A model generated the notes under the pieces. The model was not told the DNA's origin, ran no database searches, and worked only from the letters and a program-made list of their open reading frames with translations. 64,000 bases of DNA from Bigelowiella natans CCMP2755 (lineage: Eukaryota; Protista; Cercozoa). A program made the position numbers and the translations under genes. The first letter of the stretch is position 1. Each line of letters opens with the position of its first letter. Shown here piece after piece: positions 1 through 64,000 of this stretch. The stretch lies in the NCBI GenBank assembly GCA_000320545.1, contig ADNK01001913.1:18015-82014 (forward strand), written 5' to 3'.

Positions 1-428
1 TATATATATACTAGACGTATATAATATTTTCCGGAATCATCGGTGTGTTTAACGCGTATTTTGGCCGCAGCATTTTACTTGCAAAAAAACGCAAAGAAAC
101 TATCATACTAACGCCTGATACTGAGCCGTCGTTGTTGCTCTGTTACGCCTACAGAGTCTTTGCAAGCCGCCCCCCCTCGAAAGTTAAAGTCGGCCCCAAG
201 TACGCAAAGAGCGCAACGAGCGCCGTTAGGGGGGGGCAGTCGATTCTTCAATAAAACGAAGCAAACGCTGTTAGACAGGGACAAAGAGAGTTTCTTTCAA
301 TATCGGTACCACCTGCTTTTAAAACCTGGAAATGTCTTTGAGAGTATATTCCCACCAGTGTCAATGATTCTTTGTATTCGCTGTGAAGATTTCTCGCATG
401 CTATTAATATGGAAGTTGTAATTCAGAG

Positions 429-499
<71 letters not shown>

Positions 500-539
500 T
501 GTATGATGATATATTTGACCTCGTAAACCATAAACTGTA

Positions 540-2318
540 GCCGTTTAGAGATCTTATAGGCATGCAGTATCATCGCTTCACTTTCCCCACTTCCCTTTCG
601 GCGTGCACGAATCTGTGCGTTCGGAGCGTTTGTGAATAATGAACGGCGTTTATATGATGATGACGATGATGATTATCAGCAAAAGTGTCCATGTTGATGA
701 CGCTCAGTTGTCGCTCCAGCCCGTCCGGTAATCCACGAATCCTCACTTCTAATAGCAATTACAACACAAGTTCGTCGATGACCGTTGCAAGTAACCGTTA
801 TTCACCCGAGCGTATGCGTCCGCATTTAGGGCAAGTTTCGCGACGATATGGCTCGTTCGGTACCATCCACTGTGTGTGCATATATCTCTGTATGCGCGCG
901 CGCGCGCGCTCGTGGCAGTTGCCAAGGAACCCTAAAGACTTCGGATTTGTGCGTTGAACCAGGAATCTGCATCTAGCCCCAGCGGAGACACAGCTCTACC
1001 TGCTGCAGGCCATGGCGAGGCGAATTGTACCTATCCCCCCCCCTCCATTTCGAGATCTCTACTGTTGACCGACTCGGTGCACGCGTCGTCTTGGAGGGAA
1101 CGGCTAGTAGGCCATTCCCGCGTGGCGCGAGCGCATTCTCTCTTTTTACGCACGAAACAGCTGCTGCTTCTCATAGTGGTTATTTTGTGTGGAGTTTCCG
1201 CGCATGGCAAGGAGGGCCAATGGATATTTGCATATATCTACATTTGTGTTTTATGTACGTGCATTACTTGTCGCAGCGCAGCGGTACTTATGTGTGTGGG
1301 GCTGATGGCAATTGTTATCAGATACACGTTGACTCGAGAGCTAGACAGCTTCCAGAATACCATAGGGTAGCCCACTGATTGCGGGCAGTCGGTTGCATGT
1401 TGTGTGGAGATGTGTAGCTTACTTGCCATCTTTGTTTATCAGGTTATCGCTACTCGAAAGCACGGTCGTTTCTTTTGACACTTCCATTCCACTCTCACAC
1501 TCACACACACAATGCATCGTTTGTCAACGAATTCTTGTTATTGATTGCTTAGGCAGCGTAGCATTTACTCGACGAGGCCAAGGTCGTTGCAGTATTAGCT
1601 GGAAATAACAGTTGTTGTTGTTCTTGCAAAATGTCGACGTTCTCACGAAGTCATTATCCGCATACCGGATTAGGCGGGATCCACCTCTCCCTCCTTAACA
1701 ACTTCCTACTCGAAATGCCTGGAGATGTAATCTTCCATGACCTTTCGCTCCTTCTGCACGAGATCGATCTCGTCAACAAGCATCATCACCATCGTTTTCA
1801 TCACCACCGCTCGAAAAAGGCTGCACTGGTATGGAAACTACCCCTTCGTTTATCGATCGTAAAGCACCATCTCCTCTCCCCGGTGTTATCATAAATACTC
1901 CGCTTTTAAGCTCGAATGGAGCTGCCGAAAGCGTGATGTGTCTACTTAAGATCCGTCGTTTGTCTTCCCTCCCTTTCCCCCCCCCCCTCCCCGCGCTGTC
2001 ACAAACCTAATCCCCTCATCTCCGTTATACTGGGAAGGTGGAATGGCACACCGTGGAAGAGCTTCGAGGGTTTCACAAAAATGTCAAGATCAACCTTGAG
2101 CTGCAGGGGTGCGTTCTTTCCTTCTTATGTACGTTTCCTTCGTTGCTCACTGGAAGTCTGTAGGTTCCTGAGGGATATCGTCGCAGCCTTACGACACGAT
2201 TCGAGGGTAGTGTTCAACATGCATTCCCTGAAGAACTGCCTGCACCTTCACGTTTTCTCGATATACCGTTAGGTTCTCATGGGACCGACTCCCCAAGCTC
2301 GCCGTCAATTTGCGGTAG
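540..2318 (+). CDS. Multi-exon hypothetical protein (5' end unresolved)
   Basis: AG/GT-bounded exon-like segments splice in frame at the 3' end: VEWHTVEELRGFHKNVKINLELQG|FLRDIVAALRHDSR|FSWDRLPKLAVNLR* (stop ~2316-2318). No family recognised. Confidence 0.4.
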
Positions 2319-2333
2319 TAATAGCAGCAGTGA

Positions 2334-2365
<32 letters not shown>

Positions 2366-3692
2366 ATTAGCAGTGTTGGTAGGAGAGTTGAGGATGTATA
2401 GTAGGGATTCTAAACAGTGTACGTGCTTGCAATTCGCATGAAATCTTGGCTTAGGATGTGCTGAAGCTTCGTTCGTTGTTGAGCGCTGCGGGTTTTGTGA
2501 GACCGCGGGACTTCGCAAGTGTAGCCTCCCAGACGCTCTCCCACAGTACGGAACACCCCTGGCTCAATTTGAATTTTTTTCTGGGTTTCCTTCGGCTAGT
2601 ATATAGTAGAGAGTGAGGAGAAGTACTTGCGTTTTTCGTGTGTGACAAAGTGCTTATCGACGTTGTGTGTGGAAAATATTAGTAGCGCATGTAGGTGTAA
2701 GTTAGTTGTGCACATATGCAGGGATTAGACCGCGATCAGAGCTCGTCAACGTTAACGAGCTTGTCATCACTCTCGCCAATAAAACGTTGCTGCCTCCGAA
2801 ATGATGAGTATGGATGAGAGGGGGGGGGGCGCTTTAGGGGCGCTTTAGGGGCGATAGGAGTGCTAGAATAGGACAGTTGTAGAGCGGAAGTAGAAGGTAA
2901 ACTTGCAACTTAATGGAGTGTTGTAACATAATATCCTCATAAATTGTAACTGATTGCACAAGAAGCCTGTTGTCGTACACATGTTGCCAACGCGAAGTAA
3001 CTAGTGTCCTATGTGGGTTGCATGTGACGTTGCTGTGATTCGTTGATGGTGGGAAAGGCATCATCTGCTACAGTATGTGTCCACAAAGTAAGCATCGCAT
3101 CGCGCGTGTTTTGTCAACTGCACACACAGCTCATCGTTAGGGTGAGCTGCCATGATAGCATGAATGACACAACAATCTAAGCAATACTAGGATGGTGCAC
3201 GTCTAGAAGAAGTAGTTACTAATTATCCATTGTGGTGTGTCATCCCGCACAAGGCTGCAACGGCCTCTGGACTTGTGCGCGTGCATGCTGTGGATCCATC
3301 CAGCCATTCTAGCATTGCTAAATGATGTTGCGATCGAGGGTCTGCACGCGCATTGACTGTCTAGCTCTAGTAGCTGTGTGCATGTTCCTGCCTAGCTATG
3401 TGTGCACGTATGTGGCGCTGAAATGACGAACGAGCTGCACATTCTGGCATGCTAGCATGCGTGCAGCGTGATGGGCGCGTGTGAAGTTGCATCGCGCGAG
3501 TGAGTCCAGAAGTGCCTGCTGGCCTGGCTAGCTAGACGTCCAGACGTGCACACCTCGATCGACGCTCGAGTCACGAAGTTCCGTGCTAGGTAGCGTGCGA
3601 TTCTCTCACCTCACTTTGTGAAAGAGCGACGCAGCTCGAAGCTCCTCATCCGGGCACCAGAAGCAGTTCCTCCTTCGTGAGTTGTGCGCGCG

Positions 3693-3743
3693 ATGAAACA
3701 ATGAAACAATGAAACAATGAAACAATAAAACAATGAAACAATG
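3693..3743. repeat. 8-bp tandem repeat (ATGAAACA)x~6
   Basis: Directly visible; one copy has a variant (ATAAAACA). Confidence 0.9.
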
Positions 3744-3850
3744 ATGAAGAACTACATTTCCAAATTGTTGCAAGACACTTGCAGTGTGCAAAATGCAGTG
3801 CCTCGAACTGGTTTCAGTGAGGACTGTGACTAGCAAATCAACTAGCTGGT

Positions 3851-4339
3851 TTGATGAAGAGATCCATTGCTTCGATGTTGAGGCGGGATGATGAAAATGT
3901 GCGACAAGGAATTATTTCGGATTTTATCAAAAAATTTCCCGAAAGAAGCTTAGGACGACAAGAGACATTCCCAGCGGATCAGCGGATGTTTTTCCTCCGT
4001 GTTATTTCGGTGCGTCAGACAGAATTTGTTGTCGGCCAAGCTAGTCGGCCTGTGGCACAGCCGAATCTCCCTCAAAAGGGTTTATTGCAGTTACGTCTTG
4101 AATTACCGCTTGTCGCAGGGGGAAAACGATGTCTATTTTCTCCGATAATGAGACCCACACGTGAGCACACTGACCGAAAATGTTCCGTCGTTCTCTCAGT
4201 AGGCTACTCTTCTCCCCCCGGCGCGGATGTTTACGTTTACCCTCTCTCGTTCAACAGAGAATGGGGATTAGCTCAGAAGCATATGCGACGCAAGTGCCAA
4301 AGATGTTTGCGAGGCTGCGGGAAGGACTGGAACCGATGA
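3851..4339 (+). CDS. Hypothetical protein (162-aa ORF, possibly part of a spliced gene extending to ~5.2 kb)
   Basis: Long ORF in non-repetitive sequence; no recognisable motif. Confidence 0.3.
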   Translation: MMKRSIASMLRRDDENVRQGIISDFIKKFPERSLGRQETFPADQRMFFLRVISVRQTEFVVGQASRPVAQPNLPQKGLLQLRLELPLVAGGKRCLFSPIMRPTREHTDRKCSVVLSVGYSSPPGADVYVYPLSFNREWGLAQKHMRRKCQRCLRGCGKDWNR

Positions 4340-6265
4340 AGACATCCAATGATGGCTTCGCCATCGATATCGACGTACACCAAACGACGCTCGAATCTCG
4401 CGCTATCTTATAGCTAGGCACAGTTTTGCGAATAATATCGATCATACTTCGTGGTTTTATATATTTTACATGTTTGACGGTTAGAAAGCGCGTCAGCATC
4501 TAACACGGTGTGTGGCGTTTTGGTTAATTCCTCGTAGGGAGAAGAGAGCATGAGTGTCACCATAGGGTCACCAGGTGCATATCAATTCACGAGCGATGCG
4601 AAGAAAAAGGTAGTTTTTGGGCATCTTGATATGATTACATTGTGTATAAATTATTACGCGCATGCGCGCGCGTGCGCACACACACACACACACACACACT
4701 CACACAACAAGCACACACATATTTTCACTGCCGTTTGTCAGTATTTTTTAACAAACAATAAAAATATTTCCCTTTTCACGTTTACTTGTTTATGTGTGTG
4801 CGCCCATTTGTATTTGCATACGCACCTGCGGCGTGTGTGTGTGTGTGTGCGTGTGTGTGTGGTTTTTCTCATACTGATATACACATCCTGTTCCAATAGC
4901 GACACTTACACCAGCATCTTTATTTTTTCAGGAGCTACAAATGTTCTCACCAATAAGTGCAAACGTGTATTACTACAACTACGACGAATCTAAGCAGGAG
5001 TAATATGAATGGTGGTGTGCGTCGCTATTTATCAATCAATTCGTTTCAGCCCTATTTGCAATCCGATCTGTGGATTTATTTTGTATTGTCTACCACAAGT
5101 GCAAGGATTCGTGCATATCAATTGCAATCTTTTTTGCAGAGTTTTGTGTGTTCAACAAGTTCGAATTCTAAAAGTTGTATTCTGTATGTGTATGCGTACA
5201 CATTGGTTAGGTGGGTGAATGTGAACGACGGGCATTATTTGGTTGAGTTGCTTACGCGAGAGCTGCTTACTTCATGTTCTGGCCTCCCTGAATTTTAGAG
5301 TCACAGCACGGAGCTTACTGGCGGATGCGATTTTAACTTACATAACACTTCATCATTTCATTATGATGTTGCGTACACTGGCCTTAGCGAGTCTCGGGAA
5401 GCATAGCATTTGTCAACCGAATGTGCCTCAACTGCATGTGAGCCAATTACACGCAACAGCGTGAGGAACAACTTAGAAACGCTGCTCACATGCAGTGCAT
5501 AATGATATCCAATTGCATTCATAAGTTCATCACACATCTATGACTAGATGTAGACTAAATGTTGGCACAATAACGGCCACGTGCATCGCGTGCACAACTC
5601 TAGTGTATGTGCTCTTGTGTAAACGCGTGCATTTGAAGGGTAAGCATGATTTCACCGTCATTTTATTTACTACTGATACATGTCTAGACGTATGTCGTAA
5701 TGCTTTAGTAGACTACGAACACTAGCTAGGTGCGGGTAGATGAATGTTACGAGGATCATAACATCTGCATTGGTGCACGCAACACTAGGCGACTGAATGA
5801 ATGATCAGTGCAGCATGTTCTAAATGCCATGCTTTGCTTGTAAGTCTTCAAATACAACTTGCTTGAACTTAACAACAATTAGAATACGAACATAGGGTGC
5901 CAACGCTTTATGTGCGTGCGCTAGTGCAATGCTAATCAGCTTAAATGAAAGCATAGAAGTAGTATATAGTGCGGGTAATCGACTCCTCCACAACGTTGTG
6001 TCAAGAACATGATACATACCTTAGATCTAAGGTGAGAAATCCTCTCAAATGCATAATTTGACTGGTAAATGAAGCTTTGGTGATTCATGTACAATTCATA
6101 CGATGACTGCTGATAACGCTCATATTTCATTGTCGACTATAAAAGCAAGCGCGCTTGCCTAATTCTATTTGCACTCGGCATCAACCGATCATGACAGGTT
6201 AATAACAAATTCGAATCAAACCCATCCTCATCGGCACCGCCACAGGTTTTAACTTACAAGTAAAT

Positions 6266-6582
6266 TCACCAAAACTTGTGCTTTCCAGCGGGCTTATCGC
6301 CCCTTTTCTTCGGCTTCTTATTATTGCTACCACTATCACTGGATTGGGCTTTAGAGCCTCTCCCGCATCCACGCCCTCTCGCGCCACCCCGCCTTCCTTT
6401 TGGGCGCTGCTTTTCTGAAACCTCAGAGGAATCTTCGCCATCGGTAGAAGATGATGCAACCGATGCAGGGTTGTCATTCGTTTCCACGACTTTTTTAACG
6501 GATCTCCGCCGGCGGGGCGGAGGCTGCAGTAGCATCGATTGTCGTTGTCATTGCACATTGTTTTCAAAGAAACATGGACCAT

Positions 6583-6623
<41 letters not shown>

Positions 6624-6629
6624 GAGAAC

Positions 6630-6679
<50 letters not shown>

Positions 6680-7790
6680 TCTCTCGGTGACACTGATTTC
6701 CATTGTTAATTTTTCTCAGAAAAACTGTGGTGCCGTATCTACCTCTGTCCCTTCTTTCTGCCTTCCGACTATCAAGTCAAAGTTCTTTATCGATCTAGCA
6801 GCAGCAAAGTATCCAAAACGACTTAAATAAGGCACGGGGTCAAAGTGGATTCGCTTGTTGGAAACGGTCAGGTGGAGGGGGACGGGGGGAAAGCTCCTAT
6901 CTAGTACACGTTAGGATGTTTATATGTCTCTAGATTTGGTATATATCACCCAGTAACGCTATCGATTCCTTCGAGATGGGGAGAATGTCCGCTGCCCTGA
7001 GATCAACGAACATTAGCTGCGCCCTCTCTCACTGTGCGCACAACAGCGTGTGCACACGTGCGAGCACACACGTGCACTCACATCTATACGTTTCTAGACA
7101 GGCTCATTCTCTCGTATATCGATTCTAATCTGTGTTGTGTTTGCCCTTCGGCGAGCCCCTTGGCGGGGTGCTGCTTGGTAGCAGCGCACCTGTGCTATCG
7201 AGATTTGAACGAGGCCGTCAACCGCCTCTGAGTTGCCAGCATTTCGGAGCCCCTTGAAGATAAACCAGTCAGCGGAGCAGCCAACCATGCCGAGAGACGC
7301 ACCCACAGCAGTTGGCACACAAAAAAACGAATAATGCGTGCGCGTTAAGAAAGCATTCTTGAAGTTAAAGTCCCCCCCGCACACGTACGTGTTAAAAACT
7401 CGGGCTCGGTTATACATGCGGCCGAGAATGATAACCACTACACGCGACACACACACACACACACAGACAGACACACACCACTATGGGAAGAAAGAAATTT
7501 CACTGACATGCACCATACGCATACGGCAATGCTTGTGCTCCTTCCACAACAGAACTTACACGGAAAGAGAATCATATGGATACACGCACAATGAGCGCCC
7601 TCTCACCGATCTAATTGTCCTCCTCATAGCACGGGCAAGATTCACGAATTTCCTTCGATGAAGGTTTAGGATCAATCACAGATGCACAAACAAACAAGCG
7701 AGCGCGTGCGGGTGGCATGAATGAGCTTCGTCCTCTCCTCTAATCTCTCTTCTCGCTCTCTAAATCCCAACATCTTCTTTCTAAACAGTG

Positions 7791-7832
<42 letters not shown>

Positions 7833-8535
7833 GTACATATATCCGTAGATTTACATATGAATTTTATCTCTTTATGTGTTGTTCTAGCATACTTCCAACA
7901 CACACGCACATACGCGTCACTGCGTGCTCACCGATCTTCCGACCCTACGACAAAAAGCATCTGCTTCTGGGACAGCTTCAAGTCGCTCCAAAGAGAAGGC
8001 ATGCGGCCAACAGTACCATACTCTAACGCCTATTGCGCAAGATGCCGAATTCATCATTTCTTCTACACACCCGTAGTATACAGGCCATAACGAAGAAGTG
8101 GCGCGGTCTTATAACTTGTATAACTACCTGTGCTAGTTGTTCCGCGTCTCCTGTATTCTTTCTCCTTTCAAGAATCTTCCAGAGATAACAAAGGGCAGTG
8201 ATAATTAGCATGAACCCGTGTTCAGCTGCTGGCCTAAAACAGCTTTGCAAAAAGAGAGCTTGCATTCTCGCCAAAAACCAGTAATCGCGCCGCGCACATA
8301 TGCACACATGCACGTGAATGGCATAGAGCCAAGGGAAAGTTATGGTGCGAGAAGCAAAGCGTTTTTGAGCTGTTTCGCACGCGAAGGAAAACATCGGATT
8401 CGAATCTGACCTCTGGAAATGCCTCCTGCTCCTTTAACTTCTCAAACATCGGTTGCGAATACCTACATAATACCGTGCTCAGTGATTCCTCTTTTTAATA
8501 TATCGTAAATAAGACAATAGACACATGTAAATACG

Positions 8536-8582
<47 letters not shown>

Positions 8583-8915
8583 TTTGCAGGTGGAAAAGCA
8601 TTTCACTTATCCCCGCACTCTCCCACACTCCTTCTCATTGAAACGGCTTCTGCAAATGCGTTCGTGCGATGGTGTGATATGTGTGCAGATGTAATTGTGA
8701 TATTGTCTCATATGCTTTGAGCTGTTGTGCGTGTTGATATAACGACATTCGTTACCAGAAATCAAGGAATCGTGAGAGCCCCTTCTCTCTCAAATCACGA
8801 GCGAGTAGCTTTAATCATAAATGTGCACATTAGTCGGGGTAATTTTATCTCAAATTAGCGATTCTAAGACACCTTATTGTTACGTACACGCAAACACAAA
8901 AAACCTCATTCTTCC

Positions 8916-8956
<41 letters not shown>

Positions 8957-9556
8957 CTTTCACACACACAACATAAATACATGTTATGGTCCTTCAAATC
9001 TCACAGAAAAGCAGCCGAACATGACCTCATCCTTCAGTCTTCTCTCGTCTCTTTCTGCTCGATTTTCGATGCCAGCGCTGCCAGAGATTACAACCAACTA
9101 GAGGATACAAAGGAGCGAAATAGAAGCATGTTTACTAAAATTCAATTCATCTTGGGGGGGGGGGAGAGGAATGCAGAACACTTTCCCCTGCGAAATGGTG
9201 CTGCGATACCTGTCCAATAGAGTCAGGAACTCGCAAGGCCATATACATGGCAATACGCCCCCCCATGCTGACGGTCCGAGAAACAGGAAGAGGAAGGAAG
9301 GGGGGGGGGGGGGGAGCGGAAGGACACATATGAGATGAGAATAGATCTTCTTATCCTAACGCTTCGATTTATAAAGCAGTTTAGGATACGAGATGTGTTA
9401 GCTTTTCACTGGGAAGATGGGCAAGATATTGCACCGAAAAGTACCTATATCCGATGAGCGTGTTCTCACTCCATCCCTGTTGCTTCATTAGAGCTGCCAA
9501 AGCCTTTATAACAAACCAAATGTTTTGAGAGAAAAAAAGAATGTATATATGTATCA

Positions 9557-9593
<37 letters not shown>

Positions 9594-9607
9594 ATTATAC
9601 AGAAGTT

Positions 9608-9684
<77 letters not shown>

Positions 9685-9853
9685 TATATTCCATTTATTT
9701 ATGTACTGCGTTTGTCGCACGCGGCCATCATAAGTTCGGCCAAAGGGAAAAGTTTTGATTTTCGATTAGTACCGCAGCCATGTTCCCTATCGTGAGTCCT
9801 CTTGACTCAGACACCCTGGACCTTGGTATTTCAATCAGTTGATATGTATTAAT

Positions 9854-9885
<32 letters not shown>

Positions 9886-10499
9886 ACATATCTCGAACAG
9901 ATATATGAGGGAATACCGTGCTCACAGAATACAATAGAGCGGTGTGAGAGAGAAAATGACATTAAGAGAATAGGAGATATCAGAGAGAATGAAAGCAAGG
10001 GAGGAATACAGAGAGAGAAAAAAGAACGAGAGAGAGAGAGATAGAGAGAGGGGGGGAGAGAGAGGGGGGGAGAGAAAGAGCCACTACTTTCCGTGATTTG
10101 GAAGACTGATAGACACACACTCAAACTGATATAGCCCGCTCTAAGATAACCACCAACATCAAGTATGTTCTTTTGGAACAAAGTAATAAAATAACAACTT
10201 AAAAAAAGAAGCAAATTCTAACATTAAAAGCACACTATGAACCCAGCTTTTTCAGCTTCCCATAGTGTGCACCTGCATTTATCCCCACTACATCGCTCAA
10301 GAAAATAACAGGTCAAAAGGCGAATAAAAGCCTTTACAATCTAGTCGGTAAGAGCGCAAATGCTCCGTAACTTATATCAGAATGTATAAAAGAAGAAGGG
10401 CACGCGTAAAACTACATTTTTTCGTCTTTCGGCCCAATCACGCCATCTGCGAGCTCGCTCTGCTTCCGCCTCCTTCAATGACATAAACAATACATTTGT

Positions 10500-10535
<36 letters not shown>

Positions 10536-10854
10536 GATATTGCATAGCGACACTCATCACTATTCCCTGCACGCGGTACACTACGCTTTGCGCCCCTTGG
10601 ACGATGAGCTCCTCATCAACAAAACTGAGCAATTTCTGGCAGCATTTTGAAATGCGTCCATCTTGTGTGATTTGATCGTACCAGTGTAGTTTCGATGTCG
10701 GACGTGGCCGTCACAGGGGGGGGGTCGGAGTCCCCTGAAGGAGGCACCTAAGAGCATACAAAAGCATACAAAAACCACGCAAATCAACCCATGGAGGAAT
10801 GCAGTCCTTAATTAACAATCAGCACCTATAACTCACGTTTTATGTAAATTACGT

Positions 10855-10916
<62 letters not shown>

Positions 10917-11512
10917 TACCGCTTTAGAGGAAAGTGAGTGCATAACTTGTGCCCAGTCTTCGTTATCTCCGAGGAAGCCATGGAGAAACACCAGCGTCCG
11001 CAGCGTCGAGTTCTTGCAAATCACACGAAAGGGAGGGGGGGGGGGGGAGGAGAAAGAGAAAAAGGAGGCGGAAGAGATGGCAGTTGCGTATTGTAATGTC
11101 GGAAGTGCAAATCCTCCTCATTTTTCAGACAGCCTTTGTTAGCGTTTATGTGAATATGGACTTCGTTCTCTGTATGCGTGCTTACAGTAGGCAGGATAGA
11201 GCTATTGTGTACCTTCACGCGCCGCTCGGGCCTTGTCCTTAACACATGGAAGCTATAGCTGTATCGGTTGTAATTTGGGAATGAGCAGCGTGCAAAGTAG
11301 TTTTTCCATCTATAAGGAGTAAGTATAGCAGAGGAAGGCGTCGCTGGCTAGTCTCCGCCGTGGCCACAGCTGTTGGATGTGTTATGCAGAGGGAAGGGAC
11401 GTGGTGGGTGATACCTGCCCGTTTTTGTGTCCACTTCAAATGTATCCTCGCTCTTAACAACCTGGCCAAGCCAGCGAGAGGATGATTTGCATATATATCA
11501 TAAATACATAAT

Positions 11513-11558
<46 letters not shown>

Positions 11559-11835
11559 TATGAATCATACACATATGTTTATATGTACGTGTAACTTGTT
11601 GTATATGTGCTATTGTGCGAACACGAGTGTTAGTGCTAAAAACGGCTGCTATACAACAAATTTCTGTGATTGTCAAATCCGCACCCCCGTTTGAATGGCC
11701 ACGTCGCCGTCATTGTCTTCTTCCCAGGGCTAGGAATTATTTAAACATATATTTCGCGTGGTGAGGATATCTTGGATGACGATAAAGCTATTTTCTCCGC
11801 CTACACAAGGGCCACGTTACGATAGCATACGACGA

Positions 11836-11876
<41 letters not shown>

Positions 11877-12299
11877 TATTTATATAAATTAATATGTAAA
11901 GACTCACTAATTTAGCTTGCTGCGGCTGTGTCGCATCCTTCTCATCTGGTACATCCGCAGCGCCGTTGGCCTTATGCTCTTCGCTTGCTTGCCAGAGACG
12001 ATAGTAAGCTAGCGGCTGTTGGAAGACCTTTCAAAGCATTTGTGAGTGAGAAGACTTCCAAAAGTGCCTTAGGAAAACATGCACACGCGCATCCGTTTAA
12101 GGGAGGGGGGGATGCTGCTGCTGTAACCTCTTTAATAGCGAATCCAATGCCAGCAGCGGTTTCGTCCTCTGCGCCCTCCGAGGCAAGGGCGTCTTGTGAG
12201 GCGGTGTTCTTTGCGGCCATCATCCAATGGAGCAGGGGACAGCTGGAATCTGCGATTGATGTGATAGAAAGAAGGCGTATTTATGATATCTAAAATATG

Positions 12300-12366
<67 letters not shown>

Positions 12367-13395
12367 TTGTATTTGACTGCACTTCGATCATTTATGCTTT
12401 ACAGCGAAGCAACCAACCTGGATCTATAGCCTTCAAGATCGCATGGGGAGACTGCAGTAAAGCATAGCACAACCAGCACACGATGTTGTGACCTCTATAG
12501 ATTGAAAAATGAGCAAGGGCATGAGTCGAACCTGCACAACTTCATCTGTTCCATTTGGGTGAAGATGATATCTAAGGCGCATTCCCCGTCCTTCTTCCTC
12601 GCCCCCCCCCGTCCCCTCCCCACCCTCTAGCCGAGCATCGTCTCCGTCTCTTGCTTTGAAGATGAGGTCCAAAACCTCGTAGGGTTCCTCCGCCTTTTCC
12701 AATAGATCACAGTTTCAGATACACAACGACAACGCACAAACATCCTTATGGAGTGGAAGGGAGGGAAAGTAAGCGAGAGAGAGAGAGAGAGAGAGGGAGA
12801 AGCATAAATATCCGTCGAGGCGCTGATTAAACCGCGAAGGGGAACTCTCACTCTGACAAGCACACGCGCAAGCGGTCAATGATTCATTCTACGACGAAGT
12901 AGCTGCTTACTGGGGCAGGAGCGACCGCCACTGTGCGTATACTCCGGAGAGCTGCAAGAACGCTTGGATCTCTCTCGCACGATTCCTCTATGGTTGAATG
13001 CGCTTCTAACGCTCGGCTCCTATATAATTCACCAAAAAATCAAAAACATAACTAAAATTAAAGAACCTCCTCTAGCTTGGAATTTAGTTACAATCATGCA
13101 ACTCGACGTAACTACCAGAACCGATCATCAACTTCCTTGATAATGCCCTCTCGTTTATCGTATTCCGTACCAAAACGCGCGTCGAATTCTCTGTTCATTG
13201 ACCAATAGGAAGAAAAGGGGGGGGTGGGGATGGGGGAATGGTAAAAAAAACGTCGTGAAATAACAATCACATCAAGAAACGGTACGATTCTGATAACATC
13301 CAAATATATATATTACATATTTACCAATGACTTTGTATCAAACTTATAAAACCACTGACTTTCCGCTAGTTAATAAGGACGAAAGCGAAGCTATG

Positions 13396-13432
<37 letters not shown>

Positions 13433-13642
13433 TGTGTGTGTGAAAACATGATTGCACCGATTGATCGAGATAATTTGGTTCTCAAAGCCGTCCTGGAGAT
13501 CTGACAGCGCGTCTTGCAAGCCCATGACTTTGTCCATAGCTTCCATTGCTGGATCTTAGTATACCACCGCATTTATTGTCAATGTGTGTGCGTGTAGACG
13601 CCCTCTTACACACGCGCACAGTTGTGTATGCGTCGCATGTAT

Positions 13643-13679
<37 letters not shown>

Positions 13680-14146
13680 CTGTGTGTGTGTGTGTGTGTG
13701 TGTGGTAGAGTCGGCAGTGCTATGCAACTTCTACTTCGTCGCCGCGTGATGGCTTAGAATAATACCTTGCTCCTTGCCATCAACCGCAGAGCTACCCCTT
13801 CGTGCTACATCGTCTGTTTCTATGAAAGGAATGAAGTTCCCTTCTGCGTCTATATACCTGAGGCAGTATTGTATTTAGCCCTTAAACCCTATACGATTGC
13901 CTTGCGTATATTTGATCGGGGGGGTAGGGGGGGGGGAGAAGGAGGGGCTATGCGTAGAACGAAGGGAATAGTGCAAAGGTTGAGTGTTGTGAGAGCAAAG
14001 CGCACCCTCCATCGGCAAAGACAGAGTTCCCATAGGCGTCCACGTAGTTTCCTTCCTCATCCATGTAAACGCCGTCATCTCGATCATCATCTGCAATAAT
14101 GAGGCAGTCTGTTTCAAGGCAAATGCTAGGGAGCAGAGGGAAGGTT

Positions 14147-14196
<50 letters not shown>

Positions 14197-14766
14197 AAGA
14201 TTAAGAAGTCAATGATCCTTCACAGCAGGAGTTGATGAGCTTGTAAGGGTTTTGCTTTGGCCATTCTGACACAGGGGCAATCGGACACGACTAAATGCGC
14301 CAAGAACTCTGTCACAGTGGTTGCTGCAGCATGCAGCATGCAATCATCCATTCATCCGAGGCCATTACCTATCCTTAGCTCCTCTGTCTCGTCGTCAAAT
14401 ATCTCGGCGTCTTCTGAAATCAGCTCTCCTTCTAAGGCAGCCCTCGCAGCATTCTCTCCTTCCCCTGGCTCCCCCTCCCTCACAGAAGATAATTTAGGAG
14501 AGGAGGAGAAGGAGGAGGAGGAGGGGGAGGAGGAGGAGGATGGGGCAGCAGAGGCAACGTTGGCGGCGGAGTGTGTGTTGGCCTCGTCATCATCGTCGAG
14601 TATGCTTTCCACAACTGTTTCGATATTCAATTGGCTCAGCGTAGACGGCGCCTAAAGTTGTAGAGATGTCCACGAGAAAGATGAGAGGCGTGTAGGCCTC
14701 CGACACAAGACACGGCGTTCAAAGCACACACGTACATAGAGAGGGTAGAGAGACAGACAGACACAC

Positions 14767-14809
<43 letters not shown>

Positions 14810-14942
14810 AAGGGAGTCTTTTAGACTCGTTGATATGACCTCTTCCGTGTAAAATGCTAGCGGATCTTCGTACAGCTCTTCCACTAGCACCCCAAGGTGG
14901 TAGGGAAAACGATTCTTTTCGTAGAGAGCAGAAGATATGTTA

Positions 14943-15023
<81 letters not shown>

Positions 15024-17319
15024 GCGTGCGTCAAACGCGACAAACCGCAGCATTGTAAAGATGGTGACAAGACCAAAATAACGACTTGAAAGCGCTATTG
15101 AAACAGCGCTTCTTTCTATATGCATGCGCGCACTCGCAGCTTCATGGCTGAAGGAGCTCTACCCCCCGCGGCTGTTTTGTTTGGTCAAGGATGTGCACTC
15201 CCACCTTATCGCCGAAGTACTGAAAGAAGGACGACGTGTCCTGCAGGAAGAGCTCCTCAGCTCCTGGCGTCCAATGAACCTAGAATCATAGGAAACCAGC
15301 TTGCTCGTAAGATGGGTTGCAAGCACCATCCAAGATGCGACTCTTTGGGATCTTCTAGATTCCAAACTGCTAATGTTAATGAGCATTTGGCCTCGTCCAG
15401 CCACTAGCTGAACCCCAGGGCAATTACTCTGCGCCCTGGACGCAGAGCACGATACCCCTTTGGTTTTATAGGTATTTGCGATTTCGCAGTGATGAGAAGA
15501 CATGTGGAGAGGCGCAACGACGAAGTACAACAATGCACCGCCGCCGACGAATGATGAAGATGAGTGTGTTTGAGAGATATAGACTCACTTCTCATGGCTT
15601 TAAACGCATATGCAGCAGTATTGGCTGGCGACTATCTTACATTTGTGCGGCGGTGGCCTGGAGATAACTCCATGGAATCAGGAAGGATGTGAGCTAGTAG
15701 AACCTTAGATTTACGGTTATGTTATTTTCAGCGTGTAAGGAGGGGGTGTTCTTTCTCTGTGTGGTTTCGTGTGAGGAGTGCTTCGTTGGCTCTCTACCAA
15801 CTAATGTCATTTGTAAAGTTTATAAGAAGTGCGCCCACACTATACAGACCCCTCAGTGTAGAATTTAATATTAGTATTAGTGAGATCTATCTTTCGTCTC
15901 ACTCGATCTTGGAAGTAAGGATTTTCCTCCGCAAAGAAGAAATGCAGCACCAGGCCCAAGTCTCCAGGGGGGTACTCAACGCTTACCAAGCACATCAAAG
16001 CGCATTATATTTGCTATCGACATTAAGTAGTATTCTTCGTTTCAAGGAGAAATCAATAACTACTCGAAGGAAAAGGGAACTGGGGGCAAGGACGAGTAGT
16101 AGGTACCGTATGTCAGTCATGTAGTTCAAAGCGTCTAAGTCCCGAGAGGACAGCACCTCGTAAAGCTGGATAAAACACCAATATATATTTCTGAATAATA
16201 CAGCTTTGGAGAATTCATCTTGGCAAATCTCATATGTAAAAGCAAAACGAGTGTGAAGACAAAGAAACGAGGGAGATTCTCATTAAAAGCAAGCACACAC
16301 ACACACACGCGCGCGCGCGTGCGCCAGAGCAAAAATAGATATATTTGTAGAAATAATTGTGTATTTGTATATCGGGTTGGCAATTATGCTTCCATCCTTG
16401 CAGCTCTCTCACCTCCTTTACGTTCATCATCGCCTGCTGCCAAAAGCCTGGAATTTTGGTGATCTCGTTGGCCCGTTGTGCGAATATGCGTGAGCGCTGG
16501 ATCTCAATGTCCTGCTGCAACTTGAACATCACCTTTGAAGAAATAGCAGTCCGTTTGAGTTAGAACTGCAACAAGAGATTTCCAGCGCGAGCACATCGTC
16601 AATGATTCGTGTCAAGGGATATATATTTTGGGCTGATATATTGAAAAATCCAGATTTTCATATTCCTATGCTGCGAGCTGGATCTTCCTCGCACAGAAGG
16701 AATTATTCTAGGGCAAAGATATATCACATGCTGATTTGGCGTGTTTCTGTCTTGAGCATCACGTCTTACGGTTGGCAAACCTCATCGTATTCCGTTTTCA
16801 AATCCTCGACGCTATGCTGCACGCTTATAAGCGCTGCTTCGCCATCTAGACCAGTGCCTTCTGCAGCAGCGGCCATTTCGGAGCGCTTTGCCTCTTGGGA
16901 AGCAACTTGTGGCGAATGCACTACTGGCAATCTTCCGAAGAAAGTCGAAGGCTGTCTCCTAAATCAATTAATCGTGCGACAATGATTGTGCAGGCGTGTC
17001 AATCCGAATGCCGGTTACAAGTCAATACTGAAATACCTTTGAAGGGGTAACCGACATGGAGTATAAGCCAGCCCGTGCTGATGGCCAAAGAGCATAAGTG
17101 CGTGTGTAAACTACGGCCCGCTGTTGAGGTGACGTCCGTGTTAGTGAGTAGGGTACTTACCAACTGAGAGATAGAGCTTTGTGTCGCGCGCAAACGCCCC
17201 AATGAAACCCTATTCCGTGTAGCTCCACTTGTTGAAAGATATGCTACGGCAGCAAAGAGTAGGCAGATGACAGCTCCATTGAACGATCGTGAGGATGGTT
17301 CCCAAGGGCGGGAGGGCAT
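6266..17319 (-). CDS. Multi-exon fusion: signal/transit-like leader + NAP/SET domain 1 + acidic linker + NAP/SET domain 2 + MenH-like alpha/beta-hydrolase + basic/RGG tail
   Basis: Leader MPSRPWEPSSRSFNGAVICLLFAAVAYLSTSGATRNRVSLGRLR (exon 17161-17319). NAP1: QRANEITKIPGFWQQAMMN, LHFFFAEENPYFQDRVL, VHWTPG..SSFFQYF, LGVLVEELYEDPLAFY. NAP2: LQDALSDLQDGFENQII..EYDKREGIIKEVDDRFWSRALEAH, IGFAIKEVFQQPLAYY. Hydrolase: LVFLHGFLG, SLPNHGKS, IGYSMGGRIA, WYSQPMF, VGRMPSLWSDL, VVGSEDRKF, GSGHSPHLE. A phase-consistent GT-AG path links all parts to the stop at 6266-6268. Confidence 0.8.
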
Positions 17320-17520
17320 CGAAGGCCTTTCCGACAGCCTTTTGTTCCACACAGGTTTCCCTGTGGAGTTTCTCAAAATCCAATGGCGTTTCTTAGAAAC
17401 GACTTTGCAAAAATCGAATTTTATGGGAAAACCGAAGGGAATATCGCTCACTTCACCTAGAGCATTCTGGACATCAATCTCCAGATGTTCTTCGGTCGAA
17501 ATGCGGAAAGAGGTATTGGA

Positions 17521-17570
17521 CAAAAAGTGTTGTAAAATGTGTTGCAACAAAAGTGTTGTAAAAAGTGTTG
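17521..17570. promoter_or_regulatory. ~4 imperfect copies of AAAAGTGTTG in the ~540-bp divergent spacer between the NAP fusion and the YjbQ gene
   Basis: caaaaagtgttgtaaaatgtgttgcaacaaaagtgttgtaaaaagtgttg. The regulatory role is inferred from position only. Confidence 0.3.
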
Positions 17571-17857
17571 CGGCCGATCTCCTCTCCACTGCTCAGATGC
17601 TCTCATAGATGCGGCGACGACGTGCCCTCCCCCCTGTAGGCTCTCGTACGATAGCCACCCTCCGGCTCCCCGCTCTCCTAATCAACATCGCGGCGTTCGT
17701 CCTCATTTCGCTCAAGATATCCTGTGGCCATGAAGAGGTGTCTACCCCAAATGCCCGCGCACTGACTATATAAACAATCTAACGTCGGGTGGTGGCTCAG
17801 GATATCGCAAGCCCCTTTCGAACGAGCAAGCTGGAGGTCGTGTCAAAGCAGAGCGGG

Positions 17858-18450
17858 ATGAGATGGCGTCAGAGATGGCTGAAGATAAAGCGCGATCTCC
17901 CTGACGGGTACGCACCAGTTGGCATGAGCGAGTGCTCGAACACACACACACACACACACAGGCCAATGATTTTGAACAGGTTTCATTTGACACATCACGG
18001 GTATCTTCGCGCGTTGCGCCCGGACATCGAGGACGTTAAGTCAGGCGTCCTTCATCTCTACATCCAGGTAAGAAGCGATATGGCGAGCGAAGCTTGCCGT
18101 TGATGAGACGCGGAAATCTCCGACAGTTTACTCTACGTGTTAGCTTCACTGCGTAAGCCTTTTCATTGCTTTATTCAGGATAAATCGCCAAGCGCGTTGA
18201 TGCTTAATGAAAAGGCAGACCCAGCGATCTCTAGTGATCTTCGTGTGGCTTTTGACCGGTCGTCATGGTTCTAGATCATGCATGTCTAGTTAAAAGACGA
18301 TATGTAAATTCTGAAACCATTAAGGCGTGATGCAGTCAACGTTGCACAGCTGTTTCATTGCACAACTGTTTCAGTGATTAGATATCGTATCTATGCAAAC
18401 ACACACACACGCACGCACATACACACGCATACACACGCATACGCACTAAT

Positions 18451-18484
<34 letters not shown>

Positions 18485-18834
18485 GTGTATATATATATAT
18501 ATATATATGTCTATTTATATATACAAACTGTCTTGCATATCAATTAGCATGCATAACGTAGAAGTAAGATCTTGGATATGCCCTCCAACACAGGATATTT
18601 GAATCGTTTGGTGGTCCTGGCGAACATCGGGTCGAAACTATAGCTTTATGTAGTAAAAAACCGTCTAAAACCTGAATAATCAATACCGTGCGTGTTCGTC
18701 AAGCAGGATGCAGCGAAGGCGACAATGGTTGGTCCTGGTAAGAATCAAAAAGGGGGATGATATAAATCGAATAATTAATAATAATAAAGGCATTGACTGC
18801 ATATGCGAAGGGTCAAAACGCATCATACTCTCTA

Positions 18835-18870
<36 letters not shown>

Positions 18871-18889
18871 CTCTCTCCTTCTCTCTAAT

Positions 18890-18920
<31 letters not shown>

Positions 18921-19434
18921 AGAACACGTAAACGTACACAAAATGCACTTTCACGCAGGACTAACTATTCCGATTGTGGATTACGAACTTGCCCTTGCAG
19001 GACTAACTATTCCAATTGTGGATTACGAGCTTGCCCTTGGAACGTGGCAAGGGTTCTATCTCTGCGAGTTTGGGCGGATGATCAAGGACGCGAGCAGCTA
19101 CACTCAGAGGAGAGTAGAGAGCGGATCTCTTTCTCCTAATATGGATATCAACAACCACAATGACGAGCGTTATCTCCTCGCCACGATTCAAGAGGTGGTT
19201 TGTGAGTTTGTGTTTTTTCTGTACGTACCAGGAGCAGTAGTAGTAGTAGTAGTAGTGGTAGTAGTGGTAGCAGATAGTGCGATTGGTAATCGATAGTACC
19301 GTGGGAAAAACTAGAAGCAGTGAGTAAGGAATGGGGAGAAAGAGCCTTTGAGAGCGTATAATAAAACAATAAGGGCAGCTTTTGGTTCAATATGTTAAAA
19401 CTTCACGCTCTGTGTGTGTATCTCTCGCTCTCTT

Positions 19435-19489
<55 letters not shown>

Positions 19490-19632
19490 ATGTGTGTGTG
19501 TGTAATTCCTTCGGATAAACAGCTTCCGTCTGGTCGAGTTAAGATATTTGATCATCCGGTGTGTAAGTAATGACTAAATAATATTTCATTGCCTGGTGTG
19601 TAAGCAATGACTACCTTCTGTAGTTCAGCTTG

Positions 19633-19678
<46 letters not shown>

Positions 19679-22124
19679 ATCTTTCCCTTTCATCAAACTG
19701 TTTTTATTCTTCAATCAAGTGCTCAATAGATCGCTATCTGCAGCATGCATTGTCCTCCTAGCCATGACTGACAACTGATCATGGGCAATGTACGGAACAA
19801 CAACAAAGGTTCCGTCTCGCGGCCTTCACCCTCTCAACCTCAACGCTACTAGTTTTATCTGTTTGGATTCCCCCCCCTCCTACATTCTCTCTGCCAAGCT
19901 GGATGCAGACAGAAGAGGGCAGCAGGTTGCTAACGAAAATGAGGAACGTAACGAGAATAAAGTCGACACAGGGGAATGTAACCCCCCCGCTCAAAATCAA
20001 GAAATCGCCGGTGTTTTGCACGCAATGGTACGCCACACGTCAGCTTCTATGACAAATCGGCTTCACTATAACCATCATCACCGTCACCACCATCATCCAA
20101 AGCTCTCTTCAGCAGCCTCCTCCACAGTAACAACAACAACAACAACGCCGCCGCTGGTGGTGCCATCTAACGGTCTCGAGGACGTCCTTTCGACGGCGAT
20201 TTGCCCGGATTCGTGGACGGTTGAGGGCATGTTCCAGCATGACTATGAGGTAGGTTTGGCGCGGCGGGGACAGTCGTTGGCTAGAATCGGCTGCTGTGAG
20301 TGCTCTGGCACGGAAAGTGACCGTGGTGGTTTTTAACAGGGGCCGGATGATATGCCTGGACACGTGAAGTCCGGGCTTTTGGGTGCAACTGCCACAATCC
20401 CTGTGATAGCGAGAGGAAGTGCGGCAGCATCCTCAACGGGGGGAGGGGGAGGGACTGGTGATGCTGCAAGAGGACGCTCGGTTGCAATAGCACCGCATGC
20501 TATCGAACTTTGGGAACATAGGAAGGTACAGCGGCCTCCTGTTTTCCACCCAGTCTTGATAGAGAAACCTGCTTTCATTGTCTCTTTTCGGCCGAGCTAC
20601 CTACCCCCCCCCCCCCCTCCCCATCCTCGCCATCTCACCAGTGAGTGGCGTCTCAGTACTAAGACTGAATCGAGTTCTTCCTTCATTCTTCCCTCGTCGT
20701 GTGCGGGTGTAGTAAGCACGCACACTTAGGGGCCTACTACAAGTGGCCCGAGAGAGTAGAAAGGGAGATGTAGTAATTCTGCCTGTGCGTGTGCTTTGTA
20801 TGGTGCTATGTTAGTGTCTGGCAACGACGAGGGAAGTCGTCGCATGTTTATCGGTTATTACTTTCCAAACTCCCCCCCCCCCCACTCGCCCCCACTTGCT
20901 ACACACTGTTCCAACGGCGGTCGGAGTTGTGGGAGCAACACAAACACGCGCGCACACTACCGCTAATACTAGCACTCACACCACACACACTAGAAAAGCG
21001 AAGACGGTACACAACGCTTTTTCCAACACCGCACGCACTCTTTCCGCTATTTAGATACAAGCATCAATGACGCTCTATACACATAATACGCAGGACTCCG
21101 ATATAATTCTCACGAAAAGCATTCCCCTGACCTCGGCCCCACGTTCATCGTCACTAGAGACATGCAAGGGGCACCTCATAGATGCTACTTGCGAAATTCT
21201 CACACAGTTGAAATCAGGTGAGATCAACCCCATATTCTCTCCGCAAAAGGCCATGCCTCACTGACCTACTTTGCGTTGTTGCTTGTGACCGCAGAGCTCT
21301 CTAGCGTGGAGGTTGGCGTTTTGCACATGTTCAGGTCCGAAGGGCGGTACAATGCCTTCTCGCCCCCTGCCCAACATAGATCGAAGGAAGAAAATACAGC
21401 AAGTTTAGAAAAAATAAACGGGGTGTAGTAGTACTGCACATGACGAATTAGGGTTTTGATAACGCCATATGCGCTCGATTTTCCCCACTTCCGGGAAATA
21501 AATGTAGTTTTTTTATGACGGCGCGACGAGAATCCAATCCATCTAACCTCCACGCCGTTGACTTTCTACACAAAAAGTTCGGACGACTCTTGCGTGATGA
21601 TCTCGCCCACGGCCTCGGGGGCAGAGGCAGCAATTTCTCAGGTCCAATCAAATAACATCGCGTCCTCCCGCCCCATCCCCTATTCCCATCCCCAATTAAT
21701 GCACCTGCTGTCTTCCACAGTGCGAGAATCTGATGAAGTCCACCGCGGGTCGGTATGGGGATTCGGGCAGCGGCGAAGACGGAGATCAAAGAAGCTCTTT
21801 TGCAGACGCCGCCGGAGCAGTAACTTCAGCCTTACTAGGTGTGCAGGCTGGTGGATGTGAGCTAATCTAGACATCTTGCTACACACAAAATCGTCTCGAA
21901 TTATGTTTGCAATCTGCTCAGGGGTGAAGAGCAGCATACCAGTGCGCAACGGCCAAGTCCTACTACCCGAGGGACATGGGATCTTCGTCTATCGCCTTCA
22001 AGACAGTAAATACTCGCATTGTTCCAAATTGGAAAGGCAAGAGGCAAGTTCCTCTCTCGCTAGTTTTGTAGAAAGCACATCTTCGATGTTCGTCGTAGTG
22101 CAAGGTGCTCAGGCTTCAACCTGA
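17858..22124 (+). CDS. Protein with three tandem YjbQ/UPF0047 domains (alternatively 2-3 tandem paralogues)
   Basis: D1: GFHLT..VKSGVLHLYIQ|DKSPSALMLNEKADPAISSDL..GLTIPIVDYELALGTWQGFYLCEF. D2: SRGLHPL..GVLHAMVRHTSASMT..FQHDYE|GPDDMPGHVKSGLLGATATIPV..IELWEHR. D3: HLIDATCEILTQL..VEVGVLHMF..VTSALL|GVKSSIPVRNGQVLLPEGHGIFVY..FVVVQG. In-frame GT-AG links are possible between domains. Confidence 0.75.
18955..19038 (+). repeat. 42-bp tandem duplication spanning a 3' splice site (AGLTIPIVDYELAL x2)
   Basis: The copies differ only at CCG/CCA and GAA/GAG. Confidence 0.9.
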
Positions 22125-22151
22125 GAGGAGCCGCCAAGCTACTTCACCCAC

Positions 22152-22217
22152 TCGCTCACGAAGTCTTCGTTAAGTCGATGTGGATCGCTCACGAAGTCTT
22201 CGTTAAGTCGATGTGGA
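22152..22217. repeat. Perfect 33-bp tandem duplication just after the YjbQ stop codon
   Basis: tcgctcacgaagtcttcgttaagtcgatgtgga x2. Confidence 0.9.
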
Positions 22218-23283
22218 TCACTGCTGGCAGTCTTAGTAGTGCGAGTATTATGTTGATTAGGAAAATGAAAATAATGGGGTGCTGGGCCGTAACGAAGTGC
22301 CCACATTCTGTCACTCAAATGTCTCTAACATTGGAAAAATGATTATCTACCGTGTTTCATGTACACTTACATGTATTTTATTTAAATTATTTACGGTTGC
22401 CTATGTACATAACTTGTCGATGGGAGAAAGATCAAAAAATAAGGCGCAATAAACGTGGAAGCAAAGAGGTGCGAAAGGTCAAGAATGACAAAGCGATATG
22501 TCAACATTGAAGAAAGACTTTCCAACCCTAATTGTAACACATGTGCACAGCTATGATCAAGCGGCGCTAGCACCAGCAACAAATAGCTGCAATCGATCCA
22601 CATTCACTGTCATTAGATGAAAGATTCCCCCACCGCCCTGCCTGTGCTTTGCTCTAGTGTTTGGCTACGCTTAGCGGCATTTTGGGTGGTGCGCTATCTG
22701 CAGTAAAGAACTCCGGAAAACATTTATTGGCAAGTGCACCAGTGTTTATTAGCCTTGCTGACATGCTAGCGGCCACTACTAACAATCTCTAGATCTACGT
22801 ACCTGCATACATCGTTGACACTACTAGATCACAACATCTGCCATTGCATGCAATTGGGCTCAAATCGTGCAAGTTTTGGCAATTTCCTTGAGTATTCTGT
22901 TGGCATGTGGCATGTTGTAGCTTATCGGCCATGTATAGTGCGTTAAATTTCTTGCCTAAAAATGATGGTGTCATGTGTTGTAGTTATGACACTAGTACTT
23001 TGCATCATTTGCATGCCGATGAACACCGATCTCAATGAATAGCATGTTGACGCAACATCGTCATGACGAGTAGTGCAGCGCAGCAATCTTAGAATTTAGC
23101 TCAGTATCTAAAGCATCACATGCTCTACACCGTGTGCCGTATGCGTGCATTCACTCAGATATAGTCAACAGCAAATCCTAAACAAAGGATTATTTTCATA
23201 GCACTCGATACACATCAGACTGAAAAATACGTGCTCTGCAGATCATTACACCTTGTGACGGTGTTTAACGTTAGTCTTATAAT

Positions 23284-24294
23284 TTACTCTTCATCACTGA
23301 CGTCCAGGCTTTGCGACGCCTTCAAAATCCTCCTTCGGGCATATTTGACAACTTCATAATCACATTTATTGATTTTCGCGAACTTAATCGCTTGGGACTT
23401 CTGAGGAGCTGGCCATTTTATTTTTGTAATTCGTTCATGAGCTTTCGATGTGTTGTCGCTTCTGATGCCAAACTCCTTCAGAAGGATTGAGCTTGTCTCC
23501 TCGGGATATTCTTTGAAGTCGAGCACGATGTCATATCGATCGACTGAGTTTTTGGCTTTCTCTAAGATCTCGTTGGAGCAATTCAGGGGGTTTCTCCTGA
23601 AATCGGGGACGAGGTGTTGAGTGATGAAGTTTTGACGAAGAATCTTCACTTGGAATGCTCCAAACACCTTATGGCTATCAGACAAGACCGCATCACTAAT
23701 GCTGCCATCAGCAACGTCCTTGCTAGCTATGAAACCCCACTGATTAAGGTGTGACAGGTATCGTTCCCACGGGTCGCGAACCAGAAGAACTGTGGTGTAT
23801 GCATCCCAGAATGAAGAAGACAAATCACGATAGCGATCCATGGAAGGGCCGAAGTTATTCGTCTCCCGCCTCAGGCCCATCTCACTAAAAACAAAGTTAC
23901 ACGCTTCTTCATCAAAGGCCTCGAGCCCCATCTTCGCTTCCTCCGGGGTAATGTCTGCTGCCCGCCACTTCTTCCCGATTAGCTTCTCAAACCTCACCTG
24001 CACCCTGTCGGGACGGCAGTTCGCTCCGAGGGTCGCACGGCAGTCACGTTGAAGGGAGAAATCGACGCAGAGAGAGGAGCCGCCACACTTCATAACGTGC
24101 TCTACGAACACTGGCTTGTCAGACCTGACCTTTGGAAGGCCCGTGGTCGTCTGCAGCTCCAGCGGTTGGGCCTCTTTGGACCCATTGTTCGATGTAAGTG
24201 TAGACAGTAAAGCAACACTGGGGCCCTGCGAAGGAAATGCCCACTCAGCCCCGGCAGCTAGAAAGTGAATTCCGAGGTAGAATCGGAAGAACAT
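23284..24294 (-). CDS. Intronless secretory-pathway PAPS-dependent sulfotransferase (Sulfotransfer_2-like)
   Basis: 336-aa ORF with hydrophobic N-terminus, 5'-PSB motif FVEHVMKCGGSSL, 3'-PB motif LLVRDPWERYLSH, and C-terminal INKCDYEVVKYA. Confidence 0.85.
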   Translation of the reverse strand: MFFRFYLGIHFLAAGAEWAFPSQGPSVALLSTLTSNNGSKEAQPLELQTTTGLPKVRSDKPVFVEHVMKCGGSSLCVDFSLQRDCRATLGANCRPDRVQVRFEKLIGKKWRAADITPEEAKMGLEAFDEEACNFVFSEMGLRRETNNFGPSMDRYRDLSSSFWDAYTTVLLVRDPWERYLSHLNQWGFIASKDVADGSISDAVLSDSHKVFGAFQVKILRQNFITQHLVPDFRRNPLNCSNEILEKAKNSVDRYDIVLDFKEYPEETSSILLKEFGIRSDNTSKAHERITKIKWPAPQKSQAIKFAKINKCDYEVVKYARRRILKASQSLDVSDEE

Positions 24295-25050
24295 GGATCC
24301 CTCTCTTCTCGCGCAACAAGGGGGTGGGGAGGGCTAATGCGATAAAGGAGTCAACCCTTTCAACTTTCCACCATGTGAATACCAAGACCCGGCAAGGTGC
24401 AGGACCGATTTCTTCTGAAAAAGAAAAGAATAAAAGCCAATTTATCGATGTCGTAATTGTAAAACCACCTACAATCGACAAATAATTTTCGTGCTTTGGC
24501 AGAACACCAACGCCCTAATTCGAGTTGGACTTGTAACGAGGATGAGAAACTTTTCCCTACGACATGCGAAATTTGTTGTCGTCTACCGAAATTTACCGAC
24601 TAATGAAAATTGGACTTTAGGTTGGAATCCTCAGATAGTGTCCCTTCTGCGACAACCTCATCGTCACCATTCTAGATGTAAACATGCAATTGCAACGTGG
24701 AAAGCATACCTCACCTAGACCGTAATTTGAGCGGAAACTATCCATCCGAAAAAAGGAAAATATTAGAATTTAATTCGTGCGAAAACTATCTAAAGCTGTG
24801 CTAAAATCAGTTAACGTGGCAAAAGAGGGGTACTTCTTTCTCGTTCAGCCTGCCAGTGAGACCACAAAGTCGTTCACACAAGGATTTCGGTGAGACAAAC
24901 GCTCTATCTTTGATCCTGCGACATGAAAATATGGTTGTCGTTCAAAAAGATTTAGCAATTATCTTTTGCCGCGTAGACCTGCGTAAAGCTTCGAGTTCTC
25001 AGGATGGCGTCCCAACCAATGTAGACAATTGAGAACTGCATTCTGTATCA

Positions 25051-25552
25051 ATGGCGGCTCGGTTTAGGACAATAGCTAGTCCGAGCGAGTTTAATTTTCG
25101 ATACCTTTTACCCAACATTTATTGTTTTACTTCCTGCCCCTCCCTCGCAATTTCCCGTCAAATCGCCATCGACGTATTGTGCCAGTACAATCTTATGTAG
25201 TATTCACTCTGCAATTATTTTCTATCCAGACGTCGAACGATAGCGGGATGGCTCGTCCTAATAGCTACAGCTAGCACCTTTTTTGCTGCTGCCATTTCGA
25301 ATATTGCTGCCACGACTCCGCAGAAAAGCCTAAGACGGTCTTTAAGCAGTATCTCAAGGGGGGGGGCTGTAGCGCCATTCTTAACGAACCAACGACAACA
25401 AACCAACCCAGGTCGGGTTTTCGGAGTGAGAATTTTGACTACGAATCAACGCTGCTTGACTCCTCGTGTGAAACAAGAAACGATGGATGCCGGCAAAGAA
25501 AAAGATGCTAAGGTAAAGAGTGACAGCGATTCTTGCATTTTCTATGGTTTTA

Positions 25553-25604
<52 letters not shown>

Positions 25605-25665
25605 CTCTTCTTCCAATGTATGTTTATGCAAGCTGTTCAAATAATTTAATATTATGAATACCCAG

Positions 25666-25708
<43 letters not shown>

Positions 25709-25972
25709 CATGTATATTGCAGCAATAATCTCACGGCACCCTCTTCTATTCAGATAACAACGTCATCGGTGATGAAGAGGGAGCGGCGGCGTGAAATGCT
25801 GCAAACAATGCTTCTGGCCGCTGGTTCTTTGTATCTTCCTTCCGCCTTTCCACTTCGTGCGCTAGCATTCGACAAGACACCGGAGGGCTACGTTCGCGTT
25901 CAGGTTGCGCGACCACTAATTCGGTTTTTTATTTTATCTGTTTTTTCTTTTTCCTTAGAAAATGAGATGTGG

Positions 25973-26020
<48 letters not shown>

Positions 26021-27117
26021 GTTTTTCTCTTTTTCTCCCTCCCACTGTCCCCCTCTCCATATCCTCCTCCTTACGCGCCCCTTGCTCCTCGTATCTGCTT
26101 GTTCGAAGTCGAAATTGGAGGGGTACAAGTTCGTAGTGCCGGACTTTTGGCTGCTTTCTAAGGTTCAATCGATATCTTCACTCACCGCGCTATCACCCGA
26201 ACACGGCGCGAATATACATATGCTGTTTTTACTAACAATGAGCGCGACGATCGTATGTGAAGGAATACGATTCTCACAGCCCTGTAGCAGTGGAAGTCGC
26301 TGTCCTTTGTTTTCTTAAAATACATACGGGGGGGGGGGGGGGGGGGATTTTCTCGGTCTACAAGCTTCTGACACATCGTCAAAACTCACTCGATGACTGT
26401 TGCTGCAGACTGCTGGGAACGACGCAGCGTACGAAAACCCTGCCGATTTCCAACAGAACATTTTCGTGGCGATTTCAGGCAAAACAAAATTCGATTCCGT
26501 CTTGGACATTGGAACCCCTGAAGAGGTAAACAGCAGCCCGAGGACGTGGGCAGTAGCACAGTATGCGCCTTCGTTTTGAAGACGCCGTGGTTTCTCTCAC
26601 CTTGAAACAGAGGATGTAGTTGTAGTGGCGATATCCGCAACGACTGTGTGAATAATGGCCTTATGGCATCGGTGCTGTCGTGTTATTTCGCTGGGTTGTT
26701 CAGGTCGCAAGGGACGAGGAAAAGAAGATTCTAGACGAGTTCATGTCTACGAGAATAGGTGGTGTTCGCAGACTACATAAAGGCTGCTTAAAACCACGTT
26801 TTTCCTTCTCTGCTACACACCCTAACACAAGGGAGGACTTCTTTTGAACACTTCTTTTGATTTCGGGTTATCATCGCTCATTGAGGCCACCAGCGACGAC
26901 CTAAGAACGTTGTTTCAAGGTTTCAAGCACAACACAATACAGGTGTCAAGCGGGAGTCGAACATCGTATCCGCCACGCAGCGAGAGGGCAAGAACGGCAT
27001 CATGTAATAATAGTCCCCTCCACATGTGTTGTAATTGTCGCAAACAATGGATTACTTATTCAAACATGACAATACGTAAATAATACGTAAATAGTACATC
27101 AAATTACACATATAAAT

Positions 27118-27152
<35 letters not shown>

Positions 27153-28160
27153 GTACTATGATATCGCCGTGCAAGTGAAGTCATTCGCCTCGCGCAATCA
27201 GCTTGCCGTGAGCCAGGAAGATATAGATAAGGTAGCATACGATGATCATTAGTCGCCACTTCTTAAATAGGCCTGAGGGCTGCAAAAATGCCGAAGACGG
27301 GGAGGGGGGGCGGGGAGTTACTAGTAGAGATGTTTTCTTTTGATTTGAATATTCTCGCTTAAGATCTAGATTTTGCTGCAGATACCGCTAATTTGAATAT
27401 TTTAAGTTTTGGGCGCCCACTGGCTTCAATAACAGCGAGAGATGCAATTTTCGCACATGTGCAGACGACTGATGAAGAGCTTGCTCTTTGATGATGCAAC
27501 AACAGGCCATGGAGCTGGAGTTTGATCGGACGTATATAACCACAATCGGTGTGTGTTCTTCCCTTTCGCGTCGTTTGGCTAGTATTTTTCCAATGCACTA
27601 GTGTTGTGCATACAGCAGCGTTAAGACTCTGCATTGATTGTTACTTCGCTCGCCATTTCTTTGTCGACCGAGCTCCTTCCTTGCCTCGTCTCCTCCCCTG
27701 AACATATTTCTTGCTTGCAATTGCGTGTGGCAGGGGTCGCCAACAACCGCATCTACAATCTTCGGCTGCAAACAGGTTGGGGCATTTATATTGTGTCACC
27801 CGACTACATAGCACGCTCACACAAAAGGCTGTAAATCAAGCATTACTGCATGTCATTCTGGTGTTGTGGTACAATATGTGCGTTGGGAGTGTACCGAATA
27901 ATATCAGTGGTTTTCCCTAAACTTCGCAGTCCGAGCTTGCTATAACAATCCTCTTATATCAACGCTCGTCGCAAATATTGCAGGCACAAGTGCTTACGCG
28001 AGAAGTAAAGGCAACGCATTCCGAACCATCCAGGACTCCTTCGAGGTACATTCTGCTCATCTTACGTGCGCTGCTATTGGTGTGACCCTTTCCCGGGAGA
28101 GAAGAACTTCCCTCCACACACCAACTGCAGACGCGGCGTCGCTCATTCATTTTTCCTAAT
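25051..28160 (+). CDS. PPD1: PsbP domain-containing protein 1, thylakoid lumen, with signal peptide + transit peptide + twin-arginine signal
   Basis: Leader RRTIAGWLVLIATASTFFAAAI..; RRREMLQTMLLAAGSLYLPSAFPLRALA; GYKFVVPDFW; DEFMSTRIG|VKRESNIVSA; YYDIAVQVKSFASRNQLAV; GVANNRIYNLRLQT; DSF. The 3' end is approximate. Confidence 0.88.
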
Positions 28161-28736
28161 CGCCCAATGGCCTGTGATGCCCTCTAGGTGCTGACTGTGA
28201 AGTGCCCTAGTTTGACGAGTTGCAAGCCCAATGGGGCGAAAATCGTCAAGGAGCTGCCAGTGGAACAACCATAACAGAGACTGCGCACATCCAAAAGCCG
28301 GAGAATCTACCACGCTAGCATGCATGCATGTATCTTACTACATGTTATTCCGTGCAGCAAAGCAGAGTAATGATGCGGACACATGAGAGCACGTGCGCTC
28401 TAGCTAGCTAGCACTACCGATTTTTCATACCAATAAGCCAATGCGCGACACACATACTGCTAGACTGCTGTAAATTGCAATTTTTGTTGGTATTAGGTGT
28501 AGCGATATACATGTGAAGCAGCATGTAGACTATTTGCTGCCATTTTTTACTACAACGCTTTCTGTGCATGATTTGTGAGTATAGCATGCAAAGTAGAGAT
28601 AAACTACACCACATAAATATCCTCCATGAGCTAGATGAGCGACATGTCTTACTGTTTAAGCAAAGCATAGCTCGTGCGTCAAAGAGATAATACGTCAATG
28701 TCACGTCTTTAGATAACTTTATGTGATTAGTGCAGC

Positions 28737-28780
<44 letters not shown>

Positions 28781-28830
28781 AAGTTGCACACATATACGGT
28801 ACTAAAAGTAATCTGTTAAAGGCGTGCTTA

Positions 28831-28873
<43 letters not shown>

Positions 28874-29514
28874 TCTGTCATACGTTAACAATATTTATAA
28901 TCATGTTTACTCAAGTTCGTCTTTAATTTTTACAAAGAGAAATCCTTTGGCCATGTTCAGCTGCATAAGCACGTAGCACTAAGCATAGAACTGCAGAGGC
29001 CCTGGCCCTAACTTCGCATGTATATTTTTATGATATTCTGTCTGTCTCTCGAAACTGATTGTATGCAACTTGCCGTCTTTACATATACTCAAATGCTCTC
29101 CTGCGCCTCCAAAAAAGGGGTATTGATTGAGCGGTAAAATTTGCCTTGTTTTCCCTTCAACATCACCAACAGCTTTGACGGATGGTAATGACTGTAAATG
29201 ATGATGGCTGTGGTGAGGGGGAAGGGGTTATGATGGCACTGAAGAAGTAGTCTTCTCGCATATAGAAGCGCGGGGAAGGAACTAGTGCGGGTTGTGCAAA
29301 GTGCATCGCTCCGATGTTCGGGGTGGTAGTTTTTGAGTGAAAGCCCGAGGTGGGAACGTGCGTTTATTTAAACAAGTAGACCGAGTTGTTGATTTACATT
29401 ATTGGTTTTTGGGTAGATTGGCAGATGGGGGGGGAGGGGGGGGGGGGGGGGTAAGTGGCTTGTTCGGAGTCTTGAAGGGTGAAGAGGCTGCCTATATCCA
29501 TCCAATAATCAACA

Positions 29515-32300
29515 TTATGTACTGCTACTTCTCGCGCCTTCATTACTACTACTTCCTCCGCCATCTGCAGCATTGCCGCTACTACTCGTTTGAGAGGGCT
29601 GCTCCTGCCCGCTTCCCCCACCCCCCTCTTCTTGCTGCTGCTGCTGCGAGTTGGTGAAGCTCCTTGCCACAATCGACGTGAATATCTTCTTCGCCATCTT
29701 GAGGCGCTCGCATGTCTTCGTCTCCTGCAGCAGCACAACAGCGCGGTGCCCCATGCGGGAGAAGGTCGTCACGAGCGCGGCGAACCAGAATGACCACCGC
29801 ATGGGCTCGGAGGACGGGTCGGGCTGCTCTCCGATGTGGTGTGCGATTTGCTGGCAAAGGCCGGGAACCTTCTCCAGGAATGCGTTGGAGAGCTGCACCG
29901 TGGCTTTGAGTTCCTGCTCGTCCACGGCCTTGTTCTCCTCCTCGTAAGGCGTGAAGGTGCAATACGCGAGTCCCTGGGTGCCCTCTTCCACCCACGATTT
30001 CGTGACCTTGTTTTTGTGTCGAGAAAGACGAGGCATAACGGAGGGAGGGAGGGGGGGGGGGGGGTCCGTCATTACACGTGGGGAGGAGGAGGGGAAGGAG
30101 GAGGAATAGCAGCGTATAACAGGCCTCGACGGCGGCATGTAGCTGAATAAAGCCAGAAGTAACAGTAACATGTGCAGCAGCATATTCAGTGTATAGCTCT
30201 CTGTGAGTACCTTGACTCTGTCCTGGAGAGTAGCTTTGAGCAGGGCACGGCCATCGGGGAGGAACTCGCATTCGTCCACATGAGCCATGAGCCCCAGGTC
30301 TCCTTCAGACGCCTGGAAATGGAGGTTATTGCGGTGGTGCTGGTGGTGAGGATGATGATGATGATGACGATGATGATGATGATGACAGTGGTGAACGAGA
30401 ATGAAGCGGCGTATAAGCAGCCCTAGTCGTCAGTGGCAACTCGTCTCGCTGCTATTGTACACGCCTCTGCACATCTGATCTGGAAATATTCGCGAAACCC
30501 CTTTTGGCACTGCCACCACCACTGAAACTTTGTTACGTCGTACGCGCGCGCGCACACGAACACGTGCATGAAAGAATATGTGCACGGCTATGGACGCACG
30601 CATAAACGCACGCGTAAACAGTTTGTGACCTTGTAGTCCGAGAAGTTCGGTAGGTATATGAACTTGCGATTGGATGAGATACATCGGTTTATCATGTGCC
30701 GGTATCTTTGCTCAAACAGGTGAAGGTGCAGTAAGGAGCCTGACCGGGTTTGTGAGGAGGGCGGAGGATGGGTGAGAAGAAAGAGGTGTTAGGGAGGTGT
30801 AGCAGCGAAGCTATAGCAGCAGCAGCAGCAGCAGCAATAGCACCTGGGAAAAGAACATTGTTGTAGAAGAATATTGGAAGTGTGCTCTCAAACGTGCTCA
30901 TGTCCTTTTTGGCCTCGTTTTGTCGCTGTTTTGCACATGTGTTGCCATTTAGCTCGATGAAACACGCATTCAAGAGATTCGGATGGGGACTGAAATCATC
31001 GGTAATTTATGCGGAGCGGAATGGCAATCCCGTCTGCGCACTACCGACGGGTGTTGGGGTTTAGGTGAGATTCGGCGTGGGTCAGTGGCCCTTTGTTATG
31101 GAAGTGTTCTCTTCTAGGTTTAGCCATGCCCCAAACAAGGAATACACCACTGTTAGAAACCCCTTTCGATAGACGCAACATGCCCTCTGTGATTCATCAG
31201 CAACGACGTTGTTACTCGAATAAAATTCGCTTTGCCGTCTCCCCACCCACCCCAAATCTTCCTCTTTTTCATCATCAAGGGAAGAAAACTGACCTCCTTG
31301 TATAGCTCTGGAAATGTCCTCCGAGCAACGTTCGCAAGCATGATGTTGGCAGCATGCTGGAAAAAGGATGAATACCAGATTAACGCTCAAGATCAAAAAT
31401 CCAACACGGACAACACGTACAAATACACGTACACGAGCGTACATCTATACACGCAAATTCATTCGCATAAGCACAAGTTTATTTGGTGTAAACGAATGCG
31501 CTTCAGTAAAAGAGAGAAAGAGAGAAAAAAAAAGTTTACAAAAAATGTGGTAATCCAATCCCCTTCGCCTCTCCTTCTAATCCTCCGTCCTCTTCCTACC
31601 GTGGAGGGGTCGATGTGACATACCGCCCTGCAGTTAGGGCACTTCTTCTTAGATCGTTGCAAAGCATGACACAAGCACACCTGAAAAAACAACAAAGGAA
31701 GGAATGGAGACAAAGCCAGACATCGACGCCACTTAGACTGCGACTATCCCTAACTACTACTACTGTTCTACTTTACCCCCCCCACACCCCTCTACTCTAT
31801 GAACAATGTGTCAAAGACTAACCCGGCAGAACGAATGGCCGCACGCGAGGGAGATAGGCTCGGATATTAAGTTCAGGCACAGAGGGCATGTGAGCATCTC
31901 CATCAGCTAAGAGGAAGGGGGGCAAAAGAAGCCAACACGCACAACGGGTGGGAGCACACGATATCAATAAATGAGTATCAAACTACACTCGAAGGTATTA
32001 GTCGGAAAATGCTGCATCCGCTAGCCCCCCGCTTACTCCTACCTCTTTGTTTTACGTGTTTAGAAGCAGCGACACAAATAATACTTGGAGGGGGGGGGAT
32101 ACGAAGGTTACACCGTATCCAATACCTCCTTTTTCGAAGAGTCCTGAGAATTGCACGAGGATCCCGTTGACGAGGAAGTCCTTATTGAAGAAGATTTTCT
32201 ATCTCCAGAGAGCTGGGAAGAGGGCCGCGAAACATTTGGAGGGGCTGCTTCTTCAACCTCTGGAGAATTACGTCATGGTAACACCAGAGGTAATAATAGC
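29515..32300 (-). CDS. LON peptidase N-terminal domain and RING finger protein (LONRF-like E3 ligase)
   Basis: [28 protein letters not shown]|[18 protein letters not shown]; [46 protein letters not shown]. The 5' end is unresolved (may extend to ~32.7 kb). Confidence 0.85.
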
Positions 32301-32999
32301 ATTATGAGGATTGACACGGCGGGTAGAGAAACATATCGCTTATACATCCGAATATTTACCCTACAATCACCCTTTTCTGTACTGATCCTCGAAATTCCTT
32401 AAAGCTGACCTCCCGCAAGAAAATTGTATATCCCCACACCATCCCCTCAATCAGCAGCCTCGGACCAATTACCCATTATATCCGAAGAAGTTTACGAAGT
32501 GTTCTATCAGTTTTTGGGCTCTCCTCAGCAGAATGGTGCTCCCCCAGCAGATTACGCCGGAAAACTCGTGGAGGGGGACACGAAGATTGGATCTGTGGCA
32601 CGAAATATATGGGTTAAGGCTCGTAGTTGAGTTATAGCTTAAAATGCTTCCATTATCTTCCTACGACAACCTTCAATCAATAAAATTCTAAGCTGAATTG
32701 CTCCCTTCTTCTCTTGTCGCGCGACCTATTCATGGCGCCTTCGCGGCCCGCTCATTCGTCGATTTGGGTAAAATCATAAATGTCCCGGCGAACTTTGGAA
32801 CTAAATCTCCTTCATTCCTGCGAAACATCGATGACTTCCGGTGCAGGTAGCGAGAATCATTCGAAATTTTCGGTGAAAGCAACCAAAATTATTCCGATGG
32901 GAAAATTGTGGTGACGGAAACTGCAAGACAAATCTCATGTTTACATCCGGTGATGCAGGCCTGAATGTTTGCCAACGGCAAGGATCTGAACGGGACGAA

Positions 33000-35940
33000 A
33001 TGAAATGCGTGCACAATATTTCTAAAGAATTCTCTATTTTATCCGCCCATGCAATCTTACATAAAACGAGAAGTGGTGAGCGCAGTGCGCCGCTTGCTCT
33101 TGTCCCCTTTTACTTCAAAACGAATGGTGTACACTCGTACACAGTGGCGTGCAAGTCGTTCATTTATTTTACGTGCATCCGCTTGGGTTCGCATGCGGGT
33201 GAAGTACGAAATGAGATGAAGACCGAATTTAACCCTTTCGTCACGAACAAATGATCGATCTAAATTTTGAGGTAAAAAAACCCAAAAAGAAAAAGGATCG
33301 GGATTCACCATAAAATTTCCGATTAATTTCTAAGGAACGACAACGAATATTCATTGTCGCAATTCTACAATTGACACGTGACTACGAAGTCCACTTACTC
33401 CCGAGAGAAGGCAATCCCTACGTCCCGCCCCCCTTTCCCCGCTTTCGTGCTAACTTGCTTCCAGTTCGAACGACGGATCGTTTGGTTCGCGGATCTATCT
33501 CAAGCGCATGCTGGTTTGAATTTGTTTCGCCTGCGTGTCAGGGCGATTCAGTGCAAATTGAGTGCAGCCCTGAAAGCATGACTACTTTTCCTTGCAACTT
33601 CATTAACTTCCCACAAGCTTTCCCTATTCATCCTTTCAAATACCACCCGTTACATTCATAGGCTGCTGATAGACTGGTAATTCAGTCGTCGCTAAAGCAA
33701 AATGCGATACAGTTGAAAGAGAAGGAGGTAGCATCGCATGTAGTGAGCACTTCTCTGCACGCACCCTTCGAAGTTACAGATCCCCCTCCTTTCTGCTTCG
33801 TTTGTTAAATGGAAAATGGAAGGATAGCCATACTGCTCTTTTGAGGGTTGATGGTATCGTTGATTTCCCTCTTCCTTCTCCAACCTCGCTGCTGTGCTTG
33901 TTATTATCAGCTGAATCTGCACAACACCAACTTCGGTAGCCTCGGAACGCAGTCGGCTGTGTTAGCTGGCTTCGCTGTCACCGCTCTCATAGAATTTGGC
34001 CCGCCCCCAGAGCCTCGAAATAAGTAGCAGCTAGAGATGATTAGCGAGTTGCATTATTGCGATAGAAGCTGAGATATGGCTGCTGCTGCTGCTGCTGCTG
34101 CTGGAACCTGTAGGTATCTTGAGCTGGCATACTATGCGTGCGTAATTACAAGCTTGGTGACGAATTTATACTGTGTCGCTGGCTCCACATTCCTCAGTGT
34201 CTTTGCCACGAATTTAGCTCTTCGAGGTATGCGCGCACGCCACGTGTAGCGGTGTATGTTTCTACTTTTATCTCAAATAAACCGCAAGGCGAGTTGACGA
34301 AAACGTGGTTGTTTTGTTAAACTGTTGCGATATGCCTTTTCTCTGCGGTTTTGATAATCTGCCGGACTAGAACATCGGTGCTAGTTTTTTCCCAACTCGA
34401 TTTTTTTTTCTCCAATATCAAAGAATTCGCAGTAGTTTATATGTGTCGGTAGTCAGTTCTCAATCACGGGTTTAAACGGCATTCCAGGTCCCGACGGGTC
34501 TGTAGAAAGAGCGGTGGAGGGCATGCATGAAGAGAGGTTCGCAGACACAATGATAATGATACTACAACGCATCAGCGGATAATAGTGTTGGCAATTACAA
34601 CGACATATGCGTGCTTTGCTGCACTTGAGAGGAGAGAGGAATAAGATGGTGGAGTGCGCACAGCCATAGCCAATTCGACATGAAATTCGGTATACAATTG
34701 AGGAAGATGGTAACCTCCATTTTTTGCCGGCTTGGCCCCTCTGTTTTCTATCTTTGTTAATAATCTCCATAATCCAATTTTGTTTTTGGTTTGAAGGAGG
34801 AATGTCTTCGCCGCGTTCGCAGCGGGTCTCGCATCCCTGCTCCTTGGAATGGTGAATGTGCACAAAACATCTCTCAACTGATACTTTCTAACGCCAAAAG
34901 AAGCAGCACAAGCCTGTTGTTACACACACGCGCAAAGTTGTGATCATATCTAACACTGCCATAATCACAGATATTTGTTGCTTGGCTGCTAATGTCCTCC
35001 GAGGCAGCTCTTCTGTCGACCTTCATTGTCGCGTGCGTAGAGTGTTCTGCATGCATCAGAATAACGATGTGCAGTATTTTATGCAATTCTGATGGCATTT
35101 GACACACGTTTACATGTTTTGTTCCGTGGCGTGAACGTCGGGCATGCTGTGGTATAAACATCATCCGTGTAGTATTTCTATGCGATCATGTTTCCCATCA
35201 ATGAATATGTAGTACAGTGTGATTTACATGTAGTACGATATCCATCTGCGTTTGTGTGGTTGTGTTCTCTCTTTCTCTCCCTTTTATGTGCGTGTGTGTG
35301 TGTGTGTATGTGTGTATGTGTGTGACGCAGATATGGAGGCTACGTGACATACTGCTTTGGAAAACGAACTGCGAAGATGTTTGCTTTCTCGGAAGAGGTA
35401 GTTCATCATGATTATGATCATATGATGACGATGGTAATAGTGATGATAATAACGATGTTGATAATCCGCCATATTGTCGTGACAAGTGTGATGCTGTCGT
35501 ACTATGTGCTGCAACTATAACTATAACGCAGGATCGGAAGGAAATAGACGATTTCGTATCTACGGTGAGTAGAAAGAGGCGAATTGACTTCGGACTAGAG
35601 GGGAATGGGGGAAGGATACATATATGTATAAATAGAGAACTATAAATAGTTTTTTCATATATTTATAAATGTTCCATATCGTTGCAATGAAGCCTACTAG
35701 CTGGAAAAACAGAGGCCATGCACGCGCTCAGCGTGCTCCTTATCAGCACTTCAGAGACAATAAAAACACTTTTCCAAATCCCAAAGTAATCATCGTGTGC
35801 CCTTGAAATTGCATCCTTATTTTGCCCGTTCAACAAAAAAGGTTGTTTCGAGGTTTCCGTTGATTGCAAGGAGGCCAATGATGATGAACGCTGCTCCTGC
35901 TGCCAGCGAAGAAAAAAAAGAAGTTTGAAGTTTTATCAAT
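33000..35940 (+). CDS. Hypothetical gene built from many very short exons
   Basis: Run of AG..GT/GC-bounded segments, several phase-consistent (e.g. RIIVLAITTTY|AQFDMKFGIQLRKM|EECLRRVRSGSRIPAPWN|DICCLAANVLR; YGGYVTYCFGKRTAKMFAFSEE|DRKEIDDFVST). No family recognised; ends approximate. Confidence 0.4.
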
Positions 35941-36642
35941 ACACTTGTGGTTTTAACGTGGAGTTGAAAGGATCGTCGTAATACACTCGTTGCCTTCAAG
36001 AGTTAGCCTACCGAGGTCTAAATGCCATTTTATAAGGATACATCTTGTATTCATTAAAGGGACAACATATTGTAGAATATGTAGACACAACGTTTACATT
36101 GTGTGTATTATACGCAGTACTTAAACATCTGCATGCAAACTGCGTCTACTGTGTAGCTGCTTGGCCACATGAGGTGGAATCGATGATTGAGTGAGCATTC
36201 TGAAACCATTTGTTTGTTCTATGCACAGCGCGTGCAAGCAGCATACTAATCGCTGCTCTGTCACATCGCATCGATCACGACTTGTGCACGGTCTGGTATC
36301 TTGACGCGCGGTAGTGCAGCTAGAGAACAAATTGATGGTTTCAAAATTTTCACGTGATCATCGCACCGATTCGATCCACTTCATGCATGTGGCCGAATAG
36401 CTTGCAAGATGCACAGTGAACACGGTTATAACATGCAGACGCTCAAATGTGCAACACACAACACGCTATGTGATCATGCTGAATGCAATCATCTAGCATG
36501 AACAATACTTGCACATATGCGCATATACGCATGTCCATATCATGCACATTTACATGTAAATAATGTAAGATAGAATTAATAATCAAATTTCATGTACATG
36601 CATGTTTGCATGCATATGTCTATAGCTAGATAGATGTGAGTG

Positions 36643-36683
<41 letters not shown>

Positions 36684-36738
36684 ACATATGTGTATAATAT
36701 ATATGCTATTACTGCGTCTATAATGTGTATGTACATAT

Positions 36739-36777
<39 letters not shown>

Positions 36778-36911
36778 CATGTATGTACACATCTAGACAT
36801 GTCAACACGTGTGCACATATGTGCACAGTGTCTACAATGTGATTTTTGCCTTGCTACGGCACGTCATGTCCATATAATAGACATAGTAATATAATATAAC
36901 TATAGACATTG

Positions 36912-36950
<39 letters not shown>

Positions 36951-37328
36951 TTATGTTACATTACGTTGTCTAAAATCCATCACTGCGACGTCGCAAGGTC
37001 CCCGAACGGGTATGAATAGTAGATCCAGCATAGTTTCTAGTAATGGCCCTCCACCCCCTCATGTTTGTAGTCGTTATTCGTACATAGCTGCACTCAGTGG
37101 ACAGCATGATTGTGCGGTACACATGCCACAAGTCATTTTGGTTGGTTTTGCATGCTGTGATTTCATAGGAACCCCTACTCTAATCAATAAGTGTAATTTA
37201 TCACAAGACCTGCACATCTAAGTTGTACTTGAGCCCAGAAAACCTCATGTCTGTGCTCACATGCATTCGATTTGTGCTTGGGCATTTCGGCGAGCATAAC
37301 CCTATCCCATGACGATTATGTCTCCGTT

Positions 37329-37900
37329 TTACATGCCTTCCAGTAGCAGATACACGCCAACGCCAACTGTAATAGCTGTAATGACCGCAGTTGCAACAAG
37401 TGAATACAGCATTTTCCTGCAAAATTCTTCATCGACTTCCGCTTCAAAGCGCCTGCGGGCATCTCCCCTCTGTCGCTGCTTCTTATTGGCCCTGTCACCT
37501 CTTACCAGCTTCGAAAGATTAATGGATATCATTCGAAAATTGTCGGCCGTGTTTTATAATAGTTGACAATCTTCCTCCGACGCGTGTAGCTTAGAATTGC
37601 ACATTGGAATCACGCATCGTACGCCGAGTCGGCAGTGCTCCACTCCAGCTGAGACGAGGACAAGCGATTGAGAATTGCTGTTACTGATCATGTCGTTCTT
37701 AGTTGATGATGAAAGCAACAACTTGGGATCTCGATCAATAATTCTTCGGATTGGAGTTGTCGCAGGACAAAAACATCCTGTGATTCTTCTTGCACTGGTT
37801 GGTGCACTCAAAACTCATCACTCACATCTATCTGTTCTTGTTGCACGCACAAGTGCTTTGCTTCCCTTGCTTGCGTGCTGCTCAAGATGAAAAGATCGAA
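37329..37900 (-). CDS. Hypothetical tail-anchored membrane protein
   Basis: C-terminal exon ..RRRFEAEVDEEFCRKMLYSLVATAVITAITVGVGVYLLLEGM* ends in one TM helix; upstream exons unresolved. Confidence 0.4.
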
Positions 37901-38092
37901 GCACACCAAGGAGGAATACACAGGGAGAACAAAGAGATCAAGATTGCGCGAAGCCGCGCAGGTCATTGGTGAGAGGTGTTAGTGGTGGGGTCTAGACTGG
38001 TGAAGCACAGGCCCTCATCGGCTTCCACAATGAGCAGACGGCGAGAAAATGAAAACATTCGACTGTTCCTTCGTTTCTGTTCTTGGTGCTAA

Positions 38093-38959
38093 GTGATCAT
38101 TGACCATTTGGAGAGCCACTTTGAGATGGATGAAATCCGTATTTCACCTCTGGATCACAGGAAATGGATGAGCATGCAAGAGAGCCAACTGCGCAAGGTG
38201 AGGACGATGTGCAATGAAGAGTCAACGCATCATGTTCTGAAAAGCTGTGGTGTTGCTGACATGATGGTGCTGCTAACAACTGCCATTGTGATGATATTTC
38301 ATTGATGTAATCCATTTTTGTTTCTGGATTGGAATGAGCGCAAACCAGCAGTTGACAGTGGCGAAGGATCAATGGTGCAAGGTGTTCTGTGAGATTTTCA
38401 AGGCTGAGTGAGGAAGCAATGTGCACATCATGCATTGCTACGGTTTGATGGCGAATAATGAAATGAAGGGATGGTTGCAGTGCACTTGCACAAGCAGCTG
38501 AGCAGCAAGCAGAGGGGGCAGACAGACGGTGGTCTGTTTGGATTCTGTGATTCTGTGTTGATGTGTTGACCTGATTGTGCATGCATGCAGTGCAGGTCAG
38601 ACACATCACGCTAGCCAGGGGAAAGTGCCCAAACCACATGCGTCACGTGGCGATACATTGTGCTGCAGCAAGGCAGGCAGTCAGCCTTGCTTCCTTTGTT
38701 GGCACAAAGGAGCTGTTTGCAAGGTCAAGCTCCTTTGATCGATCAAGGCCAGAAGGGTTCGAAAGGTGGTCATTTGGACACCGCAAAGTTTCTGGTCAAT
38801 GCGAAGGCAAACATCGAGGCCAAGGATGCCCATGCCAGCATGGTGTGCAACACAATCCACCGCAGTGGTTTCGACTGCATTGAAGCTGCGCGGGATGATC
38901 AAAAAATCAGCTTCTGTGCGGCGCATGGTGGCCAATGGAACCAGACATCTAGGAAATGA
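38093..38959 (+). pseudogene. Decayed ankyrin-repeat gene
   Basis: GGHLDTAKFLVNAKANIEAKD ankyrin motif in a Tyr-free, His/Cys-rich, TpA-depleted fragment. Confidence 0.55.
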
Positions 38960-39742
38960 ACATGACCATTCAAGTGTTCATGCATCACTTGTTTCATCGT
39001 GCTTGTGTTCATTCACATTGCGACTTGTGTGCGTTCACATCACAAAAGGCGTGAGAGACAAACTTCAGGCTGGTCGGCCACGCTGCACGTGTGCATGCGC
39101 GAAATGCACGATGATCCAGATCGCGAAACAAGCTAGCAAGACGCATTTGTTTGATTGCATGAAACCCATTGCAGCTAGACAGTGCCGAGTGGAAACCAAC
39201 CAATTCAACACTGGCGCTGCATCATCAGCCGTTGCATTCTGGCATTGCACAGCTGCACAAGGACGCAACCTGACCGCATGATTGAACAAATTCAATTGAT
39301 CAATTGCATCGATCCGTCTTGCACACACACACATACACACACACACACACACATGAACATGCACACGTGTGTGCACATGCATTGCATTGTGTTCCTCTCA
39401 ATGATCATTTGACGCACAACATTGAAGTGCAGCAGCGAACACATGGATTGCTAGATTGTGTTTGTCAAATGAGATGCGAAGTGCTGCATTCTGCATTGAC
39501 ACACATTGATGCTAGAATGGCTTGAACATGACTAGATGATGATGGCACAACAATGACAGGTGCGAGGAGAAAGTCATATTTCCTGAGAATCCAGTCTCTG
39601 CTACCGCTCTCATCACAATGATCATCACGATGGCAGCGTTGAACATTGCTAATCACTTTCCCCAGCCTCGACCCTTGACCATTCTGCGCCATCACAGCGT
39701 GAAGACTCAGGCTGACTTCATGCCTTGTGCCTGCAATTTGCC

Positions 39743-40817
39743 CTATCCGAACAATGCTTGCGGGCAGAAAACATAAGAATAAAGATCTACGAAAGTGTTG
39801 TAAGTAAATGAAAGCCAGCCCTCCTCTTCGGAGACATTTTCGACCACTGTTCTGCAAATTGGGCAACTTTGTTCCTCTCTCAGCCAACGGAGGATGCACA
39901 TTGGATGATAGGCATGCCCACAAGAAAGAATCTTTCGGTTCAGGTCATACGTGATAGTATTACAACAGATTACGCAAAAAGTGTTGTGAGGGTAGCTTTT
40001 CCCTGCCTTTTGGCTTTTGGTGTCAATGGGCAAACGAATCCTCACACACACGTGAGATTCCATGACCGCGGAACCTTCTGCACAATGGCTTGACTCAAGC
40101 GAATTTCTCTTCTGTGTTAAATTTTTTTGCCGAAATTCTCTCTCATCCATAACAGGAAGAGCTTCTGTGCGAGGAAGGTTTTGAATTGTGGTTGCTTTTC
40201 GGACTTCGGAAGCTGCGCACCTGACACCGAAGAGGAAAAACAGTATTGTTTGACTTGCTCACAGGGCGTTTTCCACAAGTCGCAGATCGAAATTCTCGGA
40301 ATTTCACTTTCGGTTCGATAATATCTTCATGTCGCAGTACCAAAATTCATCCATATTTCTACATATTGAACCGCGCGTGCCTCAAAACCCAACGGAAATG
40401 CTCAAGTACCCGAATGTTTTCCAAATTCATGCGCGATTCATCAGTGCGACAACAGGAAATCCGTGTCGTCCGGATTCCAAGCATAGGAAGCCATGGCAGG
40501 GAATGGGCTCCCCTGCTCGCTCTGTCTCTTCTTAGTGGTATTATTCGCTGTGCGATAACATTCGACCGTCAGTGGGACATTGTTTCGATCATGTGGGGGA
40601 TGATGCAGTGTTGTTTAGAACTCCTTATAAATGAGAAAGTGAAAAATCTTCCTTCTATTTCCACATCTTACAGGTCTCCATTTCCGGAGCTACTGAATGG
40701 GTTAAATTCGATGTGTTCGAAACCGGCACGAGTTGCGGGAACTATGTCACTACGGTTTATGAGGAGATTGGTAAAATGTTCACTTTTCTTTTTGACAACA
40801 TTTCTGACTATCTCCAT
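39743..40817 (-). CDS. RING-H2 (C3H2C3) E3 ubiquitin ligase-like protein
   Basis: FCVICCNTI..ILSCGHAYHPMCILRWLREEQSCPICR. The start at 40817 is tentative. Confidence 0.8.
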
Positions 40818-41244
40818 TGTCTATTTCTTCATGACCTCGTGCTTCCTTGGCTCCGGAAAAAGGTGTTTGCATTGAGAGGTAGCGAACACAGCTAAAAAAC
40901 TAATAGAACTCAAACAGATCAGCCGAATCTAGTTCCAATTTATAGCTTTTGTTGCATTATCGATATCTTAGCTTGAAGATACTTGGAGTGTCTCATCGCT
41001 GGGACTCGTCTCTAGGACTCACGCGTTTTCGCTCAGAAGGCTGTCAGTTTACTCCAATCTCCAAGAAAGAGTATCCAAGAGGAACATGCCAGGATGAAGT
41101 CATGGTATTAATAACCCAGTAGACACATGAAAAGCAAACAGATGTAGTTAAAGAAGAGCATTGAAATGAGGGATGAAAGTTAAACATTCCTAAATCTGAA
41201 CCTTACCCTTCTCCTTCGAAACCGGTCGTGCACGTGTATAGATT

Positions 41245-41787
41245 GTGAGAGGCAAAAAACGCGCCGGCTCCGAGGACATCTCCAACTTCCCAATCGTTGG
41301 CTTGAAGTGCGAGTACCAGAAGGAGAAGCTCGGGCACACACTCTTCGGTGTTCAGAAGCAGCGCTGCATGATCGATTCGTTCGATGAAATCGGTTTTGGA
41401 GAGGGGCCTCTTAACAGCGACTCTTTGCAAAGGGTGCATTGTTCCCACGGCGATCTCGTCGCTGATTCCTGCGATTCAGGCGCTCAATATTCGCTGGAGA
41501 GTCTATTAGGTTTGTTTGGTTTGAAAGATAGTCACTTGAGTGAGCTTTACCATCTAATTGCCAACGGGCATCTATGAGTCTACATAAAGGCTGTTGTCAT
41601 CTCTGCGTTCAACTTCTGCGCGTCGATCAAAGAAACGTGCCTTTATTTCCCAACATTCAACTTCCTTCGAATCAATATTCAAGTTTCAAAAGCCCTTTCT
41701 TTTGATAATCGGCGTTTGTCCTTTGCCTGATGACCGTTTTTATCTTTTATCTTGCAGGGAGAATATCTGATTTTTAATGAACACACA

Positions 41788-41838
<51 letters not shown>

Positions 41839-42544
41839 TGTACTTGCGTGCATGTGTGTGAATGCGCTTCGTTAACTGGTCCTTTCCCTGTCTTCCTTGC
41901 TATACCCTGCTTCCCCCGTCCTTCGCCTTCATTGCCATCTCCACTACCATTGCTTTGCAATGGCATCCACAGGATACCGCGTCTGTGGCCTTGACAATCC
42001 CAGCGGAATTGTGAGACTAAACGGTTGCGACACAAGAGTATTTCGAATGATGGCAAATCTTGGCTTAGATAGCTCTAAAAACGTCTTTGCCGCAAGGGCT
42101 TTTACGATTACAAGCGTGATGATTGCGATTATCATCACAAGTGGCCTCATCGTGACCACCATGGGCGTTCTCACGCTAACGCTTCATCGTAGATATCTCA
42201 TTCGGAGACTTCGTCGGTCATCTTACCACCACCAATATGAGCTGCAGCAACAGCAGCAGCAGCAAGAGGAGGAGGAGGAGGGTGAGGAGGGTGGGGAGGA
42301 TGAGAAGGATGAGAACACCGCCCCGTCCTCCTTTGCGACTTCGCAAACATTAGTCGGCGCTGTTTCGCACAGGCTTGATCGCAGTGAGGCCACCGCTGGT
42401 GGCTGCAATGACGATGATGAGGATGATGATGATGATGATAATGATGATGGGGGCGGTGATGGTGACGCCCCAAACAGTGTGATGCTGTCCACATTGAGCT
42501 CATCTCACCTCGCCCCTTCTGTGAGAGAAAGGTCGAATGATTGA
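41245..42544 (+). CDS. Hypothetical single-pass membrane protein with acidic low-complexity tail
   Basis: TM segment ITSVMIAIIITSGLIVTTMGVLTL followed by basic HRRYLIRRLRR and polyQ/E/D; the 5' exons are uncertain. Confidence 0.5.
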
Positions 42545-43328
42545 AATTTAGTGCTCTTTCAGCCATTTACCACCCATGCACAATGATACCGTTTCATGTA
42601 AACATCTGCTAAACACAATGGTGTGCATGCTAGCAGGCTAGAGGACATCTCAAACATGATGCTCCATCAAGCGGTTTCCTTTGGCGTAGAAATCAAAACA
42701 AAGAATTAGCTTCTAAACCTCTTGCTAGTGAAATTAGATGACATCTAGACATGGCATTGATGACAACGGGATGGTGCCGATTGCATGCATGGCTGCTGGC
42801 AATTTCCATCATCAATTCGCCACCGCGCAGCGCTGTGCCGAAGCTGAAGTCCCTTTTGAACTTGCTATGTGTGCAAAACGAGTGTGTGCATGCGTGCTAT
42901 ATAGTGTCAGAGCCCTCTCGGCCTTCCTACAGTGATATTGATCGTGTCAAGCATGCGTGTCGTACATGCTGTTCCACAGCAGAGCAATGAACGCAACTTT
43001 AGCTTTAGCAGCAGCAGTATCTGTGTGCATTCTAGGGCGCAGTTTGAGATCAATGAACATGCTAGCATGGGCGCAGTTCATCTTTCTGCCGCAAGGCAGG
43101 TAGCTCGATGAATCAGTACAAGGCTAGAAGGCCTTGATAAACGACGCAATGACATTTTGTTACATCTACATGCTAGCATGTAAGCTCAAAGATCTTCAGG
43201 ATTGCCAGTGTTTTCACACTGTACATATAATCATACATCACTATAAAGAGCATGAATCTTACGAAAGCATCTTGCATATGTTCAGTCATATACATCCCAT
43301 CTTGCTGGTCATGTGACGTTTGCGCAGA

Positions 43329-46040
43329 TTACGACCGACGAGCAAGTATGACCTCATCTAACCACGGGTTGCTGAACTTCCCCTCAGGATCTATATTGCC
43401 TACGTGGTGCCGAAAAGCCTCCAGCTTCGGGCCATACATGCGAGAGGCCTTTGCATGCGTCAAGTTGCTTAGTTTCCCCCTGCCACACAGCAGTATTCAG
43501 GTGAAATCACATTCGGTACATTTCGTCTGTTTTCAGCGATAATGTATACGCCCTAAATCTAAGTCTCGCTATCGATCATGGCGCTGTGGGAAGCTTCACA
43601 GTGGTAAAAGAAAGCACCAGTGCGGTTTGGGATTGAAGTCACTCAGTCCGTCTTCTACGATGGCAGCTGCTTGCAGCACCCTCTCTTCTCCGAGCCCTGA
43701 ATGGATGCCGTGCGAAATCGCCAGAGTGTCAAAGCCGTCTTCCTCGGATGCGTTATAGGGGGACAAGGCCTAAGTGGCAGCATTGACGATGATAAATATG
43801 AGTTTTCGAGCGCTGGAATAGCCTCGAAGCGCGGATGCAGAGCGACTTGTGAAAGGCCATCAATATTCATTCAATGCATGCTGAGGATCTAGCTTGCTCC
43901 ACCTGATCATCAGCTCTGACAGCTCTTATTTCTGCGTATAAGATTCCCGGCCATGACCGTGCGATTAGATGCAGGCGCTCCAGGCACTCCTTGGCGTATC
44001 TTAATGGAACGAAATGCTCGAATTGCAGCTCGGGAGCTCCTTGAGGGCCGAATGGTGCCGCATCCTTCATCCAAACATGCAGTTGGTCAAACCAGCGGCC
44101 TGTGATGATAACAACCCATGATTAGTGCTCGCAGCTACACATACACCACCGTCGAATGGAGGATTGTGTGGAGGCGCTGATGTTTACACACGTCTGGCGA
44201 GTGCATCAAGCACGGTAAGAGAGAGAGAGAGAGAGAGGGTGAGAGAGGAGGGGGGGGATTAGATTGAGAGAAATTGGGCTGGAGGTTCGAAGCAGAGATT
44301 GTATTGTTTTCGTTCTCAATAGCACACCGTAGGGTATGTGCAAAATATACCTTTCACTGTGGTCTCAAAGGTATCCCCTTCGATGAAATTGTAGACCGCG
44401 TCGTTCTTTAGCAGTAGCTTCCCAAATCTTTGTTTCGGGGAGAACCCTACGCTTGAATTGCATTTCTCGCCCTTCCTAGCTTCTCTTTCCCCCGAGGCGG
44501 AGGCGTCGCCTGCAGCAGCTGGGGTAAAGCGTTTTAAAATCAACATCCCGGGCGCATCAACGGAAAAGTCGACGAAGAGACTGAAAGCGTCGCAGCTTCG
44601 CATTGCCTCGGGCAATACTGCCAAGGCGTCAGATAGTTCAGCTCCTGTCGGGCCATGGCTCTCATGCGCGGGCCAAGAGCCGTAGACACATTGCTCCACG
44701 TCGAAATTACGTACGAGCTGCAGCTTAAGGTGAGTGCAAATGCCAAGCATCCCCAATGAGACCACAGAGAACGAGAACTCCGGATCTGAATCATTATCAC
44801 GAATAATATTATGATGCTAAAATGTCATCAACCTCGCCATAGTTTCCACGAAAGTAATTTTAACTGTAATCAATATCATCATCATCACCCATACGACGAC
44901 AACCCAAAGCAGCAGCAGCAGCAGCAGCAGCAGTGTTAAACATTCTCTCCTCTCTTTTCCGACCTCCTTTTCTAACAGTTCTCGTCTCGCCATCTGCTCC
45001 GACAAATTTCATTTCTACGACCGCATCTGCTAGGCCGCTTATTGCCACTCGTCCACATGGTCCTACCCCGCTCTGCATCGAGTAGAGACAATATGGACTC
45101 ACTCGGCTTTTCCCCTCATCACGGATCATCAGCAATATTTCACCAGCTTTACAGAATTACAGTAAATGCAAAAGTTACCGATCCATGGGTTCCTGTAGCA
45201 ACCGCTCCGGCAACGCTGAAATGGGGCAGGGCTGCAGTCATTGGCAAAGCCCACGACGTGTCCCTAGTAAGGAATGATTAATGGGTCTATCAAGCACATA
45301 AAATTGACATATTTACACGTTGTTTCAACGTTTTAGATACCTTAAGGCATTGCAGAGCTCACTATATGTAGTTCCAGCATCAATGGAAACGACACCTTCA
45401 ATGTCATCAAGCAGGCAAATGCGAGGCATCTTTCTCATCGAAACGAACCCGATGTTATCGTCGCCAGCATTGAAGAGCGGGGAGAACGAATGCGTGCTGC
45501 CGATGGCCCTGAGCTTTGGGTCTAGTTTAGAATCCATCAAAATTCAGCGGTTAACATTCAACGAAAAGGGCAAAAGATTCAGATCTGCTCACGCGAGGCC
45601 ACTGTGTGCTGAAGAGCTTCCATGTTTTCTGGCTCGAAGAGTCTTGTCGCAGGGCCCCAAGACTGGTTGCCAGCCCAGTTTGCAAATCGCCAAGAATCGT
45701 GCCGATCCCTCTCCGCCCATGGCCAACGATACATCGGGCTTGGAATCATTGAACGCAGCCTGCGCATGGGGAGGGGGGTGGCACGTCCTTCCGAGGCAAC
45801 AAATCTCGAGAATCAAAATTATTAGGAAATATGGTCATACCCCATATCTTTTCCATCTGCGACAACCACAGTATGTTGTCGCAAAGATCAACCAATTTTT
45901 CCCAGCAAAGAAACATCTTGGAAGTTTCTGATAGTGAATTGAGAAATGCGACGGGAGAAAAGCGTTGTCGCAGGGAATCAATGCGGCCGTTTTATATTAC
46001 CTAATTCTCCCAAGAGAATTGCTCCTCTCCCCGTGCTCAT
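43329..46040 (-). CDS. FAD-linked sugar-alcohol oxidase, alditol/xylitol oxidase (ALO/gulonolactone oxidase family)
   Basis: NWAGNQSW..FEPENMEAL; LRAIGSTHSFS (covalent-FAD His); IDAGTTYSEL; LPHFSVAGAVATGTHGS; VSLGMLGICT; ELQFEHFVP; YAEIRAVRADD; PKPHW|GKL; IDPEGKFSNPWL. The start is tentative. Confidence 0.9.
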
Positions 46041-46599
46041 TCATATTCCGGAGCTAGCGGGGGGGCATCGATCCTGGTGATTGAGGCTGAACATCAGCAT
46101 ACTTTCTGTTTCAAGAATCCATAATAAAACCTCACACCATGAATTAGATAGATGGATCAAAAAAATGAGAAAGCGGCCAACCAGCCACCCGACCCTCCCC
46201 TCGTCTGTTCGTCTGATATTTGTCGTCATCATCAGGTCGTCGAGCCGCCAAAGGGCCTGTAGAGGAGATAATGGGTTCATTATTCTCCTACATTTGTAGT
46301 GGGAAATGGTTTAAAAGTTCTGCTGCTTCTTTTCCATCCGTATTGGGTACTCAACACAATCACTATATTCCATAATACGATAAAAACTCGATGCGAAAAT
46401 TGCCTTCAGTTTACGGTCTTAGATCAAGTGGGGGGCACGAATTGGTCGAGAATTTGTGCGTGGTAAAACATGGAAAGGTAAATGCGTAGTCTTTGTATTG
46501 TAGAAAATTTGAGTTTAAGCATTTACTCACAACCCCTCTATTCATGCCATAAATATCGATGCGAATTCTTAGAAGGGTTGGTGGGATTCGAAAGTTGTA

Positions 46600-46665
46600 T
46601 ACTGCAGTGACGCCAGCTTCAAATATCTAGAGGCAATCCCGGTGTGTGATCTGCTGAAATGAAAA

Positions 46666-46709
<44 letters not shown>

Positions 46710-47650
46710 AAAATCATGTGAATACACATGAAAATATATTTGTGCTAGTTTGGATGAATCTATAAATAAGATTGTTTCAAGTTGAATTCGAAACACTACA
46801 CGATACGAATCACGATACGAATTCAAACATTTGCCTTCCCATTCAGGGCGAAGGAAAACCTCAACTTGATAGATATGCAGAACAAGCGACAGCTATCGTT
46901 TTTATGGCCACAGATAAGAAGCTCGTCACTGCCAAACGGGAACTGCACAATGTAGGCGCAGCATGATACAACATCAAAGTAGTATATGTGTGCTTGTGCC
47001 ACTTTACAACATTTACGACATTTTGCTCTTTTTCATCTTGAACACCCGAATAAATAATGGCCAAGTAAGCGGCAGAAAAGCTTGTTTCGCGACTGCGTAG
47101 AAATAATTAATACGTTTATCAAAACTAGCTCGGCGAATTGTCCTTCCTATTTCTCCCAATTGTGGTTAATCGCATATTTGCGCATGAAAGCTGCTGATGG
47201 ATCCTCGAGTCTCTTGGACGGCCCCTGTTGTGATCATGATCACCGTCACAGACTCGTCTAAAGATTCAGGTATTTTGACTTCATTGTGATGACTGAAGCA
47301 GCAATCATAAACATGACAAACATGTGTGTTCCTGTAGTCCGCGAAAAAACGAGGAAACATCTTGAGGACAAGTTCCGGTGCCTGTAACAACAACGATGAG
47401 AGTTTTTTTGGTTGCTTCACCCTCTACTGTGAATTTATTGCAAATGCGACTGCACTACCAACGCTTCTTTCCTTGTGGCACACCTCCACGTTTGCATTTC
47501 AGGTTAAACTACAAGTTGTCTCCGAGGCGGTCTCGCGTCATCATCATTCCAGAGAGCAAGCAGCATTACGTTTCTGACAAAATTGGAGGTTTTGGAGGAA
47601 GGGCTACCTTCATCAATGAAGCTTTGTGTTGGCTAAGACGAGAATGCTGC
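46600..47650 (+). CDS. Hypothetical micro-exon gene
   Basis: Short AG/GT-bounded segments (DKKLVTAKRELHN; VREKTRKHLEDKFR|LNYKLSPR); no family recognised. Confidence 0.3.
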
Positions 47651-48318
47651 AATGATTGACAAGCCTGTGGACGACAGCTAGACGTTCCAGAGTTTAGCAG
47701 TGAGAGCTTGCATGGATGATGGATGAATGCACCTTGGATTAGCCAAAAAGGACATCTTGCAGTCATTGCAATGAACTGACATCCTCAAAGAAGCCCATCT
47801 TGAAGACAACAAATTCTTTGTCACATCATGCTAGTATGCTAGGCACTAGGTTAGCTGCTAGCATGGCGGGGCTCACGGCCCATGTGGAACAACACAACAA
47901 TTTAGCATAACAAATTGTCTGAACAAGCAAATGCGATTCAACTTCTTGACACTGTGAGACATTCTGGGCAGCCATTATTCACGTTTTTGCAAGCACAAAA
48001 AGCTTGCTGCAATCACCACACACATGCGTCGTGTATCCAGAGGCCGCTTCAGCGTCCAGGGCTAGCAGGGTTAATAATATTACGTGTCTATAATGTTACC
48101 AAGTTAATAGCTATGTTCATTTTATTTGACAATGCGTTGCATCGTGCACATGGCCGCATGGCTAACTGCCGATGCGTACTACGCATTTTTTGCGCCAATC
48201 GAACTACATGGCGAATACAGTTTATGTCTATTATGTTTCATTTATGCTAACTGCACACCCTAATTAAGGGGCATGCTAGAGGCTCTACAGCATCGGCAGC
48301 CCGATCACACTAGTCCTG

Positions 48319-48358
<40 letters not shown>

Positions 48359-48406
48359 TTGAGGAGGACACGATAAAATCAGCATTATTAGCACCACAGC
48401 ATCTGC

Positions 48407-48994
48407 TCATCCAATCAGGCGGAAACGATCTCTCATCGGACTAACACGTCTAACTCTTTTAAAGTTGGTGAAGGGAGAGCGCAGTGAGATGATTTTGAGT
48501 CGCTGTGGGGAAACAGACGACAGATCAATCACAAGCACACACACTATAAAAGCGAAATTCAGCAGCATTCGATTCGGCTGCTGTTTTGGAATGAAACTCC
48601 TCGTTATAGATCGCTGGAGGGTACCTTTCTCCCGGGCAGTGACAGGAGGGCTCGAGGACGGGCAAGTGCGTTGTCGTTGCTGCGGTTTACGAGGAGTTGA
48701 AGACCGGAGATGTAACAACCTTGCTATCCTTCCCGCCGCCTGATTCACATTGCAAGGTCACATCTGTTATTTTCCCAACATTTTCATGTACGAATCTTGG
48801 CAGTTAACAAGTAGTGTGTAGATCATGAACCGTCCATCCCACCACCCCCCCACCCCCCCCTTCCCCAATGCCTGTCCTTTGTTACTTTGGTTATGGGCGT
48901 TTCTTCGCTCTTCCTCTTTTCACTTCGAGCCCGATTACCCTCTCGCCGTGTTGCGGTGTAAGGGGTTATCGTAGCAGTCATTGTAGTTTTTGAA

Positions 48995-49025
<31 letters not shown>

Positions 49026-49708
49026 TTAGTGTGGCCACTGATGACGGTAATAAGGAAGAGGAGGTGGGGGAGGAAAATGGAGAAGGGCTTGTGATGAATA
49101 CAGACGCATTGCTACGCTCGTGGATGGACATATGATGCTAAGTAGAACAAAGCATAAGGAGACGTGAGAAGGGGAGAGGGGGGGGGAGGAGAGAAAGAGA
49201 GAGCGGACAGAGAGGCGTACATTCAAATTGTGATAGTAATGTGCTCACTCTGAATACACACGCGAAGAAGTGCGAACACATACACGCAGTATCGATGGTG
49301 AACATGCAAATTGAGAAACTGGGTTTTGATCGCAAACATTACATAGAGTGCCCCGGGGTTCGCAAAGCTCTTTTCGCAGTATTTGTACTTGCAGAACCAC
49401 GGTTTCCTCCTCGTGTGACTTTCCCATGTCCACACAAAGAAGAGGAAGAGGAAGAAGAAGAAGAAGAAGAAGAAGAAGAGGAGGAGACAAACAAGCAACA
49501 GTCACAATAGTCACTACAACGACGACTAGATATGTAGCAAGTTGTTTATTGTCATTGTATATAGTGAGGCAGCAGTACGTGTTTTCGTGCTGCAGCAACG
49601 TGTCCTTGCGCTTGAATGATCTCTGGCATGTTTTGCATCTGCTCGAAGATGTTAAAAACAGAGCAGGATATTAAGGCAACACCACAATAGATAAGAATCA
49701 ACAGTATC

Positions 49709-49747
<39 letters not shown>

Positions 49748-52180
49748 TCTCTATTTATCTATCTATCTATCTATCTATCTCTTCCCCTCCCATCCCCTCC
49801 CACCCCACTCGTCTCTCCTTCTTACGCACATCGTACATGATATATTGTAAAAAGATAGAATTGTTCCTCATCGAACATCATTGAAACGCGTGTGCTTTCT
49901 GGTGTTATCGGCTGATACGGACTTGTATTTTGGCAGAGCGTGGCATCGAAGGTGGTTCCGAAGGCCGATTATATTGGAGAAAACCGCGTCGCATTTGCTG
50001 CAATAGTGGTAGCTGGGGAAAACAGAGCTTAGTCAACAAAAGCTGGTGAGGAAGTGATGAAGCCACCAGTTGAAGTCTACGGAAGAGAGTATGAAAGGAA
50101 TCGCAACATCTTTTTGATTCTAAAAAAAAATCTGCCCTCCTATTACCTCGGAGAGGCCTGCTGGTGCATGCGGATGTGCCGATTGTATTGAGAGCTTTAA
50201 TAATATTAGCACTTAGTTAAAGAGGATTCCCTTCTTCCATTGGAAAAAGAATTAAGCCCATCGGATATTTGCAAAGGCTCGAGCATGCGAACATACGCTT
50301 ACTGAGTGGTGAATGTAATGTTGTTGCATTTGCTGCATTTTGGAGGCTGGCGTCTTTGGCAAAAGTAGGCCCAGTTCGCGTTGAAAGGGATCTGCGACAA
50401 TGGCACTCCACAGTAACCTAATGTTGTTTATGGAGCATATATTTTTGAAAACGACAGCATCGTGCACATAAAATTACAAATCAACTATTCGGCTGTGGCC
50501 ACCTTTTCCTTGGGCGCATACACTGCAGCGTGACCGCTTCCCGCTTTTCCCGCATTTCCCAATTTCTAGTAACGGATACAACAGCATGGTGCCATCAAGA
50601 GTAAACTCTTTGGGTGTGTATTTGAAGTTCGAATGAAATATGCATTTTGCAGCTTGCAAGTTTTTCCATTTTGCAGCTTGCAAGTTTTTCCATCCCCCCC
50701 CAATTTTGTTAACCTGACTCCGCAATCTTTGCCATTCGCTCCGCCATATTCTTAAAATAATACCCGAATACGTTCTCTTGAGCCACGGTTCCCGCTCCTC
50801 CATCCTAGAAGTAGGTAAAATAGTTAGGCCGAGTTGGAGAACACCTGAGGGAATCCATACCTCTGCACATGGATATACTATCCTGTGGGTAACCATTAAG
50901 TTTTCCAGTCTATCAGCATCCGATTTCAGTTCAAAAGACTGTCCGCAAATCAGAAGGGGGAAGAACAGCGAAAGGCTACGAACCCTTTTCCCCCCCCTCA
51001 TCGCCCAGCTTCGTCGCCCCGAAAGCCACGGGCGAGATGTGCGCCTGCAGGATTCAGATAATAGTTCATCGGACATATATCGTAGACTTTACAACACTGA
51101 AAAATTATCAAAAGGACCTTGGAATAGTATGTACGACATCTTTGAATCTCTGTCGCTTGCATAGCGGCACTTCCGACATAATAATTCGGGCAGACGCATG
51201 CCTGCGCGATGCTTTTTGAAATTGTGTTTTCTTCGTAATTTAAAGGGCATTGAAGACGGGAGACTGCAGTTTTCAATCAATTCTGTTTCAGAATTCCCCT
51301 CACTCGATGCAGAAAGCTTTCAGTGCTTTTCGGAACTAGAACTAGCACGGAATTTTCGGTTTGTTGACCAGCAATTCCAGGTGAAATGGTGGAATATGTT
51401 GTCGCAGATCATTAACGCCCGGAAAAATATCTTATAAAAAGTCGGCCAACGTATGAAATTTAGGAACGTATTTCCTGGTGCATTCTCCGACAGATCGCCA
51501 ACGAACACTCCTTTCGCCCTCCCCCCCCCAAGAAGCAAATGTCAAGCGGTCTAGATTGGGACAAGTTCGTGGAGGTAAAAAATATATACACGATTGCTTC
51601 GGTATTTTTAAATTCTCTCGTGTAGGTCGCCAAGGCGGCCGGCGTTGAAGATGATACAATTGACGTGCTCGATGCAGAGGGATACGCTGACGAGGTAATG
51701 TGCCTTACTGCGGTTCTCTTTGGTATAAGTAAAGAATACCCAGCGAAACTCTCTTTCTTGTTCTTTATTGCTTACACAGGCAGACGATCTCTTCGAAGTC
51801 ACCATGAAAGAGTCAGCTCAACCACTACCCTCAAAACACACACTTTCGCAAACGAACACGCTCGCCATTCCATCATGTTCACAACCGCCCCTGCCCACCA
51901 AATCCAATATCTAAACGCGAAATGTTTCATCGGAAAAACGGGCATGGGCGTGTCCTCGCAGTCTAGATTTTGTACAGAAAGCTGCGGCATTGACGAAATG
52001 CACTATTTTCTCTGTATTCTACCTGCATCGACAGACTTCGGGAGCTGAACCTAGAACCGGGGCAGCCCGAGAAAACGCTCGCAGCTATCTGCAGCTTAAA
52101 CCCAAAGGTGTAGCCACAGACCGATGAACGCGTGATGATTTGCTCGTCCTCGTGCAGAGCTCTGCTTACACTGCCGTCCA
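48407..52180 (-). CDS. C2H2 zinc-finger protein (at least 4 fingers) with Ser/Thr-rich tail
   Basis: CSKCNNITFTTHSQYNRHIRMH; YCSKCDAVFSNIIGLRNHLRCH; CKTCQRSFKRKDTLLQHENTH; FCKYKYCEKSFANPGALYHHMSIH (fingers at ~49.1-50.35 kb). Whether 50.5-52.2 kb belongs to the same gene is uncertain. Confidence 0.75.
50643..50690. repeat. 24-bp in-frame tandem duplication (WKNLQAAK x2 on the minus strand)
   Basis: cattttgcagcttgcaagtttttc x2. Confidence 0.85.
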
Positions 52181-52405
52181 ATGCTGCCGTCGTGAGCGGA
52201 TATATATCTGGACCTCAATTCTTATATTTTGTTAGGTTAAACAGCGAGCAGAGAAGCTAGGGTTGAAGCCTGCGAGCGACGCTAAGAAAACGCAAGCTGC
52301 ACCCGGTGAGATCTCGCTTGATTTTCCCATCTTAGCGTCGCGTGTGTGTGTGCGTGAAAGCGTGCGTCTGCCTGAGGGTATCCCCCGTCGCAGCCAATAG
52401 AAGAA

Positions 52406-52532
52406 ATGATGCCGATAAAGAAGATAAATACCGCTTTAGGGAGCAATATCGTGAAAAAGGCAACGGAAGAACGTAAAGTCGCGACCGTCAGTGACATACA
52501 GAAAGGCGCAAGAGAGTAGGAAGAAACATGAG

Positions 52533-52569
<37 letters not shown>

Positions 52570-53151
52570 TATATATTTTTATATAGTGTTCCCAATATCT
52601 AACGTCATGATAGCCTGGATGAATACGTGGCCGAGTAGTTCCAACCTGCTGTCTCCCTCCCCTCTGTACCTACCCTCCTGTTTTGTGCAAAGCTTGCTGT
52701 TCAAACTGAGCTTCGCTGTGGGTTTCGTCCTTGGTTCTCCAGAGGAAAAGGTGGCTCTTTGTTCCCCCCCCCCTTCTCTCTCCAAGCACACACTACTGTG
52801 AGTACGTGCCGTGGTTATCCATGTAAACATTCGGTTTTCCTGGTATTAGAAAAACGAGGAAAAGAGAAGCAAAGCTAACAAGGCACTGGCAGACGTGAAT
52901 CCCTCGTTGCAGCGTTTGGCCGCACTTGCGAATAAGCTACCGAAGGATTGCGCTTCGGTGAATGACAGTGGAACTAAATCTCATTGAAAGCAGCGAAATA
53001 GTAGCGCGGGTTTATTATTGCATGCTGATGATTATTCTTGGCTGCATCACAGCTGAAGGCATTATCGAAACTGATATCAGACGTGTGAGAATGGACGCAC
53101 CAACGCGTGTTATGATATAGAGGGCACACGATCTTACAACCTCACAATCAC

Positions 53152-53228
<77 letters not shown>

Positions 53229-54493
53229 GTTGTCCTAGGGGTAAAACAAGTTATCCAGTCCGCTCAAACATTGTTGCAGATCGTTGGGTAACCGCCCCCT
53301 CCCCTCCCCTCCCCAACACACACACAAAACACCACACACACGCACTCGCACAGGCATGCATCCCCATGAACCTCCCTCATAACCCCCCCCCCCCCTTCTA
53401 CCCTTCCTTTCCTCCGAATACGGTTGCAGCACCGTCGCGGGAAGCGCACCCGACGAGGCAGCCAAGCAAACACTGACTATGATTCTAGAGCGGTTTGAAG
53501 GTGGGTCTTTTCTCCCCCCCTCTTCCCGACCGCTGCTGCTGCTGCTGTTGCGGTGTTGGTGGCACTTCTTTCGAGTAGAATAGTTGGGAGGATAGGGGAG
53601 GGCGGGTAGGGCAGCAGCACTTCGCTGGTGATATATGTGTGACTCATGGGAGAGCATATGTGCGTGTCGAATGAAGGTCGGCAGCAAGGCGCCGCTCGCT
53701 TTAGCGTTCCAAATTGATTTGCTTTCCCCCCCTCCTCCTCCTCTCCCCCCCCGCCATCTCTCTCTCTACCTTGCGCAGGGTCGGTTTCCTACCTCAAGGT
53801 GACGCACTGACACAAGCAGATGATAGAGCGATAGAAAAGCTGGAGAAGCGATGCTAATGAATGATGAAAACCACCATGTTGCCAATGATGGTGATGATGA
53901 TGATAGTGGTGATGATGATGATGATGATGATGATGATGACAATAGTGAGGTTAATACCTGCAGTGATGCAACCGGCTAGGAATAATGATAATGGGCTGGC
54001 GGCCTTTTCTCCCCCTTCACTAACGGCTCCCCCTCCTCTTCCTTTCTTCCTTCTGACACCCTCTCTCCAGCTCGCAACTGCAGGGAACTTAACAGACACC
54101 TCCACAACAAAGCTCATGGCTGCTGTGGCCAAAGGTGTGTGCAAGTCCCCCCTTCACATTTGGACCAACGTGCTCTGTAGTGCATGAATATTCTCCAACC
54201 CCCCGCATTGTGTTTCTTTCTTCAGGGGTAGAGGACCGTTTAATGGATACCGTCAATTCGTGCAAGAGGTTTCAGATGAATAGCCAGATTATTGCCTCAG
54301 ATCAAAAGGTAGCACCCCCATATGCTGCCCCTCCCCCCTTATCCACTCCCCAACTCCTTGTGCGTTCAAGCATGTGGATGTCAGCTGAAGGATTTTGTGG
54401 ATGCCGAAAGGAGTGTGTTATTTCGTGATGGGTTGGAAGCTTTGCCCCTCACCTTCGACGTCCATTGTCATTTTCCGCCTCTCTCCTCTCCCT

Positions 54494-54542
<49 letters not shown>

Positions 54543-55142
54543 TCTCTCTCTATCTATCTCGCTCGCTCTCCTCGCAGTTGCGATTAGTACTTACCCCATC
54601 ATCTATCCATCTATCCATCCATCCATCCATCCATCTCTCTTCTCCGTCGCGCTTCAGATCTGGTCAGAGACTACACAGGCTATGTGGGTTGCGGTGAAAG
54701 GTAGATTTGATACTTCGCCCTCCTCTTCGCAGCTCCGCTTGTGTCGTGGGGGCGGGAGGCGGGGGGCAGGGGGGAGGCTAAATCTACAAGATTTTCGTTG
54801 AGCAAACGTGTTGTTGTTGTTGTTGTTATTGTTGTTGTTGTTGTTGTATCCAGGATCGCTGGAGACGTTAAAGCACTTAGCGCGCATGATTATGCAAACT
54901 TCGTCGAGAAAACAGCTCATCGATGCGGTAGTACTAGTGCAACCACCATCATGATAACTGGTCAATAACACAACGAGGGTCAGAGTTGGGGTATGCGTTT
55001 TCGCGGTCTATGTGTCATATTTGAAATCTTCTAGATTACGTGTTCAAAAATCACGTTTTTGATGCCCCCCCCCCCCCCACCTCAACATCTACCTGTCAAT
55101 ATAGTTGATGTTGCGGCAATGGCTATGATCCTGCATGTTCAG

Positions 55143-55178
<36 letters not shown>

Positions 55179-55217
55179 GCGCATAACGTATCTGAGTTTG
55201 ACTCCCACATCTCTTCT

Positions 55218-55258
<41 letters not shown>

Positions 55259-55319
55259 ATTCAGGGTAGTAAAGTGATGATCGAAACGCTTTTAGAGAAA
55301 GTAATAGCCAACATATTGT

Positions 55320-55364
<45 letters not shown>

Positions 55365-56678
55365 GATGTTCTCCCGTTGAGAAAGATAGGAAAGGGAGGG
55401 GGGGGAGGGAGGAGTCTTCCACGACAGATACGGTTTGAATGAATTACTGCTTCTTTCAAGTTACACCGTACATCGTACATTACATACTAATAAAGCAGAC
55501 GATGTTCTGAGATTCTTCCTTGTCCTCCTTCTCCCCCGCTCTCATTTTACCCCCCCCCCCCCCCCCCTCCATTCACTGCCCCACATCCAAAGGGGAAGTT
55601 TTTGGACTGGAGGGGGTTTTCGATAATCGATTTCAAGCCAAATGCCACACGATTTTTGGGAGATTTGAGCATGTTTGAGAACGCCGTGGACTGTGCCGAG
55701 AGCGAGAAGGTATTGGAGGAGTAGTATATTGAAATATATATGAGAGAGAGAGAGAGGGGGGGGGGGGGGGGGATAAAATGACAGCTAGGGCGATAGCCAG
55801 TAGTGTTTCAATGGAAACATATACTGCTGTTTATCATATGCGCTCATCCATAAGAAGAATGCCGCACTCGAAATGCGACGGCGTAGTAACTCCTTCCGTT
55901 GGTGTTTCGTCCAGGGTTTTTAAACAAAGCGCCTTGCCGTAATCTCCTTCCTCCTCCCCCCCCCCCCCCCTACTCACCCATCCTCTCATCTCAGGCGGCT
56001 AGTAGCTCACAAGGCGGGAAATTACGCGAAAAATCAAGACAAGCGTTGGCCAAGTCGCTGTTCCTAGCTTCCGCCGCAACCAATGTAATCAAAATTAGCA
56101 CCGTGACCAAATAAGTAGCAGCGTGATGACTGACCGCGGTCAAGCATTGAGCAGCCTCTGCCCTCCTCCTCATTGCTGCTTATTACGTCCTACTCGACTG
56201 TACGCGACGACAGCAGTTTTCGAGATGGAATCAATCCGAAACGATCGCTTTTTTCGCGAAGTCTAGATGAGGGCTCGAGCTTTGCATGCTTTACTAACTG
56301 GCGTGAATGTGTGTGCATGCACACATACTAAGGTGTGCCTGGCAGTCCCAGAGCTGAAGAGCCTTTCGAGTGCAACACGATGCGTTCAACCAGCTCTCAA
56401 GGCTTTCCAAGACGTCCTCGCCCAGGCCGTGAAAGACCCCAGTGAGTAGTCTCCAAGGGAAAACAATGGAGAGAGAGGGGGGGGGGGGGGGATGGAGATT
56501 CCACCTATCTATTCCTGAGAGCGGAGTGAGAAGCATCATTTCCAACCCAAAAGTGGTTTCGCCCATCGTAGAGAGCGACGATCTCGGTGAGTTGTTTGGG
56601 AGGAGCTACTCGCCAACGGCCTATGATGACAGCTCGCAAAACACAGAGCAGGAGTATTTGGAGAACGTCTTTCCATAG
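52406..56678 (+). CDS. Multi-exon hypothetical, probably helical, protein
   Basis: Many AG/GT-bounded exons (LLFKLSFAVGFVLGSPEEK; LATAGNLTDTSTTKLMAAVAK|GVEDRLMDTVNSCKRFQMNSQIIASDQK|LKDFVDAERSVLFRDG; VCLAVPELK..AVKDP|KSDDLGELFG..ENVFP*). No family recognised. Confidence 0.55.
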
Positions 56679-58736
56679 CTTTGCATGCGTGGTGGTTGGG
56701 GCTGTTGTATATTCCAAAGCTCTTGAGAATCGTCTCGTTTGATAAAATCTTCGCGAGTGTGAATACCACGGTTTTTACCCACCAACAGAATCAGTAGCAG
56801 CTCACACCACAATCCTCAGAAAGGCGGCAGAGGTCGGGCAGTGTTGTGTAGATGCGCGTGCGATTGTGCAGGCTTGAAGAAATATCACCGAACATGTCAA
56901 ATGAATACACCGTACACTATTATAAAGGTTTTTTATTATGATATATGCGGCAGCATATATCAGCCTAAGTCGTCGATGCGTAATGTAACTGTCAGTCTTA
57001 ACTCGATCAATTATTAGGTTGGAAAGCTTGTCGGGGCAATGGCGTCCGAGGCCGAAAAGGCCGTGCCGGTACTAGACGTATTACCAAATGATAGTTTTTC
57101 CCCCTCGCCTCGTAGATGGTGTGTCACGCCAATGTAGTGAATCTAATGCTGCAGCCTCCGTGCTGAAAGTGAAGAGAGAACGTGGGCAGAAGTCTCTCTG
57201 CATGATTTCGAACAACCGAATCTGATGCGTCTAGGCTTTATGCAATATCTGTGCTTATTGGACTTGGTGCTGCTGCCTGTGAATACCACCAACAGGTCGT
57301 CCGCAAAGTAGGCGACACGACGAATCTTGAGCGGAGAATCAGTGACGCAAAAACTGCGTTTGGTGAGGTGAAGACGACTACATCTGCGTAGAGACGATGC
57401 CATGCTGGTGGTTTATGTGGATGGGCGCCGTATCGTACATCTTCGTAACTGGGAGAGCCTTGCATGCGCAAATCTAGACATGTTACAGGCAATTATCACG
57501 CCGAAGCTGTCGCTTCAAGAGCTAGAAGAGTAGCACTATCTACCATAACCTGTCACGACCGGATATAAGTGGCACCTCTTCTAGATCGATATGTGGTTAG
57601 TCCGCAGCATATATGTACTGCTGCGACAGAAATGGCTTTGTACTGCTAGTGATGGTATATGGTAGCAAATAATTGCATGCACTATGATAGAGGCCTCGAT
57701 TGAGCACGCTGTAGCACGCCTCGCTACGCACTAGCGCACGTTTGAACAATCATAAAAGGAATGGTTATAACAGCGCGGGCATTACAATTCCACAGTGATG
57801 TAACATATGCTAGTGCTAATGAGAGTAGAAGTACAGGCAGCATTTCCATGTGCACCAGTGCATTCTAGCATCACACTAGATCATTGTGCACGTGCAGCAT
57901 CGCATGCCAACATCACATGAACCAGGGGATGCTGCATGTGCGCGCTGTGCGTCTGCTAGGCCGTGGCAATCTCAATCCATGCGCTAGATAGCTAGTTGCT
58001 ATGGCATGCTAGCATGTGCGATGCTACTGCTATACTGCATGACGACGCTATGTCTGGACATCTATCTAGGCTGTGCGTGGCTATGATCGACGCTGGCTAG
58101 CTGGGTCGTCTTGTGCACACGTCGCTAGCGTCGTCTACGTACATCTGCTACGTCTAGACATGTACTAGTGTAGTCTGCTCGCTATGCTTATCACGCATGC
58201 TAGCATGCCACAGTGCTGCGCATCGCAGCAGCGGCGACGTGTGTGCACGTAGCGTACAGCTAGACAGGCGAGATGTGCGCATGCATGCTAGCATGTCACG
58301 TGCTTGTCTTCTGGGCTTGATGCACACTAGCACACCCATCATCTGCTAGATAGACATGTCTCCTGCTAGCCTGCTAGCTAGCTAGCCTACTAGCTGTGTG
58401 CATATACGCGCTAGTACAGCTAGTACGTATCGTAGGATCGGTTGCGACGCTAGCACATATATGAGCGGTCTAGCGGTGGTTCAATGCTAGAACGCAGAGC
58501 TAGCAGAGTATGACTCACGGTGCAAATCGATTGCGCCGCACGCACACTGCTAGATAGACTGCTTAAGTTAAAAATTGTTAGCGGCACTTCAAGACGCTCT
58601 AGCGCTGTCGCGTTGCGATAAGCACATGTATCTGGTTACTGTACTCGATACACATTTTGTCCAGCCAGAGATGTTTTATACACAGGCTGCATCTGCTATT
58701 ATATTTGCAGCAATAATATCATAAAACCAATACATG

Positions 58737-58767
<31 letters not shown>

Positions 58768-58927
58768 ATGCGGACCCCATCAATATGCAACATTGATCAT
58801 CGTGCAGGTGACGAGTTTGTGAGTAAAAGTGCAAAGCTTTATGACCGTGGTTGGTCTCAAACATTCCCATCGCTACATTCAAGTGCATAAATCCAAAAAA
58901 AGAACTTGGAAGGCTGCATTCTCAAAG

Positions 58928-59049
58928 CTAATCATCGCGGCGTCGATCTTCGTCGTCATCCTTGTCGTCCTTAGATATCAATGATAATTTTTGTTAATCT
59001 ACCCATCACATCGCATATACATTTTTGTTATACGTGTATCTATATATAA

Positions 59050-59095
<46 letters not shown>

Positions 59096-60515
59096 GTGTG
59101 CGTGTCTGTGATATCGCACGAATGTTAAAGATAAAGCAGGATCCTGAAATACCTTATCATCTTTTCCCCTGCTCTTTTCATCCTCCTCGTCGTCGCCACG
59201 GCGACGGTCATCGTCCCGATCACGACCACGGTCATCGTCCCGATCGCTGAAACAACACACTTGCTGCTCAGTACAGATTTGGCGCAGGTATTCCCAATTA
59301 AACGGCGGCCATGATAACTACACTCGAATCCCCAGGTTTGTCATTTTTTCCTATTCTTCTTTATGTGTTCAAAACTTTCACGAGAACTTCCGATACTAAG
59401 GGTTATTAATAACGAAAAATTCTTTTACCCTTCGTCATCTTTCCTTCGCATATCACGATCGCGGCGACCACGCCTGTCATCCTCTTCGGAGCCATCGCGA
59501 CGGCGTCTCTCCTTGCGGTCACGAGTCCTGCGCAAGCGAGAAAACTCAGAAAACATCGTCCAGCAAATGTTCTTGTAGCACAACGGAAAATGCGATCGCG
59601 TCCGGTCTTCGCATTGTCTGTTCTATTACAAAGCTACCTGTCCCTGGATCGATCACGGCCACGGTCACGGCTTCGATCACGTCTTTCCCTCCTTCTTGGG
59701 GGGGTTCTAGACCTGGAGCTCGAGCGGCTGCGCCCTCTTCCGCCACCATCTTCGTCGAAGACCTTCACCCTGGTAGGGGGATAATCGTGGCGTGCACCCC
59801 GGCCAGGGCGAATCTTCCTGCCATCCAGCTTGCGGACTGCATCATCGGCGTCACGGGAGTCCTCGAATTCCAAGGTACCTTTTCCATATCGGACGTCAGT
59901 GTACCTGCAAACATAAAAATATATATCTTATTTGAGACTCGCGTGGGAGGGTTTCTAGCCATTTTTGAAAATCAAAAATCAAAACACACAATGAGAGGAA
60001 GTGAAAGCGCATCTATGGAGTGCGTGGTGGCAATCGCTACCGTGGATGAGGAGCTCCGAATTCGCGCGCGAAATCCTTGCAAAGAAAAGAGGTCACTCAT
60101 TCGGTGTTATCTTGAAGAAACAGGGGTTTTCGATATTATCCAAAACGAAGATCCACTCCGTCCTCCTCTCCGTCCTCCTCCTCCTCCTCCTTCCGCAACA
60201 TGCCATGCCATTTTCCAACTCCTCCATCCCTGCATCTCTTCCCATCCCTCCCAAAATCCACATTCCAAATCCCAATCAATCCATCCTCTCCTTAACCTTT
60301 TGTCAAATCAATACATGTCCTTCTAAGAACCTCTCATTTGATGGGGAGAGGTCGAGAAATGAGTGATTGGAAGATTGGTCTTTTAAAGGAGACCGCGAAA
60401 AGCTCACGCAGCGACCGAATAGTTTACACGGTTCCACCACTACCTTAAGATCTTGCCAGGAAGCTTGCTCAGGCAGCCCTTCGATGATGATTCTATACCC
60501 TCTTCCTCGTGACAT
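58928..60515 (-). CDS. Serine/arginine-rich (SR) splicing factor with SWQDLKD pseudo-RRM and RS/RD tail
   Basis: MSRGRGYRIIIEGLPEQASWQDLK|DFAREFG..|YTDVRYGKGTLEFEDSRDADDAVRKLDG..GRSRSSSRSRTPPRRRERRDRSRDR. Confidence 0.92.
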
Positions 60516-60922
60516 TCTCGCACTCCTCTTCCAAATCGATGGGTTGTGGGCTCAGACAGTGCGCGGCGGTAGGGAGATTTCGCAAATATGGAGGTTATTT
60601 TATTCATACGACAACTAAATTATGCGGACGTTCGATTAACATAAGGCTATCTCAGCTAGATCGTAGCCAGAATGTGGAACATCGTATTTTTCAGTTCATA
60701 TTATTTTCGTAACTCCCCTTAAATTAGATATGAACGACATCAAGATTGTGCGAATTTGTAAGGAAATGTACAATTTACATTCCGCCCAAAATATCTCGTT
60801 GGGTCTCACTTGCAGAATGAGGCGCCGAAATTTGTGTTAGATCTATATCCAAGCCGATTTTTTTCTATTTTTTCCTTTCTTGTCGCAGCCGAGAAAGGCG
60901 CTAATTGGCAGATTACATTCGG

Positions 60923-61752
60923 ATGCGAATGGCACCCGAGAGCTTCCGACCAAGCCAAGCTCTGCCAAGCATGTTGTCCCTGCTATTGGTCCTTCTTCCC
61001 GCATCGTCGAAATGCCTTAACCCCTTGAATGCGTATCCAGGGTCCCACCAGGTATGTGAGTTTCTGTGGATTAGAAGGGTATGTTTCAGGGAGGGTGTCG
61101 GACTCGGAACTAGCTCCTCCTTGACCTGGAGAAGAAGGCTTGATGCTCGTTGGCGAGACTTTGAGCCTAGATTTTCGTGCGCCAGTTTTCCCACAGATTG
61201 TGTAAAACTGATTTTGGGAATGTGGAATGATGACTCTATTTTCCACCTAACGTAACGAAAACGTTGAATTAGGTCGAACCCCTCGCCCCACAGCAAAGCA
61301 GACGTCCTGCAGACAAAGGAGCCTCCTCTTCTCCCTCACCACCCCCTACCCCCCTCGTCTCTTTATATTGAAATATTGGGGCCCCCGCCAGTGTGGTTTC
61401 CACCGTCACCACCACCACCACCACCACCACTTCGACACGATTTGAACCGAGAGTTGTTGGTGCGTATTCTCCACAAATCGGCAACAACAACAACAACAAC
61501 AACAACAACAGCAGCAGCACTAAAACCACGACAGCCATGCCTCAAGCGACGGAAAATGACAGCGTGAATCTGCCTTTGTTGCCACCACAATCGCTAATAA
61601 ACAACAACAACAACAACAGGATCCCACCTCATCTTACCCCCCCCCATCATGAAGTCGTTGGACACTTTACGACTAGGTCGAAAAGGGTGTTGCTTCATCA
61701 GATGCACGGTTGAGCAACAACATGTGATGAGTGAATAGTTCTACTATGCTTT

Positions 61753-61796
<44 letters not shown>

Positions 61797-62467
61797 GTGT
61801 GTGTGTATCTAATGTTCTATTCGGACATCCAAAGTCCCAAATCGCGCATAGCTGAGCATCAACACGCATCCCAAGATAGAAATCATTAGCGTCTTCAAGA
61901 GAGCCTTTTATTCGTACCTTATCTAGTGAGAACCATCTTTAAAACGCGTATTTGACTAAGCGCAAAGCACCAGCTCGAACATAGTGCTGGCCGCCCCATG
62001 TAGCTGCTTCCATATATCAATCCCAACACGCTCATTTCCGGTAACCGAGCACAGTCTAATCTGTTTGGCTTGACAGGTTTCGAGAGGAATGTGCAATGGA
62101 TGGCGGCTCTCAAGCTCTTTCAACGAATGGTACTTTCTCCATTCTGCACCGTATGTGCTTGGTTGCACCCCCCCCCCCCCCCCTCCTCTTTCCCCTCTCC
62201 ACGACTCTAGATTTCTACTGTGAAGGCAAAATCGTTTATTGCATGGGTGTGCACACAACAGGCCTCGCAGCTGCAAAAGCCAGATGCGTACACAAGCAGG
62301 TGAGCTTTTACCGATAGAATGATATTTATAATGATAGTAATATATATAGTATGATACTAATAATGCTAATAATAATAATTATGTATAAGTAGTTGTTGTA
62401 ATAGTAGTGTAGTAGCACTTGCCGCACTTCCAATGCTCGGTGGACACGATGCCATGCTCATAACTCA

Positions 62468-62506
<39 letters not shown>

Positions 62507-63006
62507 ACTCACTCACTCACTCGCGCTCATATAACATCACAGTGCGGTAATACGGACTTGCTACTCTGCGGCTGCCTCCTCTGCTGCGGGATTGGAATCG
62601 ATAAAGTATCGAACAAGAGTGGAGACGGTCAAAGGGGGGTGGGGACTAGCGAAGCAGCACGATATGCAGCAGCAGCCTAACGTGAGTTATGGACGAAGTA
62701 TGCCGGTCAAAAGATTCACGCTACAACATCATCATCATCAGCAGCAGCAGCGGCAGAAGGCGGACTTAGCGATGAAACAGAAGGCTCCACAACGCTGCAG
62801 CATGGCCAAGGACAGAAGTGATTACGAACGAAGTGGTTGGAGTTGGAGATCTCTCGTAGAGAAGGAGGAGGAGGAGGAGGAGGAGGAGGAGGAGGAGGAG
62901 ACGGAGGAAAAGGATGGGGGAGGGGCCGAGAATAATAATAAACTAGAAAATGAAAGCTATATTGAAGATTACGAAGATGAAGAAGAAGAGGAAGAGGACG
63001 ACGACG

Positions 63007-63043
<37 letters not shown>

Positions 63044-63591
63044 TGAAGGAGTTGGTAACACATACTACCACGAGGAAAGGCGGGGAGGGGAGGGGTCAAT
63101 AGCTGAAGAGAATCATCAATGTGATAGTCACGGAAGAAGCAGCTCAAAGCAGTACTTCCCGCACGATGATAATGATGACGATGACGACGAAGAAAGGAGG
63201 AGGGAATTTATTAGAGCCAAAGCTATTTTGACAGTGCAGCAGGTCTTCAAATAAATATATATATTTAATTAACATATATAATATATATATTCTAATGATA
63301 ATATTGGTTCACTCATATAAAATCTCGACGTCATCATCAGCATCATTATCATCATCATCGTCATTATCATCATCGTCGGCCCCGCTACCATTGCTACACG
63401 TATCCTGATCGCAGCATCCGCGCGACATGGAGCAATGCTGCCTTGTATTCCCGTGTATATTTGGTCCTCACATCAATTTATTTGTCCGACATTTATCTCC
63501 GTGACCATCTGCTTCCTCGCATCAGTCGATTAGCATGGCCTCGGCGGGTACCTTTCGCCGTATTCTGCAACGGCTGCACAAGGTAAGAGAA

Positions 63592-63639
<48 letters not shown>

Positions 63640-64000
63640 GGGGGGGGGGGTAATAAATGAGAGGGATTGGAAAGAACATCCCGCACCGTAGCTAGTGAGT
63701 AGATTAGCCGTCGAGCCTACTTATTATTGAAAGAAAAGAAGGACTACTCGCATTTGTATCAATGTTCTTGCTCATTTATAAGTGGGAAAAGTGTTACGAT
63801 TATACTGCCGGCTAACCGGATAATTCTGTGTGCCCTCCCCTAGGTCCTAAACTTCCACCAATATAAGTCGCCCCCGCCGGATTTGTGTTGATGTACCTAG
63901 AGGAATACCAACACTTTCAGTATTCCTGTCGTACAAATTGATCGTATAGAGGAGAACAAATTCGACTCTGCAGACGAGAAACTTGTTGACATGATATAGA
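60923..64000 (+). CDS. PPR-like protein with N-terminal signal peptide and large low-complexity insertions (probably continues beyond the window)
   Basis: Leader ..ALPSMLSLLLVLLPASSKC; PPR-like FERNVQWMAALKLFQRM|ASQLQKPDAYTS|SAVIRTCY; polyT/N/E/D tracts. Confidence 0.5.

What the first reader, a model, noticed from the sequence alone, without database searches (positions are those of the whole stretch)
6266..17319. Organelle-targeted tandem NAP/SET histone chaperone fused to an intact MenH-like alpha/beta-hydrolase
Seen: a phase-consistent GT-AG path runs from a hydrophobic + Arg/Ser-rich leader through two NAP domains. It continues via QQAKL|PWEEDNDGDVAIQTG|VVKSEDTFEVDTKTG|SYSFHVLRTRPERRVK|NSTLRTLVFLHGFLG into a hydrolase with a full triad (GYSMGG, GSED, GHSPHLE) and ends in a Lys/Arg/RGG tail. 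Known: NAP/SET proteins are obligate dimers; MenH (SHCHC synthase) makes phylloquinone and in plants is part of the PHYLLO fusion; chlorarachniophytes import nucleus-encoded proteins, including histones, into the periplastid/nucleomorph compartment using bipartite leaders. Inference: this is either a single-chain NAP pseudo-dimer serving nucleomorph chromatin with an attached enzyme, or a plastid polyprotein carrying MenH. I know of no described NAP-NAP-MenH architecture.
Basis: partly seen in the sequence, partly recalled or inferred. Interest (0 to 1): 0.88.

Follow-up and report, generated by a model that had tools for sequence, protein, structure and literature searches.

The report
Leader-bearing tandem NAP–MenH fusion gene
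This is one real, spliced nuclear gene of the alga Bigelowiella natans that joins an organelle-import leader, two histone-chaperone-type (NAP) domains and a vitamin-K1 pathway enzyme (MenH) in a single protein. I found this combination nowhere else, and its purpose is still open.

Summary
On the minus strand, ATG 17319 to stop 6266, there is one intron-rich gene. Spliced RNA contigs from three public runs (two studies) show 15 GT..AG introns.

The gene is already a public ab initio model, JGI Bigna1 77328 (P0001, 1089 aa). I found no paper that describes it.

On P0001:
- NAP1 is a clear SET/NRP-type NAP domain (Pfam 60.9 bits; human SET E 2e-13).
- NAP2 is a divergent NAP domain (25-30 bits).
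- The hydrolase is specifically MenH (TIGR03695 163-170 bits, next family 45; best solved relatives are S. aureus and E. coli MenH).

The public model omits two short exons that MenH homology calls for: the beta-4 strand (10125-10088) and the catalytic His (6996-6958). A phase-consistent GT-AG chain that includes both exists. I had no RNA laid on that half of the gene.

The leader has a hydrophobic core followed by an acid-poor, Arg/Ser-rich stretch, as in chlorarachniophyte bipartite signals. A complex prediction supports antiparallel NAP1-NAP2 helix pairing (0.72 against a best control of 0.36). The sub-compartment, histone binding and enzyme activity are untested.

It is a new domain architecture built from known parts.

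The parts
17165..17319 (-). Exon 1: start codon, signal-peptide-like hydrophobic core and the start of an Arg/Ser-rich transit-peptide-like stretch
   Evidence: First ATG of the open frame. Kyte-Doolittle windows reach 3.0 at residues 12-30. Residues 33-95 have 10 Lys/Arg against 2 Asp/Glu. Donor 17165 keeps the frame when spliced straight to 16958. The public model uses donor 17161 plus a mini-exon at about 17077-17036.
16781..16958 (-). Exon 2: rest of the leader and start of the long NAP1 helix
   Evidence: The loose end of the contigs at 16534 matches 16783-16812. AG and GT flank the exon.
14840..16532 (-). NAP1, a SET/NRP-type NAP domain, in six exons: 16532-16413, 16165-16107, 15981-15903, 15703-15641, 15279-15205, 14914-14840
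   Evidence: Four joints were seen in RNA contigs. Pfam NAP 60.9 bits, E 1.5e-16. Human SET E 1.9e-13; also NRP1, NAP1 and Vps75. Depth arithmetic favours donor 15205 over the public model's 15163.
13766..14651 (-). Acidic, Ser-rich linker of about 150 residues in three exons: 14651-14369, 14090-14006, 13857-13766
   Evidence: Joints 14090>14369 and 13855>14004. Both halves of exon 14651-14369 are covered by contigs that break in a Ser-codon low-complexity tract and overlap by about k-1 bases. Net charge is -24 over the 94 linker residues present in P0001.
11908..13554 (-). NAP2, a divergent NAP domain, in seven exons: 13554-13458, 13190-13116, 13019-12911, 12693-12532, 12451-12418, 12249-12128, 12027-11908
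   Evidence: Five joints are listed and one more follows from depth arithmetic. Pfam NAP 25.2 bits for the whole domain and 29.8 bits (E 4.7e-7) for its first half. The C-terminal motif matches NAP1 (BLASTP E 0.007). Language-model neighbours are all NAP clusters at a score of 0.82, which counts as a lead only. No PDB hit by sequence.
11415..11729 (-). Two 45-47-nt mini-exons (11729-11685, 11461-11415) that encode an acidic linker between NAP2 and MenH
   Evidence: Both flanking joints of each were seen in three runs within single contigs. Linker net charge is -10, with no basic or hydroxylated internal transit peptide.
6958..11258 (-). MenH (SHCHC synthase) domain in about 14 small exons: 11258-11213, 11012-10920, 10125-10088, 9821-9773, 9503-9445, 9267-9210, 9097-9026, 8808-8756, 8462-8411, 8175-8128, 8029-7932, 7652-7607, 7252-7190, 6996-6958
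   Evidence: The first two exons are confirmed by RNA. TIGR03695 163-170 bits against 45 for the next family. S. aureus MenH E 5e-23 and E. coli MenH E 1.7e-16. MenH homologues hit the exons in collinear order, including 10125-10088 and 6996-6958, which the public model lacks. The chain is phase-consistent.
6266..6853 (-). C-terminal extension and Lys/Arg/Gly-rich tail with the stop codon (exons 6853-6743 and 6523-6266)
   Evidence: Mapped from P0001 and open to the TGA at 6268-6266. Tail net charge is +14. No Pfam family. No RNA was laid here.

Best explanation
This is a single nuclear gene of Bigelowiella natans (public model Bigna1 77328). Its mRNA is spliced from about 36 small exons and encodes one preprotein of roughly 1,100-1,150 residues.

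Domain order: an ER signal peptide plus a transit-peptide-like stretch; a SET-type NAP domain; an acidic linker of about 150 residues; a second, divergent NAP domain; an acidic linker of about 55 residues; a complete MenH (SHCHC synthase) domain; and a basic Lys/Arg/Gly-rich tail.

Most likely working:
1. The bipartite leader takes the whole chain into the four-membrane plastid complex.
2. The two NAP domains pair through their long N-terminal helices, antiparallel as in every solved NAP dimer. This gives a single-chain NAP dimer.
3. The MenH domain carries out the pyruvate-elimination step of phylloquinone synthesis.

Shown: the spliced fusion transcript, the open frame, and the domain identities.
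Inferred: import, helix pairing, enzyme activity.
Open: whether the destination is the stroma (my slight preference, because of MenH and the acid-free, positively charged leader) or the periplastid space/nucleomorph.
For: - Fifteen GT..AG joints appear in RNA contigs of three runs. Single contigs span NAP2, four junctions and the hydrolase.
- The frame is open from ATG to stop.
- The exon 11908-12027 retrieves only P0001, a 1089-aa model with the same start and stop, out of 1.84 billion proteins.
- NAP: 78.3 bits overall, NAP1 60.9 bits, first half of NAP2 29.8 bits. SET, NRP1, NAP1 and Vps75 in the PDB.
- MenH: TIGR03695 163-170 bits against 45 for the next family. The best solved relatives are all MenH.
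- In the alignment to E. coli MenH, the residues at E. coli positions Tyr85, Ser86, Arg90, Arg124, Trp147 and Arg168 are identical. That these residues matter is my recollection of Jiang et al. 2009. PMC3097144 confirms the triad, and the Tyr and Trp roles.
- The four other best MenH-model loci in the genome are generic hydrolases (42-58 bits, no MenH preference).
- Leader composition.
- Complex prediction for NAP1 + NAP2: score 0.72, best of 3 controls 0.36. The runs agree in at least 98% of contacts, and partner pLDDT is at least 64. The mark was reached by 51 of 78 solved complexes and 2 of 108 mismatched pairs. The interface is helix 106-154 against helix 393-444, antiparallel.
Against: - No localisation or signal-peptide predictor was available, so the leader is judged on composition only.
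- NAP2 gets no PDB hit by sequence. AlphaFold2 without an alignment failed on it (pLDDT 37-39).
- NAP dimers are solved structures, so the complex pass may only reflect family likeness. It cannot tell an intramolecular pair from ordinary NAP1-NAP1 or NAP2-NAP2 dimers.
- P0001 stays under the MenH equivalog cut-off of 208.55 bits.
- The beta-4 and His exons rest on homology and splice-site phase, not on RNA.
- A histone chaperone has no known client in the stroma, and MenH has no known role beside the nucleomorph. Either destination leaves one half of the protein unexplained.
- No orthologue with this architecture was found. Conservation therefore cannot be used as support.
Confidence: 0.6

Rival explanations
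1. Periplastid/nucleomorph histone chaperone. The leader stops the protein in the periplastid compartment. The basic C-terminal tail then acts as a nuclear-import signal for the nucleomorph. The tandem NAP unit handles the H2A and H2B that the host nucleus encodes and sends to the nucleomorph. MenH is a passenger or has a second role.
For: - NAP1 is a typical SET/NRP histone-chaperone domain.
- The chain after the leader is strongly acidic: net -7, -11, -24, -21 and -10 in successive segments.
- The tail is Lys/Arg-rich and resembles a nuclear-import signal.
- PMC5635652 cites Hirakawa et al. [quoted passage not shown]
- Nucleomorph genomes keep only a few chaperones, with Hira the only one reported for Bigelowiella (PMC4822330).
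- From memory: Hirakawa et al. 2010 linked acidic residues late in the leader to periplastid retention.
Against: - The MenH domain keeps its triad and substrate-binding residues. Its pathway partners are stromal in plants (PMC6189191).
- The first 60 or so residues after the signal peptide are acid-poor and net +8, as in stroma-targeted leaders.
- No localisation data exist. The protein is not mentioned in the plastid/periplastid proteome paper.
Confidence: 0.28
2. Imported polyprotein. The fusion is translated as one chain and is cut in the acidic linker after import. This releases a free MenH and a free tandem-NAP protein.
For: - The 55-residue linker between NAP2 and MenH is encoded by separate mini-exons and looks unstructured.
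- From memory: polyprotein precursors are known for plastid proteins of euglenids and dinoflagellates.
Against: - The linker shows no repeated cleavage motif and no internal transit peptide.
- The two products would share one compartment anyway.
- As far as I know, polyproteins have not been reported in chlorarachniophytes.
Confidence: 0.1
3. Conjoined transcript of two neighbouring genes. The functional products come from separate NAP-NAP and MenH mRNAs, and the fusion is a read-through by-product.
For: - In run X5 contig depth rises toward the 3' end (8.9, 15.7, 42.3).
- From memory: Curtis et al. 2012 reported very frequent alternative splicing in B. natans.
- An intron-retaining or alternative form is visible at 15471-15668 in X2.
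Against: - The depth step in X5 lies inside NAP2, at a G-rich contig break. It is not at the NAP2/MenH border.
- In X1 and X2 the three contigs have similar depth (60/68/60 and 34/30/26).
- The contigs cross all four junctions without branching in three runs.
- MenH would have no leader of its own, because the sequence upstream of 11258 is acidic.
Confidence: 0.05

Closest known systems
SET/TAF-I beta and plant NRP1/NRP2 (short NAP-family histone chaperones)
   Same: NAP1 aligns to human SET over about 130 residues (E 1.9e-13) and to Arabidopsis NRP1 (E 2e-7). It has the long dimerisation helix, the earmuff core and the C-terminal motif. An acidic stretch follows the domain, as in SET.
   Different: Here two NAP domains sit in one chain, and the second is highly divergent. 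They are preceded by an organelle-import leader and followed by an enzyme. Known NAP proteins have one domain and form homodimers.
MenH, SHCHC synthase (E. coli 4MYD/4GDM, S. aureus 2XMZ) and the MenH module of plant/algal PHYLLO
   Same: It is the best family hit by a wide margin and the best solved relative. A plant PHYLLO and bacterial MenD-MenH and MenH-MenB fusions are the only database relatives of the enzyme part. The nucleophile elbow, the Asp and His motifs and the Arg/Tyr/Trp substrate contacts are conserved.
   Different: MenH is not fused to MenF, MenD or MenC. The MenD gene lies on another contig (C1589). The fusion partner is a chromatin-type chaperone. The domain is split into about 14 exons of 38-98 nt.
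[quoted passage not shown]
   Same: The N-terminus has a hydrophobic signal-peptide-like core followed by an Arg/Ser/Thr-rich, acid-poor stretch. This is the pattern described for B. natans and Amorphochlora leaders (PMC4641359, PMC3542566).
   Different: No member of that set is reported to carry NAP domains or to combine a chromatin-type module with a metabolic enzyme. Targeting of this protein is untested.

Membership tests
NAP family (Pfam PF00956) | Profile match above the curated gathering score (28.6 bits) | tested here: met
   NAP1 (P0001:100-330) scores 60.9 bits. The first half of NAP2 (P0001:392-500) scores 29.8 bits, and the whole NAP2 segment 25.2 bits, just under the cut-off. Exon by exon from the window, only 11.7 and 13.7 bits were reached.
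NAP family (Pfam PF00956) | Long N-terminal helix that pairs antiparallel with a second NAP helix, followed by an alpha/beta earmuff domain | tested here: inconclusive
   Complex prediction scores 0.72 against a best control of 0.36. The interface is 106-154 with 393-444, antiparallel. The pass may reflect memory of solved NAP dimers. AlphaFold2 single-sequence models were too poor to compare folds.
NAP family (Pfam PF00956) | Binds histones (H2A-H2B or H3-H4) | not testable with these tools
   Needs pull-down or ITC with B. natans nuclear and nucleomorph-type histones.
MenH / SHCHC synthase (NCBIfam TIGR03695) | Equivalog score of at least 208.55 bits | tested here: not met
   P0001 scores 162.9 bits, and its hydrolase part 169.5 bits. 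The model tested lacks the beta-4 and His exons and carries about 59 probably spurious residues. The RNA- and homology-corrected joined model has no reference and was not searched, so the shortfall may be an annotation artefact.
MenH / SHCHC synthase (NCBIfam TIGR03695) | Ser-Asp-His triad in alpha/beta-hydrolase order | tested here: met
   Ser is in the exon pair 9503-9445/9267-9210 and Asp in 8029-7932; both align to MenH. His is in exon 6996-6958, which matches the MenH C-terminal motif of three homologues and fits the reading phase. Inclusion of the His exon in mRNA was not verified.
MenH / SHCHC synthase (NCBIfam TIGR03695) | Substrate-binding residues (E. coli Tyr85, Arg90, Arg124, Trp147, Arg168) | tested here: met
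   All five are identical in the HMMER alignment to 4MYD. Their role is taken from PMC3097144 (Tyr, Trp, triad) and from my memory of Jiang et al. 2009 (the Arg residues).
MenH / SHCHC synthase (NCBIfam TIGR03695) | Converts SEPHCHC to SHCHC | not testable with these tools
   Needs an enzyme assay or complementation of an E. coli menH mutant.
Chlorarachniophyte bipartite-leader preproteins | N-terminal signal peptide followed by a positively charged transit-peptide-like sequence | tested here: inconclusive
   Composition fits: a hydrophobic core at residues 12-30, and residues 33-95 net +8 with 12 Ser/Thr. No SignalP/ChloroP-type predictor and no import assay was available.
PHYLLO (MenF/MenD/MenC/MenH fusion) | MenH fused to the MenD and MenC modules | tested here: not met
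   No MenD or MenC similarity in P0001. MenD exons are on contig C1589.

The most novel reading that the evidence does not exclude
The protein is a single-chain NAP heterodimer that works inside the complex plastid. There it receives the host-encoded H2A-H2B as they arrive in the periplastid space and hands them to the nucleomorph. It would be a dedicated histone chaperone for a relict nucleus, tied to a photosystem-I cofactor enzyme so that the two supplies are made together. Alternatively, a NAP fold has been recruited to a histone-free compartment for a new client.
Probability: 0.25. Interest if true: 0.8.

Novelty: new variant of a known kind. Interest (0 to 1): 0.6.

Why it matters
- NAP chaperones are known as one-domain homodimers. 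A natural tandem version would be a ready-made test of whether the two halves of a NAP dimer can specialise.
- Chlorarachniophytes must supply their nucleomorph with host-encoded histones, yet no imported histone chaperone has been described. This gene is a concrete, testable candidate.
- It also appears to be the alga's only clear MenH, separated from the rest of the phylloquinone fusion enzyme. It therefore bears on how that pathway was rebuilt after secondary endosymbiosis.
- The public gene model is wrong in at least four places, including the catalytic His. Anyone using it would wrongly conclude that the enzyme is dead.

Tried and rejected
- Exon-by-exon Pfam and NCBIfam from the window were too weak to decide.
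- AlphaFold2 without an alignment gave unusable models, so no fold search was run: NAP1-linker-NAP2 had pLDDT 37 and NAP2 alone pLDDT 39.
- Searches for orthologues or other tandem-NAP or NAP-MenH proteins found none (metagenome scan). These searches are limited by length windows and word indexing, so the blank is weak.
- The look-up of encoding contigs had no record for P0001.
- A plant MenC query found nothing in the genome, which is uninformative.
- A candidate beta-4 exon near 10806-10775 looked right by eye. I rejected it because contig depth in 10750-10948 is fully explained by 26 exon bases, and it would need a 28-41-nt intron.
- The 3' end predicted from contig length (about 5913 or about 6014) did not discriminate between gene models.
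- Earlier scan findings: nothing on this place or topic.
I repeated the mapping with references only.
- The RNA- and homology-corrected joined protein has no reference, so it was not sent to any search, fold or complex tool.

Full report
**What is there.** The window belongs to a 91.4-Mb assembly. The only database protein that contains the exon 11908-12027 is jgi/Bigna1/77328 of Bigelowiella natans (P0001, 1089 aa). On the minus strand the frame opens with the first ATG at 17319 and closes with a TGA at 6268-6266. The region is full of short exons. They are separated by introns that nearly all carry compound CA/TA or GA microsatellites.

**Transcript evidence.** I used the single read-laying run on 10750-16700. 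This stretch holds both junctions in doubt.
- Contigs of three runs from two studies are spliced. Fifteen joints are listed, and after the stated cut shifts every skipped piece begins GT and ends AG on the minus strand.
- They lie inside single contigs of 1973-1977 nt. These contigs start in NAP2 (about 12604) and run about 1400 nt past 10920.
- The contigs break at two places only. One is a Ser-codon tract inside exon 14651-14369, where neighbouring contigs overlap by about k-1 bases. The other is a G-rich tract inside exon 12693-12532.
- Bin depths equal contig depth times exon bases almost exactly. This also supports the splice 12911>12693 and the donor 15205, and it rules out any exon in 10750-10919.
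- The contig that holds NAP1 extends about 420 nt upstream of 16532. Its loose end matches 16783-16812, so it includes exon 2 and the ATG region.
- Runs X1, X2 and X5 are labelled RNA only as a guess. The splicing itself shows that they are cDNA. The one true raw-read RNA run (X15) gave only two reads.

**Reading frame.** With the observed joints and the best-fitting splice sites for the few unlisted ones, the frame is open from 17319 to 10920. For 10920-6266 I had no RNA. I mapped P0001 back to the genome and compared four MenH relatives with the DNA by tblastn.
- The relatives hit the exons in collinear order.
- They also hit two short exons that P0001 lacks. One is 10125-10088, the beta-4 strand with the motif that follows it. 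The other is 6996-6958, the catalytic His motif.
- P0001 instead carries three exons (10744-10415) that match nothing in MenH. It also splices 7190 directly to 6853.
- A GT-AG chain with both homology-supported exons is phase-consistent and ends at the same stop.
- P0001 also differs from the RNA in NAP1 (14 extra residues from donor 15163) and in the first linker (59 residues missing).
- The corrected joined protein has no reference. I therefore did not search or fold it. All family tests below use P0001 or single exons.

**Domain identities.**
- *NAP1* (P0001 about 108-297) scores 60.9 bits on Pfam NAP. It aligns to human SET at E 1.9e-13, and then to NRP1/2, NAP1 and Vps75.
- *NAP2* (about 392-606) scores 25.2 bits as a whole and 29.8 bits for its first half. 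It shares the C-terminal motif with NAP1 (E 0.007). Its language-model neighbours are only NAP clusters, at a score that counts as a lead only. It has no sequence hit in the PDB. It is a NAP domain that is far diverged, not a recent duplicate of NAP1.
- *The hydrolase* scores 163-170 bits on the MenH equivalog model against 45 for the next family. Its best solved relatives are S. aureus, E. coli and V. cholerae MenH. In that alignment the nucleophile Ser, the preceding Tyr, three Arg and the Trp of E. coli MenH are identical. The score is below the equivalog cut-off (208.55 bits), as expected for a model missing about 30 profile positions at each of two sites.
- The other four best MenH-model loci of the genome are generic hydrolases. 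MenD lies on another contig. This gene is therefore the only clear MenH I could find, and it is not part of a PHYLLO-type fusion.

**Leader, linkers and tail.**
- Residues 12-30 form a strong hydrophobic core.
- Residues 33-95 hold 10 Lys/Arg, 2 Asp/Glu and 12 Ser/Thr. This is the pattern of chlorarachniophyte signal peptide plus transit-peptide-like leaders (PMC4641359, PMC3542566).
- Everything from there to the start of MenH is acidic.
- The NAP2-MenH linker has no basic, hydroxylated stretch that could act as a second transit peptide.
- The last 85 residues are Lys/Arg/Gly-rich (net +14) and match no family.

**Do the two NAP domains pair?** I asked the complex predictor for NAP1 (105-300) against NAP2 (392-606).
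- The score was 0.72, and the best of 3 controls was 0.36.
- The runs agree in at least 98% of contacts, and partner pLDDT is at least 64.
- The mark was reached by 51 of 78 solved complexes and 2 of 108 mismatched pairs.
- The contacts run 146 with 404, 124 with 426 and 117 with 433. This is two long helices lying antiparallel, the dimer mode of the family.
- Because NAP dimers are solved, this shows likeness and compatibility. It does not prove that this pair forms, or that it forms within one chain.
- The 95-150-residue linker is long enough for an intramolecular pair.

**Interpretation.** The anatomy is secure: my odds are about 0.9 that this is one gene giving one fusion mRNA. The mechanism is inferred.
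- I favour import by the bipartite leader, a single-chain NAP dimer and an active MenH.
- The compartment is the crux. MenH and the acid-free leader point to the stroma. The NAP chemistry, the acidic body and the basic tail point to the periplastid space and nucleomorph, where host-encoded histones arrive (Hirakawa et al. 2011, as cited in PMC5635652).
- My odds are about 0.45 stroma, 0.3 periplastid/nucleomorph, 0.1 cleavage into two products, and the rest other.
- Separate genes are essentially excluded by the contigs.

**Novelty.**
- No paper in the library mentions this model, a NAP protein of the plastid complex, or a NAP-MenH fusion.
- No other protein with this architecture turned up, within the limits of those searches.
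- The sequence itself is public and carries automatic Pfam labels.
- I rate it a new variant of known kinds, of real interest to people working on nucleomorphs and on NAP chaperones. Its function is not yet shown.

Noticed in passing
window 6550-15060 (for example 6600-6680, 9560-9690, 10845-10922, 12300-12390, 14940-15030): Almost every intron of this gene carries a compound microsatellite: CA/TG runs abutting TA runs, or GA/CT runs. The read tool masked twelve such places.
   Followed up: no
window 15471-15668: In run X2 a contig of depth 15.4 covers intron sequence next to exon 15703-15641. The spliced joint there has depth 13.7, against 26 for neighbouring joints. This suggests a frequent intron-retaining or alternative form. 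Read-through meets a stop at 15634-15632, inside NAP1.
   Followed up: partly
window 13766-14090: The acidic linker between the NAP domains holds three loosely repeated short motifs (an aromatic residue, Asp and Gly-Asn spaced alike) across exons 14090-14006 and 13857-13766.
   Followed up: no
P0001 against the window: 15204-15163, 14651-14475, 10744-10415, 10125-10088, 6996-6958, 17077-17036: The public JGI model Bigna1 77328 disagrees with RNA contigs or with MenH homology at up to six places. It lacks the catalytic His exon.
   Followed up: yes
G000:C1589:29447-33400 (L005, L006, L008): MenD exons (75 bits on TIGR00173, and hits to a plant PHYLLO) lie on a different contig. I did not determine whether that gene also carries MenF or MenC modules.
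   Followed up: partly
G000:C3539:12410-12703 and C3588:64688-64996 (L001, L002): These are other NAP-family exons in the genome (27 and 26 bits). They are presumably the ordinary nuclear NAP1/SET genes.
   Followed up: no
window 23284-24294 and 29515-30288, minus strand: These are the longest uninterrupted ATG ORFs of the window (336 and 257 aa). I did not examine them.
   Followed up: no
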